Positions 1 through 64,000 of a DNA stretch of 64,000 nt are shown here, piece after piece. The position numbers and the translations under genes were made by a program. The notes below the pieces were generated by a model. It did no database searches, was not told the origin of the DNA, and was given only the letters and a program-made list of their open reading frames with translations. Location of the stretch: positions 23,870,001-23,934,000 of the forward strand of contig JANJGN010000026.1 in the NCBI GenBank assembly GCA_026770705.1. The letters are read 5' to 3'. Origin of the DNA: Isurus oxyrinchus (Eukaryota). The number at the start of each line of letters is the position of its first letter. The first letter of the stretch is position 1.

Positions 1-270
1 AATTAACTGAAGTTCTGCATCCCTGAACCGATTCTGGCCAACTTCTCTGCGCCTTTTCGAAACCATTCACATCCCTCCTAAAGTAGGATGCCCGGAAGTG
101 ATACAATGCTCCAGTTGAGGGGGAACCAGTGCATTCCAGGGGATCAGTAGCATTTCCTCACTTTTGGACTCTATGTCGCTGTTATGAAGCCGATGATACC
201 AATTGTTTAAGCATCAATTTCTCAGGCTGTCAGGCCATTTATGCCCAAATAGTGCACAGCGTTTGTTGAA
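1..270 (-). mobile_element. CR1-like LINE fragment (degenerate)
   Basis: Resembles the reverse complement of the CR1 ORF2 3' region seen at 7190-7810 and 63330-63830; no ORF. Confidence 0.5.
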
Positions 271-2732
271 GAATGGATAATTGAATGAATTATTTTAGCA
301 GGAGTATTGTGGGCGGCTCGAAGTATAAAAATATTAAAGGCTCTGAGGAGCCAGAAGGGATATACGAACTTGATGTCTTCAACGGCTTTATTCTGTGCTA
401 CAAAATTATAAGGTCAATTGTAAATACATTCGTGGAGATTAGGTGATTTCCCCCCACCTCTTCCGCGTGTGTGTGTGTCTGCCTTGGAGCGTTTGTGTGT
501 GCTTCTTTCAAATTAAGCCCGCAAATGGACAAGAATTTGAACTCTTTCCGTGCCTTGTATCACCAAGTAGGTCAAAATAATCTGTTTCTATTGGTGGGAG
601 TGTAGAGAGGAAGAACAGGTGGTTTGGTTTAGATTTGTTTCCTTGATGAATCGGCCGTGGAAAGCAGCGGCTCCAACAATTCAACGCGGCTGAGAAAGTT
701 CCCTATCTGTGGCACAGGGAATGCGGGCTGAAGTCATGGCGTTTCTTCAGACTCCGCCCAGCATTAAAACACCCAGCTTGGAAATCGTGTAACTCTTGAC
801 CCGGACGTTGAAAGACGGGTGCAACCGTCGTTCTAAAAGGGCACTGCAGCTCTCGAGCTATTTCACTAAGTTTTGTCATTTAGGAGGAATGGATAGTTGT
901 TGAAATAAGGGTAGGAAGAAAGTGACAATTTTAAAAATTCAGTAAACTGGCTAAACATCAATTGTTTTTTTCCAACAACTCAAAACGATTTCGTACAGTC
1001 AATACGTGAAGTTTTCGAGGAGTACATGCCATTAATTCAATTCAAGTTGTAGTAATAAACACAATCTGGATCTTGTTTATCCCTATATCCTCATGAAGCA
1101 AAGCATATGAACTTGGGAGTACAATAATAATTAAGGCCTGGTAAATGCTAGCAGAGGCAGAGCCTAGCGTAATAATCAAGGAGGAAGTGGCTAGCACAAT
1201 AATAATGGAGAGCCAGTGAAACATTCACAGAGAAACAGCCTAGCATAATAATCAAGAAGCCTAGGACTGTTACAAAAATACCCCAATATTTCCTCATGTG
1301 ACTTAATCTAAATTTGGTTTCATAGCTCCCGTGTGAGGTGCTTTAGGATATTCTATCATGTTAAAGTGTTTTTAAATGCACGTTGTTGTCGTGAGATTAG
1401 GCTTTGTGTGTACATATTCGTTGGCTAATGCTGGCTTAACTTGAATTCTGTGTGTATAACTTGCATTGTGCGGGGACCTTATATGTTGGGTGTGAGTCTA
1501 ACTTCAATTATGTGAGTGCATTCGGCAACATGTGACTCTCACTGTCATTCTGATTCTTATCTAGTCTCAGGTCACTGAGTTATGCTGGTTTCGGCCTGAT
1601 GGCTAACAGCTTCTTTCAGTATCTCTCATAAATGAACATGCTATATGACGAAGCCTCTTTAGATCTGCCCAAGTACTAGCAAGTTCCATTCAATGCCACA
1701 GTGGGCTGCATGAGACATCAAGACTCGATAGTCGTCTCCCAAGTGTGTCCCAACATTCTACCATTTCCCAAAACGTACATGCAAATTATTGCTGAAGCTA
1801 TTTGTTCAAGTAACTGTAAATAATTAGAGAAGCTAATTGCCTCTCTGTAGAATTCTAACAGTATATATGAGGGTCTGTTTGAGCTTTGCACAGAGAATCT
1901 CTGTGATCAACTATCACCGGCAGAGACCATCTCTTCTCGTAGGAAATGCATGGCCGAATATCTGGCGTAGTTTACGGCATTTACTATCCAATTCTTGCTG
2001 CTATTGGAGTTCCGGGTCAGTCTTTGGGCTAAATCATTAATTGGACAAATGACTGTTTTATGAAGTTGTTTCTGTCAATGACAATTAACAATGTGACATA
2101 GTCATCTCCATGTATTTGTTTAAACACATTTGGTTAGGGGTATACTAACTTTCCATCGTTTCAATATTTCTTTGTTTTAATCTCAATATTAAAAATTAAG
2201 TCTCTGAAACACCCAATTCTCTGCGTCTATTCCTTTACACCGTCCCATGTGAAGGCTGCTCAGGTCGCTAGATTCATTTTTCAAAAGTAATATTCTGGTA
2301 CCTTTTCGAGAACAATAATTCACGGCTATTTTTCTACAAGTGGGGAACTGGAGAATACATTTCCAACGATACCAACTTTGGGTCGATTTTGATTTTGTGT
2401 TAGTTTAAAAACGTTAAATGGGAGTACAATAGCCGGTGTTACATCTGCCTTGAATGATGGTTCCATTGTTTTCAGGTAAATTACAATTCTGGAGGGATGG
2501 GGAATGAGCTGCAGTTTCATTATCAGCCATTTCACACTTCCACTTGAAGTTAAGCTTCACCTACTTGACGTGGTTGAGGGGTGAAATTGGCTTTGAGCTG
2601 TTAAGCAAGCTGGCTGCTAGTTTTATACTCGATCCAGTTCTCTGTCCCATTGACATCAGAGGAGTAGAAATCGGACCGACTGTAAAACAGGCGGCTCATT
2701 CGATCCAGCCCAAAAACGGTTCCTGCCCCATG

Positions 2733-2865
2733 GGAGTCAAAGGGTATCGGGGGCAGGTGGGAATGTGGAATTGAGGCCATAATCAGATCAGCCATGATCT
2801 TATTGAATGGCAAATCAAAGAGGGGCCGAATGACTTGCCTCTGCTCCTGGTTCGTATGCTTCTAT
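2733..2865 (+). mobile_element. CR1-like LINE 3' tail
   Basis: atcagatcagccatgatcttattgaatggc...ggggccgaatg...ctcctggttcgtatg; same tail at 45420-45560. Confidence 0.7.
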
Positions 2866-3919
2866 GTCCTTGAAACATTCGCCCAAGGCTACTGAATTAA
2901 TAGTTTGGTGGCATAGACACGATAGTAATCTTCCCATTGAGTTTGGGCTCCCTTACATTACGCCCATCCATTATTATTTTCCATTCTATGCTAAAATTGC
3001 CCTTTAATTTGTCTTTGTGTGGGTTTCCAGTTATAACGAATGCCATGTATTCGTTATATAATGAATGTCAAATGTCAATGCGGAGATCTGATCAGAAAAA
3101 TCACTGACATCAAATGTTTTTAATTACAAAGTCAGTCATTATATTTACTGAGTAAAGTAACATAAGTAACTAAGTTTGAGGTCTTTGTCACTTTCATGAG
3201 AAAACCAGCTTAACATTTACTTCCTGAAGCGACTCTTACTGAGGTGCCATTACTTTGTTCTAATGGGTGGTTTTGCTACTCTGTTCTGAAACATTTTTTC
3301 TCTGGCCAGAGCTGGCTCAGGGAGGAAGGGAACGCTGTTGTTTTGTTTCATACATGACAAAAACCCCGGTCGATAACTGTGTTTGCAGAAATATCGTTGA
3401 GGCGAGCAAAGGAATTTACAATTTAACATAGATCTTTCATGGGAATCAGGTTATGTTCCGCAAACGGGAGCTCATGGTTACGTCACTGGGTTAATGATCC
3501 AGAGGCCTGAGCCAATGACCCAGGGACATGAGTTCCAATTCTACTAATTAATTTAAAAGGCGATCATAAGTAACTCTGGAATAAAGTTGTAGTATCAGGA
3601 ATAGTGATCAGGTAACTACTAGACCATCACAATAATCTCATTGTGAAGTTAGAAAATTAGGAAAGTCACAGGTTTTAGTTTCGATTAGTAGTCGAAAATT
3701 ATCTTTTTATCTCTTCATTTTTCTCCCTGACATGTGGGGCGAAATTGGTCTTAGTCAGCCGCAAAAACCGATATCTAAACTCAGTTTGTATCCTGTTTCA
3801 CTGACGTGTCAAGTGAAGAAAATCATGCCAGACATAAAATCAACCGCCAATTCATGATCGCCAGCTTGTGTGACCAGCCCGTTCCATTCTGTCCCGCTCT
3901 CCTTTAGAGGTTTCTCCTT

Positions 3920-4345
3920 AAAAACATAAGAAATAGGAGTAGGGAGGCCCATACAATTCCTCCAGTCTGCACTTTATTTAATATGATCGTGACGGAACTT
4001 CTATATCAAAGCACGATTCTGCCCTGTTCTTATATCCACTGATTCCCTTAGTGCCCAAAATCCATCAATCTCGTCCTGAAATATGCTCAGTAACTGAATG
4101 CTCACAGTTCACCTGCGTAGATAATTCCAAAAATTCGTAACTCTGACTGCAGAAATTTCTCACCATCCAAACCAGAAATTCCTTATCCTGAAAATATGAC
4201 CCTTGGTTTCACACTAACTAGATAGAGAAGCAGCTTCTCGATGCCTGTTTGTCATGTTACCAAAAAAATTGAAACATTTCAAAGAGAGTATTTCTCATGT
4301 TTCGGCACTCTGAGAATATAGGCACATTCTACTCAATCTGCACCC
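3920..4345 (-). mobile_element. CR1-like LINE 3' fragment
   Basis: Starts aacataagaaataggagtaggg...; reverse complement of the CR1 tail. Confidence 0.65.
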
Positions 4346-4789
4346 CGTGTCTCTGGCATAAGCCAGCTCTGTCCCAGTTCCTTCTTCCGGATACCGCAGG
4401 ATAGTGTAAAGTGATCTGGTAAATTTGCAGGTCAATAAAGTTCACAAACGAACTCCTAAAAGTGTAATACATTACTTGGTGATGTACATTTACATGGGCC
4501 ATTGTATTTCAAACGAATGTGCTAACACCTGTAAGAAATCGTTTGAACACCAATGGTAACTCATCACGAAGGACCTTCACCATCGGCAGATCTCTCTTCC
4601 TGTGACTATTTCAAGTGCTCGCTGTTCCCTGAAACACCAGATTTAGCTTTGACACTGTCTTACAACGCTTCCGACTGCAGGGTATCTTTAAATCTTGCCA
4701 GCAAACACAATAAGACGTGCAACTTATTTCATGCCATCTCTTTTACCCATATTAAGGGGCTTTGAATACTAGGAATTTCTGCTCACCGA

Positions 4790-5985
4790 AGTGAACAAAC
4801 ATGATTTGTAAACACTGATCAGTCCTCAACTTTAACCCTGACATAGCTGAAACCTGGTCCTGGGGAGGAGGATGGTATCTTTCATTCAGACGTCCTTAAT
4901 CCCCCTTACAAAAACAACGGTGTCTCTTTAAGCCACTTTGGGCCTTCAAGAGCAGCAAGATTGTATTCCAACACAATGTGCGGCCTCATGTTCTGGTGTA
5001 TCCCTCAACCTATCATTACCATCAACATGGGGGACGCAAATTTGTTCAATCAGGAGTGTGCAAACATTGTTGGAAGCAGCACCAGACCTAGCTAATGAAA
5101 TTATCTAGAAGTGCCCCAGTGGATGATCCCTCTCGGCCTCTTCCTGAGATCCTCCGCATCACGGATGTCAGTCTTTGGCTAGTTCGATTCACTCCATATG
5201 ATATCACGAACCAGCTGAGCACAGAAGAAATAACAAAGGCTCTGTCCTGGCTGCGATGCTGAAGAAGTTTGCTCCAGAACTAGCCGTGACTTAAGCAAAT
5301 TTGTTGCAGTAAAACTATAGCACTGGCACCTACACGACAAACTGGAAACCGCAGAGGTATATCCAGCCAATAAAATTCAGGCAAAAGAGAACCCAATCCA
5401 ACAGCACCCCGTCAACAGGGTGTCCATCATCAGCAAATTGACAGAAAGAATTTTCGGTTGTGTTATCAAGTGGCACTTACTAACCAATAAGCTGCTCATC
5501 CATGCTCAGTTTCGATCCTGGCAGGGTCATCTAGCACAAGATATAATTATTACGTTTCTAGAAACAAGGTCACAGAATCTGAATCCAGAGGTGTGGTGAA
5601 GGGCACTGTTGATGATGTCAAGGTAGTCTTTGACTCTATGTGCCAGATGAGGTCAATTGGGGTCAGGAAGCAAGCTCTCTAATAGCTGGAATCAAACCTA
5701 GTACAAAGAAATAGGGTTGTGGTTGTTGGATGCGAATCATCTGAAACTTTATATATCGCTGCAGGGGCTTCTCTGGATTGTGTACTAGTTACATGCATCT
5801 TCAGCTGTTTTATGGATGATCTTCCCTGCATTATGAGTCGGTACGTTGAAGCAATCCGCATTTAACATGATCTGGACAACGCCCAGCTGATAAATGGCAA
5901 ATGACATTCGTGCCGAACAAGTTTCAGGTGATTATGATTCAGGTGATAATGATTTCCAGGCCGACCATTCCCCCCGTTGACATGT
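4790..5985 (+). mobile_element. Degenerate CR1/HER1-like LINE ORF2 fragment
   Basis: 5590-5980 is visibly homologous to the RT region at 46710-47200; many stops and frameshifts. Confidence 0.7.
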
Positions 5986-6429
5986 CCATTGCGTCAGTTT
6001 CATCGTCCGATCTCACACCATCAATCTCCGCAATGTCACCACCGACGAAAAATGTAGCTGAACTAATTAGCTGCAATTATCCGACGATTCAGATTCTCTC
6101 TGCATGCTCGCTCACACCATGTCCCTCCTTAGCGCACATTGGTCCCCGAGTTCAAAGTTGGTTCCTCTCTCCTCCTGTTGAACATTATTGTGCCGGTCTC
6201 AAGATGAGACCTTTGAGGCCTTGTGACAAACGCAGAGAAGAAAACACATGGAGAGGGTTCAGGAGGCTGTGCTCCGAGATATACAGGATGATGGAAATAT
6301 TAGATAAGATGACACAACGAGTCTGATTTAGATTTTCAGTGTATGTGTGCAAATACATAAAAGACAAGATGAGAAGGGTGAATAAACTGTGGGCAGAAGT
6401 AGTTATGTAGGATTATGATGCAGCTGTGA

Positions 6430-7170
6430 TAACTCATAGAGTCATAAATTCAGAGAGTCATTTTGGCCCACGAGTCCATGCCGGCTCTCTGTAGGACAAT
6501 CCAGTCAGCCCCATTCACTCGCTCTATTCTATTAGCCCTGAATGTTTATTTTTCTCAATCTCCCTTCCAATTCCCTTTTAAAACCAGTGGAATAGTGGAG
6601 CTAGAAATCGTAATGTGGAACTATTCTCCTCATTCTTCTCTGCTCCTTCTCAAGGAGTTTCACATTCTTCCTCAAGTGTGATAAGTAGAAATGGGTGCAA
6701 CATTCTCGTTGTTCTCCAACCAAATCTTATTAAAGTTTCGGTATATTTTCTCTCTTTTGTACTCAATGCCTTAATTTAGGAAACTCAAGGTCGACTGTGC
6801 TTTTCTAACTGCTCCTTGGATATGTCTTGCAACATTCAAATATCTATGCATATGAACCCAGAGAACTCGCTGTTCCTGTAAATGCTTTGATTTAGTATAT
6901 ATAGCTTCTCCCTAGCCATTCTGCCAAGATGCATCATATGAAATTCCATCTCTCACTTGTCTGACAATCCTGTTGGCCTATCTATGTCCGTTTGCAGTCG
7001 AATGGTATCATTCTCAATTTGTGACACATTTCCAAATTTGATAACACTGGCCAGTTTTGAATTTTTACTCAGTAGTGAAATACAATGGGATTTACATATA
7101 GCACCACAGTAGTCGTCGTACTGACCATTGGGGGTCACCACTGTCTGTCATCAAAAAATAACATTATTTT
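6430..7170 (-). mobile_element. CR1-like LINE fragment
   Basis: catagagtcat...ggcccacgagtccatgccggctctct tail followed by reverse-complement RT-like sequence. Confidence 0.6.
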
Positions 7171-7189
7171 GACTTTTAAGTGAGGTTGT

Positions 7190-7810
7190 CCACATTGGTG
7201 GTATGAATAGAAAATCGGAATGTCTGGCGAGAAACTACAGACTGACACAGTACCGAGGTATCCATACATGAGTCACAAGATGTGAGCAATGGAAAGACTT
7301 GTAGAATGTTGCAAGTGCACAGGGAGTTGGTGAGACCATGTCTAAAGTACGTTGTACAATTTTGGTGTCACTATTGAAGGAGGATTATACCTGCACGTAT
7401 AATGCTGTTCAGCTGAGTTTCACTTGGCTGGTTCCTGGGAACAAAGAGTTGACTTCTGATGAAAAATTGACCTGGTTGAGCTTATACACATTGGAGTTTA
7501 GAAGAATGAGAAGTGATCTTTTGGAAACATATGAGGTTCTCAGCGGGGTTCAGAAAATAGATGTTGAGATCGGGGAAGCAAGAACTCGGGGCACAAAGCC
7601 AAAATAAGAAGTCTCCAATTTAACAGCTTTGAGCAGAAATGTCTCCTCTCAGAGGCGTTTTTTTGATAATTTTCTACGCAGAGAGTGGTTGAGGCTGTGT
7701 CATTGAACATATCTAAGGCTGAGTTGCACATGTTTTTTGATCTACCAGGGGACCAAAGATTATAAGAGGCAGGCAAGAAAATGGCATTCAGACCACAATC
7801 AGAGAAAAGG
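7190..7810 (+). mobile_element. CR1-like LINE ORF2 C-terminal fragment
   Basis: ORF 7338-7607 contains LSLYTLEFRRMRSDLLETYEVL, typical of the CR1 ORF2 C-terminus. Confidence 0.8.
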
Positions 7811-8192
7811 ATGGAAAAAGTAGATTTACACAGGCCTTTCAAAAGCCAATTAAATTAGCAGCTGAAGGAAATCAAATTCCACAGTTATTGGGGATTGTAT
7901 GGGTCTTGGAGCTAGTTAAACTGTTGCTGCAGAGGGAGAGAGAGGGATAGAATGACAGACAGTCATGCAGGAAGTCACAGAGAGAGAAATGAGCAGAAAG
8001 AACCTGGAGTGGTGGAGAAAGACTAACTGGCGAGATATAGATAACTGTTGAGTATCTTTAAGAGAATGTTCATCACTTAACTTGTGGGGACGGGGGGACG
8101 GGGGTGGGGGGGGGGGTTGGGTGCAGGGTTGGGGGTTCCATCCAATTACATATTGTGTGGAGTCAGGATGTTACACTGGAAAGGCAGGGAAA

Positions 8193-8860
8193 GCTTTTTG
8201 TACAGGGCTCTCGTGACCTGGTGAAGTTATGTTTCCTAGAACATAGCTATACACAGTGCTGTCAGACAACTTCGCCTAATGAATGGTTAAAGGGACCGTT
8301 CTTGCAGCTTTATGTAAAATAGCATATAGCAGACGTTTCCCAAAGATGTTTGTTATGACGTGGCAGGTGATGTATGCAAGCCAGACCAAATCCACAAGGG
8401 AAACTTGGCCACGCACAGCTGCTTTGAAATTTGTGTTTATTACGGTACGCGACCACCCCCCCACCCACCACCCTCCCCCCCCACCCCACACCCACACACA
8501 CACACACCTTAAACCAGCTTATATTTCAACTCTTTCTTGGACTCGAACTCAAGTTCTGTCAAAGGGTCATGAGGACTCGAAACATCAACTCTTTTCTTCT
8601 CCGCCGATGCTGCCAGACCTGCTGAGTTTTTCCAGGTAATTCTGTTTTTGTTTTGGATTTCCAGCATCCGCAGTTTTTTTATTGTTGTTTTTATAAAGAA
8701 ATATGGGGGCTGGTTTAAAACATCGTTACCAAGACTGTAAATGTAATTATTCTAATGCCCTTGTGGTTATCCACCTGACAGTGCAGGGGTGCTGTTGCGA
8801 TATTCATGGCGATCTGAGATTGTCTACCTGGGCTGGGTTCGATGCTTTGTTGCACCTGGA
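8193..8860 (-). pseudogene. Highly degenerate TCR V pseudogene interrupted by a G-tract and a Penelope terminal fragment
   Basis: FR3-like ...HKAARTVPLTIH*AKLSDSTVYSYVL, then CATAACT-23bp-ACAAAAAGC (8231-8193); possible acceptor and FR1 remnant at 8700-8860 is less certain. Confidence 0.55.
8500..8690 (+). mobile_element. Penelope-like element terminal fragment with hammerhead-like motif
   Basis: Matches the terminus of the element at 31468-31610 in the opposite orientation (gggtcat..ggactcgaaa...gatgctgccagacctgctgagtttttcc). Confidence 0.75.
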
Positions 8861-9049
8861 AGAGTTTCGAATTCCCGATAGAAACGGCCTTTGAACAGAA
8901 CCAGGAGAGAATTTCGAACTACCGCCCAACCACAGTGAGGAGGGTGGAAGGGAAAGGAGCAAGTGTGGTAATGCACCAAGGAGCCTTTGACGAGGATGAT
9001 AATATGTGAAATAATAACAATTAGAAACTGAAAATGTACATTTATATAG

Positions 9050-9440
9050 CAATTTATACAACCTCATCACGTGCTAAACTCCGTACAGCCACTGCAATGT
9101 ACACACTGATGTAGGAAACACGGAACCAATTACCGACAACAACATCCCACAAGGACCAGTGTGATAATGACCAGATGATATTTTCTTTTTAGTAATGTTG
9201 CACGAGAGATAAACATTAGACAGGATACCAGCAAGAACAGACCTGTTCTTCTTAGAAATAGTGAAACGGATATTTTAAGTCCAGCTGAGTGGGCAGCCAT
9301 TCGAATTTGACGTTGTTTGAGTACGACACTTCCGACAGTTCAACACTCCCTTGGTATTGGGCTCGAGAGTTTGAACTCAATACTGGGGAATGGGCCTTGA
9401 ACCCATGATCACCTGACTCAGGGACGTGAATAGTAGCACT
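9050..9440 (-). mobile_element. Deu-domain (SacSINE1/AmnSINE-like) SINE, degenerate
   Basis: Reverse-complement similarity to 38765-39200. Confidence 0.6.
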
Positions 9441-9464
9441 GAACCACGTGGTTGAACAATAACA

Positions 9465-9835
9465 ACACCGCCACTGTCACATAGTGCTTATGTTACTGGA
9501 CTAGGCATTTAAGTGTCTGGGCGAATGTTCCAGAAGCATCAGATGAAACGTCACCACCCTGGAAACACAAATTAAGTTAAGCAAATGCATCTGAACGTGA
9601 AAAAAGACCATCATGATTGTTAGTGAATCCCATGAAACCACTGGTTAGTCGTTAAAACCAACCACCTTCCAGTGAAATATCCAGTCTGGTGTTTATGTGT
9701 CTACAGGGATATAGTTGTCTATTGACTGCCCTCTGAAATGCCCTATCAAGCCATTCAGTTGTCGGAAGAGAAATTAGAGATCAACAATAAATATTGGTCT
9801 TACCATCTACGCCTACAACTTGTGAATGAATTGAA
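9465..9835 (+). mobile_element. HE1-like tRNA-derived SINE, degenerate
   Basis: Similar to 38125-38485 and to the reverse complement of 51790-52155. Confidence 0.6.
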
Positions 9836-10602
9836 CAAAACACATTCGCGGCCATAAGCAGGGGTCAGCTGTAGTACAGATTGTAACAGCATTTACATAT
9901 TGTCCAGAGCGAGGCCCGCTCAATAACAACAGGACAACTTTCTAACTGGTCTTCAAATGTTTCACAGGTGTTGCTTTTGTATGGATCAACATCGATATGG
10001 CGCCTTCACAGGTTAACATGTCATACAAGGATGACAACATCACTGAAGGGTTGTAACTGTCAGGAAAGGTTGAACAGGCTGGTCTCTTTTATATAAAAAG
10101 CTGTGACTAAACGGTGACACAAAAGAGTTCTTTAAAGTCATGAAAGATTTCGATAATGTTGGAGAAAGGTTTCTGCCCATGGGAGTCCAAAACCAGAGAC
10201 CATAAATGTCAAATTTTCACGAATAAATTCCACCAAAGGATTAAAATAAATTTATTAAACCAGTGACTGGTTGGAATGGGATCTCGAAACACCCGGGTTG
10301 GCTGAAGCAATAACTGTAAATGTATTTAAATAGAAGCTAAATAAAGGCCATAGGGTGAAGTGAAAAAAAAATGCGCTGATGGTATTAGATCAGGTCGTGT
10401 GGGAGAAGGTTCGTGTGGAGCATAAACATCAGCAGAAACTAATGGGCGGAATGACATGTTTCTTCAATACAATTTTACCAATATGCTGTCGGGGGCAATG
10501 ATATGTGTAAATCCTCATTGTCTAACACAAAGGGCAGACGTATTGTTAACAATAATGTCATGGCTGATCTTTGTGAAGCAGAGTGTGTCTCTCCCGAGGG
10601 CA

Positions 10603-11155
10603 GGTTTTTGTACAGCGTGGTCGCTATTGCTGTCACAATAAGTGCCTGGATTACACAGAAATAGGCGGTGGAGTCCGACACCTTCGTCCTTCCGAAAGGG
10701 AAATAGCCGAAATAGCCTCTCTTCTCGGCGATTTTGAGTTCAATTTTCAATCGCCCGACCACATCATTTCCGTTTCCTGTGCTGCTCATGACCCACTCCA
10801 GCCGTCCATTTGGACTCACTCTGTACCAGTGGAAGGCGGATGTCTCCGAGCTGGTATAGCTACAATAAAACTGCGCCGGATCTCCCGGCTCGATTGTTTT
10901 GGAAACTGGCGACTGCAGCACTTCATCCGCATGACCCCCCACCCCCAAGCCTCCTTCTGCAACTACCCCACCACCCACCCACCCCCCCCCCCCCCCCCCC
11001 GCCGCCCCCATCCCCCCCCGCCCTGGAAAAACATGAATAACATCCTTGCTAAAGCTTTTATCATTTTCGTTGGACTAGAAAAGCAAGGGGTTGGGCTCCA
11101 GTCGATCGGGAAAATTGCAAATCAACAATAGCTCATATGAAGACAGAGAATACAT
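10603..11155 (-). pseudogene. TCR alpha/delta-type V segment; open V exon but defective RSS and leader
   Basis: DEVLQSP..FYC..WYR..DSTAYFCVIQ; acceptor ttttccAG at 11024-11023; about 85-bp G-rich insert after the acceptor; 9-bp duplication (ggctatttc x2) in FR3; heptamer disrupted (CAC-ttat-TGTG) before a 22-bp spacer and ACAAAAACC; leader-like MYSLSSYELLLICNFP at 11155 lacks a GT donor. Confidence 0.85.
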
Positions 11156-11338
11156 TGCTCAGGGACCAAATTCATTACTTAGTTTACAAGATATCATCAT
11201 AACATTTTGCAACGCCGTCTTTATGAAAGACATGCACTGGTTCCCTTTCTCTGCCTCTAGACCAGAGACCACATTGACCCTCCGAAAAAAAAGCATGAGC
11301 TGAGTTGCATAGCCCCACAGTCTAAAAACATATTACAG

Positions 11339-11392
11339 TTATATATATATATTATATGTAATATACATATTATATGTATGTATATATATACG
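11339..11392. repeat. (TA)n microsatellite, imperfect
   Basis: Direct inspection. Confidence 0.85.
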
Positions 11393-12235
11393 CACAGTGC
11401 AATTTTATAAACCACAAAGCTAGCGACAGCAAGAAATGGAATCAGAAAGGCAAGGAAAAGAAGAGAACGAAACAGAATGAAAGGAAAAGGAAAAATGAGC
11501 AAATTAAATGAGAGAGAAAAAAGCAATGCATAAAAGTAAGGAAGAACTGGGTTGAACTGATGGTGAATGAATGTTTTTAAACAATTATCAAACCAATGTA
11601 ACTCGATTACTTTAAACACCCTTCTTCAACTTCCTTTGAAATCAAGAGCGATTTCCTCTGGTCAATACATATAGGTAAGATGATAAACAGAGAGGACGAT
11701 TTATTCTGGTTACTATGTCCAATGGTGTCTGAATTTTTTTTTTGTATTTCAAATCATCCTTCAGATAACAGTAATAATCAAAGTGGCAATTTAGACTGCT
11801 CTGCTCCCGATGTTGCTGTTACAAAGTCAAAGAGGAAATTTTATCTCCAAGTTTTCTTCAATTGACCAAGGTGGGGAAAGACACTCTGAGCAAACAGTAT
11901 AAAGGAAGAAGTGATTTAGAAAAAAATAATGTATCATATATGCTCCATTGCAATATATCGGACAGTGGAGACATTCCTCCTGTCATTTACTGAACAGGGT
12001 TGCAAAGAAGGTTTCGAATGTTGAAAATCCATCAAATACGAATGTAGTATTTAATTCTCTGGTGACACTTTTCTGTCTTCATTGCAATCCTGACTGCAAT
12101 TCGAAAGTCGTTCGTTGGTTGCAAAATAATTGTGGGAGCCCCTTACTTCGCTGTTTTCTTCCACGTGTTGTTTTTGTAGTGGCTGTTTGATTGTCTTGAT
12201 TGTCACTCAACTTTCCGAGGCTTTTCACAAGGAGG

Positions 12236-12645
12236 GGATACGGTATGAACCCGGGGCTGTTCTCACACATTGTGGCCCATGGCAGAGTGATAAACAGCAC
12301 TATTCACTCATCCTGGTCGCGTCACGTATGCTGAAATTTGGATGCTGTGGATTTTAAAAAGGCTTTGACGCTGCTCTCCCTTGAATCCACAGTGGGTGTA
12401 TACCAGGAGCTCACACAACCAGTGGATTGTATGAGCAACTGTTGGAGCATGAGCTGAAGCTGGGCTGAATCATGACTGAATCCGCTTCCACTGGTAATAG
12501 TTAGACAGGTAGAGAATCCTGTACCAAACACGAAGCATCCTTGGGTATAATTTGTGAATCTTCATACTCAGGCAGTTGTATAAACCCAGTGATTGGAATG
12601 AGATATATAATACTCACAGATTGGTAACAGCAAGAATACAACCAT
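12236..12645 (-). pseudogene. TCR V pseudogene
   Basis: Leader MVVFLLLPI + T|GTGAGT (12645-12618); acceptor tacAG, exon from 12518; frameshifted body ending ..SAVYHSAMG; RSS CACAATG-23bp-ACCGTATCC (12274-12236). Confidence 0.75.
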
Positions 12646-13419
12646 GACTGTTTCTCTTATCGTTGACCGGCGACAACAGGTTACGGTTCTTTTGTTAACT
12701 GATGATTGTTATTTTGGAGACCTCAACATGTGCAAGCATAAAAACAGATCCAAAGACTCCGCCTCTTACCAGTTGCACTGGGCACGGACAGGATCAGATG
12801 GAGATAAGCTTTTCAATTAATATTTGGTATATATAAATAAGATACATTCCGTCATATAAAGATTATGGAACAGAAACAATATTGCTTCCCAAAATGTAAT
12901 GAGGGATTTTTACACGTGTATGAAAACTGGATAGAGAATTGTACGCCCTTCTGTGCTTTCTCAGTTAGTTGCAGCATCTTGACCAAGAGAACATATATTT
13001 CCTGGTGTAGTTTATGACCATTCGACTTGGTATTTGAAATGTCTTCACTTTTGTTCAGTTTATAAGTTGAATGTTTACAGAACTCTGCTCTGAGGCTGAA
13101 TATCTTCAGGAAGCTTTTGTATCAATCCTTTTAAATTTATCCATGATAGATGACGATTGGACATCGATTGGGAGATAGCAGTGAACCTGAAAGGAAAAAT
13201 CAACGGGAACAAGGCCATGTTAAGCAGATTGTTTGAAGAGAGGGAGGCAGATGACGAAGCAGGCGAATTAAGACTGGAATTCCTAGAGGGTGGCTCAGAT
13301 TTCTTTTGAACCGACATGCCAGAAGCAATGGAAATGGGTTAAACATGCTGCTGAAGAACTCAGTAATCGGCAGAAACTTTGCGTTGGACAGGTTGTAATG
13401 ATTCGCCAGTGAGAATATT

Positions 13420-13790
13420 TTTTATACATATTCGTTCACGAGATGTGGGCGTCACTGACAAGGCCAGCAGTTTTTGCACATCTCTATTTGCCGTTGAACT
13501 GAATGTCTTGCTAGGCCATTTCAGAGGACAGTTAAGTGTCCACAGCATTGTTGTGCCTCTGGAGTCACAGGTAGGCCAGAACGGGTAAGAACGGGTGAAC
13601 CGGATGATTTTATTTACGACAAAACGATAAATTAATCGTCATCATTACTGAGCCTAGCTTTCAATTCCAACTTTATTGTCACTTGCAAATAAATTCTACT
13701 GGCTGTTGTTTGAAGCCGCGCCACTAGCGTATAAACCTAATGTTTTAGCTTAACAGCCCAATGATATTACCGCTCCTCCACCGTCTCCAA
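13420..13790 (-). mobile_element. HE1-like SINE
   Basis: gatgtgggcgtcactgacaaggccagca...ggagtcacaggtaggccaga...attaccgctcctccaccgtctcc. Confidence 0.8.
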
Positions 13791-14462
13791 TGAAGATTCT
13801 TAGGAGGCATTTTCGAGAAGGAAATTGAGTCCGACTCTTCAGTTTCAGGGATGGGAGTTAAGAAGAAAGCTAAAAAATATGTTTTCAAACGATCTGGAAA
13901 AGGGGATGTAAGTGGTGATATTTCAGAAACCTATTGCAAATTAAATGAAGTGGAAATAATTCATACATCATGGTGTCTTAAATTAAGCAGCAGGAAAAAG
14001 TCAAGTGGACATAGTTTCAAGTTGCTGAAAGGTAATTTTAGGGTTGATATCAGGGTATTGTTTATGGAGAGAGCAACTGAGATTTGGAATACCATCAGAT
14101 TTTAATTTAATAGTACAGGAAATTACAGAGAGTCATAATCGATTTTCATTGTTAACTCCCGTGTCAAGTACAGAGGATGTAGATGTACTTCTTGACTCTT
14201 GTCTTCCCAATGCACTCTGAGATTTTAATATAACTGCTGTCATTTAAACTTTTTTCTGGATAGGTTTGATCGATTATAAACGCAATTTATAATTACAATT
14301 TAATATAATTTCAGGAGTGGGCCTCATCCCTCGTTAATGAGTGCTCTGCTGCGTTGCAATTTTAAGGAAATCCCTGTGAACCTCAGTGGAGGCTGTATTA
14401 CTGTTTCCGTTTATTGGTGTGAGAGCGCCCTCTGGTGAGCACTAATTGGGATTTTCTGTCTG

Positions 14463-14800
14463 GGTCTCTCTCCAGGATACGTGATAACGCTGCATCAGTT
14501 TGGTCTCCATGGCATAGAAATCCAGGACAGTGTGGCAGATCAGGGTGTGACTGATCTTCAATTCAGTATTCTTGGTAATTTCGTTAACATAGAACGGAAT
14601 AGATCAGTGAGTGACGTGTAGGTTCCTGCCGACATCCCACCAGATAAGATGAATGATGTATTGTGGAGGCTGGCCTTGTTGTTCGGTACACCAGTTCACG
14701 TAGGGCAAGAAACGTTTGTCCTCCGACGTGACTTTTGGAAAAGACCATCTTGGTTATAGCAGACACATGGGGAATGGAATTTTACTGCAAAAATAAAGCA
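14463..14800 (-). pseudogene. TCR V pseudogene, paralog of the V at 43738-44236
   Basis: PYVNWCTEQQGQPPQYIIHL..; ends FYAME; RSS remnant CAAACTG-24bp-AGAGAGACC; CTCF motif at about 14424-14439; leader region occupied by a retroelement 3' end at 14800-14920. Confidence 0.8.
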
Positions 14801-15860
14801 TTTTACTATTTCGTTGGACATGGGCGTCACTGGCAAGGCTAGCATCTGTTGTCCATCCCTAACTGCCTTTGCCAAGGTGCTGATGAGGCTTCCTGAACGG
14901 CGATACAATGGGCAATGGAACAACACTATTCAGTTTGATGATCCATGAGGCTGTAACACTGCAATCTTGGAAACCTTATTTCAGAGCGGAAATACAGATC
15001 CTCGCCCCCACCTGCAGTTGAACTAACCAATGTCAAACTTGGACAGCGGCATCAGTCTGTCTAATAGCACAGGGAAAGCAAGCCGGCTCAGGCCGAGAGC
15101 AGCAAACGGAAGTTGCGGCTGATAATGTTTGCTGTTTCATAGGGTGAATCTATTAGGTGGGTCTATTAAGGGAAATATTTAATCTTGTACCGACATCAGT
15201 GCTGATGTCTTTCAATAAAAAGAATTGCTCAATGACAATTGGAGCTTCCCACAGCCGATAAAATAGGGAACGTAAATGCCAAGGTGTCCGGACGGATTCG
15301 ACACAAAGATAGAATATTTCCAACAAAGACCATTTCCATATACCTTAAAATGGGAGTCACTGTCAGATTGATCCAGAATGGAAGAGTTTCAACGGTCGAT
15401 GAGTTCAATGGTGCAGGGGTGAACTGGTCATTCCAATTATTTGGAAAATAATGACGTTAACAATAATCATTTTCACAATAAATTGCTTAACCATGAGGAC
15501 AGAGTTTTCAGACTTCTATTTTAAGTTAATGGCTGCATTTTATTGCATGTTTCTTAGTCATTTAATAAACATTAATAAAGAACAATGTTGTCAGTCTGCG
15601 ACTAGCTCTGACACGCAAAAGATCAAACCTAGTCGCCTGCTGCCCTCTGGTGGAATGTACATTTAAATATTTTTGATGAAAATTTAGAGGAAATGGCGGC
15701 TCAGGGTAATGTGCTCGGTTTGATCACTAGCTCGGATAATAAAGTAATTGAAATAAGGAAACCTTAGACTTATAAAGTGTTTATTTTACACCAGTCTTCG
15801 ATTTCCCCGCCGTATCTTCCGATTTTTGCCAGCCGTGCCTCTGGACTACAGAGAGCTGGG

Positions 15861-16322
15861 GGTTTCTGTACGAGGATTGAACTCGTTTCCATTAGTGCCA
15901 AGCTGCAATGTCGGTCAGCTGCAGCTCCGTGATCGTTAAAGTTATGAATTTAGTGGAACTGTTCAGTTTAGTTAAAAAGTGTTTTTTTTACAAAATCGAC
16001 TTCACTTCAGAACATCTTGGCATTTTATCAGAATAAATTCGGCATGTATGTGAGTGTGATGCCGGTACCCGAATAAATGAAGGCCGCTGCTCCACCTAAC
16101 ATCAGATTTTAACGCCATCACTTCTCCTTCTGTCTTAAACCCTGACGACAGTAGCTGATCTGTGAAAAAAAGGTTCAAACAGGAAAAATCAATCATGTGG
16201 GAGTTTAAAATGCACATTCAATTCGTGTTTAAAACGAACGAAGATATGGAGTGTCTTTGATCCACAGCCATCACCAGCAGCTTGATTTTGCCAGTAAAAA
16301 CCAACAGGATTATAGAAATCAT
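15861..16322 (-). pseudogene. TCR V pseudogene (YYC region deleted)
   Basis: Leader-like MISIILLVFT (16322) without GT; acceptor ttttcacAG near 16160; ..KTEGEV..LFGYRH..TLTITELQLTDIAA; nonamer ACAGAAACC at 15869-15861; CTCF motif at 15641-15653. Confidence 0.75.
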
Positions 16323-18360
16323 GGAAAGAATGTATTGTTGCCGGGAGGAAACTGATTACTGAGAAGTTATGTAATGACACAATCCATAGGAGATGTTTCT
16401 GGAACTCTGCAGCCGGGAAAACCTCTCTTGCGGGGGAAAAGCAAACTCACGTCCCTCTGCACGGCTGTAATAACCAATATCAAACACAGAACAGACGCAG
16501 CAATCCTTCTAGCAAAACAAGCAAGCCAGGTCAGGGCGAGAGCAGCAAGTGAAATTTGCGGGCTGGGCTTTAAATAGTAGTGCTGCCACATGTAAGATCC
16601 ATGTGTGAAGGATTTTCGGTTTGTCCTCACTTTCTGTCACAATGATCCCTTCCCCCTTTCTTTGAAAGATTCCATTCCAAGAAGACAAATCCTGCCCCTG
16701 TGACCTGCCGATGGCGAATATGTGAGTGATAATTCGGAATGTACTCTGTGCCTCACTATAATTACAGATGGAGGAGTATTAGGCATTTCGTGCAATAAAG
16801 AAACACATCCTGCAATATCACTTTAAATTGAACCGGTGAGTTAGAACTGGGAGATAGAGTTTCAAAGGAGAAAATGAAATTATCTGCTGGTATCGAGAAA
16901 TTCATCATCACACACACGATATGGTGAAAGTGTGGAATACGTTTTTGGTTAGAGTGGAGGAAGGATAAACCACTGAATTGTTTGAGGCTAGATTTGAATC
17001 TTAATAGGGCTGCGAGACAGGATCGCTTCGGACGGACGACGCACGATAGGCCACATGGCCTCCCTGAGTCTGAATTACCTTGCCAAATAAAGGAACGCAG
17101 GAGTTCTAATCGGTTGTTACAACTAACCAGCACCAGATGGCAGTGGAGGATGGCTTCAGTGTGTAGGGTTCAGTTTCCGGCCGAGAACAGCTATCAGTAA
17201 CTTTGCTGAATAAAGGCATTAAAGAAAGTTTCAAAAATAGAGGCAATACTTTCAAAGTGTTTTTCTATTTTTATTAATATTGTCGTGTCATTCATGGTCC
17301 AGTTTGTTGCACACTTCTTTCTAGATCTTAAGAATTTTACACATTCTTCGATGCAGAATAAACAACATCTGCCTCCAGCCGGCATCCAATAACTGACTTT
17401 CATCTCCTTCCTGTGTAATTAGTGCCAGATACCTGTCATCGTTCAAACTTCTACAAGGCTCTAGGCTCTCATCGTGTTTTCCTCCCATGTTTCCCGGTTA
17501 TCAGTGATTCCTTGTTCTTTTTAGATGCTACGGAGGTGGGGGAGGGGGGGGGGGGCGGGGGGGCGGGTGGGGGAGATGAGGGAGCGGTGCCGTGGTGGGC
17601 GTTGGGTAACTCTAACAGAAACTGACCCTTTCCCAACGGGGCGCCGCGAGGCGACTTCCTATTCACCTGTCAGCCAGCAGCCTGATCAGCTGTATAAAAG
17701 CTTTGCGCTCATCTACCTGCACATGTATATATACATTCTTTATTCATTATCAATAAGGTACGGATGTCCTAGACTTTATAGTTCAACTGCCAGTATGCAG
17801 GCATTACTTGTCAGACCAGCCTCATTTGTTATCCCTCTCGCCGCTGAGCAAGAGGTTTCTGGATTCCAGTCCACAGGAGCCCCCAGGATCATTGCGGGTA
17901 CCCCAGTGCAGTCCTCCGGGAAGGGTGCACCTTTCTGATGAGGTGTCAAATCGTGATCGTCATTTACCCTCATATGTGGCGTGATAAATCGCAACGCCAC
18001 TTTTTCAAAGAAGAGCAGGCGAATTGTCTTGGTTAACATCTATACACCCATAATGGTCTCTGGAACAGACAGGCAATTAAACGATTACTGTTTGAAGGAT
18101 CATGCTGGGTGCAAATTGGCTGGTGAGTTTTCTACATTACTTTCTAACAATGACGGAAAAACAATTTGGGGCATCACGATACGCGCTATATGAACACTCT
18201 AATTTCTTTTTCTGAACTTCCCACATTTGAATATTTTAATGATATATTCAATAAGATTGGAGTTATAAATAAAAGGTATCGCTTATTCGGGAACCTGTTC
18301 AGACTCACTCCAGATCACAATGTTTGTGTCATGCTCTGTAATGTTGAGAGACTCTTTGAC

Positions 18361-18399
18361 AGTTTTTGTACAGGTTCAGCCCAGCCCCGAGTCTCTGTG
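18361..18399 (-). other. 23-RSS
   Basis: CACAGAG-23bp-ACAAAAACT abutting the V end. Confidence 0.95.
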
Positions 18400-18731
18400 G
18401 GTCTCAGTGCGCAGTAATACACCGCGGAGTCTGCCAATTCTGTTTCAGACACTTTAACCGAATCGTTGAGCTCCGCTGAAAAACGGTCTCCAGGAAATCT
18501 CTGTTTGTTACCGATGTATCCAATCCTCCGCAGCAGATACTCCATGGATCTGCTGGGATGCTGACGATACCAGAATAAGTTGAGATCGTTGCTGTATGTA
18601 GCTGTATAATTACAGAACAACCGAACATTGTCTCCTTCACTCGCTGTGACTGCAGCCGGTGCCTGTGAAACGGAATCTCCTCGACAATGTCCTGTAAGAG
18701 CCAAGAGTAAGATTAAATTAAACGATGTCAT
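18400..18731 (-). CDS. TCR alpha/delta V segment, open frame; leader atypical; FR3 about 5 aa short
   Basis: MTSFNLILLLALTGHCRG-DSVSQAP..LFCNY..WYRQHP..DSAVYYCALRP; acceptor-like cttacAG at 18693-18692. Confidence 0.9.
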
Positions 18732-19324
18732 TTCACTTTGTTCATGCGCTTTAATAGGCCCATCGCCCTGAACAATAACCTGAGAAATGAATCGTGGGAG
18801 CTAAACACAAATATATTCCCCACCGCTCAGTGGCTCTAATGGGAAGTGCTTGGACCGAATAAACAAAACCTCCTTCAATGAACATTCGGCACCTTCTATC
18901 GAAATCAGGTCCTCAGCTTCGTGTCCTGTAATTTGAAGGGAAACTGAAAACTCTCGGTGAGCTTAAAGCTTAAAGGTGTTTGTCAAGTTCGTCTCCGGCT
19001 CAGGCTGGGCCTGTAATCTCACTTCAACTCTTCCAGCCTCATTTATTCGGGCATATTTCCGACTACCATGCAGCGACAAAGTGGATTTTCTCATTTGGCA
19101 TCAACATATTTTTACCACCTGTTAATCAAACTGTCCGATTGAATGTAGTGAATGGTAAAGATGTGACTCGCAGAGTTGTACAATTTATGAACCTACCAGT
19201 GAAACGAGCTGCTGCTGTGAGGAATAAACAGAAAGCAACAAGAGACATGTTTGTAGAGAGCTCGCGGCGCATCTAACCAGAATAGGGTGAAGCTGAAATT
19301 GTTTTAGTCAAGAGTTGGCAAGAA

Positions 19325-19425
19325 GTGGCGTTATATCCCGGCCTCTGCTGATTGGTTCATTGCTGATTGGGTCACCAATCAGCTGAAAGCTTCTTTGTGT
19401 TTCATTCAACCAATCAGGTCGCAGC
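19325..19425. promoter_or_regulatory. CCAAT-box cluster about 600 bp upstream of the V at 18731
   Basis: gctgattgg x2, ccaatcag x2 within about 75 bp. Confidence 0.45.
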
Positions 19426-19714
19426 TCCTTTGATCTCTAATTCGTATCACCAGCGTCGGGAGAACGGAAGGAACCGAATGTATTCATCTCACAACAGGGA
19501 ATTGGACAGGGATTAAACCCGATGTTCACCCCTTAACAGGTTCAATCGGTAAAACGGAGAGAGAAGGAAAGAGCTGATCTCTGACTATGAAAACACCGTT
19601 AGCCCTAGTTAACCATAATTCGTTAACCCTCAAAACCACAGGCTTCCGTTGGAAATTGATGTCTGCATTTAAACTTATGTGATTAAATAAACTCGTCAAG
19701 CGACCATCCAAAAA

Positions 19715-20010
19715 AAATCCCAAACCCGCAAACCCTCCCTCCGAGAAGGACAAGGGCGGCAGGCACCGCCGGCTGCAAGTCTCCTCCAAGCCACACACAA
19801 GCATAACTGGAAACTATAACGACCGCCCCTTCACTGTCGCTGGATCTAAATCGTGGGACTCCCTCCCTAACAGCACTGTGGGTGTACCTACAGCACATGG
19901 AATGCAGTGGTTCAAGAAGATGGCTCACCATCACCTACTCAAGAGCTATTAGGGGTGGGGAGGAAATGCTGGTCGGGCCAGCGACTTTCAATACCAGTAA
20001 AGCATGGAAA
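19715..20010 (+). mobile_element. CR1/HER1-like LINE 3' end
   Basis: Homologous to 28680-28960 and 47580-47865. Confidence 0.8.
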
Positions 20011-20431
20011 AATGTCCTCAACCTGTCGCCCGCTCGGATAGTCAAACCAACGACCAACGACTAATGAGGCACCCTACTGCACTCGGGTTTCGGCCAATTA
20101 GTCCGTGTCAATCATCTCAGTACGAGGACTGATAAAGTTCTGCAAGGCGCGTATGGTTTATGTCGCCACAGATGCTGACTGACTTTTTTTGCATAATCAT
20201 TCGCTCAACCGCCCTCTGGTGACGAGAGCGTATAAACTTTTACAAACCAGTTTCAGAGAAAGCAGTTGGCTCAGGGTTATGTGCTCTGCTGAAAGGCAGA
20301 CTTAATTGATATCACCACTGAACATTGGAACATGATAGATTTTCTAAATGATTATGTTGGGATGATCTTCGTATCCAGTCGTCTTGTAACTGAATTCTTG
20401 AAGTGGATTTTCAAATCCACAAACTGACGGA

Positions 20432-20830
20432 TGTGCCTGTATGAGGGTATAACTTGTTTCCAACACGGTGAGCATCAGGGCGCAGGAATATACTGCAGTT
20501 AGATACAGCCCAGTGAAGGCTAATGAATTTTGTCAAGCCGCCGACATTTACAGACCAATGCATTTTAGCAAAATCTGCTTCATTTTTCAAAACCTTCTAA
20601 GCATTACATAAACTAAGCTTTGGCTGTGTTTCAGCTTGTTGTTGGTACCAGCTGCCGCATCTGTTTCTGTCTTATGCCCTGCGGATAGTGTCTGAGCGAC
20701 AATATCTCCATGGCTCAGATATCAGAAATATGTAATAAACAAGGAAAGATCAAAAAGACGGGAGTCTTGGCCTGGAGGAGGGTAACTTATGAAAAGCAGA
20801 TATGCAGCCACCAGATACCGTCAACAAATA
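20432..20830 (-). pseudogene. TCR V pseudogene, paralog of 15861-16322
   Basis: SHGDIVAQT..WYQQQAETQP..EADFAK..AVYSCALM; RSS CACCGTG-23bp-ACAGGCACA (20470-20432); donor mutated to ATAAGT; CTCF motif at 20209-20222. Confidence 0.8.
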
Positions 20831-21659
20831 AATAAAACTTCTAAAAGAAAAACAATCGAAGGAGAGTTTAGAATCGGAAATTGTTGAATGTAATTTTGAG
20901 CCTGGAAGCCTGTAAAGTTGCACCTTGCCGCCGCCAGAGGGCAGTGGGCGACAGTGTTGGGCTCAGTGTCGGGTTGAATTCTGGTCTCACAACAGTGTTC
21001 AGAAACTTTACTGAAGAAAATTGACGAAAAGAACAAATGCAGAAACAGAAACATTATTTTTTTTCAATGTTTATATTACTCTTGGTAGGTTGTATCTATC
21101 TGAAAGTAAAGAAAATGCATCCACGCACATGGGTTCGAACTGTAAAGTGAGATGTTAAGACTAATATCAAGACAGTCCTGGTGTCACAATGAGATGGATC
21201 ACAGTGTGGAACAAACTTTCAGCCAGAATGCGTGAGGAAAATACTCTGGAATGCTTGGATGCTTAGGTTAAGGGGAGTTATAGGGCCTTTACGGATAGGG
21301 GAGCGATATGAGGAAGGAGGCAATAGCAACTCTAATTTGTAACTACCTTGAGAACTGCAGCTTGGCGGGAATTCATGTGAATTATTTCACCCATGCAATT
21401 GTCAGCGCGCATCAGCAGAGAGCAGTGTGAATCACTGAGAAATATTGAATGTGGATCTTCCGGTGTGAGCTCAGAGACAGTGTGAGCTGTGTCAGTGTGA
21501 AGGCTAAAGTGGGTTAACCTCAAGACTCAGTTTCTGTCGTTAGTTCGACAGGAATGCGCCTCTGAGTTGCTCCTTGTACGTTCTTCAGTTTGTAATATCC
21601 ATCCCCTGGTTTTAACCTGACCCTCCGGACAATTTTCTCAACCAGCATTTCATGTGGTC

Positions 21660-22025
21660 TGATAATACTTCGGATTTAGATACTGCTTCTGCTGTTTTCC
21701 AGCAGAAGCGGGAATCACATCTATGAAGTGCTCCATCACCATTGCGTTTGACATCGTGCGTTGGTGCAGACGGATTCCGAATCAGCACCCCCCTCCCAGC
21801 CCACCCCACGCCCCCTCCCACTGACCAACCCCTCGCCCACCGCGCCCAGCATCTATTGATGACCACAAGAGGAACTGATCAACAAGAGATGATCACTGCT
21901 TCAATCGAGGCAGGCACCAAACTCCGTCCCGTGATGGAGAGGTGCTTGGGTTACAGACACTGCCGCCTATCTCTGTGCCGTAAGACCACAGCCTAACAGT
22001 CAAATGAAGAGCTAGTACAGAAACC
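21660..22025 (+). pseudogene. TCR V pseudogene, paralog of the V at 37038
   Basis: MKCSIT..VRWCRRIP [C-rich insert 21787-21845] QHLLMTTRGTDQ..DTAAYLCAVR; RSS CACAGCC-23bp-ACAGAAACC (21987-22025); FR1 deleted, frameshifts. Confidence 0.9.
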
Positions 22026-23029
22026 TGGACCAAGTGGGCAAACCGCACCGCTGTGTTTCGAGCATCGGCCTTTCGGGTGGTGCTTTTACAAAAACCCAGG
22101 GTAGGGGCTATGCAAGCAAAACAAAAAATAAAATCTGGAAATGAAATACTTAAAGATAGTCAGAAACGAAGAGAGTTGGAAACAAAGGAGAGGAAAAAAG
22201 CTAAAATTATCGCACAATCCAGAATGAGTGGGAGAAAAACAGAAAGCGAAAAGGTGCATAATAATCGGTGAAGAGGACAGAAAATTAGGAAACAATCGAA
22301 AGATAAGAAAAAGCAAGTAAAAATTAACGAGTGTGATGCATAGAGGTAAAGATCAGATAAAATAATTGTTGAAGAGTAGCTTATATAAAGTAAAATACCT
22401 TTCCTTTAACTTCGCTCATATTTCCTTGATAGTTGCACATTTGAATTTTTTGAAGTACGTTCCTGAAGAAGTAGTTGTTGGAAATTGTCCCATAGATAAA
22501 TTTTCATTCTGCTCATTTTTCTAATGGTGTAATATTCTTAGATTTCCCACCAGAAGGCGCAGTGGTTACATGTTCCTCGCTGTTATCAATTAGAGCGGCA
22601 GAACTGGCGGAAACACTGCCAGCTGCAATCCCGCCAACAACTTCCGTTTGCAATTACTCTCACCAGCACTTGAAGATGCCGGTTTAATCTTAACAAAGGG
22701 GTAATAGCAGTAAATATGCAGCGTTTGGTCTCGTCCTGCACCGCAGTGTTTATGTAATATTCTGGGATTTGAGGCAGGAAGAGAAAACATTGAAACACTT
22801 GCAAATAACGGAAAATGGCACCTGAAATAACAAAGTCCTTTTTGTCCCGTCTCCCCAGCCCCCGCTGAATGTCGGCACCAACCTGTTACATTTTCTGAAT
22901 TATATTTAGCCTAATGAACAATAACAGACCACTAATCTGTTGAGCTATAGCCTGGGAAAACGGTGCGCTCGCTAAATTTTGCATTAGTAGAATTGTCACT
23001 TTCATCATACCGAATGAAAACGCCCCAAT

Positions 23030-23420
23030 CCACAGATTTCAGCACAAAATCCTGCCTAACATTTGAAGAAGAGCTGCAATTTCGGACATGTCACTTTTTG
23101 GATGTGAATTGAAACCGAGTTCTTGCCTGAACGTTCTCGTGGCATAAAATTTCCAATTGCATTACTTTTGGAAGAACGTGGGGATTGTCCCTGGCGTATT
23201 GTTCCAATATTTAGACTTATTCATATCTAATATCAGGTTAAATATTTATTATCACATTTCTCTTTCTTGGATCCTGTTGTAAGTATTATTTTCTGGTTCG
23301 TTCCCCTGTATTGCAACATTTTAACTTCTAAATCATTCCATTAGATATAATAGTGCAAAGCACTTTGGGATATCACGAGGGCGTGAAAGGTGCTAGAAAA
23401 ATGCAAGTTCTTTCATTCTA
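23030..23420 (+). mobile_element. Deu-domain SINE, degenerate
   Basis: Similar to 38765-39200; tail aaaggtgctagaaaaatgcaagttctttc. Confidence 0.6.
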
Positions 23421-23509
23421 AATAAATATAATTCATATTGGAAATTAAATAGTCAAAAGTTTGAAAAGCCCATTATAACTTTGAGAATGTCCTTAATTAT
23501 AAGCTATAT

Positions 23510-24160
23510 ATCTGCCTGAGAAGTGTTTATGGGAAATTGTAAAGAAGGCTTTACTCTATAACTGACAGAGTTGAATCAAATCTGAGAATGCTTTGTGGAA
23601 AGTATAGAGGGAGATTTAACCTGTTTCGAACAAAGTTGCATCAAAATTGGAGTGTTATACAGGTGCAGGTTGGAGAGAGCGTTACTCTGTATCTAATAGT
23701 TGCGTCAAATCCGGGAGTGATTTACAGGGACAGTATGGAGGGAGCTTCACTCTGTAGCTAACCCCGTGCTGTACTTGCCCTGGGAGTATTCTTTGTGGAC
23801 AGTATAGAGGGAGCTTTATTCTGTATCTAATCTCGTGCTGTACCTATCCTGGGAGTGTTTGATGGGGACAGTATAGAGGGACCTTTACTCTGTAGCTAAC
23901 CCCGTGCTGTAACTGTCCTGGGAGTATTTGATGTGGACAGTATAGAAGGAGCTTTTCTCTGTTTCTAATCTCGTACTGTACCTATCCTAGGAGTGTTTGA
24001 TGGGGACTGTATAGAGGGACCTTTACTCTGTAGCTAACTCCGTGCTGTACCTGCCCTGGGAGTATTTGATGTGGACAGTATAGAGGGTGCTTTACTCTGT
24101 ACCCCGTGCTGTACTTGTCCTGGGCTTCTTTTTGACAGCGTAGAGGGAGCTTTACTTCGA
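23510..24160. repeat. 69-bp tandem repeat, about 9 units
   Basis: Unit gggagtgtttgatggggacagtatagagggagctttactctgtatctaaccccgtgctgtacctgtcct; unit starts near 23851, 23920, 23989, 24058. Confidence 0.95.
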
Positions 24161-25109
24161 GAGGGAATGAAATAGAGAAAGGGCGCGCAGAGAAAGAAAG
24201 AGAGAGAGAGATCGGGATCATTAAATATTCATATACAACTTTAAAACTGATATTATTATTCTAAAATGAGTTGGTTTTGTAGTTAAACCGACTGTCTTTT
24301 TTCAAGAACTGTTTGGTCGGGCCTTCAGAAACACAAGATATTTTTGAAAAAATTGCTTTGTTTTCTGTTTTTTCTGAAATAATCCTTTTCGGTCCAGCCA
24401 AAGAAGTCCCTCGAAGTTATTGTTCTGTCAGAATCTTCAGTTTTTGCTCTTTTATGCGCCCTGGCATTTGAAAGTCAACTTCTAATTAAGTCTTGACGGA
24501 AAGTTATCTGTTCGTGTTTCCACCGACTGTATAATTTTCAATGTTAGCGTCCATCACTTCCTTTCCTCTAATATGTTTCACGTTCAGTTAAGTTTAAAAA
24601 AACAATGCATCAGAGAGCTTGGAAATTGAAAATAAAATGATTTCGGTAATAACGACTTTTTTTCACTATGTTGCCTGCTGTGTTCCGTTATAATGCAGTT
24701 TTGGCTCCTTATTTTGCTCAGGAGTATTATAACAAATTATACGCATTTTGTGAAATTTATCAATTGGTTTACTTTGTCTGCTACTCTCTGTCTACCTTCA
24801 TTCGATTCCATGGATATGTTTCGTCCAAGTAGATATTAACATCCGATCTCAGCAACTGTAATTTTTGACGATTCGTATTTGGCATTAATTCCGATTTGTC
24901 AATGAAGAGAAAATGTCCACTAAATGGGAGCACCATCCTGTGAATGGGGAATTTGTAATCAATATGAGAGATAAGTGTGACTGATGATTTAGTAGAAGTG
25001 CCAGCGAGATTACATTTAATCACATGACACTTTTAAATGCTGCATTAAGAGGGCAGCAAAGACACCAAATATATCAGGAAATATATGAATACAGCCAGAA
25101 GTTGCTTCC

Positions 25110-25667
25110 CAACACGAATTACCTTGCTAGGCCATTCTAGAGGGCAGTTAAGGCTCAACTACATGGCCAGGGCTGTGGAGTCACGTGAAGGCCAGACCAG
25201 GTAAGGACTGCAGGTTCCCTTCCCTAAAGGACATTAAGAGAATCAGATTTTTTTTAATGACAACAGATGATCGCCATTGAGACTAACCTGTTTTCAATTC
25301 GAGATTGTTTTTATTAAGTAATTGAACAGATTCAATTCCACCAGTTGCTGTGGGGGTCGGATTGGCGGGGTGGGGGGGGGGGGGGGGGGTGGGGATCGGG
25401 GTGGTGGGGGTGGGGGGGGGGTGAAGATTGAACCCAGTTTCCACATCAGCACCGTGTGAGAGTTAGAGAAGTTTTGTAAAGCGGGGAGGACACAATAAAA
25501 TAAGGAAGATAACAATCCTGGAAATATTGCGTTACATCATAAAGTAATCACAATGTAATACAAGGCAGTCAACCTATGAAAGTGACCGACACCGACAAGT
25601 CAACGCCTTCCTAAGTCAACTAAGGTCTCACAGGGATCAGTGACATTACCGCTGCGCCACAGTCTCG
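25110..25667 (-). mobile_element. HE1-like SINE interrupted by a G-tract and an inverted local duplication
   Basis: SINE body 25110-25451 resumes at 25638-25667 (cagtgacattaccgctgcgccac). Confidence 0.8.
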
Positions 25668-25954
25668 CATAATTGCGAAAATAAAACGGCAATTCTTTAC
25701 TTACATCGCCGTGAACCGTGCCCAGGTTCCAACAATTGCAATGAAAAAAAAACTGAAAACTATTCAATAGTGCAGAAGATCAATTAGGGAATCCTAAGAA
25801 TTCTTCGTCGCTTAGATCACTTAGGAACGCGTTGACTTGTCGATGTATTACATTGTGATTACTTTATGATGTGATGCAATATTTCCAGGAATATTGACCT
25901 CTTGAATTTAGTCTGTTCTCCCCGCTTGACAAAACTTCTCCAACTCTCACACGG
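25452..25954. repeat. Imperfect inverted repeat, arms about 25452-25624 and 25811-25954
   Basis: ccgtgtgagagttagagaagttttgt... pairs with ...acaaaacttctccaactctcacacgg. Confidence 0.9.
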
Positions 25955-26948
25955 AGCGAGCACAAACATGGTTTGTAAAATGATAATAACTGAAAATATT
26001 GAAATAAATGCTCTCGTGTACCCTATTTCTTAACAAGCCCTTGGTAGAAACATTTGTTCAAGATTACAAACCGCCTGAGGAATTCGCTTGATCTCACATA
26101 TTTCACCGTGGGTTTTTTTCTGACTGGTATAACTGCCACCCTGCGGTATTTGTTTTCCAGCTCAAAAAATAAACTAGGTCATCAAAACCGTGTTGTCTCA
26201 GATGTAGGTAAAGGGAAGATGGGGGAGAGTAGATTAATGAGATAAATTATCGGAAAAGTGAAGGCGAACTGCTTTATATCGAGTCCAATGTTGTACACTG
26301 GGGACTAGAGAGCCTTCTGAGGGGCTGCGCTCAATAACTGTTCGTGAATTGGTGCACAGAATCTCTCATGTACTTACGCAGCGCCGCAAGGGCCGGTCCT
26401 GAGGCCACGTCGAGTTACTGACACCATTTTGACGACTGTTGGGTGAAAAACAGAAAAAGGCGTGGACAGGCCCACAAGTTGCTATGATTAATTTACAATT
26501 TCCATCAACAATTACAGAAATCAAAGGACGGCCCTGTCCATCCAGACTGCCCCGCAGCAAGAACTAAGTAAATTCGAATTGCAGTCAGTACTGCGATGTA
26601 CGAAATAGTCAAATTTGTTTCAGTGATGTGGTTTGAGGTTAAAATGCACGGAAGAGCTGGCCTGCTCTTTTGTACATTGAGGGGCGGGGTGTTTAAGGTC
26701 CTTCTCGGGGAGGGGGTGGGGATGGAGTTGCGGACGGAGCCTCTGGTTAATAGCTCATCCGAAAAATGGCGCCACGGACATTGCAGCGCTCCCTTCAGAC
26801 TGGCAGTAGAAGTGTCAGCCTGGGTTTTCTGCTCAGGTCTCTAAAGTGGGCCCTGAACACACACATTTCTGACAGGGAAATAGAGTAGTGAGATAGAACA
26901 GTTAGACTGAGCCGCACATAGCACTTACCCACAGTTCTACATCACTGG

Positions 26949-26987
26949 GGTTTTTGTACAGCGACAGATGAGTTTTAAACCAGTGTG
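26949..26987 (-). other. 23-RSS
   Basis: CACACTG-23bp-ACAAAAACC. Confidence 0.95.
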
Positions 26988-27440
26988 TTGCTCAGCGCGC
27001 AGAAATATACGGCGGTGTCCTGGATTTCCGCTCGAGTGATCGTTAAAGGAAACTTCTTTCCTTCGTTAGTCTGACCAGCCTCGAATTTTCCTTTGGCAAA
27101 ATCTGCATCTTCTTTACTTCTTTTATCTCGATACAAAATAAAATGCAGAGCCTGGTTTCTGTGCTGCCTGTACCAGTACAGATTGGGATTACCGTGACTT
27201 GTTCTGTAGCTTCAGTCTATTTTCTTGCTGTCTCCTTCAGCAATATATAATGTGGTCTGAGGTTGGGACACAGAATCGGCCTGGATCAGACCTGAAATAA
27301 AACGTAACGAAAAGCTGAATGCAATACTGAGTTTAAAAGTCGATTAACATCACATAACTGCAAACAGATAGCCAGATATGACTGCACCTACCGAACATCA
27401 GCCACAATATAATCAGATGACGATGCGGCATGAGCGTCAT
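26988..27440 (-). pseudogene. TCR alpha/delta V segment with a single nonsense codon (TGA at the first Cys)
   Basis: Leader MTLMPHRHLIILWLMF G|GTAGGT (27440-27392); 100-bp intron; exon from 27291 GLIQADSVSQPQ..KKID*SY..WYRQH..DTAVYFCALS; TGA at 27214-27212. Confidence 0.95.
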
Positions 27441-28159
27441 TATATCCTCAGTAACAGTCTCTTCGAATAGCAGATATATTTACTGTTGCAATCTGTTAAA
27501 TGACGAAACTGCTCTACAGAAAGCGATAACGGAAGGGGAGTAGGGGGCGGGGGCTGGAGGAAGTACCTCGTGTAATTCACCTCCAATAAAATGTAGCGAA
27601 AGAGCGAACTCGGTAATCGCATTTTGACACAAGTGTTAACTGGTCATATATAATTTCTCTACTTCCTCCTACACCGTCTAATCGCATTACTCAGAGTATC
27701 ACTCAGTAGGTGAAAGGAGGAGGGGGTAATGTTTGTGGGCTGCGGGGAACTATTCTGGACGGGGTTTGTGTTTGGCAATTCGCCTCTCCCTCCTCTCCTC
27801 AGACCTCTTTGTCAGAAAAGAAAAGAATGGGGTCATGTAAAGAACGATTGTACATTATCATGTTGCAAGAGGAAAATAGTGAACGAGAGAAACTCGGAAA
27901 GGGAATAACAGGACTGAAATAGATGGAAGAGGCACAAATAATGAGGGAAAGGGTGAATGATAGACACTGAGGAAGAAATCACACGATGATTGTCATAAGG
28001 GACAAGCTGCTTCTCCTAGTATTATTCGAGGTATTGTCCAGTTATGAGCCATGATGGCAAGGCCGGAACTAATTGCCCATCCCTCATTTCACAGAAGAAT
28101 GTTATGGTGAGCATTCTCCTCCAACGCCAGGGTGTATATGGTGAAAGGGCTCCTTCAGT

Positions 28160-28960
28160 TCAATTCTGGACAATATCCAGGTTGGGGCTGATAAGTGGCA
28201 AGTAACATTCGCACCACGCAATTGCCAGGCAATCAGCAGCTCCAACAAGGCAGAATCCAAGCATCGCCCCTCGACATTCAATGGCATTACCATCGCTGAA
28301 TCCCTCACTATCAAAATCCTCTGAGTTATCATTTGTCAGATGCAGAACTGGATTAGCCATTTAAATACTGTGGCTACAAGAGCAGGTCAGAGGCTCGGAA
28401 TCATGCGATGAATACCTCACATCCTGACTTCCCAAAATCTGTCCAACATCAATAAGACACAAGTAAGGAGTGTGATGGAATACTCCCCAATTGCCTGGAT
28501 GAGCCCAGCTTCCAAATCTCTGAAGAAGTTAGACACCATCCAGGACAAAGCGGCCCGCTTGATTGGCATCACATCCACAAACATTCACTCACTCCAGCAG
28601 AGACGCACAGTAGCAGCAGTATGTACCATCTACAAGATGCTCTGCAGGAACTCATCAAGGCCCCCTAGGCAGCGCCTTGAAAACTCACGACTGCTACCAT
28701 CTAGAAGGACAAGGGCAGCAAATAGATGGGAACACCACCACCTGGAAGTTTCCCTCCAAGATACTCACCATCCTGACTTGGAAATATATTGCTGTTCCTT
28801 TACTCGCGCTGGGACAAAACCCTGGAACTCCCTCCATAACGGCAAGGTGCACACACCTACACCACATGGACTGCAATGTTTCAAGAAGGCAGCTCACCAC
28901 CACTTTCTCAAGGGTAACTAGCGATGGATAATGAATTCTGGCCTCGCCAGCATCCTGTAA
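28160..28960 (+). mobile_element. CR1/HER1-like LINE 3' fragment
   Basis: ORF 28472: MEYSPIAWMS..LDTIQDKAARLI..HSLQQRRTVAAVCTIYKM. Confidence 0.9.
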
Positions 28961-29359
28961 AATTACAATTTAGCGTCACACAAGATAATACAAGAAAGCA
29001 AATTACAGCCTAGCAGAAGATAATGGAACTGATGTGCGAAACATTGCTGTCCGAAATAGTGATCGCCCTCCCACCCGGGAGAGGGTGAGATATCCAAGAA
29101 TATTGTAACTAAAGTGAAGCTCAGCTTCCTGTGTCGGATGCTATCGACTTGTATAATTCAACTGTCGGAAGATTCAAAACAAGAGAGCCCCTAGTGAAGG
29201 TATCGCTGTCGTGTATCAAACTGAGCCCAATGCCGGTTACACTGTGTTTCCCGGACTATGGGCCCTGGGACTGGTGATCACAAAGAGAATTGTTGAGGGA
29301 GCTTCAGCATTGATGGCGTGTGAGGGAGAGGGGTGCGCATGCGTCAGAGTATCCGCTCG

Positions 29360-29465
29360 TGTGACATTATTCTGCGGTCTGTGTGACATCACCTTGTAAA
29401 CTCTGTGACGTCACCCGACAGTCAGTGTGACGTAAGGTAGTCTCGATGGAGGATTATAAACATCT
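29360..29465 (+). promoter_or_regulatory. CRE/ATF motif cluster with TATA-like box
   Basis: tgacatca, TGACGTCA (29405-29412), tgacgtaa, then tataaa; paralog at 48265-48345. Confidence 0.55.
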
Positions 29466-30967
29466 TCCCCGGAGCTGAGTTGAATATCGAGCCCTGAGTT
29501 TAAGGTAAATAACAGCTGATAAGAAGCAGGAAGGACGGTTTAACCTGTAGATTCATTTGTTGATTGATCCATCGGACGGATCTGAATCTGTAGTTGCTTT
29601 CTTGGTAGCTGTTGGAAACAGTTGGGTGACAGGTTGATCCGTGGTCAATGTGAATTCCTCTCGGTTTGTGTTTGAGCGGCTGATAGCGCCGCTGAACATT
29701 GTGGCTACACCTGCCCGAGTTCCAATACAAACTCCAACAGGCAAGAGCTCCTAGACACAGCCCAAATTACGGAGATGAGACTGATTTTCATCATAAACTC
29801 CGGCAGAGTCCTGCTTCTGACCAACTCTCCCGAGTCCACTTTCTCCGCTCAAAGACAGAGGTGGGACTGCCGGAACGGTGTTGTTGCTATGTTTTTGCCT
29901 CACCGATTGCTTGAAATCATGTGTAAGGTTGTCCCTGAGAATACAACCCGTTCGGAACCAGCCAGTGCCAGAATAAAACGCAATTCACCCCATGTAATAT
30001 AATAGGCGGTACGTAAAGCAGTCACTTTTCTTCCGTTTAAGCATTTATGGACAGTAGCTGAATGATAAAATTTCCATGACTCAGATCTGAAATGCATGCG
30101 CACACAGGAAGTTCCCTAAATGCAGGGTGTTTGAAATTCGGATTGAAACCTTGATTCGGAAATGAGACGAATGGTGTTTATTGCATAATTACCTGTCCGA
30201 AATGCCTCACCCCTTCCGTTTCCCCTCCACCACCCGCCCCACCACCCCCCCCCCCCCCCGCACCCCCACGCAACCCCATTTCAACCCAGATGCTGGGTGG
30301 ATGCATTATCTCTGTCTGCCCTGTAAATGGAAATTGAGATTTCAAGAAACTCGTTTTAATCTGCATCATCAAGTATCTTCTGAGGTGTCTCAGGATCATC
30401 TCACCTCAATTCCTTGTGTCCCCAGTGATGCTTCAAGAACTGTAGGTGGGAACCGGCTGCCAGTGAATGGAAACAACTCGAACTGAGCTATAGACAGTGA
30501 CCCTATAAGAGGAACGGTTATGTAGTTAGGGATAGGGGTGGGACTGGATTCCTTACTAAAAGGCAGAAGCACTGGTTTGTTAATGGTGTCAGAAAAAATT
30601 TAACAGGCACTCGAAAGGAGAATGGACATTGAGGGAACTGTGTGCTCGGGACTTGTTTAAAAGAGTGAAATCACAACCTGGTGAAATACCTTCATTTTCT
30701 ATAAATTGTTTCTGAACCAGCGAAATACCCTGATCAAATGGACACCATGTAGAAGCTTTGACAAAGGGACCTAGAAGGAAAGAGTGAAGATGGGGAAAGG
30801 GCTATATCAGAGTTCAGACAGGCAAGAAAGGTCATCGACAGGCTAAATATGAGTTAACGTATTGCAAATTTATTTGTGGAATTCATTTTTAGTATAGTTG
30901 CAAGTCAAAGTCAACCATTATAATTCCTCAGTTGCTGCTCACCCGTTCTTCTTCAGCGTTGTTCTTG

Positions 30968-31328
30968 TTTTGTGCCGTTTTCTGTCTATACCATTGCATG
31001 CAGTCAATATCCAGGGTTTTATATTCACAATGTAACTGCACTGAACCCCCAGCTAATACGGTTGCTGTCAGCGGAGACTGAGTCACTGGATCTGCAAATA
31101 ATCTGCCTGTGGAGGTATAGGAATTAAAGAGCACAAGGTTAAATCTAAACCTGCGTCTATCTGTATGTGCAAATTCCCACCTGCCAAACTGTCTATAATA
31201 TGTATGCATCTGATCACTGACCGCATTAAATCCTGGTGCAAACTCTTTGCATCAATCTGCTAACCTGCCTTGATGAACATAATCCAGTACTTAATGTCCA
31301 GCAGTGCGGCCAGTATTATCAGAAACAT
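30968..31328 (-). pseudogene. 3'-truncated TCR V pseudogene (MFLIIL family)
   Basis: Leader MFLIILAALLD with donor GT mutated to TT (31294); DPVTQSP..LHCEY..MQWYRQKTAQ then breaks; no RSS. Confidence 0.9.
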
Positions 31329-31467
31329 GTCTAAGTGAATCTCCCTCAGTGGATGTCGGTGAAATGAGCCAGGGGTTGAGAAGGAGAGAGGAAGATCGTT
31401 CCACCCATTGCAGGGGGCCAGGCCCATTGTGAACTTACTGAGGGCTACCAGCCTCATTGTCTCCGGT

Positions 31468-34361
31468 ACAAAAGCAAAAATACCGGAAAAAACTCAGCAA
31501 GTCTGGTAGCATCTGCGGAGAGGAACAGTTAACATTTCGAGTCCGAATGACCCTTCAACAGAACTAAGTAAAAATAGAAGAGAGGTGAAATATACGCTGG
31601 TTTAAGGTGGGGGGGGGGGAGGGGGGGAGGGGGGGAGGAGGGGGGGGGGGGTGACAAGTAGAGCCAATGGAGATTACCAAAAGATGCAAACAGGCAAAAG
31701 GACATAAAGGTGTTGAAGGTGGTGATATTATCTAAGGAATGTGCTAATTAAGGGTAGAAAGCAGGACAAGCAAGGCACAGATAGCCTTAATGGGGGTGGG
31801 GTGGGGTGAAGGAATCGAAAAATGCTAAAAGGTAGAGATAAAACAATAGATGGAAATACATTTAAAAATAATGGAAATAGGTGGGAAAAGAAAAATCAAT
31901 ATACATTATTGGAAAAAAAGGGGGGATCAGAAAGGGGGTGGGGATGGAGGAGAGAGTTCATGATCTCAAATTGTGAACTCAGTATTCAGTCTGGAAGGCT
32001 GTAAAGTGCCTAGTCGGAAGTTGGGGTGCTGTTCCTCCAGTTTGTGTTGAGCTTCACTGGAAGAATGTAGCAGGCCAAGAACAGACATGTGGGCATGAGA
32101 GCAGGTTGGAGTGTTGAAATGAAAAGCGACTGGGCGGTCAGGGTAATGCTTGCGGACAGTCTGAAGGTGTTCTGCAGAGTGGTGACCCAGTCTGGGTTTG
32201 GTCTCTCCAATGTAGAGGAAACCATATTGGGAAGAACGAATGCAGTAGTTTAAATTGAGGGAAGTGCAAGTGAAATGCTGCTTCAATTGAAAGGAATGTT
32301 TGGTCCTTTAGACAGTGAGGAGAGGGGAAGTGATGGGCCAGGTGCTGTACCTTCTGAGGTTGAATGGGAAGGTTCTGTGGGAGGGGGTTGAGGTGCAGGG
32401 GTGATGGAGGAGTGGACCAGGGTGTCCCGGAATGAAGGATGCCTGTGGAATGTCGCCAGGGAAGGTGAAGGGAAGATGTGTTTGGTGGTGGCATCATCCT
32501 GGAGTTGGCAGAAATGGCGGAGGATGATCCTTTGAATGCAGAGGCTGGTGGGGTGATCATTGAGGACAAGGGGGACCCTATCATGTTTCTGGGAGGGAGA
32601 GGAAGTTGTGAGGATGGATGCGTGGGAGATGGGCCGGACATGGTTGAGGGCCCTGTCAAACATCGTGGGTGGAAAACCCCGGTTAAGGAAGAAGGAAGAC
32701 ATGTTAGGGCAACTCTTTTGGAAAGTGGCATCATCAGAACAGATGCGTTGGAGCGAAGGAACTAGGAGAATGGGATAGAGTCCTTAAAGGAAGTGGGGTA
32801 TGAGGAGCTGTAGTCAATGTAGCTGTGGGAGTTGGTAGGCTTGTAATGGATATTGGTGGACAGTGTAGCACCAGAAATTGAGACAGAGAGTTCAAGGAAG
32901 TGAAGGGAAGTGTCAGAGATGGACCATGTGAAAATGATCGAGGGGTGGAAATTGGAATCAAAATTAATAAATTTTTCCAGGCCCAGACGAGAGCATGAAG
33001 CAGCACCGAAGTAATCATCAATGTACCAGAGAAAGAGTTGTGGGAGGGGGCCGGAGTAGGACTGGAACAAGGAATGTTCCACATACCACATAAAGACATA
33101 GGCATTGCTGGGGCACATGCGGGTACCTATAGCCACAACTTTTATTTGGAGGAAGTGAGAGGAGTTTAAGGAGAATTGTTCAGTGTGAGAACAAATTCAG
33201 CCAGACGGAGGAGAGTAGTGGTGGATGGGAATTGTTATGGGAATGGCCTCTGTTCGAAGAAGAAATGGAAAGCCATCAGACCATCCCAGTGGGGGATGGA
33301 GGTCTAGAGGGATTGGACGTCCATGGTGAAGAGGAGGCGGTTGGGGCCAGGGAACTGGAAATTGTTGATAGATGTAGGGTGTCAGAGGAATCACGGATGT
33401 AAGTAGGAAGCGACTGGACAAGGGGAGAGAGAATGGAGTCAAAATAACAAGAAATGAGTTCTGTGGGGCAGGAACAGGCTGACATGATTGGTCTGCCGGG
33501 AGGTAGAAGCGGGCTGTCCGAGGTTTCGAGACTATCAGGATGGAAGCTGCGGAAGGAAGATCTCCAGAGGAGACAAGGTCAGTAACAGTCCTGGAAACAA
33601 TGGCTTGATTTTCAGCGGTGGCGTCATCGTCCAGGGAGAGGTAGGAGGAAGTGACTGCGAGTTGACGCTCAGCCTCTGCGAGGTGGAGGTCAGTGCGCCA
33701 GAAAACAACAGCACCACCCTTGTCAGCGGGTGTGATGACAATGTTGGGGTTGGACCTGAGAGAACGGAGTGCAGCAAGTTCATAGAGAGACAGGTTAGAG
33801 TGGGTCAGAGGAGAAGAGAAATTGAGACGACTAATGTCACGCGGACAGTTCTCAATTAAAAGATCAAGAGAAGGTAATAATCCAGAGGGAGAGGTCCAGG
33901 TGGAGGGAAAATATTGGAGGCGGGTAAAAGGTTCCGTTGAACGGGCGAGGACTCCTGCCCAAAGAAGTGAGCACGGAGACGAAGGCGGCGGAACAAGAGT
34001 TCAGCATCGTCCCGAGCCCGAAATTCATTGAGATGAGGGCGTAAGGGTATGAAACTCGGTCCTTTGCTGGGCACTGAACGTCCAGCGTCGGAGAGGGAAG
34101 GTCAGGGGGTATGGTGAATACACGGCCGGGGCTGGGATTGGAAGACGGGATGGGGACAGAGGGACAGGCAGGGCTGGAGGATCCTGGATGGGTGTTGGTG
34201 TCAATGAGTTGTTGGAACTTGCGATCCTTTGCACCTGAAGGAAAGAGATACAGTTTCTTGTTGAGGCGTCTAATGAAATGAAGAATAAAATGAAACTGGG
34301 GACACGCGCAGCTTCCAAAAAGGGTGCCGCGGTGCTGCTGAATGGAGAGGTCATGTATGAG
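31468..34361 (-). mobile_element. Penelope-like retroelement (RT + GIY-YIG endonuclease), frameshifted and truncated
   Basis: RT motifs AIGTRMCPS..YIDD (32762-33136); GIY-YIG YCIRSSQYGFLYIGETK..HF (31966-32286); flanked by tgtctccggt / tggctccggt. Confidence 0.93.
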
Positions 34362-35466
34362 TGGCTCCGGTGTTGCTCACACGTGACTTACTCTTCAACA
34401 TGCATGAACCTGGCGCCCTCTGCTGGCGGAATCTGTTCGATTCGGATTCGAATTGGACCTTTGGTTGGATGTCGGATTTATTGGTATACATATTGAAGCA
34501 GGCATGTCAGATATTATTTCCCAGGAATTTAAATTGGAGCTGATCAGACTCATGCTTTTTTAAAATGTTTATGGTAGAGAATAATGCAATTCTTTCTATA
34601 TTACTGTTTAAAAATCAGAGAAACACTATTTAGATAGGATGACAAGATATTAGATATTAGACATTAGAAGAAATACACGAGGCAGGTACCAAGTGTGGCG
34701 GCCTTAAATGTAAACAGACAAGGAAAACTGGCGTTATTATTTTATCAAAGAATTTAAAGGAGATACTTAATTGAAACGCTCTAAAAGATATGAGATCTGA
34801 TGTAATAAATCACGGAAGATTGCACCCAGTGGCAGAAAATTCGATAACCCATACACCCCATTTTCAGAGATGAAAAGATATGACAAAGGTGAAATTCAAT
34901 TATTACACCGTGTTAAAATCTGAAATGCACGACCCAAAGGATGGAAGAAGAACATTCAATCGTAACCTTCAAATAGAAATTGTTTGTAAGTTGAAAATCA
35001 GAAAACTTGCCCCTCATGCGAAAATTGCAAGAATTGAAGGTGATTTTGATAACTCTTCCAAACACACACCGGGATGGTATGGCAAATAGTCTAATTCAGT
35101 GGATTACAATTCTATAATTCAAGATTCTTCATGCCTCTTCTGCTCTATTTGTTCTCTGTCACTTGAACCGTGAGCAGGTGCAGGATTGTCACAAACTTGT
35201 GAAGTTGCAACCGTCATTATTTCTGCTCCCTCAGTTCCGGGTGCAACTGAGAGTCACATACACTTTACTAAATATTGAATCGGTGGTATCCACGCCCACA
35301 GCTTCCGTTTGCTGCTCTCACTCTGACGCGATTGTGTTACTGGAGTGATTGCTGCCGCTGGTCTCTTCTTCTCATTGTTTGGGTCAGCAGTGCAGTGGGA
35401 TGGGGGTTTATATTTCTGCTTTGACAGAGGATTTTTTGCACGGTAGTTACAGACTCAGGACCTATC

Positions 35467-36022
35467 AGGGGGAACAATTTCAGGCCGCTCATCATTGTTA
35501 TATCATTTCTCAGTAAGCATCTCCTTCCCGGTAAAATCCACTGTCCTCCTGACTGCTCTGATGCAGATGTTATTGTTGTTAAAATAATAGGGATAGCCGT
35601 GATGATGATTATGTTCATCAACATGAAACTGATGCTGATAATTGTTTTTACTTATCTTTAATGTTAGAATGGGACCACCAGGACACAGTAGAACAGCCGG
35701 TTCAAGAAACAATGGATGAAGAGGAAATTAATCCTGCACAAACTTGTATTTTGAAAGCAAGCATTCGCAGATTTTATATGTACTGGCATAATGAGCATCC
35801 CAGGCAGAATCCAGAGTGTGCGCTTCATCATATTGGAGATAATGTGTACGGGAGCACCAATATCATTGATCGGTTTTCTTCTACGCTTAATAAAACTGCC
35901 AAGATCGCATTTCTAACGATCGGCAACTCACTGAATTCGAACTCCACCGTGTACTTCTGAGAGTCTTCTGTGCCATGAGCCCAACACTGCTACAGAGAGA
36001 TAGCGAATCCAAGACAAAAACT
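35467..36022 (+). pseudogene. TCR V pseudogene, inverted paralog of 43738-44236
   Basis: Start ATG changed to AGG (35467); donor 35513; exon from 35668 DTVEQP..C..YMYW..STVYF* (35958-35960, caused by a short insertion); RSS AACACTG-24bp-ACAAAAACT. Confidence 0.92.
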
Positions 36023-37037
36023 CACATAGTTTTTCAATTAGCGCTCAGCAGAGGGCGCTCTCACACCCACAAAAAAGAAGGAATCATTCAACTTTGAATT
36101 TGAGGTCACGCGGACCTTTTTAAAAGATCATAAAACATGTAACATTCAACAAGAACAGCTGAATAGATTAGTTTGCCTTTAAAATTTGAATTTATAACAA
36201 AAACTATCTTTGTAAATGGCAATGTAATGCATCAATCCCGCTTATCTTTTTCGACGCATTTCCCTGCTGACTTGTTTCTTATCATCCCGTCTCCATTCGG
36301 TAAAAAATATGTGCAGTTTCTTCTCTCAGTCTTTAATTTATGGAGATTGTCCTTTGCTACTTCTCTGAGTATTAATTCACAACCACTCCAATCCGGATGC
36401 CTGTAGATTCAGCCCTGGATTCAAGAACGGTTATTCATGAAACTTTTGCCTATTATTGAATAATATAATAATCTTGATACTCCTGTCTCGAACCTACTCG
36501 TCCCCAGTATGGAATGGATATGAAAGTTCCGCAACCCTTCTCGAGAGACAGCGTTATATATTTTTCGAAGGGGACATTACTACTGGATTCATTTCTTTGC
36601 AGATGAATCCGAAGCTATGATATCACTGCCTGCTATAAACCCGCCCATATCAGCGTCCACTGCAGTCGTCAGTATGACGCTCCTTTCTTGCCCTTTATTA
36701 TTGGAGAGTTTGCTGCCTTTGTTCTCTGTTTGTAATTGATTGGATGTGGGCGGCCCCGTGTTAGCTCAGAGACAATGTGAGCCGATGTCACTGTGAAGTA
36801 GTGAATGTAGGTGGCCAGAACATGTGTTCAGAGACTGTGAACCGGTGTTCGTGTGAATCCTGAGGCGGTAAACCCCAAAGCTCGTCTTCTTTCGTCAGTT
36901 CGCCAGAAAGGCTCCACTGAGTTTGATCTGAAGCAGGTGCTTCTCTTCTTGTTAAACCTTCTGAATATAATATCCATTTCCTGGTTCGAACCTGATTGCC
37001 ATGGACAATTTCTTCAGACAGTATTTCATGTGATCTG

Positions 37038-37373
37038 ATGATGCTCCGGATTTACAGAGTCTGTTTGCTATTATCCATTCTGATCTACACTGAAGTGACC
37101 AGTGAAGATGAGGAGACGCAGCTCCCAGTGCGGAAGGTTGTTAGTGAAGCGCAAATCGTATCCATGAACTGCACCATCACAACAGTGATGAACACGGTGC
37201 ATTGGTACAGGCAGATCCCCAGTCAGTCACCCCAACATCTAGTGATGGCCACAAGAGGAACTGAGCAACATGGCAGGATCACTGCTTCAATCGGGGGAGA
37301 CAATAAACTCAGTATCCTGACTGTGAGAGACGCTGGGGTTACAGACACGGCCACCTATCTCTGCACCGTAAGC
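37038..37373 (+). CDS. TCR alpha/delta V segment with a contiguous signal-peptide-like N-terminus
   Basis: MMLRIYRVCLLLSILIYTEVTS-EDEETQLP..MNCTIT..WYRQIP..DTATYLCTVS in one open frame. Confidence 0.9.
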
Positions 37374-37412
37374 CACAGTGTAGCAAGTAGACTGAGAGCT
37401 CGTACAGAAACC
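37374..37412 (+). other. 23-RSS
   Basis: CACAGTG-23bp-ACAGAAACC. Confidence 0.97.
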
Positions 37413-38124
37413 TGCACAACATGGGAACTCTGCTCTATCGTGTTTCCATGATCGGCTTGTGAGTGATGTGGTATAAATAATACCAGGGCCGTGTGTATGT
37501 GTGTGTGTGTCGGGGGTGAGGTGTAGCTTGAGTGGCGCTGAGCGAAAAAGCAAGAAAATATAATATATAAAGGTTTATAGATGATCAGAAATGCAAGGTG
37601 TTCGAAACACAGACGCAGAGAAAGGAAGAGCAAACACTCAAGCCAGAATGAGTGAACAGCAAAGGCAAGGTGAATAGGTACAGGAATCATTAGTGAAAAG
37701 GTCCTAAAATGACATAAGCATGAAAAAATAAATGAAAGAAAGTGGAGAATAACGAGCGAGTACAGAGTTTAAAGATTAAATGAAGTCATAAACGTGAAGA
37801 ATCCCAAATAAAGTAGAATTCCTTTTCTTTTAACGACAATCATATTTTCTTGCTAGTTGCAAAGCTGAATTTTCTGAAAATGTTGTCTAAAAACTTGTCA
37901 TTGAATGCTGCCACACGGATACATTTGCACTTTTCTCTTTGTTCTAATGGTGAAATATTCTAAAGGATTCCGCTAGGGGGCGCCGTGATTACATGTTATC
38001 GACTGGGCACTCAAGAGACAGAACTGACTGTTACCCTGCACAAGCAGCCCTTCCCATAGGTTTCCTTCGCTTTTATTCGTTTTGACCCTCATTGCCTGCT
38101 CTGCGGTAGTGGGTACATTTAATG

Positions 38125-38485
38125 GCGAGACAGTGGTGTAGTGGTTATGTTGCGCTAGTAATTGAGCGACTGTGGCGGGTGTTGCGCGGTTTAAATAACT
38201 CCAACAGCATGCGGTAAATTTAAGTTTAAATAACAAAACCTGGAAATGAAAGCTAATAGTGACCCTGAAAGTAACATTGATTGATGCACGGATGTTCTTT
38301 GGGGAAGGAAATCTGCGATCCTTACCTCGTCTGGTCCACATGTGACTCCAGAACAACAGCAATGTGGTTGGCTCTTAACTACCTCCGAAATAGCCTCGCT
38401 AGCCGCTCAGTTCGAGGGCAATTAGGGATGGGGAACAAATCGGTCTTGTCAGCGACTCCCACAACCCACCAAATAATTTTAAAAA
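38125..38485 (+). mobile_element. HE1-like SINE
   Basis: tRNA-like head gtggtgtagtggttatg; 3' tail gggcaattagggatggg shared with the HER1-like LINE. Confidence 0.85.
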
Positions 38486-38764
38486 GCCAAAAAGAATGGT
38501 AAGGAGCATTCTAAACAAACTAATGACGCCTCCAGATAATGACTGAATGGCTCCTTGGCAGCCACCCGAATGCTTAATGAAGAAATAAAGAATGAAACGA
38601 GACAAGAACGAACCAGCAAAAAAAAAACACATGAAAAAGATGGAGGCAGAGGTCATGAGCTATAATTGTTGAACACAGTGTTGAATCAAGAAGGCTGTGA
38701 AGAACATTGAAAAATAGCAGCATTGCTTTGAAATTGGTATCAGAGTTTTTATACTTTCTTACAT

Positions 38765-39200
38765 ATTGTCAGCCCTGGTTCAGTTGGTGACACACTCCCA
38801 GCTGAATCACAATGTTCTGGGTTCAACCTCACTGCAGGACTTGAGCTCAAGAAATCAAGGCTGACGCTCAGGTGCATCACTGTAGGAGAACTGCATCGCC
38901 GGAGATGACGTCTTTCGGCTGAGACATTAACCGGAGTTTGTACCTGTCTGCTCAGATGAATATAAAATATCACATGAAATTTTTTCTAAGAAGAGCATGG
39001 GAGTTATCCAATTTTTATCCCTCAATCAACCTCACAAAAACGAGTTATCCCATTGCTGTATGTGAGAGTTTGCTGAATGGAAATTAATGACTACACTTCC
39101 TACATTACAACAATTGTCACGCTTCAAGAAGCGCTTCAATGGCTATAAGCCCTTTCTGACGTCCACTAGTCGTGAAAAATGCTAACTAAATGTAACTTTA
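38765..39200 (+). mobile_element. Deu-domain (SacSINE1/AmnSINE-like) SINE
   Basis: tRNA-like head, then gtctttcggctgagacattaaccg...aagaagagcatgggagtt. Confidence 0.75.
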
Positions 39201-39579
39201 TTTCGTTCTTTGATTATCATTTACGATGCTATTACCACTATTGACATATTGAAACATCAGCAAGAAAGGTTCGTTATGCATCCATTTGGGTAAGGTTCAA
39301 AGAATAAAAGCATATTATATGACTGGAATAATGAAATTCCAATTTACACACAGTGTGAGATCAAAATGGGCAACAAGTTTTCACCTAGACTGGAGCAGAG
39401 AAACACACCGGAATTGTTTGATTTTGAAAAGGAAGAGTAGAATTAGGGTCCCTCTGGAAAAGCGAACACCAAGAAGGAGGGAAAATCTGTTCTCATTTAC
39501 AACTATCCTGTGAAATACAACTTGCCGGATTCAGAGGCAGTACATGCACCTCAGAGTTATTAGTGCACGCTACAAGAGG

Positions 39580-39745
39580 ACAGTGTGAAACACTCAGTGT
39601 GGGCGCCGCGGTATGAGTTCAGAGAGCGTGAACTAGTCCCAGTGAGAAACCCTCAGTGTGGGCGGCCCAGTGTGAGCTCACGGACTATGAGCTGGTGTCC
39701 TGGGATAAGACTGAGTGTGGGGTGCCGCCTGTGAGTTGAGAGGCA
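39580..39745. repeat. About 59-bp tandem repeat, 3 diverged units
   Basis: ctcagtgtggg / ctgagtgtggg at 39593, 39652, 39711. Confidence 0.7.
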
Positions 39746-39759
39746 AGATAAGTCTTGCT

Positions 39760-39963
39760 TCAATTGTATTGAAGCTTGCTTAAACTGCACCCGGAGTGCT
39801 GCGTGCAGTTTTGCTCCCTTTACCTCAGAAGTAGTGTCGTCATAGAGAGAGTGCAATGAAGGTTCACCAGGTTTGTTCCAGGGATGGTGGGACTGTCTTA
39901 TGAGGAGAGATTAGGGAAACTGGGCCTGTATTCACTTAAGTTTCGAAGACTCAGAAGTGATCT
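39760..39963 (+). mobile_element. CR1-like LINE internal fragment
   Basis: gttccagggatggtgggactgtcttatgaggagagattagggaaactgggcctgtattc. Confidence 0.85.
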
Positions 39964-40396
39964 GTGTCTGCTTCGCACAGTGATAGATTCCGGCGTCTTG
40001 GATGGCTGTGTTGTCTAATGAGATGGTGTTGAACTTCTTCACTCAATCAAAGGACAGTGTGTAGCGTGCTTTGGTGACGCTGTCCTGTTATAAGGAGCCG
40101 ATAAGTGTCGGAGCCCATGTCAGTGTCTGTCTGTACCAGGCTACGGTATAACCAGAGGCAATGGAGAGCCGACAGCCCAGTCCAACCCATTTCCCTTCCC
40201 AATACACCACCTGCTCATGGTGGGAGCTCTGGTCCTCACACTGGATGGATGTAAACAAAGGAAAAATTAATCAAACCACGACAGGGTATTAAAAGATTGG
40301 TAAAACAATGCATCTGATTGGATAAATAAACTCACACAATATCCAGAGCATCGGGGATCCTATTGGAAATAGGTCTTTGCAGGGGTTTCTGTTCAT
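39961..40396 (-). pseudogene. TCR V pseudogene of a distinct family
   Basis: Leader 40396-40336 + GTGAGT; acceptor CAG changed to CAT; ..GLGCRLSIASGYTVAWYRQ..L*QD..FD*VKKFNTISLDNTAIQDAGIYHCAKQ; RSS cut after CACAGA. Confidence 0.88.
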
Positions 40397-41406
40397 GAAG
40401 ATGAAGATGAACAAAAGACAGATCAATCAGAGTCTGATTTCCAGGCTGGAACTTACTGCCGGGACCAAGACTCCCAATGGTGGAAAGGATGGTGAGAGCT
40501 TAAAGCTTCACATTCTCCTCTTCTCGTGAATGACTGATGAGTGACTTTCTCATCAATAGGCTTATTATTGGATGTTATCATCAGACGTTATTCAGTGGTT
40601 CATTCAGGGATTGGCTGTCTCAATGCAAAGAACTCTTGACCAGTCACTGGGAATGAATTTCTCTTTCTCTTTACAACTATAGATAATTTTATTCAGGGTG
40701 ATTGGATCTCTGGGGTATTTCTAAATCCAGTGGTCATCGCCGGCTCAGAATCATTTAATTTAGCAGTTTTGTTTCCTGGTTCCTCATTGCCTGTCTCAGA
40801 AGCCCTGAATAAATTCACTCCTTTGCCTTTAAATCTATATTTGCTTCATATTTGCTTTCTGTACCAGGGCAGTTAATATTTACCATGCCGTCCCTATGCT
40901 CTCTGGTCACTAAGGCTTCATTGAATGAGACAAACATAAACTACCTTTACTGATTGATTTTAACTCCGATATCAATGGGACAACTCCAGACTGACGTTCA
41001 CGCTGCCTGGAGATGTTTACGCATAACTGCGTGCTTGTCGAATTTGTGCAATCCTGTAGTCAACCCCCTGTTACCTTGCATTCATTCCCATGCATTTAAG
41101 TGTGGAGGGATTGTTTGCTTTAAGGGGAGATTGACCCACCAAAGAGGGAGACATCAAGAAAGACAAACTAAAAATGTCAGAAAAATGGAGGTAATCAGAA
41201 AAATCAACTGTCTGCAGCTCTCATTGATTGGTGGGGAACTGACATCAGCTCCAACAGACTAGCCAATCCCCTCTCGGGTAAACGCCCCTCTGTTTCTCAA
41301 AAAGTGAAACCTGATCCTGATCTGGGTTGCACTTTAATATCAGACCAGAGGGATCAACATATTTAGAATAATCTGTGGTTTTCTGTTGAGCTCGATACCA
41401 GGCACC

Positions 41407-41883
41407 ATGTGCTCCCCATGTTCCTTACTGATCATAATGGTCTTGCTTCCTGGTGATTCTATGTCTACATAGTCAGTGTGTTTACAGCGGTTATATTTCC
41501 TCCCTGACTTTTGAAACATTCTGCATTTGTGTAACAGGAACAAGTGGCGTGGATTCAATGTCCCAGGATCCGTCTGGATTAATGATTCTGGAAGGACAGA
41601 GCATAACACCAGACTTCAGTTACTCGACAACCGACCCTGCCCCAACTCTTTCCTGGTACATCCAACATCCCTGCGAAGCTCCGAGATAGTTACTGAAAAT
41701 GTAAAGCTGGGAGATGAAGAAAGGTCTCCAAACTTAACAGAAAGGTCCTCTGCTGATTTACACAAAGGAAACAAAACTGTTCATTTAAATGTCTCAGGGA
41801 GTCTTTTCCCTGACAGCGCCGTGTATTTCTGTGCCATGGATCCCAAACTGCTGCAGAGATATAGCGGTTCCGGTGCAAAAACC
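41407..41883 (+). pseudogene. TCR V pseudogene, inverted paralog of 49985-50419
   Basis: Leader MCSPCSLLIIMVLLP G|GT (41407-41452); exon from 41538; first Cys changed to Phe; stop at 41687-41689 plus frameshift; RSS CAAACTG-24bp-GCAAAAACC. Confidence 0.95.
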
Positions 41884-42799
41884 CCACTGTGAGTTCCAGT
41901 TTGTGCTCAGCAGAGGGCGCTCGCACACCGCTAAACAGAATCAATAAAGCAGCCTCAACAGTGAGGGTCACAGGGACCTTCCTAAAAGATCCAAGAAGGA
42001 CACCAAACGTTAGCCGAATTATATTAGCTGATTTCAAATCGAACTTGTATCACCATCGATTTTCATAAATCTATTGGATTACTTTCATTTACTTGTTGCC
42101 TTTTGATGCAGTTTCTGTGCCTGTCTGTAATATTAAACAACTCTTTCCCCATCTCCCCTGTCGGTTTCCTCGACACTTTGTCTGCAGCCTGTTCACATGG
42201 TTTATTTGATCAGAGTGTGTTGCTGGGTCGGAGACAGTTTATATACAATAAGCACATCTCATCATGCAGTGATTGTGATCTCCAAAACAAACTTCAGGTA
42301 AAAAGTTCACTCATTGACCACTGAGCTTCAGAATGCTGGAAGATTTTCTGTCACCATTAAAAACCCCGAGTTTGCTGGTGATAATGAACTGACGAAGATT
42401 TATTTCCCACCACACCCGTCTCTAAAAGTACAGCTTTTCCTCTATCTGACTGTAGTCCGGCTTGGGGTGTTTCAGTGTCATTCAGCTCACCACCGAAGGA
42501 TGTCACAGGCCCATGGAGACACAAGGAAGTGAGATGAAAGCTACCTGAGACATAGCAACACACTATTGAGGGTGGGGATTAGAACAGGTACCTCCAAATC
42601 TGATTCTGTGATGATCTGCCAGTCAAATGGATTCTGCAGTTTGTTCTCTTGGCCGCTCCTGCAAATTGTTTGATTCGAGGTTAATGTGGTTTCCTCTCGG
42701 GTTCTGTCTGAGTGGCTGACAGTGCCGCTGAACATTGTTGCTGTAGCTGCCTGAGATTCGATACAACCCTCAACCGACAGGGATTCCCAGAATGGAGTG

Positions 42800-43070
42800 A
42801 ATGAAGTTTCACTAGGAAGGAAATAAATATTGAGAAGTCATCTAATGATAAGGAGCGGACTGAGATTGTTCCGCAGGATGGTCCTTCTCTCTGCAATGCT
42901 GCAGCCAGAGGGATCCTCTCTCAGAGCAGAAATACCGAGCCCCGCCCCACTGAACTGCTGACACAAACAATGCCAGTCAGAACAGAGGCAGCAACCGGTC
43001 CAATAATATTTGGCAGGCAAGGCGGGCCAGAGAGACGGCTGCAAACGGGAAGCTGTGGAAGGGGCTACAG
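42800..43070 (-). pseudogene. Orphan promoter and leader remnant (MENRLAP family), V exon absent
   Basis: Homologous to 44155-44410. Confidence 0.7.
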
Positions 43071-43656
43071 CAGGCAGTGTTATCACACATCGGACCTTTT
43101 TGTAAGGAGCTGAAGTCAGAATAGTGATAATATCCTGTTCGAAAATGATGTAACTTTGCCTCTCTCTAAGAGCTGCTGTACGTTCACATTCATTCCATAC
43201 TGGGGGAGGGATGAACACAGGCGTTTCAAAATTAGTAAATTATTCCGTAATAAAGGGAATCTTCCTTTGCAACCTCGAATAAAACTGAGCCTGAATCTAT
43301 GGACTGCTGGGTTAGTCTGAGTTAATTTACAACAAGTATCAATGACCTGAAACGTGTAAAGCGAAACTGGAAGAAGAGAATGTCTGAAATTATTGGTAAC
43401 GGGTGGAGACAGAGGCTGAGAAAGAAAAGGTCGACAGAGAAAGGCATCCAAGGAAAAGAAAGGTGAGTTAAAGCACCATAGATCGATTCATGATTATCAT
43501 TTTTCTTAGATGTGTGAGTTGAAATCGCACGTTGATATTACTGCTAAAGTGCTCATTGTCGGATCTTGTAGGGGGTTGTGTTTTGTAGCAATTTTACGAA
43601 GGTCCCTGTGACTCTCACTGTGGATGTGAGATTATTGCTTCTGTTTATCTGTGTGA

Positions 43657-43675
43657 GAGCGCCTTCTGCTGAGCA
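43657..43675 (-). promoter_or_regulatory. RSS-adjacent CTCF-like motif
   Basis: ctcagcagaaggcgc, 24 bp 3' of the nonamer; paralogous motifs near 14424, 36044, 41906 and 49908. Confidence 0.7.
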
Positions 43676-43697
43676 TTAACTGGAACTCTCAGTGTTG

Positions 43698-43737
43698 GGT
43701 TTTTGTACGGGATCCGCTATATCTCTGCAGCAGTGTG
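43698..43737 (-). other. RSS with 24-bp spacer
   Basis: CACACTG-ctgcagagatatagcggatcccgt-ACAAAAACC. Confidence 0.93.
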
Positions 43738-44236
43738 GGTTGCATGGCACAGAAATATACCGCACTGTCAGAGATCAGGGCTTTGCAGATCATTAGCTCG
43801 GTGACCTTGGCTGTTTTATTCAGCATAGCTGAAAAGCGATCGGGGATGCTGGTGTGTCTGAATAGATTCCATCCCAGGATATGAAGCATGTACTGTGGAG
43901 GCTGCCCGGGATGCTGACTGTACCAGTACACATAAGGGTCAGAATCGCTTGTTTTCAAGGTGCAATTTAGGGTGACATTTCTTTTTTCTTCTGCAGTTAT
44001 TTCAGCAACCGGTTGTTCCACTGTCTCTGGGTGGCTCCATTCTAACATAAAATATAATAAAAACAATAATTAGCATCAGCATCATATTAATCAATACAAT
44101 CATCATCATCACCATTTTCTTACCAACAGTAACATCTGGGTTACAGCTGTCAGGAGGAGAATGGAGTTTTACTGGGAAGGGAATACTTACTGAGAAGTGA
44201 TATAATCATGAGGAGCGGAGCGAGACGGTTCTCCAT
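43738..44236 (-). CDS. TCR alpha/delta V segment, apparently intact (exons 44236-44191 and 44041-43738)
   Basis: MENRLAPLLMIISLL-K-WSHPETVEQP..LNCTL..YWYSQHPGQPP..SDSAVYFCAMQP; phase-1 GT-AG intron. Confidence 0.95.
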
Positions 44237-45193
44237 GATGCTTCCTGGGCCTGTAACTCTGCAATGCGAGAAATACTCTGTCGGAGCAGAAATACAGATC
44301 TCAGTCTCACAGCATTGCTCAAACAACCAATGACAGGAATGGACCAGCGGCAGCAATCTCTCCAATAACACAATCGGGTCAGAGCGAGAGCAGCAAACAA
44401 AGCTGTGGGCGGCAATACCGCAGACTCAATATTGAGTGAAGTTGCGGTGACTCTCAGCTGCACCAGGAACTGGTGGAGCGGAAAAGCGACGGTTGAATCT
44501 GCAGAAGCCTCTGACTATCCTGCACCTGTTCACTGTTCAACTGGCTGAGAACATATAAGATGGGAGGAACAGGAAGGGCTTAGAATCATAGAGGAAGAGC
44601 TGAAGCCATTCGGCCAATCATGTCTAGGCCTCATTGAAAGAGTGATCCAATTCATCTTTCACACCCGCATTTTCCACATAGCCAGATATTTTGCAGTGGT
44701 TCCAGCTCTGAACACATGGTCGTGTAATAATTGAATATGATCTTTCCCTATCTTTTTTGCTCTCAAAATGGTGGCATTGGATTTTCGAAGTTTCTACTAA
44801 TGGAAACATCTATCCGCTATCTATTACATCAAACGTCTTATCACTTTCAATATTTCAATTAAATGTCCCCTTTAATAATTTGGCAGAAGAAAACTAATAT
44901 CAGATTCTCTAGCCTGCTCACATTGAAGGCCGTCACCCCAGGTGTCATCTCAGTCAACATTCTCCAATATCTTGACATTCGTGTAAATCGTGTTTCTTCG
45001 GTGGCTAATCAGTGATTTGCAAAGGATTTTCATTACTTCCCGCCATAAAAATCAACAAAAATAAGGGCGCAGCCTGATTAAATCCAATTTAGATTCATGG
45101 GAAAACATATCTGACATTGGTGTTTTGTTATGTGAATCAGTCAACCCGAAATGCACTCGATGGCACCAATTCTCAACCGGTTTGAACAGAATC

Positions 45194-45212
45194 CACCAGC
45201 AGAGGGCGCCAA
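45194..45212 (+). promoter_or_regulatory. CTCF motif between divergent V genes
   Basis: ccagcagagggcgcca, near-consensus; also at 57153-57168 (+) and about 34412-34427 (-). Confidence 0.8.
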
Positions 45213-45274
45213 ACCAAAGCATGCTAATTAGAGAGTCCCCCAAAGCCAACAAGGATGGTATCTTGAGTGATGTC

Positions 45275-45558
45275 TCTCAGAGTAAGGAGTCGCCAATTTA
45301 AGACAGAGGTGAAGAGGAATTTATTCTCTCAGAGGATGGTGAATCTGTGGAATTCTTTACCTCAGAGGCCTGTACAGGCTGGGTCCTTAAGAATATTCAG
45401 GCTGAGATAGACAGATTTTTAATCAATAGGGGAATCAAGGGTTATGGGGAAAAGGCAGGAAAGTGGGGTTGCAGATTATCAGATCAGCCATGACCACATT
45501 GAAAGTCGAAGCAGACTCAATGCGCCGAATGGCCTATTTCTGCTCTTATGGCTTTATG
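45275..45558 (+). mobile_element. CR1-like LINE 3' end inserted in a V promoter
   Basis: Typical CR1 tail; the flanks join up in the paralog at 57230-57245. Confidence 0.88.
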
Positions 45559-45686
45559 GTCACAATGTCCCTGGCCCCCTGCAGTGAGTGGGTGGAGCAA
45601 TGAGCTGAACAAAGCTCGGGTTCCCTCCCTCCTTCTGAATCTCTGGATCATTCCATTCACATTCAGTGAGAGTGATTCACTCAGAC

Positions 45687-46185
45687 ATGTTTCTGATAAT
45701 ACTGGCAGCTGTATTGGACAGTAAGTGTTGGATTATGTTCATAAAGATAGGTTAGCAAAGAACTTGTACTGGGAATTAATGTAGTTAGCGACAGTTTGGT
45801 AAATGGGAATTTAAGCACACTCATAGAGGTCGTTATGCGTTTCGATCGACTCTCTTTAAACTTTTGCCCTTCTCTTCATTTTCGCAAGCGGGCAATGAGC
45901 ATATCCATTAACTCGGTCACCGGTGACATTAACTGAGCCAGAAGGGGACTTGGTGCAGTTAGATTGAGTATATACAGTAGGCGATGGTATCGGCAGAAGC
46001 CTGCACAACCTCCTAATTGAGTAAGTAGCAAACTAGTAGGACTGAAAATAGATAAAATCTTAGGACGATATCTGGTGGCTGCTGACGAGTCTAAGAAGTC
46101 TGGTTATCTCAATATAAGAGGCATGAGTGCGGAGTGTGCTGTGAGGCCCAGTGTCAGATAAAAGCCGAATACCTGCACAGAAACC
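45687..46185 (+). pseudogene. TCR V pseudogene (MFLIIL family)
   Basis: Leader 45687-45720 + GTAAGT; acceptor degraded; TGA at the first Cys; DGAVYY deleted; RSS CCCAGTG-23bp-ACAGAAACC. Confidence 0.92.
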
Positions 46186-46709
46186 TTAGCGAGTATTTAC
46201 TGCTCAGTTAAGTGTTTTTGATGTCCATCTGCAGCTTTAGTTTGTTACCGGGCTCACAGGGAACAAAAGCTGACAGATTTATTTTGATACGTTTGCATTG
46301 CTGCCTTCGGCCTTGTACAAATCTGCAGAGAGCCAGCCTGGGAAAATTTGGAACTCGTCTCTATGGCCCGAGTTATAGCTCTTCAGTAAGTATCTCGGAG
46401 CTTGCCTGGAAATTGATGTACTAACAGAGGTAGAGAAAACTCACAGATATGGAGTACCTATAGCTGATCATTATGGACTGTTCCTCCACACAGTTAACTC
46501 AAAGGGATCCAGGGACATTTGGACGACACCACACATTACTGAAACAAAACAAAGAATTTGTCAAAGTCTGGGATTAAATTTAACACATGAAATAGACAAT
46601 GTCGCTTTAAATATAAAATTACCAAACAGCATGACCAGTATCATAAAGGACTGTAGCGTCTGGTGTAGGCTTCGATAGAAAGTAACTGAATTTTAAACGG
46701 CTTTTCAGG

Positions 46710-47865
46710 TGAGGAGGTGAGGTGAGCATGACATCAAGGCAGCATTTGATGGTGTGTGGCTTCAAGGAGCCCCAGAAAAACTGGAGTCAATGGGAATCAG
46801 GGGAAAACTCTCCACTGGCTGGAAGCATACCTAACAAAAAGAAAGGTGGCTGTGGTTGTTGGAGGTCAATCATCTCAATCCCAGGACATCACTGCAGGCG
46901 TTCCACATGGTAGAGTCCTCGGCCCAACCATCTTCAGCTGCTTCATGCGTGACGTTCCTTCCAATGTAAGGTCAGAAGTGGGGGTGTTCACTGATGATTG
47001 CACAATGTTCAACACCATTCATGACTCCTCAGATACTGAAACAGTCCATGTCCAAACGCAGCAAGGCCTGGAAAATGTCCAGGCTTGGGCTGACAAGTGG
47101 CAAGTAACATTCGCGCCACACAAGTGTCAGGCAATGAATATCTCTTACAAGTGAAAATCCAAGCATCGCCCCTTGATGTCCAATGACATTGCCATTACTG
47201 AATGCCCCACTATCAACATCCTGCGGGTTACCATTGACCAGAAACTGAACTGGACTAACCACATAAATACTGTGGCTACAAGAGTAGGTCAGAGGCAAGG
47301 AATCATGTGGCACCTAACTCACCTCCTGACACACCAAAGCCTGTCCATCATCTGCAAGGCACAAGTCAGGAATGTGATGGAATACACTTCACTTGCATTG
47401 ATGAGTGCAGCTCCAACAACACTCAAGAAGCTTGAAACCATCCAGTGCAAGCAGCTCGCTTGATTGGCACAACATCCACAAACATTGACTCCCTCCAGCA
47501 GAGACGTACAGTAGCAGCAGTGTATAGCATCTACAAGATGCAATGCAGAAACTCATCAAGGCTCCTTGGGCAGCGCCTTCCAACCCAGGACGACTACCAC
47601 CTAGAAAGACAAGTACAGCCGATAGATAGGAACACCATCGCCTGGAATTTCCCCTCCAAGTCACTCACCATCCTGATTTGGAAACATATCGACGTTCCTT
47701 CACTATCGCTGCGTCAAAATCATGGAACTACCTTCCTAACAGCACTGTGGGTATACTTACACCACAGGGACTGCAACGGTTCAAGAAGGCAGCCTCACCA
47801 CCACCTTCTCAAGGGCAATTAGGGATGGGTGATAAGTTCTGGCCCAGCCAGCATCCTGTAAAATG
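46710..47865 (+). mobile_element. CR1/HER1-like LINE, RT and 3' end, frameshifted
   Basis: AGVPHGRVLGPTIFSCFM..FTDDC..WADKWQVTFAPHKC. Confidence 0.95.
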
Positions 47866-49944
47866 AACTAAAATTGCAATTGAGCGTCATACAAGATAAG
47901 ACAATAAAGCAAAGTCTAGCAGGAGATAACGGATCTGATCAGTGAAATAATGCTGTCAGAAATAGAGATCACCCTCATGCTTTGGAACGAGTAAGATGTC
48001 CAGGAATATAATCACTAAAATGAAGCTTAGATTTATGTGTAGGATGTTATCGACTTGTATAAAATAACTGTCTGAACATTCAAGCCAAGAGAGGGACATG
48101 GTGAAAGCATCGCTGTTCTGTATCAAACTGAGACCAACACCAGTTACATTTTGTCCAGAGGACTCGGCTCTCTGGGACTTGTGATTACAAAGTGAAACTT
48201 TGTGGGCGCTTCAACATTGATGGGGTGTCGGGGAGCGGGTTGTTCATGCGTCAGAGTATCCGCTCGTGTGGCGTAATTATGCGGCCTGTGTGACATCACC
48301 TTGTAAACTTTGTGGCGTCATCCGACAGTTTGTGAGATGTCAGACAGTCTGCTTTGAGGATCATAAGCATCATCCCGGGAACTGACCTGAATATCAAAAC
48401 CTGAGTTTAAAAGAAATAAAAGCTGATCAGAAACAGGAAAGACGGTTTAACCTGTAGATTCATTTGGTAATTGACCTGATGGTCGGATCGGATTCTGCAG
48501 TTTGTTTTCTCGGCCGCTGTTGGAAACAATTGTTGACAGTTTGATCCGAGGTGAATGTGGTTTCCTCTCGGTTTGTGTTTGAGCGGCTGACAGCCCCGCT
48601 GAACATTGTGACTGCACCTGCCCGAGATTCAATACAAACCCAATAGACAGGACCTGCCAGACACAGCCCAGAGTACGGGAGTGAGACTGTTTTCATTCAT
48701 AAACTCCGGCTGTGAGTCCTCCTTCTGACCAACTCTCCCGAATCCACTTTCCCCCCTCAGAGAGAGAAAGGTACGACTGCCTGAATGGTGCTGTTTTTTT
48801 TTTTGCCTCACCAGTTGCCTGAAAACATGAGTATGTAAATACAGCCCGAACGGGAACAGCCAGTACTAGAATAAAACACAGTTCACCCCATGTAATATCA
48901 TAGATCGTACTTAAAGCAGCCACTTCTCTTCCCTCGAAGCAATTGAGGACTGTAGCTGAGTGAGAAAATCTCCATGATTCAGATCTGAAATGCATGTGCA
49001 AACAGGAAATTACCTGACTGGAGGGTGTTTAAAATTCGAATTGAAACCTTGATTTGTTCTATTATTAGCTGCCAAAATGCCTCACTCCTACACCCCCCTC
49101 ACACCACCACCACTGCCCACCCCCCAACCACCCCACCATTTCAAACCAAATGCTGGGTGGCTGCAATGTCGCTGTCCGCTCTGTAAAATGGAAATTGAGA
49201 TTAGAAGAAACTCGTTTTAATCTGCACCATCAAATATCTTCTGATGTGCTTCAGGATCCTTTCACCTCATTTCCTTGTGACCCAGTGGTGCTTTCAGACC
49301 TGTAGCTGGGAACCGGCTGTCAGTGAATGGCAACAACCCGAGCTGGACTATAGTCAGTGCCCTTATAAGAGGAATGGCTACATGGTTAGGGACAGGGGTG
49401 GGGATGGATCTCCTGGTCTAGTTATTACAATTCAGAAGCACTAGTTTGTTAATGTCGTCAGAAAAAGTTTGACACTCAAAAGCAGAATGAACATTGCGGG
49501 AACTCTGTGCACGTGCCTTGTTTTAAAGGGTGAAAACACAACCTGATGAAACCTAGTCTTCATTTTTTATACACTGTTTCTGAACCAGCAAAACATTCTG
49601 ATCAAATTGACACTATGTGCAGGCTTTGACAAAAAGGGCCTAGAAGGAGGGAGTGGAGACGCGGAAAGGGCTGCAGAATAGTTCAGGCAGGCAAGGAAAG
49701 ATCATCAAAAGGCTAAATGCGAGTTAAAGCAATACAAATGTATCTGTGGAATGAAATTTTGCTACAGTTACAAGTTAAAGTCAGCTAAAATAATTCCTCA
49801 GTTGTTGCTCGCCCGTTCTTGTGCAGCTTTATGTTTGTTTTGATATTTTATTCAAGACTCTGTGACCCTCACAGGCTGAGTTATTGCTTCTGTTTATCGA
49901 TGTGAGAACGCCCTCTTCTGAACACTAACGGGAACTCCCCGTGG

Positions 49945-49984
49945 GTTTTTTGTACGGCATCTGCTATATCTTTGCAGCACCGTG
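49945..49984 (-). other. RSS with 24-bp spacer
   Basis: CACGGTG-ctgcaaagatatagcagatgccgt-ACAAAAAAC. Confidence 0.9.
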
Positions 49985-50419
49985 GGCTCCATGGCACAGA
50001 AATACACGGCGCTGTCGGAGAGAAGGGCCCCGGCGATATTTAAAGGAACCATTTTGTTTCCTTTGTGCAAATCAGCAGAGAACCTGTCTGGGAAATCAGG
50101 AGACTTATCTACTTTCCCCGAGGTATATATCCTCATTAAATATCTCGGAGCTTCCCTGGGATACTGGATGTACCAGAACAGAGTTGGGGCAACAGCTGCC
50201 GTGTAATTACAGTCCAGTTTTATGTTCTGTCCTTCCAGAACCTTTAATTCAGGGGGATCCTGGGTCACCGAATCTTTACCATTAGTTCCTGCAACAAAAC
50301 ACAGAATGTATCAAATATCTGGGAGTGAAGATAACACACGTAACAGACACTGGCAATTTAAACATTAACTCACCAGGCAGCAAGACCATTATTAGCAGTA
50401 GGGAACACAGGGAGCACAT
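49985..50419 (-). CDS. TCR alpha/delta V segment, apparently intact (exons 50419-50374 and 50288-49985)
   Basis: MCSLCSLLLIMVLLP-G-TNGKDSVTQDP..LDCNY..FWYIQYP..SDSAVYFCAMEP. Confidence 0.96.
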
Positions 50420-51379
50420 GGTGACGGGATTAGAGCTCGGAGGAAATAAGGTAAGGTTTGAAATATGTTGACAATCTGTTCATTTTTCAAAGAGGAAATG
50501 CAGGCCAAGGGCAGGCTTCACTTATTGAGAAACAGAGGGGCGTTTCCCAGCGATAGGATTGGCTGGTTTCTCAGAGCTGATGACAGTTGGGCACTAATCA
50601 GTGTTAGCTCTGGGCCGATTATGTATTCTGAGTTTCTCTTTCTCCCCATCTTTCTCGGTTTCTCCGCATCTCTCTTTGTCTCAGGATCTCTCTGTCTCGC
50701 TTTGTCTTTCGGTCTCTGTGGCTCTATCTCCCCTTTCGCTGTCTCTGACCCTCCCTCACACACGTTTTCTCCGCCATTTTCTCTTTCTCCAGATTTCCCT
50801 AAGTTCAGAGTGCAGAAAATCCAATTTATCCCAGTCACTCATTTAAATGAGTTCAGAAATTTGCTCAATCAGCAGGAGCAGCTACAATAGATAAACTATT
50901 TAACCGCAGCTCAGAGGCAGCATTAAAATGGTAACAATTATATTTAAATACCAAATTTGGCAGGCTTTGTCTGTATTGATATTTAAGACTCGGTACCCCA
51001 TCGGGGTCTCGATTGTTTGATATTGTTAAAATAAGGTTCCTTTAACCAGTAATGGCCCAGATATAATAATAAACAAGGGAACTGCAAGGACTTAAAGTAA
51101 AGTTTGAATTAGACCCTGTGTATAAATTCATCTGCACTAAAATAAGGTGCTTTTTAACAATTTTAAGAAGAAGAACTCGAGAAATGCGACATAATCATGT
51201 AACTGTATGATGCTCCAATAATTGGAGCTCCCTGGTTGTCTCTGTGCATTTATTGCAGCGGATATGGGCACGATAACTTGGTTATGAGACTACTCCAGTA
51301 ATCTAGGACGGCAAGTGCCTCTCAGAAATCGTCATTTCCCTATCACGTTCTATGTTACCTTAATTTTCTTTAACTTCCT

Positions 51380-52420
51380 GGAATTCCTTCCTCCCTTTTG
51401 AGCATTGTTCTTCTCTCTATATCCCTGTGTTTCCCTAACTGACTATGTCGATTTCCTTGGTTTGTCTCTCTTCTTTGCTCAGTGTGCATTGTCTTCATAT
51501 TTTTGTATTTGTTCCCTTCAATGTGTCTTCATCTATTTCCCTCCCTGTCTCCGTCTCCCCCTCATTCCTCGCACTGTCTCTCCCGCTGTTTACCTCCCTG
51601 GTTTCAATCATTCCCTTTCCTCCTGGTTATCGCCCTGTATCTCCATCTGTTTTGTGCTCCCTGTCTCTATTTCTATCACATTCTCTTCCTCTGCTTCACT
51701 CACTGTCTTTTTAATTATTTCTATTTATTTCTCAGTTTCAATGTCTTCATGTTGCATCTGTTCCCTTCACCATACCTTCATTTTTTTTATTCAATCATGA
51801 GATATGAGCGTCGCTGGCTAGGCCAGCATTTATTGCTCAACCCTAATTGCCCTTGTTCAGAAGGCATTTAAGAGTCAACAACATTGCTACGGATCTGGAG
51901 TCACATAGAGGCCAGACCAGGTAAGGATTCCCTTCCCCAAAGAGCAATAGTGAACCAAGTGGGTTTTTATGATAATCAGCGATGGTTTCATAGTCATCAT
52001 TTGACCTTTAATTCAAGATTTCTAAAATTGAATTCAAATTCCACCATCTGCCATGGCGAGATTCAAACCCGCATCCCCAGAGCATTACCTGGGGTAAACC
52101 TTGCGTCCCTGAATTACTCGTACAGCGACAATACAACTTCGCCATCGCCTCCCCCTAAATCTCTCTCTCTCTCTCTCTCAATCTCTCTCTCTCTCTCTCA
52201 CATGTCTCTTAATGTCTCTCCCTGGGTTATCTCTTTCTGTTTACCTCCATCTCTCTCCTTCACTTCTATCGTTGTCTTTCCTCCCATTTTTCTCTCTATA
52301 TCTCCATCTGCGTTTGTCTCTCTGCCTCTCACTCAGCCTTTCATCCTATACGTCCATCTGTGTTTCTGCCATTGTCTCTCCCTCATTTTCTTTCTCTGTC
52401 TCTCAATGTGATTGCTCTTC
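51380..52420. repeat. CT-rich low-complexity tract
   Basis: Pyrimidine-rich with (CT)n at 52160-52200; explains the long hydrophobic ORFs here. Confidence 0.85.
51790..52155 (-). mobile_element. HE1-like SINE, well preserved
   Basis: Full head to tail, inserted in the CT tract. Confidence 0.88.
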
Positions 52421-52774
52421 TGCCTGTCACTTGCAGGCACGTATTTGGCCGCCCAGACGGTGCTCTAGTCTATCGTAATTGTTTAATTCATTGAAAATAT
52501 CCAAGTGTTGCTTTTACAGGATTAGATGCCTATTACTGTTGTAGAAGAGGAGATTAGTCAATAAGGCGCAACCAATGCTAACAACATAAGCCATGTACAT
52601 TCCTGGCCACAACAACAGGCCTTCAAAGTCTCCATTTTATAGCCAAGACATTCGCTTCCAAAACCTAATGCGGTCTCTACTCATTTTCTAGGCTTTAATT
52701 AAATTCAGCAGAAATCGCAGCATCAAACCAATTGTGGTGCTCAGCCCCCATCAGACACAATAGGTGCCCATCAT

Positions 52775-52920
52775 TCTATAAAAGTAAAATATTGTGGATG
52801 CTGGAGATCTGAATTGAAAACGGAAAGTGCTGGAAAGACACCGCAGCCTGGCAGCATCTGTGGAGACAGAAATATGTTAAAAGTTTTCAGTCGAATGTGA
52901 TTCTTCTTTGGAACTCTGAG
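52775..52920 (-). mobile_element. Penelope-like terminal fragment
   Basis: gatgctggagatctgaattgaaaacggaaagtgctggaaa...ggcagcatctgtggaga. Confidence 0.7.
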
Positions 52921-53179
52921 TTGGCCCACCAGCCCTACATGGGCTGTAGGAGACAGTTGTATCTCATATTGAAAAGGGAAAATGAGAAACCTGGCTCCAG
53001 AAGTCATGTCAGTGGAAAATATACATCAGCTTTGCATTACTCACTTGCCCTCGTTGACGATATGAAAAATATTTATTATAAAAATATGCTTAATTTTAAA
53101 TCTCAATGACCCCAAATTAAACCAATTCTCCAGTAATATTCCTGATCCAGCGTGTTCAGAAACCAGGAAAACGTAATGA

Positions 53180-53602
53180 ATGGAATTACAACTTCTGATT
53201 TTGATTTTAGGTGAGGACTTTGTGGAGAACCGTGTTCGCCATTAGAACATGTTTCTTCTCTTTTGTATCAGCAATTATCTCAACAGATAGACTGTGATCC
53301 ACCAGTCACAGCGGATCTTTGCACAAGAGGGACAATCGATTGAAATACAGTAAAATGCAATCACCAGAGGCTCTGAGAGTATTCACCAGTACAGAATCGT
53401 GGCCCGAAATTTATCATATCAGCTGTTAGTAGAAACACCACAGGCAGACTCTTCAACCTATTCATTTAACCAACAAGAAGCTACAACATTCCCGGTAGGG
53501 GCAGCACCATAGGATTAGAACCTATGGTGTATTAGTCTGGGGTGTATTACTGTGCAGTGAGGCACTGAGAGATAATACAACCATTCCAAGCTGACAACAT
53601 TC
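53180..53602 (+). pseudogene. TCR V pseudogene
   Basis: Leader MELQLLILIL G|GTGAGG (53180-53210); acceptor 53270-53271; ..AQEGQSIEIQ*..GPKFIISA..SGVYYCAVR; heptamer CACTGAG, nonamer degenerate. Confidence 0.85.
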
Positions 53603-53934
53603 ACAGCGGCCTCTGCTCTCCTCAATGTGTTCTTTGTGAACTACCGGTCCAAAGAGGCAATCCATTCTGCAGGACAGGGTTAATAGGGTCGGTTGAAGCC
53701 TGTTACTGTTTCACTGTTATCGTTTCTTCTTCATATTGTTAACCATCAGCTCTTGATGGTTGGGTCGGAAATGATAAACCAAATTAAACTCATCACCTTG
53801 ATGTTGAGGCAAGTCTGAGCTGGCAACAATATTTTGGTTCAGTTGCAGGCGGAGATCAATGAATCAGAACAGCAGAGGAGGGGCCCAAAAAAACACCATT
53901 CTACAGAGGAGGAGTCCATCAATACACTATCGAG

Positions 53935-54130
53935 CAGGTCAATTAAAGTTCAAACTGTCTCTCTGATCAATTAGAGATCCAACTGTCTCTCAGATCAGTT
54001 AGAGAGCAGCCTGTACTTAATGTCAAAAAAATTTCAGACCGTCTGTCAGATCAATTAGACATCAAGCTGTCTTTCCAGTCAGTTAGATGTGAAACTGTCT
54101 ATTGTTTCTCTTGTGTCTCTCTGATCAGCG
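53935..54130. repeat. About 27-bp minisatellite
   Basis: Diverged repeats of gatcaattagagatccaactgtctctc. Confidence 0.75.
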
Positions 54131-54149
54131 ATGTTAATGTTTCATTTGC

Positions 54150-54277
54150 CTGCAATAAACAGTCCTGCCCTGGTTATGGAAATGGCATAAGACACGGCGA
54201 ATGTCAGACACTGCGGTCTATTACTGTGCACAAAACCTCACAATGATTGGAATGACTGAAAGCCTCATTCAATAACT
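54150..54277 (+). pseudogene. 3' remnant of a V segment with 23-RSS
   Basis: SDTAVYYCAQN then CACAATG-23bp-TCAATAACT (54239-54277). Confidence 0.85.
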
Positions 54278-54324
54278 GCCGCAGCTTTCTGGGTCACAGC
54301 TGCTGTCTGCTGAGGGCTGTTTAT

Positions 54325-54555
54325 AACAGCGGGTGAGACACTGTCATATGAATTCACTCCTGTGTGCGCAAAGTCTGACCACAATCCACACAAACACCAT
54401 CTAAAATCCTTCACATCGAATACTGACTCCGTCTGATTATTACATTCACTGCGTGAGGGAAGAATTGGCTTCTGTTTATTTGAGGATTTCTGGGAGCTCG
54501 CCACGACCATTGAAAATGCAAACACTTGCAGTTGTCCTGGACCTAATGAACACAT
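54325..54555 (-). pseudogene. Possible 5' remnant of a V segment
   Basis: Leader-like ..LQVFAFSMVV with gcgagc (decayed donor?); cacAG|GVNSYDSVSP. Confidence 0.4.
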
Positions 54556-56314
54556 GGAAAACGTGCAACTAATTTTTAGTTTGAAATATCTGTTTTTAGC
54601 AGACAGACGGATCAGGGGGAAGACGGTCGTTATAATTTTAATAGCCTGTTTAAAGACTTCAAAATAGCAAAGACGCTTTAAACATATTAAAACTAAGGAT
54701 CCATAATATAAACAGGTACAAAGAGATCATTTTCAGAATACGATTAGATGCTGATGAACAATGTTTATTGGACCATTAATCTATAAAACCGGGCGCGGTG
54801 TATCCTGGACACCAGAACAGATGGTCACAAGCCGACTGAATACAAAAGCCTGATTGTAAAAGTCTCAGAAAGGCTGCAGAAATGAGCTGCAAACCATAGA
54901 AAGGACAGTGCACAAAGACTAGATAAGACCATGCGCACTCACACAAGAGAGTGGTAAATATCCCAGAGATGTTAATGGTTTTCCGTGTTTTTCACTAATT
55001 ATCAGCAACGAGATCAAAATGGTATGGTACCATTTTCGCAAGACGTTTCTAAAACTTTTTTAAAAGCACATATAATCTCCAAATGTGAAAGATGCGAGTT
55101 TGAGACAGTGAAGAAACATCAAGGATATTTTCAAGGTTGTAAATCACGACCCAGGATCGAAGGTGATGTTCTAGGATCCTTAGAGGCACAAAAGAAAGAC
55201 TGAACTCTTCATTGCAACTGACAATTTTCACATGGGGTCGGTATTTTTTTTAGATCGACTTTGTTCTAAGCGATAACCTGTGCAAACATTTCAAACTTTA
55301 TTCATTACCGTAGCTACCAAAATTCTTAGTAATCTGATTCGTTAACTGCGCTTTATATTGCACTAAATGTAATTATTTATGTATCACAATCTTCTGAATG
55401 TCTTGCAAAAGAAATCTGTAAACAATCGTTCTGATGAAAATATTGTTTGGGTGACTTTCTACTTTACTCCTCCAGATGGCAGCAAACTGCTAGGAATCAC
55501 CTGCCGCCTCCGTCTGGAAGTGCCGATCTCTGTCAACATTAGACATGTCACACATAGAATCAGCCAATAACTGACAAGCGAAATTTCCTGGAGATAACTG
55601 CATCCATCCTGGCCTTGGACTTATCTATCGGAAGCTCAGTGGTTCAATTTTCCTTGCGCTTCTAAAACCAAGTTGGAGAAAATTGGTCAGTTTATTTCTC
55701 TTTGTCACACCCGATAATCCACATGTTAAAAATACAGATTTCTCTCACCTCAATCGATTCGAACTCCTATTCTGTCAATAACTTCTCAATCAGGTTCGGA
55801 ATGATCTCGTGAGAAGTTGACATCAATTTACATCATAAAATCTACATTTTGCCGAGTGATATTTCAGGTTTGCGTATGTCTCGATTATCAAGGCAATTAT
55901 CTCTCTTTGCAGGCACGAGAGCCTGTCTCATACTGCACTAGATAATTTCCCTGTTTTATAGCATCAAGTTCTACCTCTATTTATATGATACAAAACAATA
56001 TCTCGCGAATTGCTATGCAATGCCCAGCCTGCGTTAATATTGCTCGGGGCTCTGCATTTGCTGCCGCTACGCTAGACCTTGCCTCTGTTCATTGTACACA
56101 TTTCGCTGCCTCCCGTTAAATTACACTGGGCCCTGTTTCATTGTTACAGCTTGGATAATCTATTTGCATATGTCACACTATGCACTGATTAATTTATCAA
56201 TACAATAGGCCATGACTCTGTTCATACTATAGAAGGACATGTTTCAGCTACTGCTGCACTAAACATTATGTTCTTTCCTGTTTAAGTCATGATAGACCAT
56301 ATCTCATTTTATTC

Positions 56315-56620
56315 TCTGACGAGGAGCGGTACGAGGCGGCTCCTCATGACAGTTCCTGTGTCAGTCTCTCTTCGGCACAGGAAATCCTCTTTCAGAGCAG
56401 AAATGGAGATCCCCGCTCCACTGCACTGCTGATCTAACCGATGGATAGAACGGAGCAATCTCTCCGTTTAATCAGTATGGTCAGAGCGAGAGCAGGAAGA
56501 GGAAGCAGTGGCCGGGGATAGTGCAGATTCAAAACTGACAGGAATGTGCGGTGACTCTCAGCTACTTCCGCGAGTGTTGAAGCGGAAGTAGCGACGGTTG
56601 TACTTCAGGAAATCTATATT
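56315..56620 (-). pseudogene. Orphan promoter and leader remnant (MENRLAP family)
   Basis: MRSRLVPLLV at about 56348; homologous to 44205-44500; no V exon follows. Confidence 0.75.
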
Positions 56621-57363
56621 CATCCTGCTCATTCTCACTTTTCAAGGGGCTGCGAACAAATAGTGCGGGAGGGGACTGACGGCACCAGAAGCATTGAAAT
56701 CCGTGCAATGGAGTGAGGTTTCGGTTTACCGTACCTGAGCCTATTTGAAAGAGCTAGGCTAATCATCTTTCACCTCTCTCATTTTTGCTCCCCCACCCCC
56801 TCCACCCCCCACCTACCGCACCAAACCCCACCCTCCCCTCCACCCCCTCCACCACGTTTGTAATTCCTTGAAGGAATTTACCAATGAATCTCCTTCCCGC
56901 TATAGTTTAGCACCGTATTCCTGACAGGAAAGCATCGCAATGTAACAAATAAAATTTATCTTTCCCTGCCAATATTCTTCTACGAAATCGGGATGATTTC
57001 GCTATTGAATCTTCGGGTAATGGAAACGATCCAAACAGCTCCAGTTTAAATTTCACATAAACGTTGCGTGAAATAAGTGTCCAAATATGGATTTCACTTA
57101 ACCCTGATCACACTGAATTGTCGCTTTCTCAACCCGACTGAAAAAAAACCCACCAGCAGAGGGCGCCACCCCTAAGCATGGTCATGGCACGGTCACGGCA
57201 GCGTCAAAGCCAATAGGGGTGGCAGCCTGAGTGAGGTCACAATGGGCCTGGCCCCCTGCAGTGTGTGGGTGGAACAATGAGTTGAACAGAGCCCGGGTTC
57301 CCCCTCGCCTTCTCAACCTCTGGTTCACCTTATTCCCATTTACTGAGAGAGATTCTGTCAGAT

Positions 57364-57891
57364 ATGTTTCTGATAATACTGGTTGCGCTGTTCGACAGTA
57401 AGTACTGAAATAATTTAATCAAGGTGGATTTGCAGATTAATGCAAATATTCCAAATAATGTTTAATATAATTATACATCATAACTTGCAGTATTATGGAC
57501 AACTGGTAGACGGAAACTTCGACGCGCTCACACAGAGACTCATAAGGTTGGATGACGTCTTCTTAAGCTCTTCACACTTCATTCCTCTCCCCTCACAGGT
57601 GGACGAAGTGAGGATCCAGTAACCCAGGCTCTGGTTGCAATAATAGTGTCAGAAGGAGGTTCGGTGCAGTTAGACTGTGAATATACAGATCGGAATATTG
57701 ATTACATGCAATGGTATCGGCAGCAAATGGCACAGCCACCAAGACGGATTATTACCAATCGCTTAGCACTGAAAGAGGAGAAAATTTCAGGACGATATCT
57801 GGCAGCTGCTGACGAGTCTAAAAAGTACGGTTACCTCAATATAAGCGAACTGCGTGTGGAGGATGGGGCGGTGTATTACTGTGCAGTGGGG
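57364..57891 (+). CDS. TCR alpha/delta V segment, apparently intact (exons 57364-57397 and 57599-57891)
   Basis: MFLIILVALFD-S-GRSEDPVTQ..LDCEY..MQWYRQ..EDGAVYYCAVG. Confidence 0.96.
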
Positions 57892-57930
57892 CACAGCGTC
57901 AGATCACAGCAAGAACCCCGTACAAAGACC
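57892..57930 (+). other. 23-RSS
   Basis: CACAGCG-23bp-ACAAAGACC. Confidence 0.93.
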
Positions 57931-58989
57931 TCAGCGAGCATTTACAGCTCTGATAAGCTTTCTTTCGTGCCTTTGTCGGCAGGGAAGGTTCGATCCCGAG
58001 TTCACAGCAGGCAAAAGCCGGCAGGCTAGTTTATCGCACAGTTATATTACGGTTGTTGCCCTTGTCCAAATCAACAGACGGGTAACTTGGGAAATCTTGG
58101 GTCTTATCACCATTCTGTTTTTTTTCTGCTCAATATAAACAGGGAATGTTGATGTGCCGGCAGAGATGATTAAAGCTCAAGGATTGGAGTTCCTATAGCT
58201 GAAAATTACCCTGAAAGAGATCCACATTGAGAATTCCAATTAGTTCTGACAGCGGTAAAGAGGAACAGCACAAGTGATTGAACCTCCAGACCGCGAGTCA
58301 CTGGGTCCTTGCTAAAGAGGCAACAGGACAAATCGCTTAACGTAAACACACGAGGTGCATCAGCACAAATATTTTACCTGACATTTTCAACTTCCGTTTC
58401 CAGCACAAATCAACTTCGCGAATTCATCAGTGACACCCGAGCTCATCTCGTCTCCATCGATTCCCGTTGTAGCCTTGATAGTTTCATCTTTTCCCCTGAC
58501 CAAACACTTTATCTACAATCCTATACACTCCCTCATTCTAGTCTTTAATGTAACGATGCAAACCTATTCTTTCTGATCTGAATATCAGACAAGTGCCGTT
58601 ACGACAGAGCTTCCTTAAAGGGGAACTGCAGACAGACGATTGAACACAGAGACAATTTTTCACACCCTGCCCACCACATCTGATCATTGCTCAGAACAGG
58701 CAGTGGAGAGCAGCCGATATGAATATTTCTTCTTTGGATCAGGCCCTGGGCAATAAATAAAATGTTATTTCACCGGCAATTGTCTCTGAATTGAATTTTC
58801 TCTGAATTATCTCAAATACATCGGACAACAATCATCACATGGATGTCTTTATCATATATAACGCATTTCGTCCAATAATACGTAATGGTAGCTGAGCATT
58901 AGGCAGCTGAACACCGAATGTGAAAGATAGAGAACAGTAAATGTTGTAAACGGAAGACACACACTGATAACTGACATCACAGAAAAAAA

Positions 58990-59240
58990 GAATCACAGGG
59001 ATTATTACGGTTTACAAGGAGGCCATTCAGCCCATCGTGTCTTCTCCGGCCTTCTGAGCAGTTTAACCTAATGCCAATTTCCTACCTTCCCCCCGTAACC
59101 TGCACATTGATTCTATTTAAATAATTATCCAATGCCCTTTTGAATGCCTCAATTGAACAGCCTACACCATACTTCCAGGCAGTGAATTCCAAACCCTGAC
59201 GACTCGCTGTGTTGAAAAGATTTTTTGCACATCGCATCAG
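58990..59240 (-). mobile_element. CR1-like LINE 3' tail
   Basis: ggaggccattcagcccatcgtg...caggcagtgaattccaaaccctgacgactcgctgtg. Confidence 0.75.
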
Positions 59241-59814
59241 CTCTGTCTTTGCTGGAGGTCAAAGTTAAAAGGGAAAATAATAAACTGACACCACCCTGCA
59301 TTTGGTTTCTTTTCCTGCATCACATCCTTGGCTAATTTATGTTAAAGCTGCGATGAAAGGCTTTCGTGCTCAGTTTTCACTCTCTTCCTGTTATCCAGAC
59401 CCCACCCTATCCCTCGGGGTGTTTGAACCAGCTCCATGGGCAATGCTTCCAGGGGCTCTACACAGATGTATGATGAATCACCGAAAAGTGCCAATGCGCT
59501 TCTCTTCACTTCTGTCCCGATCCAGATTTAGAAATCTTACAGCTATGGGAGTTTGAATGCACAATACCAGCACAAGAGTTCATAAGATAGAATTTTAACA
59601 ACAGGCTGCCTTCATTCCTTAAGACAATCTTTGTACAGAGTTTCAAATGTTTACAATGGCCCGGCGCCCAGGTTTGTCACCCTAGGGTGTCAGTGCCGCA
59701 AAGTTATTATGTTCCGCTCTCATGCCGCCACAAGGATTGAAGGAAATTCCTGGCGTTTTGATCATTGACATGATCCGATAGGAACCGATGGCCAAAGGAG
59801 CAGGGTGTCAAAAA

Positions 59815-59890
59815 TGCCATCCTTACGTCACGAGAACAAAGTCTATTTCTAACCAATCCAAGAGCAGCAAAACCACGTGACTGAAACATT
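59815..59890 (+). promoter_or_regulatory. V promoter motifs
   Basis: TTACGTCA (CRE-like), CCAAT, overlapping AACCAC (RUNX-like) and CACGTG E-box, 110-175 bp upstream of the ATG. Confidence 0.6.
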
Positions 59891-59994
59891 ATCTCTGGCT
59901 GTTACATTGACCGACTGTTGACGTTCTTCAGACGCTCCGTGCTCTGCTGATGTGAGCTGGGCTTTCTTTTCTTACTGACATTTCAATTGCAAAG

Positions 59995-60414
59995 ATGCGT
60001 TACGCGGTGCAAATGAATCTACTCCCTGTCATTCTGGTGCTGCTAACTTGTAAGTATAGGGGATTTATTCTGTAACCTGCAGAGAGTGTCTATTTATACT
60101 CACGTTACCTGAATGTTTTTACAGGTCGATGTCGCTCAGAACAAGTGTCCCAGTTTCCCACTGCGAGAACAGTCCAGAGCGGGGACTCGGTGCAGATAAA
60201 CTGCACCTACAACACGTCCAGCATTGACGGAATGTACTGGTACAGACAGAAATACGGTCAGGGACCGGAGTTTATTATAAGCAGATTCTCGGCTGGCAAG
60301 GATAGAAAGGACCGATTCGAATTGGAACTTTCCACTGCGGGCAAACGGGGCCAATTGATTATTGAGAAGACGGAGAGCGCGGATACCGCTGTGTATTACT
60401 GTGCGATACAGCCC
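59995..60414 (+). CDS. TCR alpha/delta V segment, apparently intact (exons 59995-60049 and 60125-60414; alternative ATG at 60013)
   Basis: MRYAVQMNLLPVILVLLT-C-RCRSEQVSQFP..INCTY..YWYRQ..ADTAVYYCAIQP. Confidence 0.97.
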
Positions 60415-60453
60415 CACACTGAGAGGAAAGGCGGCAGTCACTGTACAAAAACC
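60415..60453 (+). other. 23-RSS
   Basis: CACACTG-23bp-ACAAAAACC. Confidence 0.97.
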
Positions 60454-62513
60454 TCCCTCCTGTTTACACTCCCGGAACAGCTGCAGCGACCTCTCCAATA
60501 ACATTGGGCAGAAAAGACGGGTCAGAACGAGAGCAGCAAAGGGAGGCTGTGAGCGGGTCTGCCGTTAGCTTTATAAAACCCTTCAGATAGCGGCTATGAT
60601 TAGAGATTGTGACAGTCACAGCATAAAGTATCCGATAGGAGAAACAGAGTGCAGCCTTCGTTGTGAGAACGTCTTCAGCATTGCTTAATTGTCGGATTAT
60701 AATCAACTGCGTCGATTCGGACATTTTACTGAACGTGTGTGCACTTGATGCTGCTGTGTGATCGGAAATTTTAACCTAATTCTCCCAAGAAATTCTCGTT
60801 TCCTCTGAAATCTAAATACTGCGTAATAGATTTCCTCTTGAAATTAATTCTTACAAGATAGTGAGTTCGTGAAGCCAGAACGAATTTCAGAGGAAGTTTC
60901 CACAGAGGCTGGAGTAATATGTTCCTCTTGTGAATCACAACATAATGATATTTAACTTCCACCCCGTGTCAATCACCTCACTCTGATAGGGACAGTGAAT
61001 GAAATGAACTGCAAATCTTCAGCTACATTTGAATTTTTTTTAACCTATTTGAGATAAGATATTCCCGGTATCATCTCACCGTTAGTAATTTCACCGGCTG
61101 GTAACTGAACTCCTGTGCATCTTATCTGATGAAAACCGTAATGCCTGCCTGAAACAATCAGGAGGCGCCATTCGACTCTGCTGAGGAAAATCACGTGGGG
61201 AAAGAAACTATTGCTAGTAACACGAAAGAAACTGTTAGTCCGATTACAACCGTGTTTCTCAAAGATGTTATGGCTGGGCACTTAGAAAATTCATAGCAAC
61301 CAGGCACAGTTCACATGGTTTTGTGAAAGAGAAATCAAGTTTGACCAATTTATTGGAGTTTGATGGGCGAATGCCCTCCCCCTGCTCCTGACTCGTATGT
61401 TCGTATGAATATGACTTCATTCATAATGCCATATTTAAGAATTTATGTTCGAAATGTGCCTTTAACATGCTATTAGGGCATTCAATTTTAATTGCTTTCG
61501 TACCTTCAGTGTAGTTAGTGTCGGGCGCACTTTCACCACGAATTTCAGCCAAAATAGACTGAGCTCAAAAGCACTTTTTTTTAATCCAACAAACACCAGC
61601 TTAATTCTAAATAGGTTTCATAATCTTTGGTTTGCTACAAACCGGGGAGAATTTTGCTTGAGTCCCGAGGTGGGAGTAAGAAGTATGTGACGATGGCGTC
61701 CTCTGGTGGAGATTATGAGAAATTGCTCACCGTGCGGATCCTGGTGAAGACAGTCAGTGTATCTATGGGGGCTTTTCAGTTTCCCATTTATAGGGAGACG
61801 CGTTGTGACGATGCTGATGATGAATGTCGATCCCTATATCAACAGTCACAGGGCATAAAAATAATTCGATGAAATGGCGTTTGGAAATTCGGAGCTTCTT
61901 GTCGCCTATTTGAGCCTTAAAGAACTGCACAACCTACAGCGACAATCCCAGCATTTATAAAAGTAGCTTAAATGTTCCTTCAATTTAACTGATGCCGGAT
62001 ACCATTATCGGTATCTACAGCCTCCACAGGGTCAAGATAAGCACTTTGTTTTTACTCCAACGTTTCCAATTATTCATTTTTCTGTGTGGATTCAATTTAA
62101 ATGCCTTTCCGCCCAGAGGTGGGGCGATGTTGGGTGAAATGCTAATTGGCCGAGATAGCAGATGCCATCCAATCAACTGACCGTTCCGTTGTTCCACCAT
62201 CCATCCAATCTACGCCGAGCCCGGTTGTTCTCCGGTTCATGAGGGCAGTTCGGGGAACGGGGAACAGCGAAATCCTTCTGTTCGCAGCAGGGATTGGGGA
62301 CAGCAGTGACTCCAATGCTGACCTTTGAACGGGGACAGTCTTTGAGGTGGGAGAAGCGAAGCGAAGCATTTAATATTATTCCATTGTCAATGCTGGACAT
62401 CCGCATTAAAGAAGTTCTACTCCCAGACAATACAATACGCGGAGGGTGTCGCATATAATCACTCCGAGATAACCATGTTCTGTGAGATCAGGTCAAAAAA
62501 TGTATTTTAAAGC

Positions 62514-62532
62514 CGGCCACCAGGTGGCAGTG
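62514..62532 (+). promoter_or_regulatory. CTCF motif
   Basis: ggccaccaggtggcagt; oppositely oriented motif at 61694-61709. Confidence 0.7.
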
Positions 62533-62899
62533 AGATCACAGTTTCCCACTTTCGCGACCAGCGCATCCACCAACACAGACTGAAACTTGCTCAATATCAA
62601 TTATGGCGAAATTGCTTTGAATTCAGTTCTACCCACTTACGTTCCCAAATTTGCATACTGTCACATGTGCGCTCTGTGTAAATAAGCTGTGCAGGGTTTT
62701 TCTTAGGCCCAAAGCTTCCTTCAACCCTTGTTTTCAACATAATCCATTGATGCAGTTGACTAATATAATAATTCTTAAATTCCTGTCGTTATCCTGCTTG
62801 CCCCCTCAGGCAGTCAATACGAAAGTAACGTGACCTTTGCAAACATGCAGATTTACACAGTATTCAAATGAGGTATTATTACTGAATTCAGTTCCTTAC

Positions 62900-63290
62900 A
62901 GATTGAGCATTCATACGCTCACTCTTCTCGCGGTATGTCCGTTGCTTCTCTCCTTCGGGCCAGCATCTCTTCCCCTTTATTATTTTTAAAATTTCCGCAC
63001 GCCTGCCTTCTTTGGTTCTGTTTTGAGGAGCAGCGTAGTATGACGCTGATCTGTATTCTTGTTTCCCACAGAGCATTCCCTGCGCCGTTGACTCTGACTG
63101 CATCATAAGGATCCGTTTGGCATCTGTTCTCATCAATATATCACCTCCCAGTAATAACCACTCACCCCCTTCCCAGCAAAAATGCATTTCACCCTGCCCA
63201 AATTTCATTACAGTTAAAACGATGATGATGTTGCTTCAGGCTATGAGATGATAGTCACGGCAATAATGATGAGCGATCCCGATACATTCC
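62900..63290 (+). pseudogene. Possible very degenerate V remnant
   Basis: ..TLTLLA|GTATGT; ttcccacAG; PAPLTLTAS*GSV..; IVTAIMMSDPDTF; no RSS. Confidence 0.3.
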
Positions 63291-63329
63291 CACACCGTTA
63301 CAGCACAGAATGAAGCTATTGCCCCCTGC

Positions 63330-63830
63330 ATTCTAGAAGGAGAAACAATAAAAAATAAGGAAACCATTCTAAAGGATGTGCAGGAGCAGAGGGACCTGGG
63401 TGTATATGTGCATAGATTAATGAAGGTGGAAGGACAGGCAGAGAGAGCACTTAACAAAGAAGACAGAATCATGGATTTTATTAATACGGGCATAGGTTAC
63501 AAGAGCAAGGAGGTTTTGATGAGCTTATATAGGACATCAGCTGGAGTGTTGGGTACAGTTCTGGACAGCACATTATAGGAAGGATGTGACCGCTTCGGAG
63601 ACAGTGCAGGAGACGTTTACAAGAATGGTCCCAGGGATGAGAAACGTTAGCCATAAAGATAGATTGAAGAGATTGGGACTCTTCTCCTTGGAGGGGAGAA
63701 GGCTAAGGGGTGTTTTAATAGAGGTGTTCAAAACAAAGAGGGGGCTGGACAGAGCAGATAGGGAGAAATGGTCTCCGCATGTTAAAGGGTCAAGGGCGAG
63801 AGGGCACAGATTAAAAGTACGAGTGCTGGA
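63330..63830 (+). mobile_element. CR1-like LINE ORF2 fragment
   Basis: EQRDLGVYVH..; RLKRLGLFSLEGRRLRGVLIEVFK. Confidence 0.92.
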
Positions 63831-64000
63831 AGACATGGCCGTGTTAGTCAGCGACAGACTAGCGATGGTTAGGATGGTGGATTCAGCTGCTGCCTGAATC
63901 TCGGCAGAGAAACATATTTTGCCAAAATCCGTTTTGCAATCGTCACCCTAAGAAACTGTCCATGGGATGAAGTCAGGCTGCGTGGCTGGCTCATTCCACT

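Follow-up and report, generated by a model that had tools for sequence, protein, structure and literature searches.

Five V segments in the 64-kb stretch of shark DNA analysed here (the window) were found to share a 3′ module of ~190 bp, composed of the FR3 terminus (the final ~44 nt, DSAVYFCAM), a 24-nt-spacer RSS, a CTCF-like site and ~80 bp more. On sequence homology, the 24-nt RSS and the CTCF-like site are parts of a single-origin block, which was either moved between V families or kept unusually constant. The best explanation, in which we place somewhat better than even confidence, is that copies of this module have spread or been exchanged, that the RSS and the site co-occur by descent, that the predicted CTCF site has been selected and that RAG tolerates the 24-nt spacer as a trait of the family.

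V Segments in the Window

The window contains ~16 V-type segments or fragments, located on both strands, and has 0 N runs. Two extra remnants were visible by their FR3 ends and RSS only.

~8.2, 10.7, 14.5, 18.4, 27.0, 31.0, 40.0, 43.7, 46.3 and 50.0 kb, minus strand: V segments (that at 40.0 kb being a weak match)
~21.7, 35.7, 37.1, 41.6, 57.6 and 60.1 kb, plus strand: V segments
~53.5 and 54.2 kb, plus strand: the two extra V remnants

The intact V segments are V-set domains (Pfam PF07686). The nearest named relative by protein homology, from two matches in total, is an Ig-like domain protein of Callorhinchus milii with 45% identity, a match which places the DNA among the chondrichthyans but does not assign the locus. 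Judging from the multi-V array, the 23-type RSS and the CAM/CAL/CAV endings, the window is probably a TCR locus of the alpha/delta type.

Among the five segments with the module, V43 and V49 possess the full V-segment layout, namely a leader with GT donor, an AG acceptor, an open V exon, Cys23/Trp41/Cys104 and an RSS.

43738..44045, minus strand: V43 V exon, intact, with Cys23, Trp41 and Cys104 and the terminus CAMQP (Pfam V-set E 2.2e-12)
44192..44236, minus strand: V43 leader exon MENRLAPLLMIISLL, with a GTAAGT donor
49985..50292, minus strand: V49 V exon, intact (Pfam V-set E 1.5e-13)
50372-50419, minus strand: V49 leader exon

The open V exons, splice sites and Pfam V-set matches of these two bear out the sequence-only reading (an earlier reading of this DNA), which had taken two of the five V genes to be intact. 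The remaining three, V14, V35 and V41, are pseudogenes, and their heptamers are dead. V41 has frameshifts and the heptamer CAAACTG, V35 holds an 11-nt insertion and a stop in FR3 and has the heptamer AACACTG, and the RSS of V14 is decayed.

Recombination Signals and Spacer Length

RSS spacers of 23 ± 1 nt constitute the known tolerated range. When the best heptamer and nonamer were used, all five RSSs read 24 nt, as had been claimed from the letters of the sequence.

14463-14502, minus strand: V14 RSS, CAAACTG, 24 nt, nonamer AGAGAGACC (decayed)
35983-36022, plus strand: V35 RSS, AACACTG, 24 nt, nonamer ACAAAAACT
41844-41883, plus strand: V41 RSS, CAAACTG, 24 nt, nonamer GCAAAAACC
43698-43737, minus strand: V43 RSS, CACACTG, 24 nt, nonamer ACAAAAACC
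49945-49984, minus strand: V49 RSS, CACGGTG, 24 nt, nonamer ACAAAAAAC
43731..43737, minus strand: V43 heptamer CACACTG
43707..43730, minus strand: V43 spacer of 24 nt, equal to the consensus given in the sequence-only reading
43698..43706, minus strand: V43 nonamer ACAAAAACC

An A-rich nonamer at 23 ± 1 nt was thus found at 24 nt in all five, that of V14 being decayed. The essential heptamer CAC is kept in V43 and V49 only, and a heptamer starting with CAC directly at the coding end is present in these two and absent from V14, V41 and V35. The spacer register was set by homology, in that GT closes the spacer in the 23-nt and 24-nt families alike and ACA(A/G)AAAC comes next. A 23-nt register can be obtained by shifting the nonamer to TACAAAAAC or by taking CACTGCT as the heptamer; both gave poorer matches than the 24-nt reading and were rejected because homology with the 23-nt families pins GT followed by ACAAAAACC.

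Spacers of 23 nt were found in V18, V21, V27, V37, V57 and V60, as well as in the V54 remnant, in agreement with the earlier statement that most other RSSs in the window have this length. The heptamer and nonamer of V43 are those of the 23-nt V27 and V60, and only the spacer length differs. Two RSS-like matches whose spacing is 25 nt (29663-29703 and 48570-48610) were discarded as V segments, since no V coding sequence precedes them.

CTCF-Like Sites Behind the RSS

All five RSSs are followed by a CTCF-like core on the V sense strand, within ~100 bp 3′ of the RSS. Mismatches were counted against the 15-mer consensus of the sequence-only reading, CTCAGCAGAGGGCGC. The bit scores are approximate and come from an approximate form of the JASPAR matrix MA0139.1.

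14425..14439, minus strand: V14 CTCF-like core CTCACCAGAGGGCGC, 1 mismatch, 18.1 bits, 23 nt past the nonamer
36044..36058, plus strand: V35 CTCF-like core, exact CTCAGCAGAGGGCGC, 0 mismatches, 17.2 bits, 21 nt past the nonamer
41906..41920, plus strand: V41 CTCF-like core, exact CTCAGCAGAGGGCGC, 0 mismatches, 17.5 bits, 22 nt past the nonamer
43659..43673, minus strand: V43 CTCF-like core CTCAGCAGAAGGCGC, 1 mismatch, 13.9 bits, 24 nt past the nonamer
49908..49922, minus strand: V49 degraded CTCF-like core TTCAGAAGAGGGCGT, 3 mismatches, 12.1 bits, 22 nt past the nonamer

The sequence-only reading had placed a same-strand motif behind each of the five at 22–24 nt; the strand is correct in all five, and the distance had to be amended to 21–24 nt. 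The cores of V14, V35 and V41 have 0–1 mismatch to the CTCF consensus CCASYAGRKGGCRS, the single change in V43 falls at a constrained position and V49 is weak. All five have T where C strongly dominates in the CTCF motif, and start with TCA rather than CCA. Within 110 nt of the nonamer, no CTCF-like match was found at the 23-nt RSSs (six V segments). At up to 3 mismatches, the 15-mer occurs 11 times in the 64-kb window against 0.78 expected, with the five RSS-adjacent cores, which are homologous, counting as one origin and not five.

With V segments on either strand, the CTCF-like sites face both chromosomal directions. Such an arrangement does not fit simple one-directional scanning, and only some of the sites can be convergent with a single recombination centre.

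A Shared Module in Two V Families

Copies of the module were identified with nhmmer and a profile built from the five copies.

14334..14561, minus strand: V14 module copy (E 7.6e-62)
35913..36152, plus strand: V35 module copy (E 3.7e-56)
41785..42012, plus strand: V41 module copy (E 1.9e-70)
43566..43796, minus strand: V43 module copy (E 9e-68)
49819..50043, minus strand: V49 module copy (E 1e-65)
58209-58336: orphan module remnant, core lost

Pairwise blastn divided the five segments into two families. Family A consists of V35, V43 and, more distantly, V14 (aligned from ~−840 to +145 relative to the heptamer), and family B of V41 and V49 (aligned from ~−630 to +405). Homology between A and B is confined to −44 to +145, where it reaches 80–84% and exceeds the whole-unit identity within families of 72–73% (pairwise blastn). 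Global alignment gave a cross-family identity of 0.63–0.81 in the module. In the other parts compared (V body, leader, intron and both the 5′ flank and the distal 3′ flank) it was 0.47–0.51, against 0.47 for the shuffled baseline. The most similar pair of modules (81%) is that of V41 and V43, which lie tail-to-tail and 1.7 kb apart.

Positions of the block outside the motifs are also common to both families, and gene conversion or unequal recombination is favoured for this reason. The evidence for exchange between families comes from five copies of 190 bp, where strong constraint on the module, or a slow rate of change over all of it, could produce the appearance of gene conversion.

Conservation of the Core and Enrichment of CTCF-Like Motifs

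The CTCF-like core is the conservation peak of the non-coding module, where the 12 least variable of 134 sliding windows of 15 columns all overlap the core and the adjoining TCTCAC; this and the following statistics concern five related copies and a motif that was picked after being seen. In the core, 5 of 15 columns vary, as against 78 of 124 flank columns (Fisher 0.048). The V35 core has 0/15 positions changed against 26% in its flank (binomial 0.011) and that of V14 has 1/15 against 23%. In V49 the values are 3/15 and 15%, i.e. roughly the neutral rate, and the loss of three core positions in an intact V segment counts against the explanation favoured here. The CpG of the core is the sole CpG kept in all five copies. 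Identity between V43 and V35 has a peak of 0.85 at +60..+89 with troughs of 0.55 and 0.3–0.4 on either side. The comparison of V41 with V49 gave no distinct identity peak at the core, identity being uniform across the module.

CTCF-like motifs are abundant throughout the window, with 15 found against 0.61 expected using an IUPAC consensus, and 15 against 1.0 expected at ≥14 bits using the approximate matrix. This ~15-fold enrichment makes a real binding element likely, and CTCF probably binds the predicted site. Homologous sites at 34411(−), 45193(+) and 57150(+) have a perfect 16-nt core within flanks that are ~65% identical, conserved CTCF-like sites occur upstream of V35, V43 and V57, and V21 and V37 have a common CTCF-like site ~520–555 bp downstream of the RSS. 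The mammalian CTCF matrix has been found to mark oriented TAD boundaries in skate (PMC10115646), and on that ground a mammalian matrix is reasonable for cartilaginous fish.

Candidate Upstream Motif and Paralogue Copies in DNA Reads

The CTCF core may be preceded by a CTGCAGTTCC-like upstream motif, with a linker of 2–7 nt (plus a TGG-like triplet) between them (PMC12885311). A candidate for this motif was identified in V43.

43682..43687, minus strand: V43 AGTTCC, a partial match to the CTGCAGTTCC-like CTCF upstream motif, 9 nt before the core TCA

V41, V43 and V49 have kept AGTTCC, which V14 and V35 have lost, and the upstream motif in the window copies matches at 6–7 of 10 positions only.

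The read evidence consists of DNA-like contigs from four runs (X1, X2, X4 and X8), in which no V–J junction was seen. No RNA run containing this DNA was found, and two small runs from 2025 proved to be DNA of low depth. Paralogue contigs were taken as those with the same RSS as V43 which diverge just past the nonamer. Their flanks, from X1 and X8 and two organism labels, contain in order the nonamer, TCACTG, GCAGTTCC, 6 variable nt, TGC and TCACCAG. GCAGTTCC fits the published CTCF upstream motif (consensus from PMC12885311), and the retention of both motifs around a variable linker is what a bipartite CTCF site predicts.

Unique-flank depth in X1 is ~25 and summed depth over the RSS spacer is ~1,086. 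Contig depth suggests that there are tens of near copies of this RSS in the genome, a rough figure since contig depths are sums. Most of the summed contig depth over the V43 spacer is without indel; a 2-nt deletion is present in one contig only (depth 141), with none in X8 (organism label B). As just one contig carries a spacer deletion, the multi-copy family is stable at 24 nt under both organism labels. The sequence-only reading had also raised ready acceptance of 24-nt spacers by shark RAG, which fits these reads, with their roughly tens of 24-nt copies under two organism labels. A transposable element was considered as the source of the module; depth follows the V body and not the very high-copy repeat at 45299-45400, and the module was treated as V-family flank.

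Alternative Explanations

The sequence-only reading had suggested that a suboptimal RSS may be paired with a CTCF site as a unit that tunes V usage. In its full form, the adjoining CTCF site would compensate for the suboptimal 24-nt spacer or tune usage, and both would be selected jointly. What stands of this proposal is the placement of a CTCF-like site directly behind the RSS, in position and on the strand seen in mouse proximal VH. The compensating unit itself is not supported, given the single module and the weak cores in the intact genes, and we regard it as very unlikely. It would be in keeping with the presence of the site at 5/5 24-nt RSSs and 0/6 23-nt RSSs in the window, and with the mouse RSS-adjacent CTCF element which raises usage of its own VH gene (PMC7930373). 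However, five copies of one ~190-bp module amount to one evolutionary event without independent replication, and the 5/5 versus 0/6 association gives functional coupling no support because a single inherited module underlies it. The weakest cores are found in the intact genes (13.9 and 12.1 bits) and the best in pseudogenes (17.2–18.1 bits); the opposite pattern would be expected from a device that tunes usage, and the core strengths thus count against tuning. The identity of the V43 heptamer and nonamer with those of the 23-nt V27 and V60 also speaks against a compensating unit, as does the use of human 24-bp spacers with no reported CTCF partner (PMC2212390). In addition, a multi-copy contig that is 2 nt short in the spacer still aligns to the module flank, which, if real, would make the site independent of the 24-nt length.

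Another possibility is that the CTCF-like sequence was a chance part of the ancestral flank which was copied along with the RSS, is unbound and has no function. Homology alone would account for its presence in every copy, and the decay of the V49 core at about the flank rate (3/15 against 15%), the uniform V41–V49 identity over the module and the orphan remnant at 58209-58336, which is without the core, all agree with such a passenger. We nevertheless consider it unlikely, as conservation of the module peaks at the core, the V14 and V35 cores survive (1/15 and 0/15 changed) though RSS and flanks are 23–26% diverged, the core CpG is retained in 5/5, the ~15-fold enrichment of CTCF-like motifs in the window includes other conserved sites, and paralogue contigs hold the upstream motif and core with a varying linker. 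The sites might instead serve architecture only, as CTCF-bound loop anchors or insulators (e.g., the convergent 41906(+)/43659(−)) which partition the V array and leave use of the adjacent RSS unaffected. To this the constant offset of 21–24 nt from the nonamer, seen in the paralogue contigs too, is an obstacle, being unneeded for a generic anchor, and in mouse the same position affects usage of the adjacent V (PMC7930373). A purely architectural role is accordingly judged quite unlikely, even with the best cores adjoining dead V segments, the sites facing both directions where V segments are on both strands, more conserved sites upstream of V35, V43 and V57 and ~520–555 bp downstream of V21 and V37, and a density of ~1 site per 4 kb, which is like or above that of mammalian V arrays (PMC5859386).

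Proposed Origin and Role of the Module

In the favoured explanation, that of a module spread and exchanged by descent, the module would have been duplicated within two V families and also exchanged between families A and B, with gene conversion or unequal recombination as the likeliest route. The CTCF site would accompany the 24-nt spacer through descent rather than through any demonstrated functional coupling. Selection has probably retained the CTCF-like element as a real binding site. On the analogy of the mouse proximal VH elements (VH81X and Q52), bound CTCF would stall cohesin beside the RSS, and the stalled cohesin would keep this part of the V array touching other anchors or the recombination centre. 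The 24-nt spacer would be a family trait that RAG tolerates, inside 23 ± 1 nt. On the same analogy, bound CTCF might promote use of the adjacent V, which we put forward tentatively; that it mainly anchors or partitions the array seems rather unlikely.

A wider reading, which at present must be called doubtful, is that gnathostomes could have used RSS-proximal CTCF elements since early on, or evolved them repeatedly, and that such elements would be at work in cartilaginous-fish TCR loci as well. The RSS and CTCF site would then form a cassette convertible between V families, so that signal and anchor stay matched in tens of V segments, and selection on the CTCF site would persist after the death of the V. 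Loop extrusion together with RSS-adjacent CTCF elements explains V choice at mouse Igh, and the question is raised of whether this design is ancient or confined to mammals. With a CTCF-like site fixed at 21–24 nt behind the RSS, the question can be put to the test in the oldest lineage still living in which V(D)J recombination occurs. The result is also a caution that functional coupling, here of a 24-nt spacer and a CTCF site, should not be read from copies of one origin.

Comparison with Known Systems

Mouse antigen receptor loci differ in where CTCF sites lie: Igh has family-specific sites ≤100 bp from the RSS (families 7183, Q52, S107 and others), Tcrb has two sites near the RSS, and most of those in Tcra/Tcrd precede V promoters and are not at the RSS (PMC5859386 Table 2). 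The closest parallel to the shark module is mouse proximal VH (7183/VH81X, Q52 and S107), where the core likewise follows the RSS within tens of bp, on the sense strand of the V, and points away, the mouse orientation following from VH sites being convergent with the 3′ CBEs (PMC7930373). In both, the position is specific to V families, i.e. copied with the V unit (PMC5859386, PMC7930373). The shark array differs in being of TCR type and not Igh, in having V segments and sites on both strands, and in that its sites are predicted from the motif. In mouse proximal VH the site is reported to be found on functional genes and to be absent from pseudogenes (PMC7930373), whereas the shark pseudogenes hold the best sites.

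A search of the available literature found no paper on CTCF sites at a shark RSS. A metagenome scan yielded one V only, unrelated and fish-like (29% identical), which ends in CAAS and has a canonical RSS with a 23-nt spacer; no CTCF-like motif was found in the 60 nt available.

Functional human V segments with 24-bp spacers are in use and, like the shark cases, combine an intact V with a consensus-like heptamer and nonamer and one extra base (PMC2212390). In the shark, however, 24 nt is fixed in a multi-copy V-flank module and is not sporadic, and use is documented for human whereas the shark case comes from sequence. Bipartite CTCF sites, with an upstream motif for ZF9-11 and a core for ZF3-7, resemble the candidate shark arrangement, where AGTTCC (in the paralogue contigs GCAGTTCC) precedes the core by 9 nt, a distance that fits the published linkers. 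They differ from it in that the window copies match 6–7/10 upstream positions, V14 and V35 have lost the motif and the core has TCA, not CCA. The shark pattern, in which the 3′ 190 bp is common and the rest is at the random baseline, is similar to that of V arrays in which gene conversion or unequal crossing-over has homogenised the 3′ ends of V genes. The shark case thus represents an RSS-adjacent CTCF-like element in another locus type and a distant lineage, with the twist that the cassette is common to V families.

Arrangement of V segments and module copies

V segments on the two strands are interleaved across the window (~10 minus and ~8 plus, fragments and remnants included), and therefore many of them would need inversion to rearrange, if the assembly is correct. 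Positions 45299-45400 are occupied by a very high-copy repeat, with summed contig depths of ~86,700 and ~71,700 in the sequencing runs X1 and X8, respectively, compared with ~25 and ~5 for unique sequence.

V41 and V43 are arranged tail-to-tail, 1.7 kb separating their modules, which share 81-84% identity over ~185 bp as an inverted repeat; the CTCF-like sites at 41906-41920 (+) of V41 and 43659-43673 (-) of V43 are convergent. The module flank carries a second conserved block, GTGAGGGTCACAGGGACCTTCnTAAAA, at module positions +105 to +135 (e.g., 41985-42010 on the plus strand and 43570-43600 on the minus strand), which includes an imperfect inverted repeat with nuclear-receptor-like half-sites (GGGTCA cag GGACCT). 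A decayed orphan copy of the module was also found ~280 bp past the V57 RSS, spanning the nonamer side to the distal flank; it lacks both a V segment and the CTCF core, the latter having been lost.

Module copy and RSS-like features
58209-58336, +, orphan decayed module copy (nhmmer E 5.5e-9)
29663-29703 and 48570-48610, both -, paralogous RSS-like strings (CACAATG, 25 nt, ACACAAACC)
53563-53605, +, V remnant (YYCAVR) with CACTGAG, 24 nt, ACAACATTC

The paralogous strings lack upstream V coding sequence and are probably not recombination signals. The V remnant lies outside the module family; it is followed directly by GAGCAGAGGCCGC, a weak CTCF-like string that runs on the other strand and falls under the PWM threshold.

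An unrelated, fish-like V segment ending in CAAS was identified in a metagenome contig (MDSO01027172.1, 663-960), its source probably being host or eDNA contamination. Its RSS is canonical (CACAGTG, 23 nt, ACTAAAACC), and no CTCF-like motif was found within the 60 nt that were available.

CTCF-like sites and V families

CTCF-like sites outside the module
34411-34429, -, very strong site
45193-45211, +, very strong site
57150-57168, +, very strong site
22544-22562, +, site behind V21 RSS
37967-37985, +, site behind V37 RSS

The three very strong, motif-defined sites are homologous, scoring 23.5-24.5 bits with an approximate matrix; the 16-nt core is perfect and the flanks are ~65% identical. 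In family A, V35 and V43 each have one ~1.5 kb upstream, antisense to the gene; that of V57 lies 450 bp upstream in sense orientation. In the paralogues V21 and V37, with 23-nt spacers, CTCF-like sites occupy homologous positions ~520-555 bp past the RSS, the two copies differing mostly at degenerate motif positions. Judged by motif, the position of these putative CTCF sites in the window is specific to the V family. In mouse Igh, CTCF site position is likewise V-family-specific.
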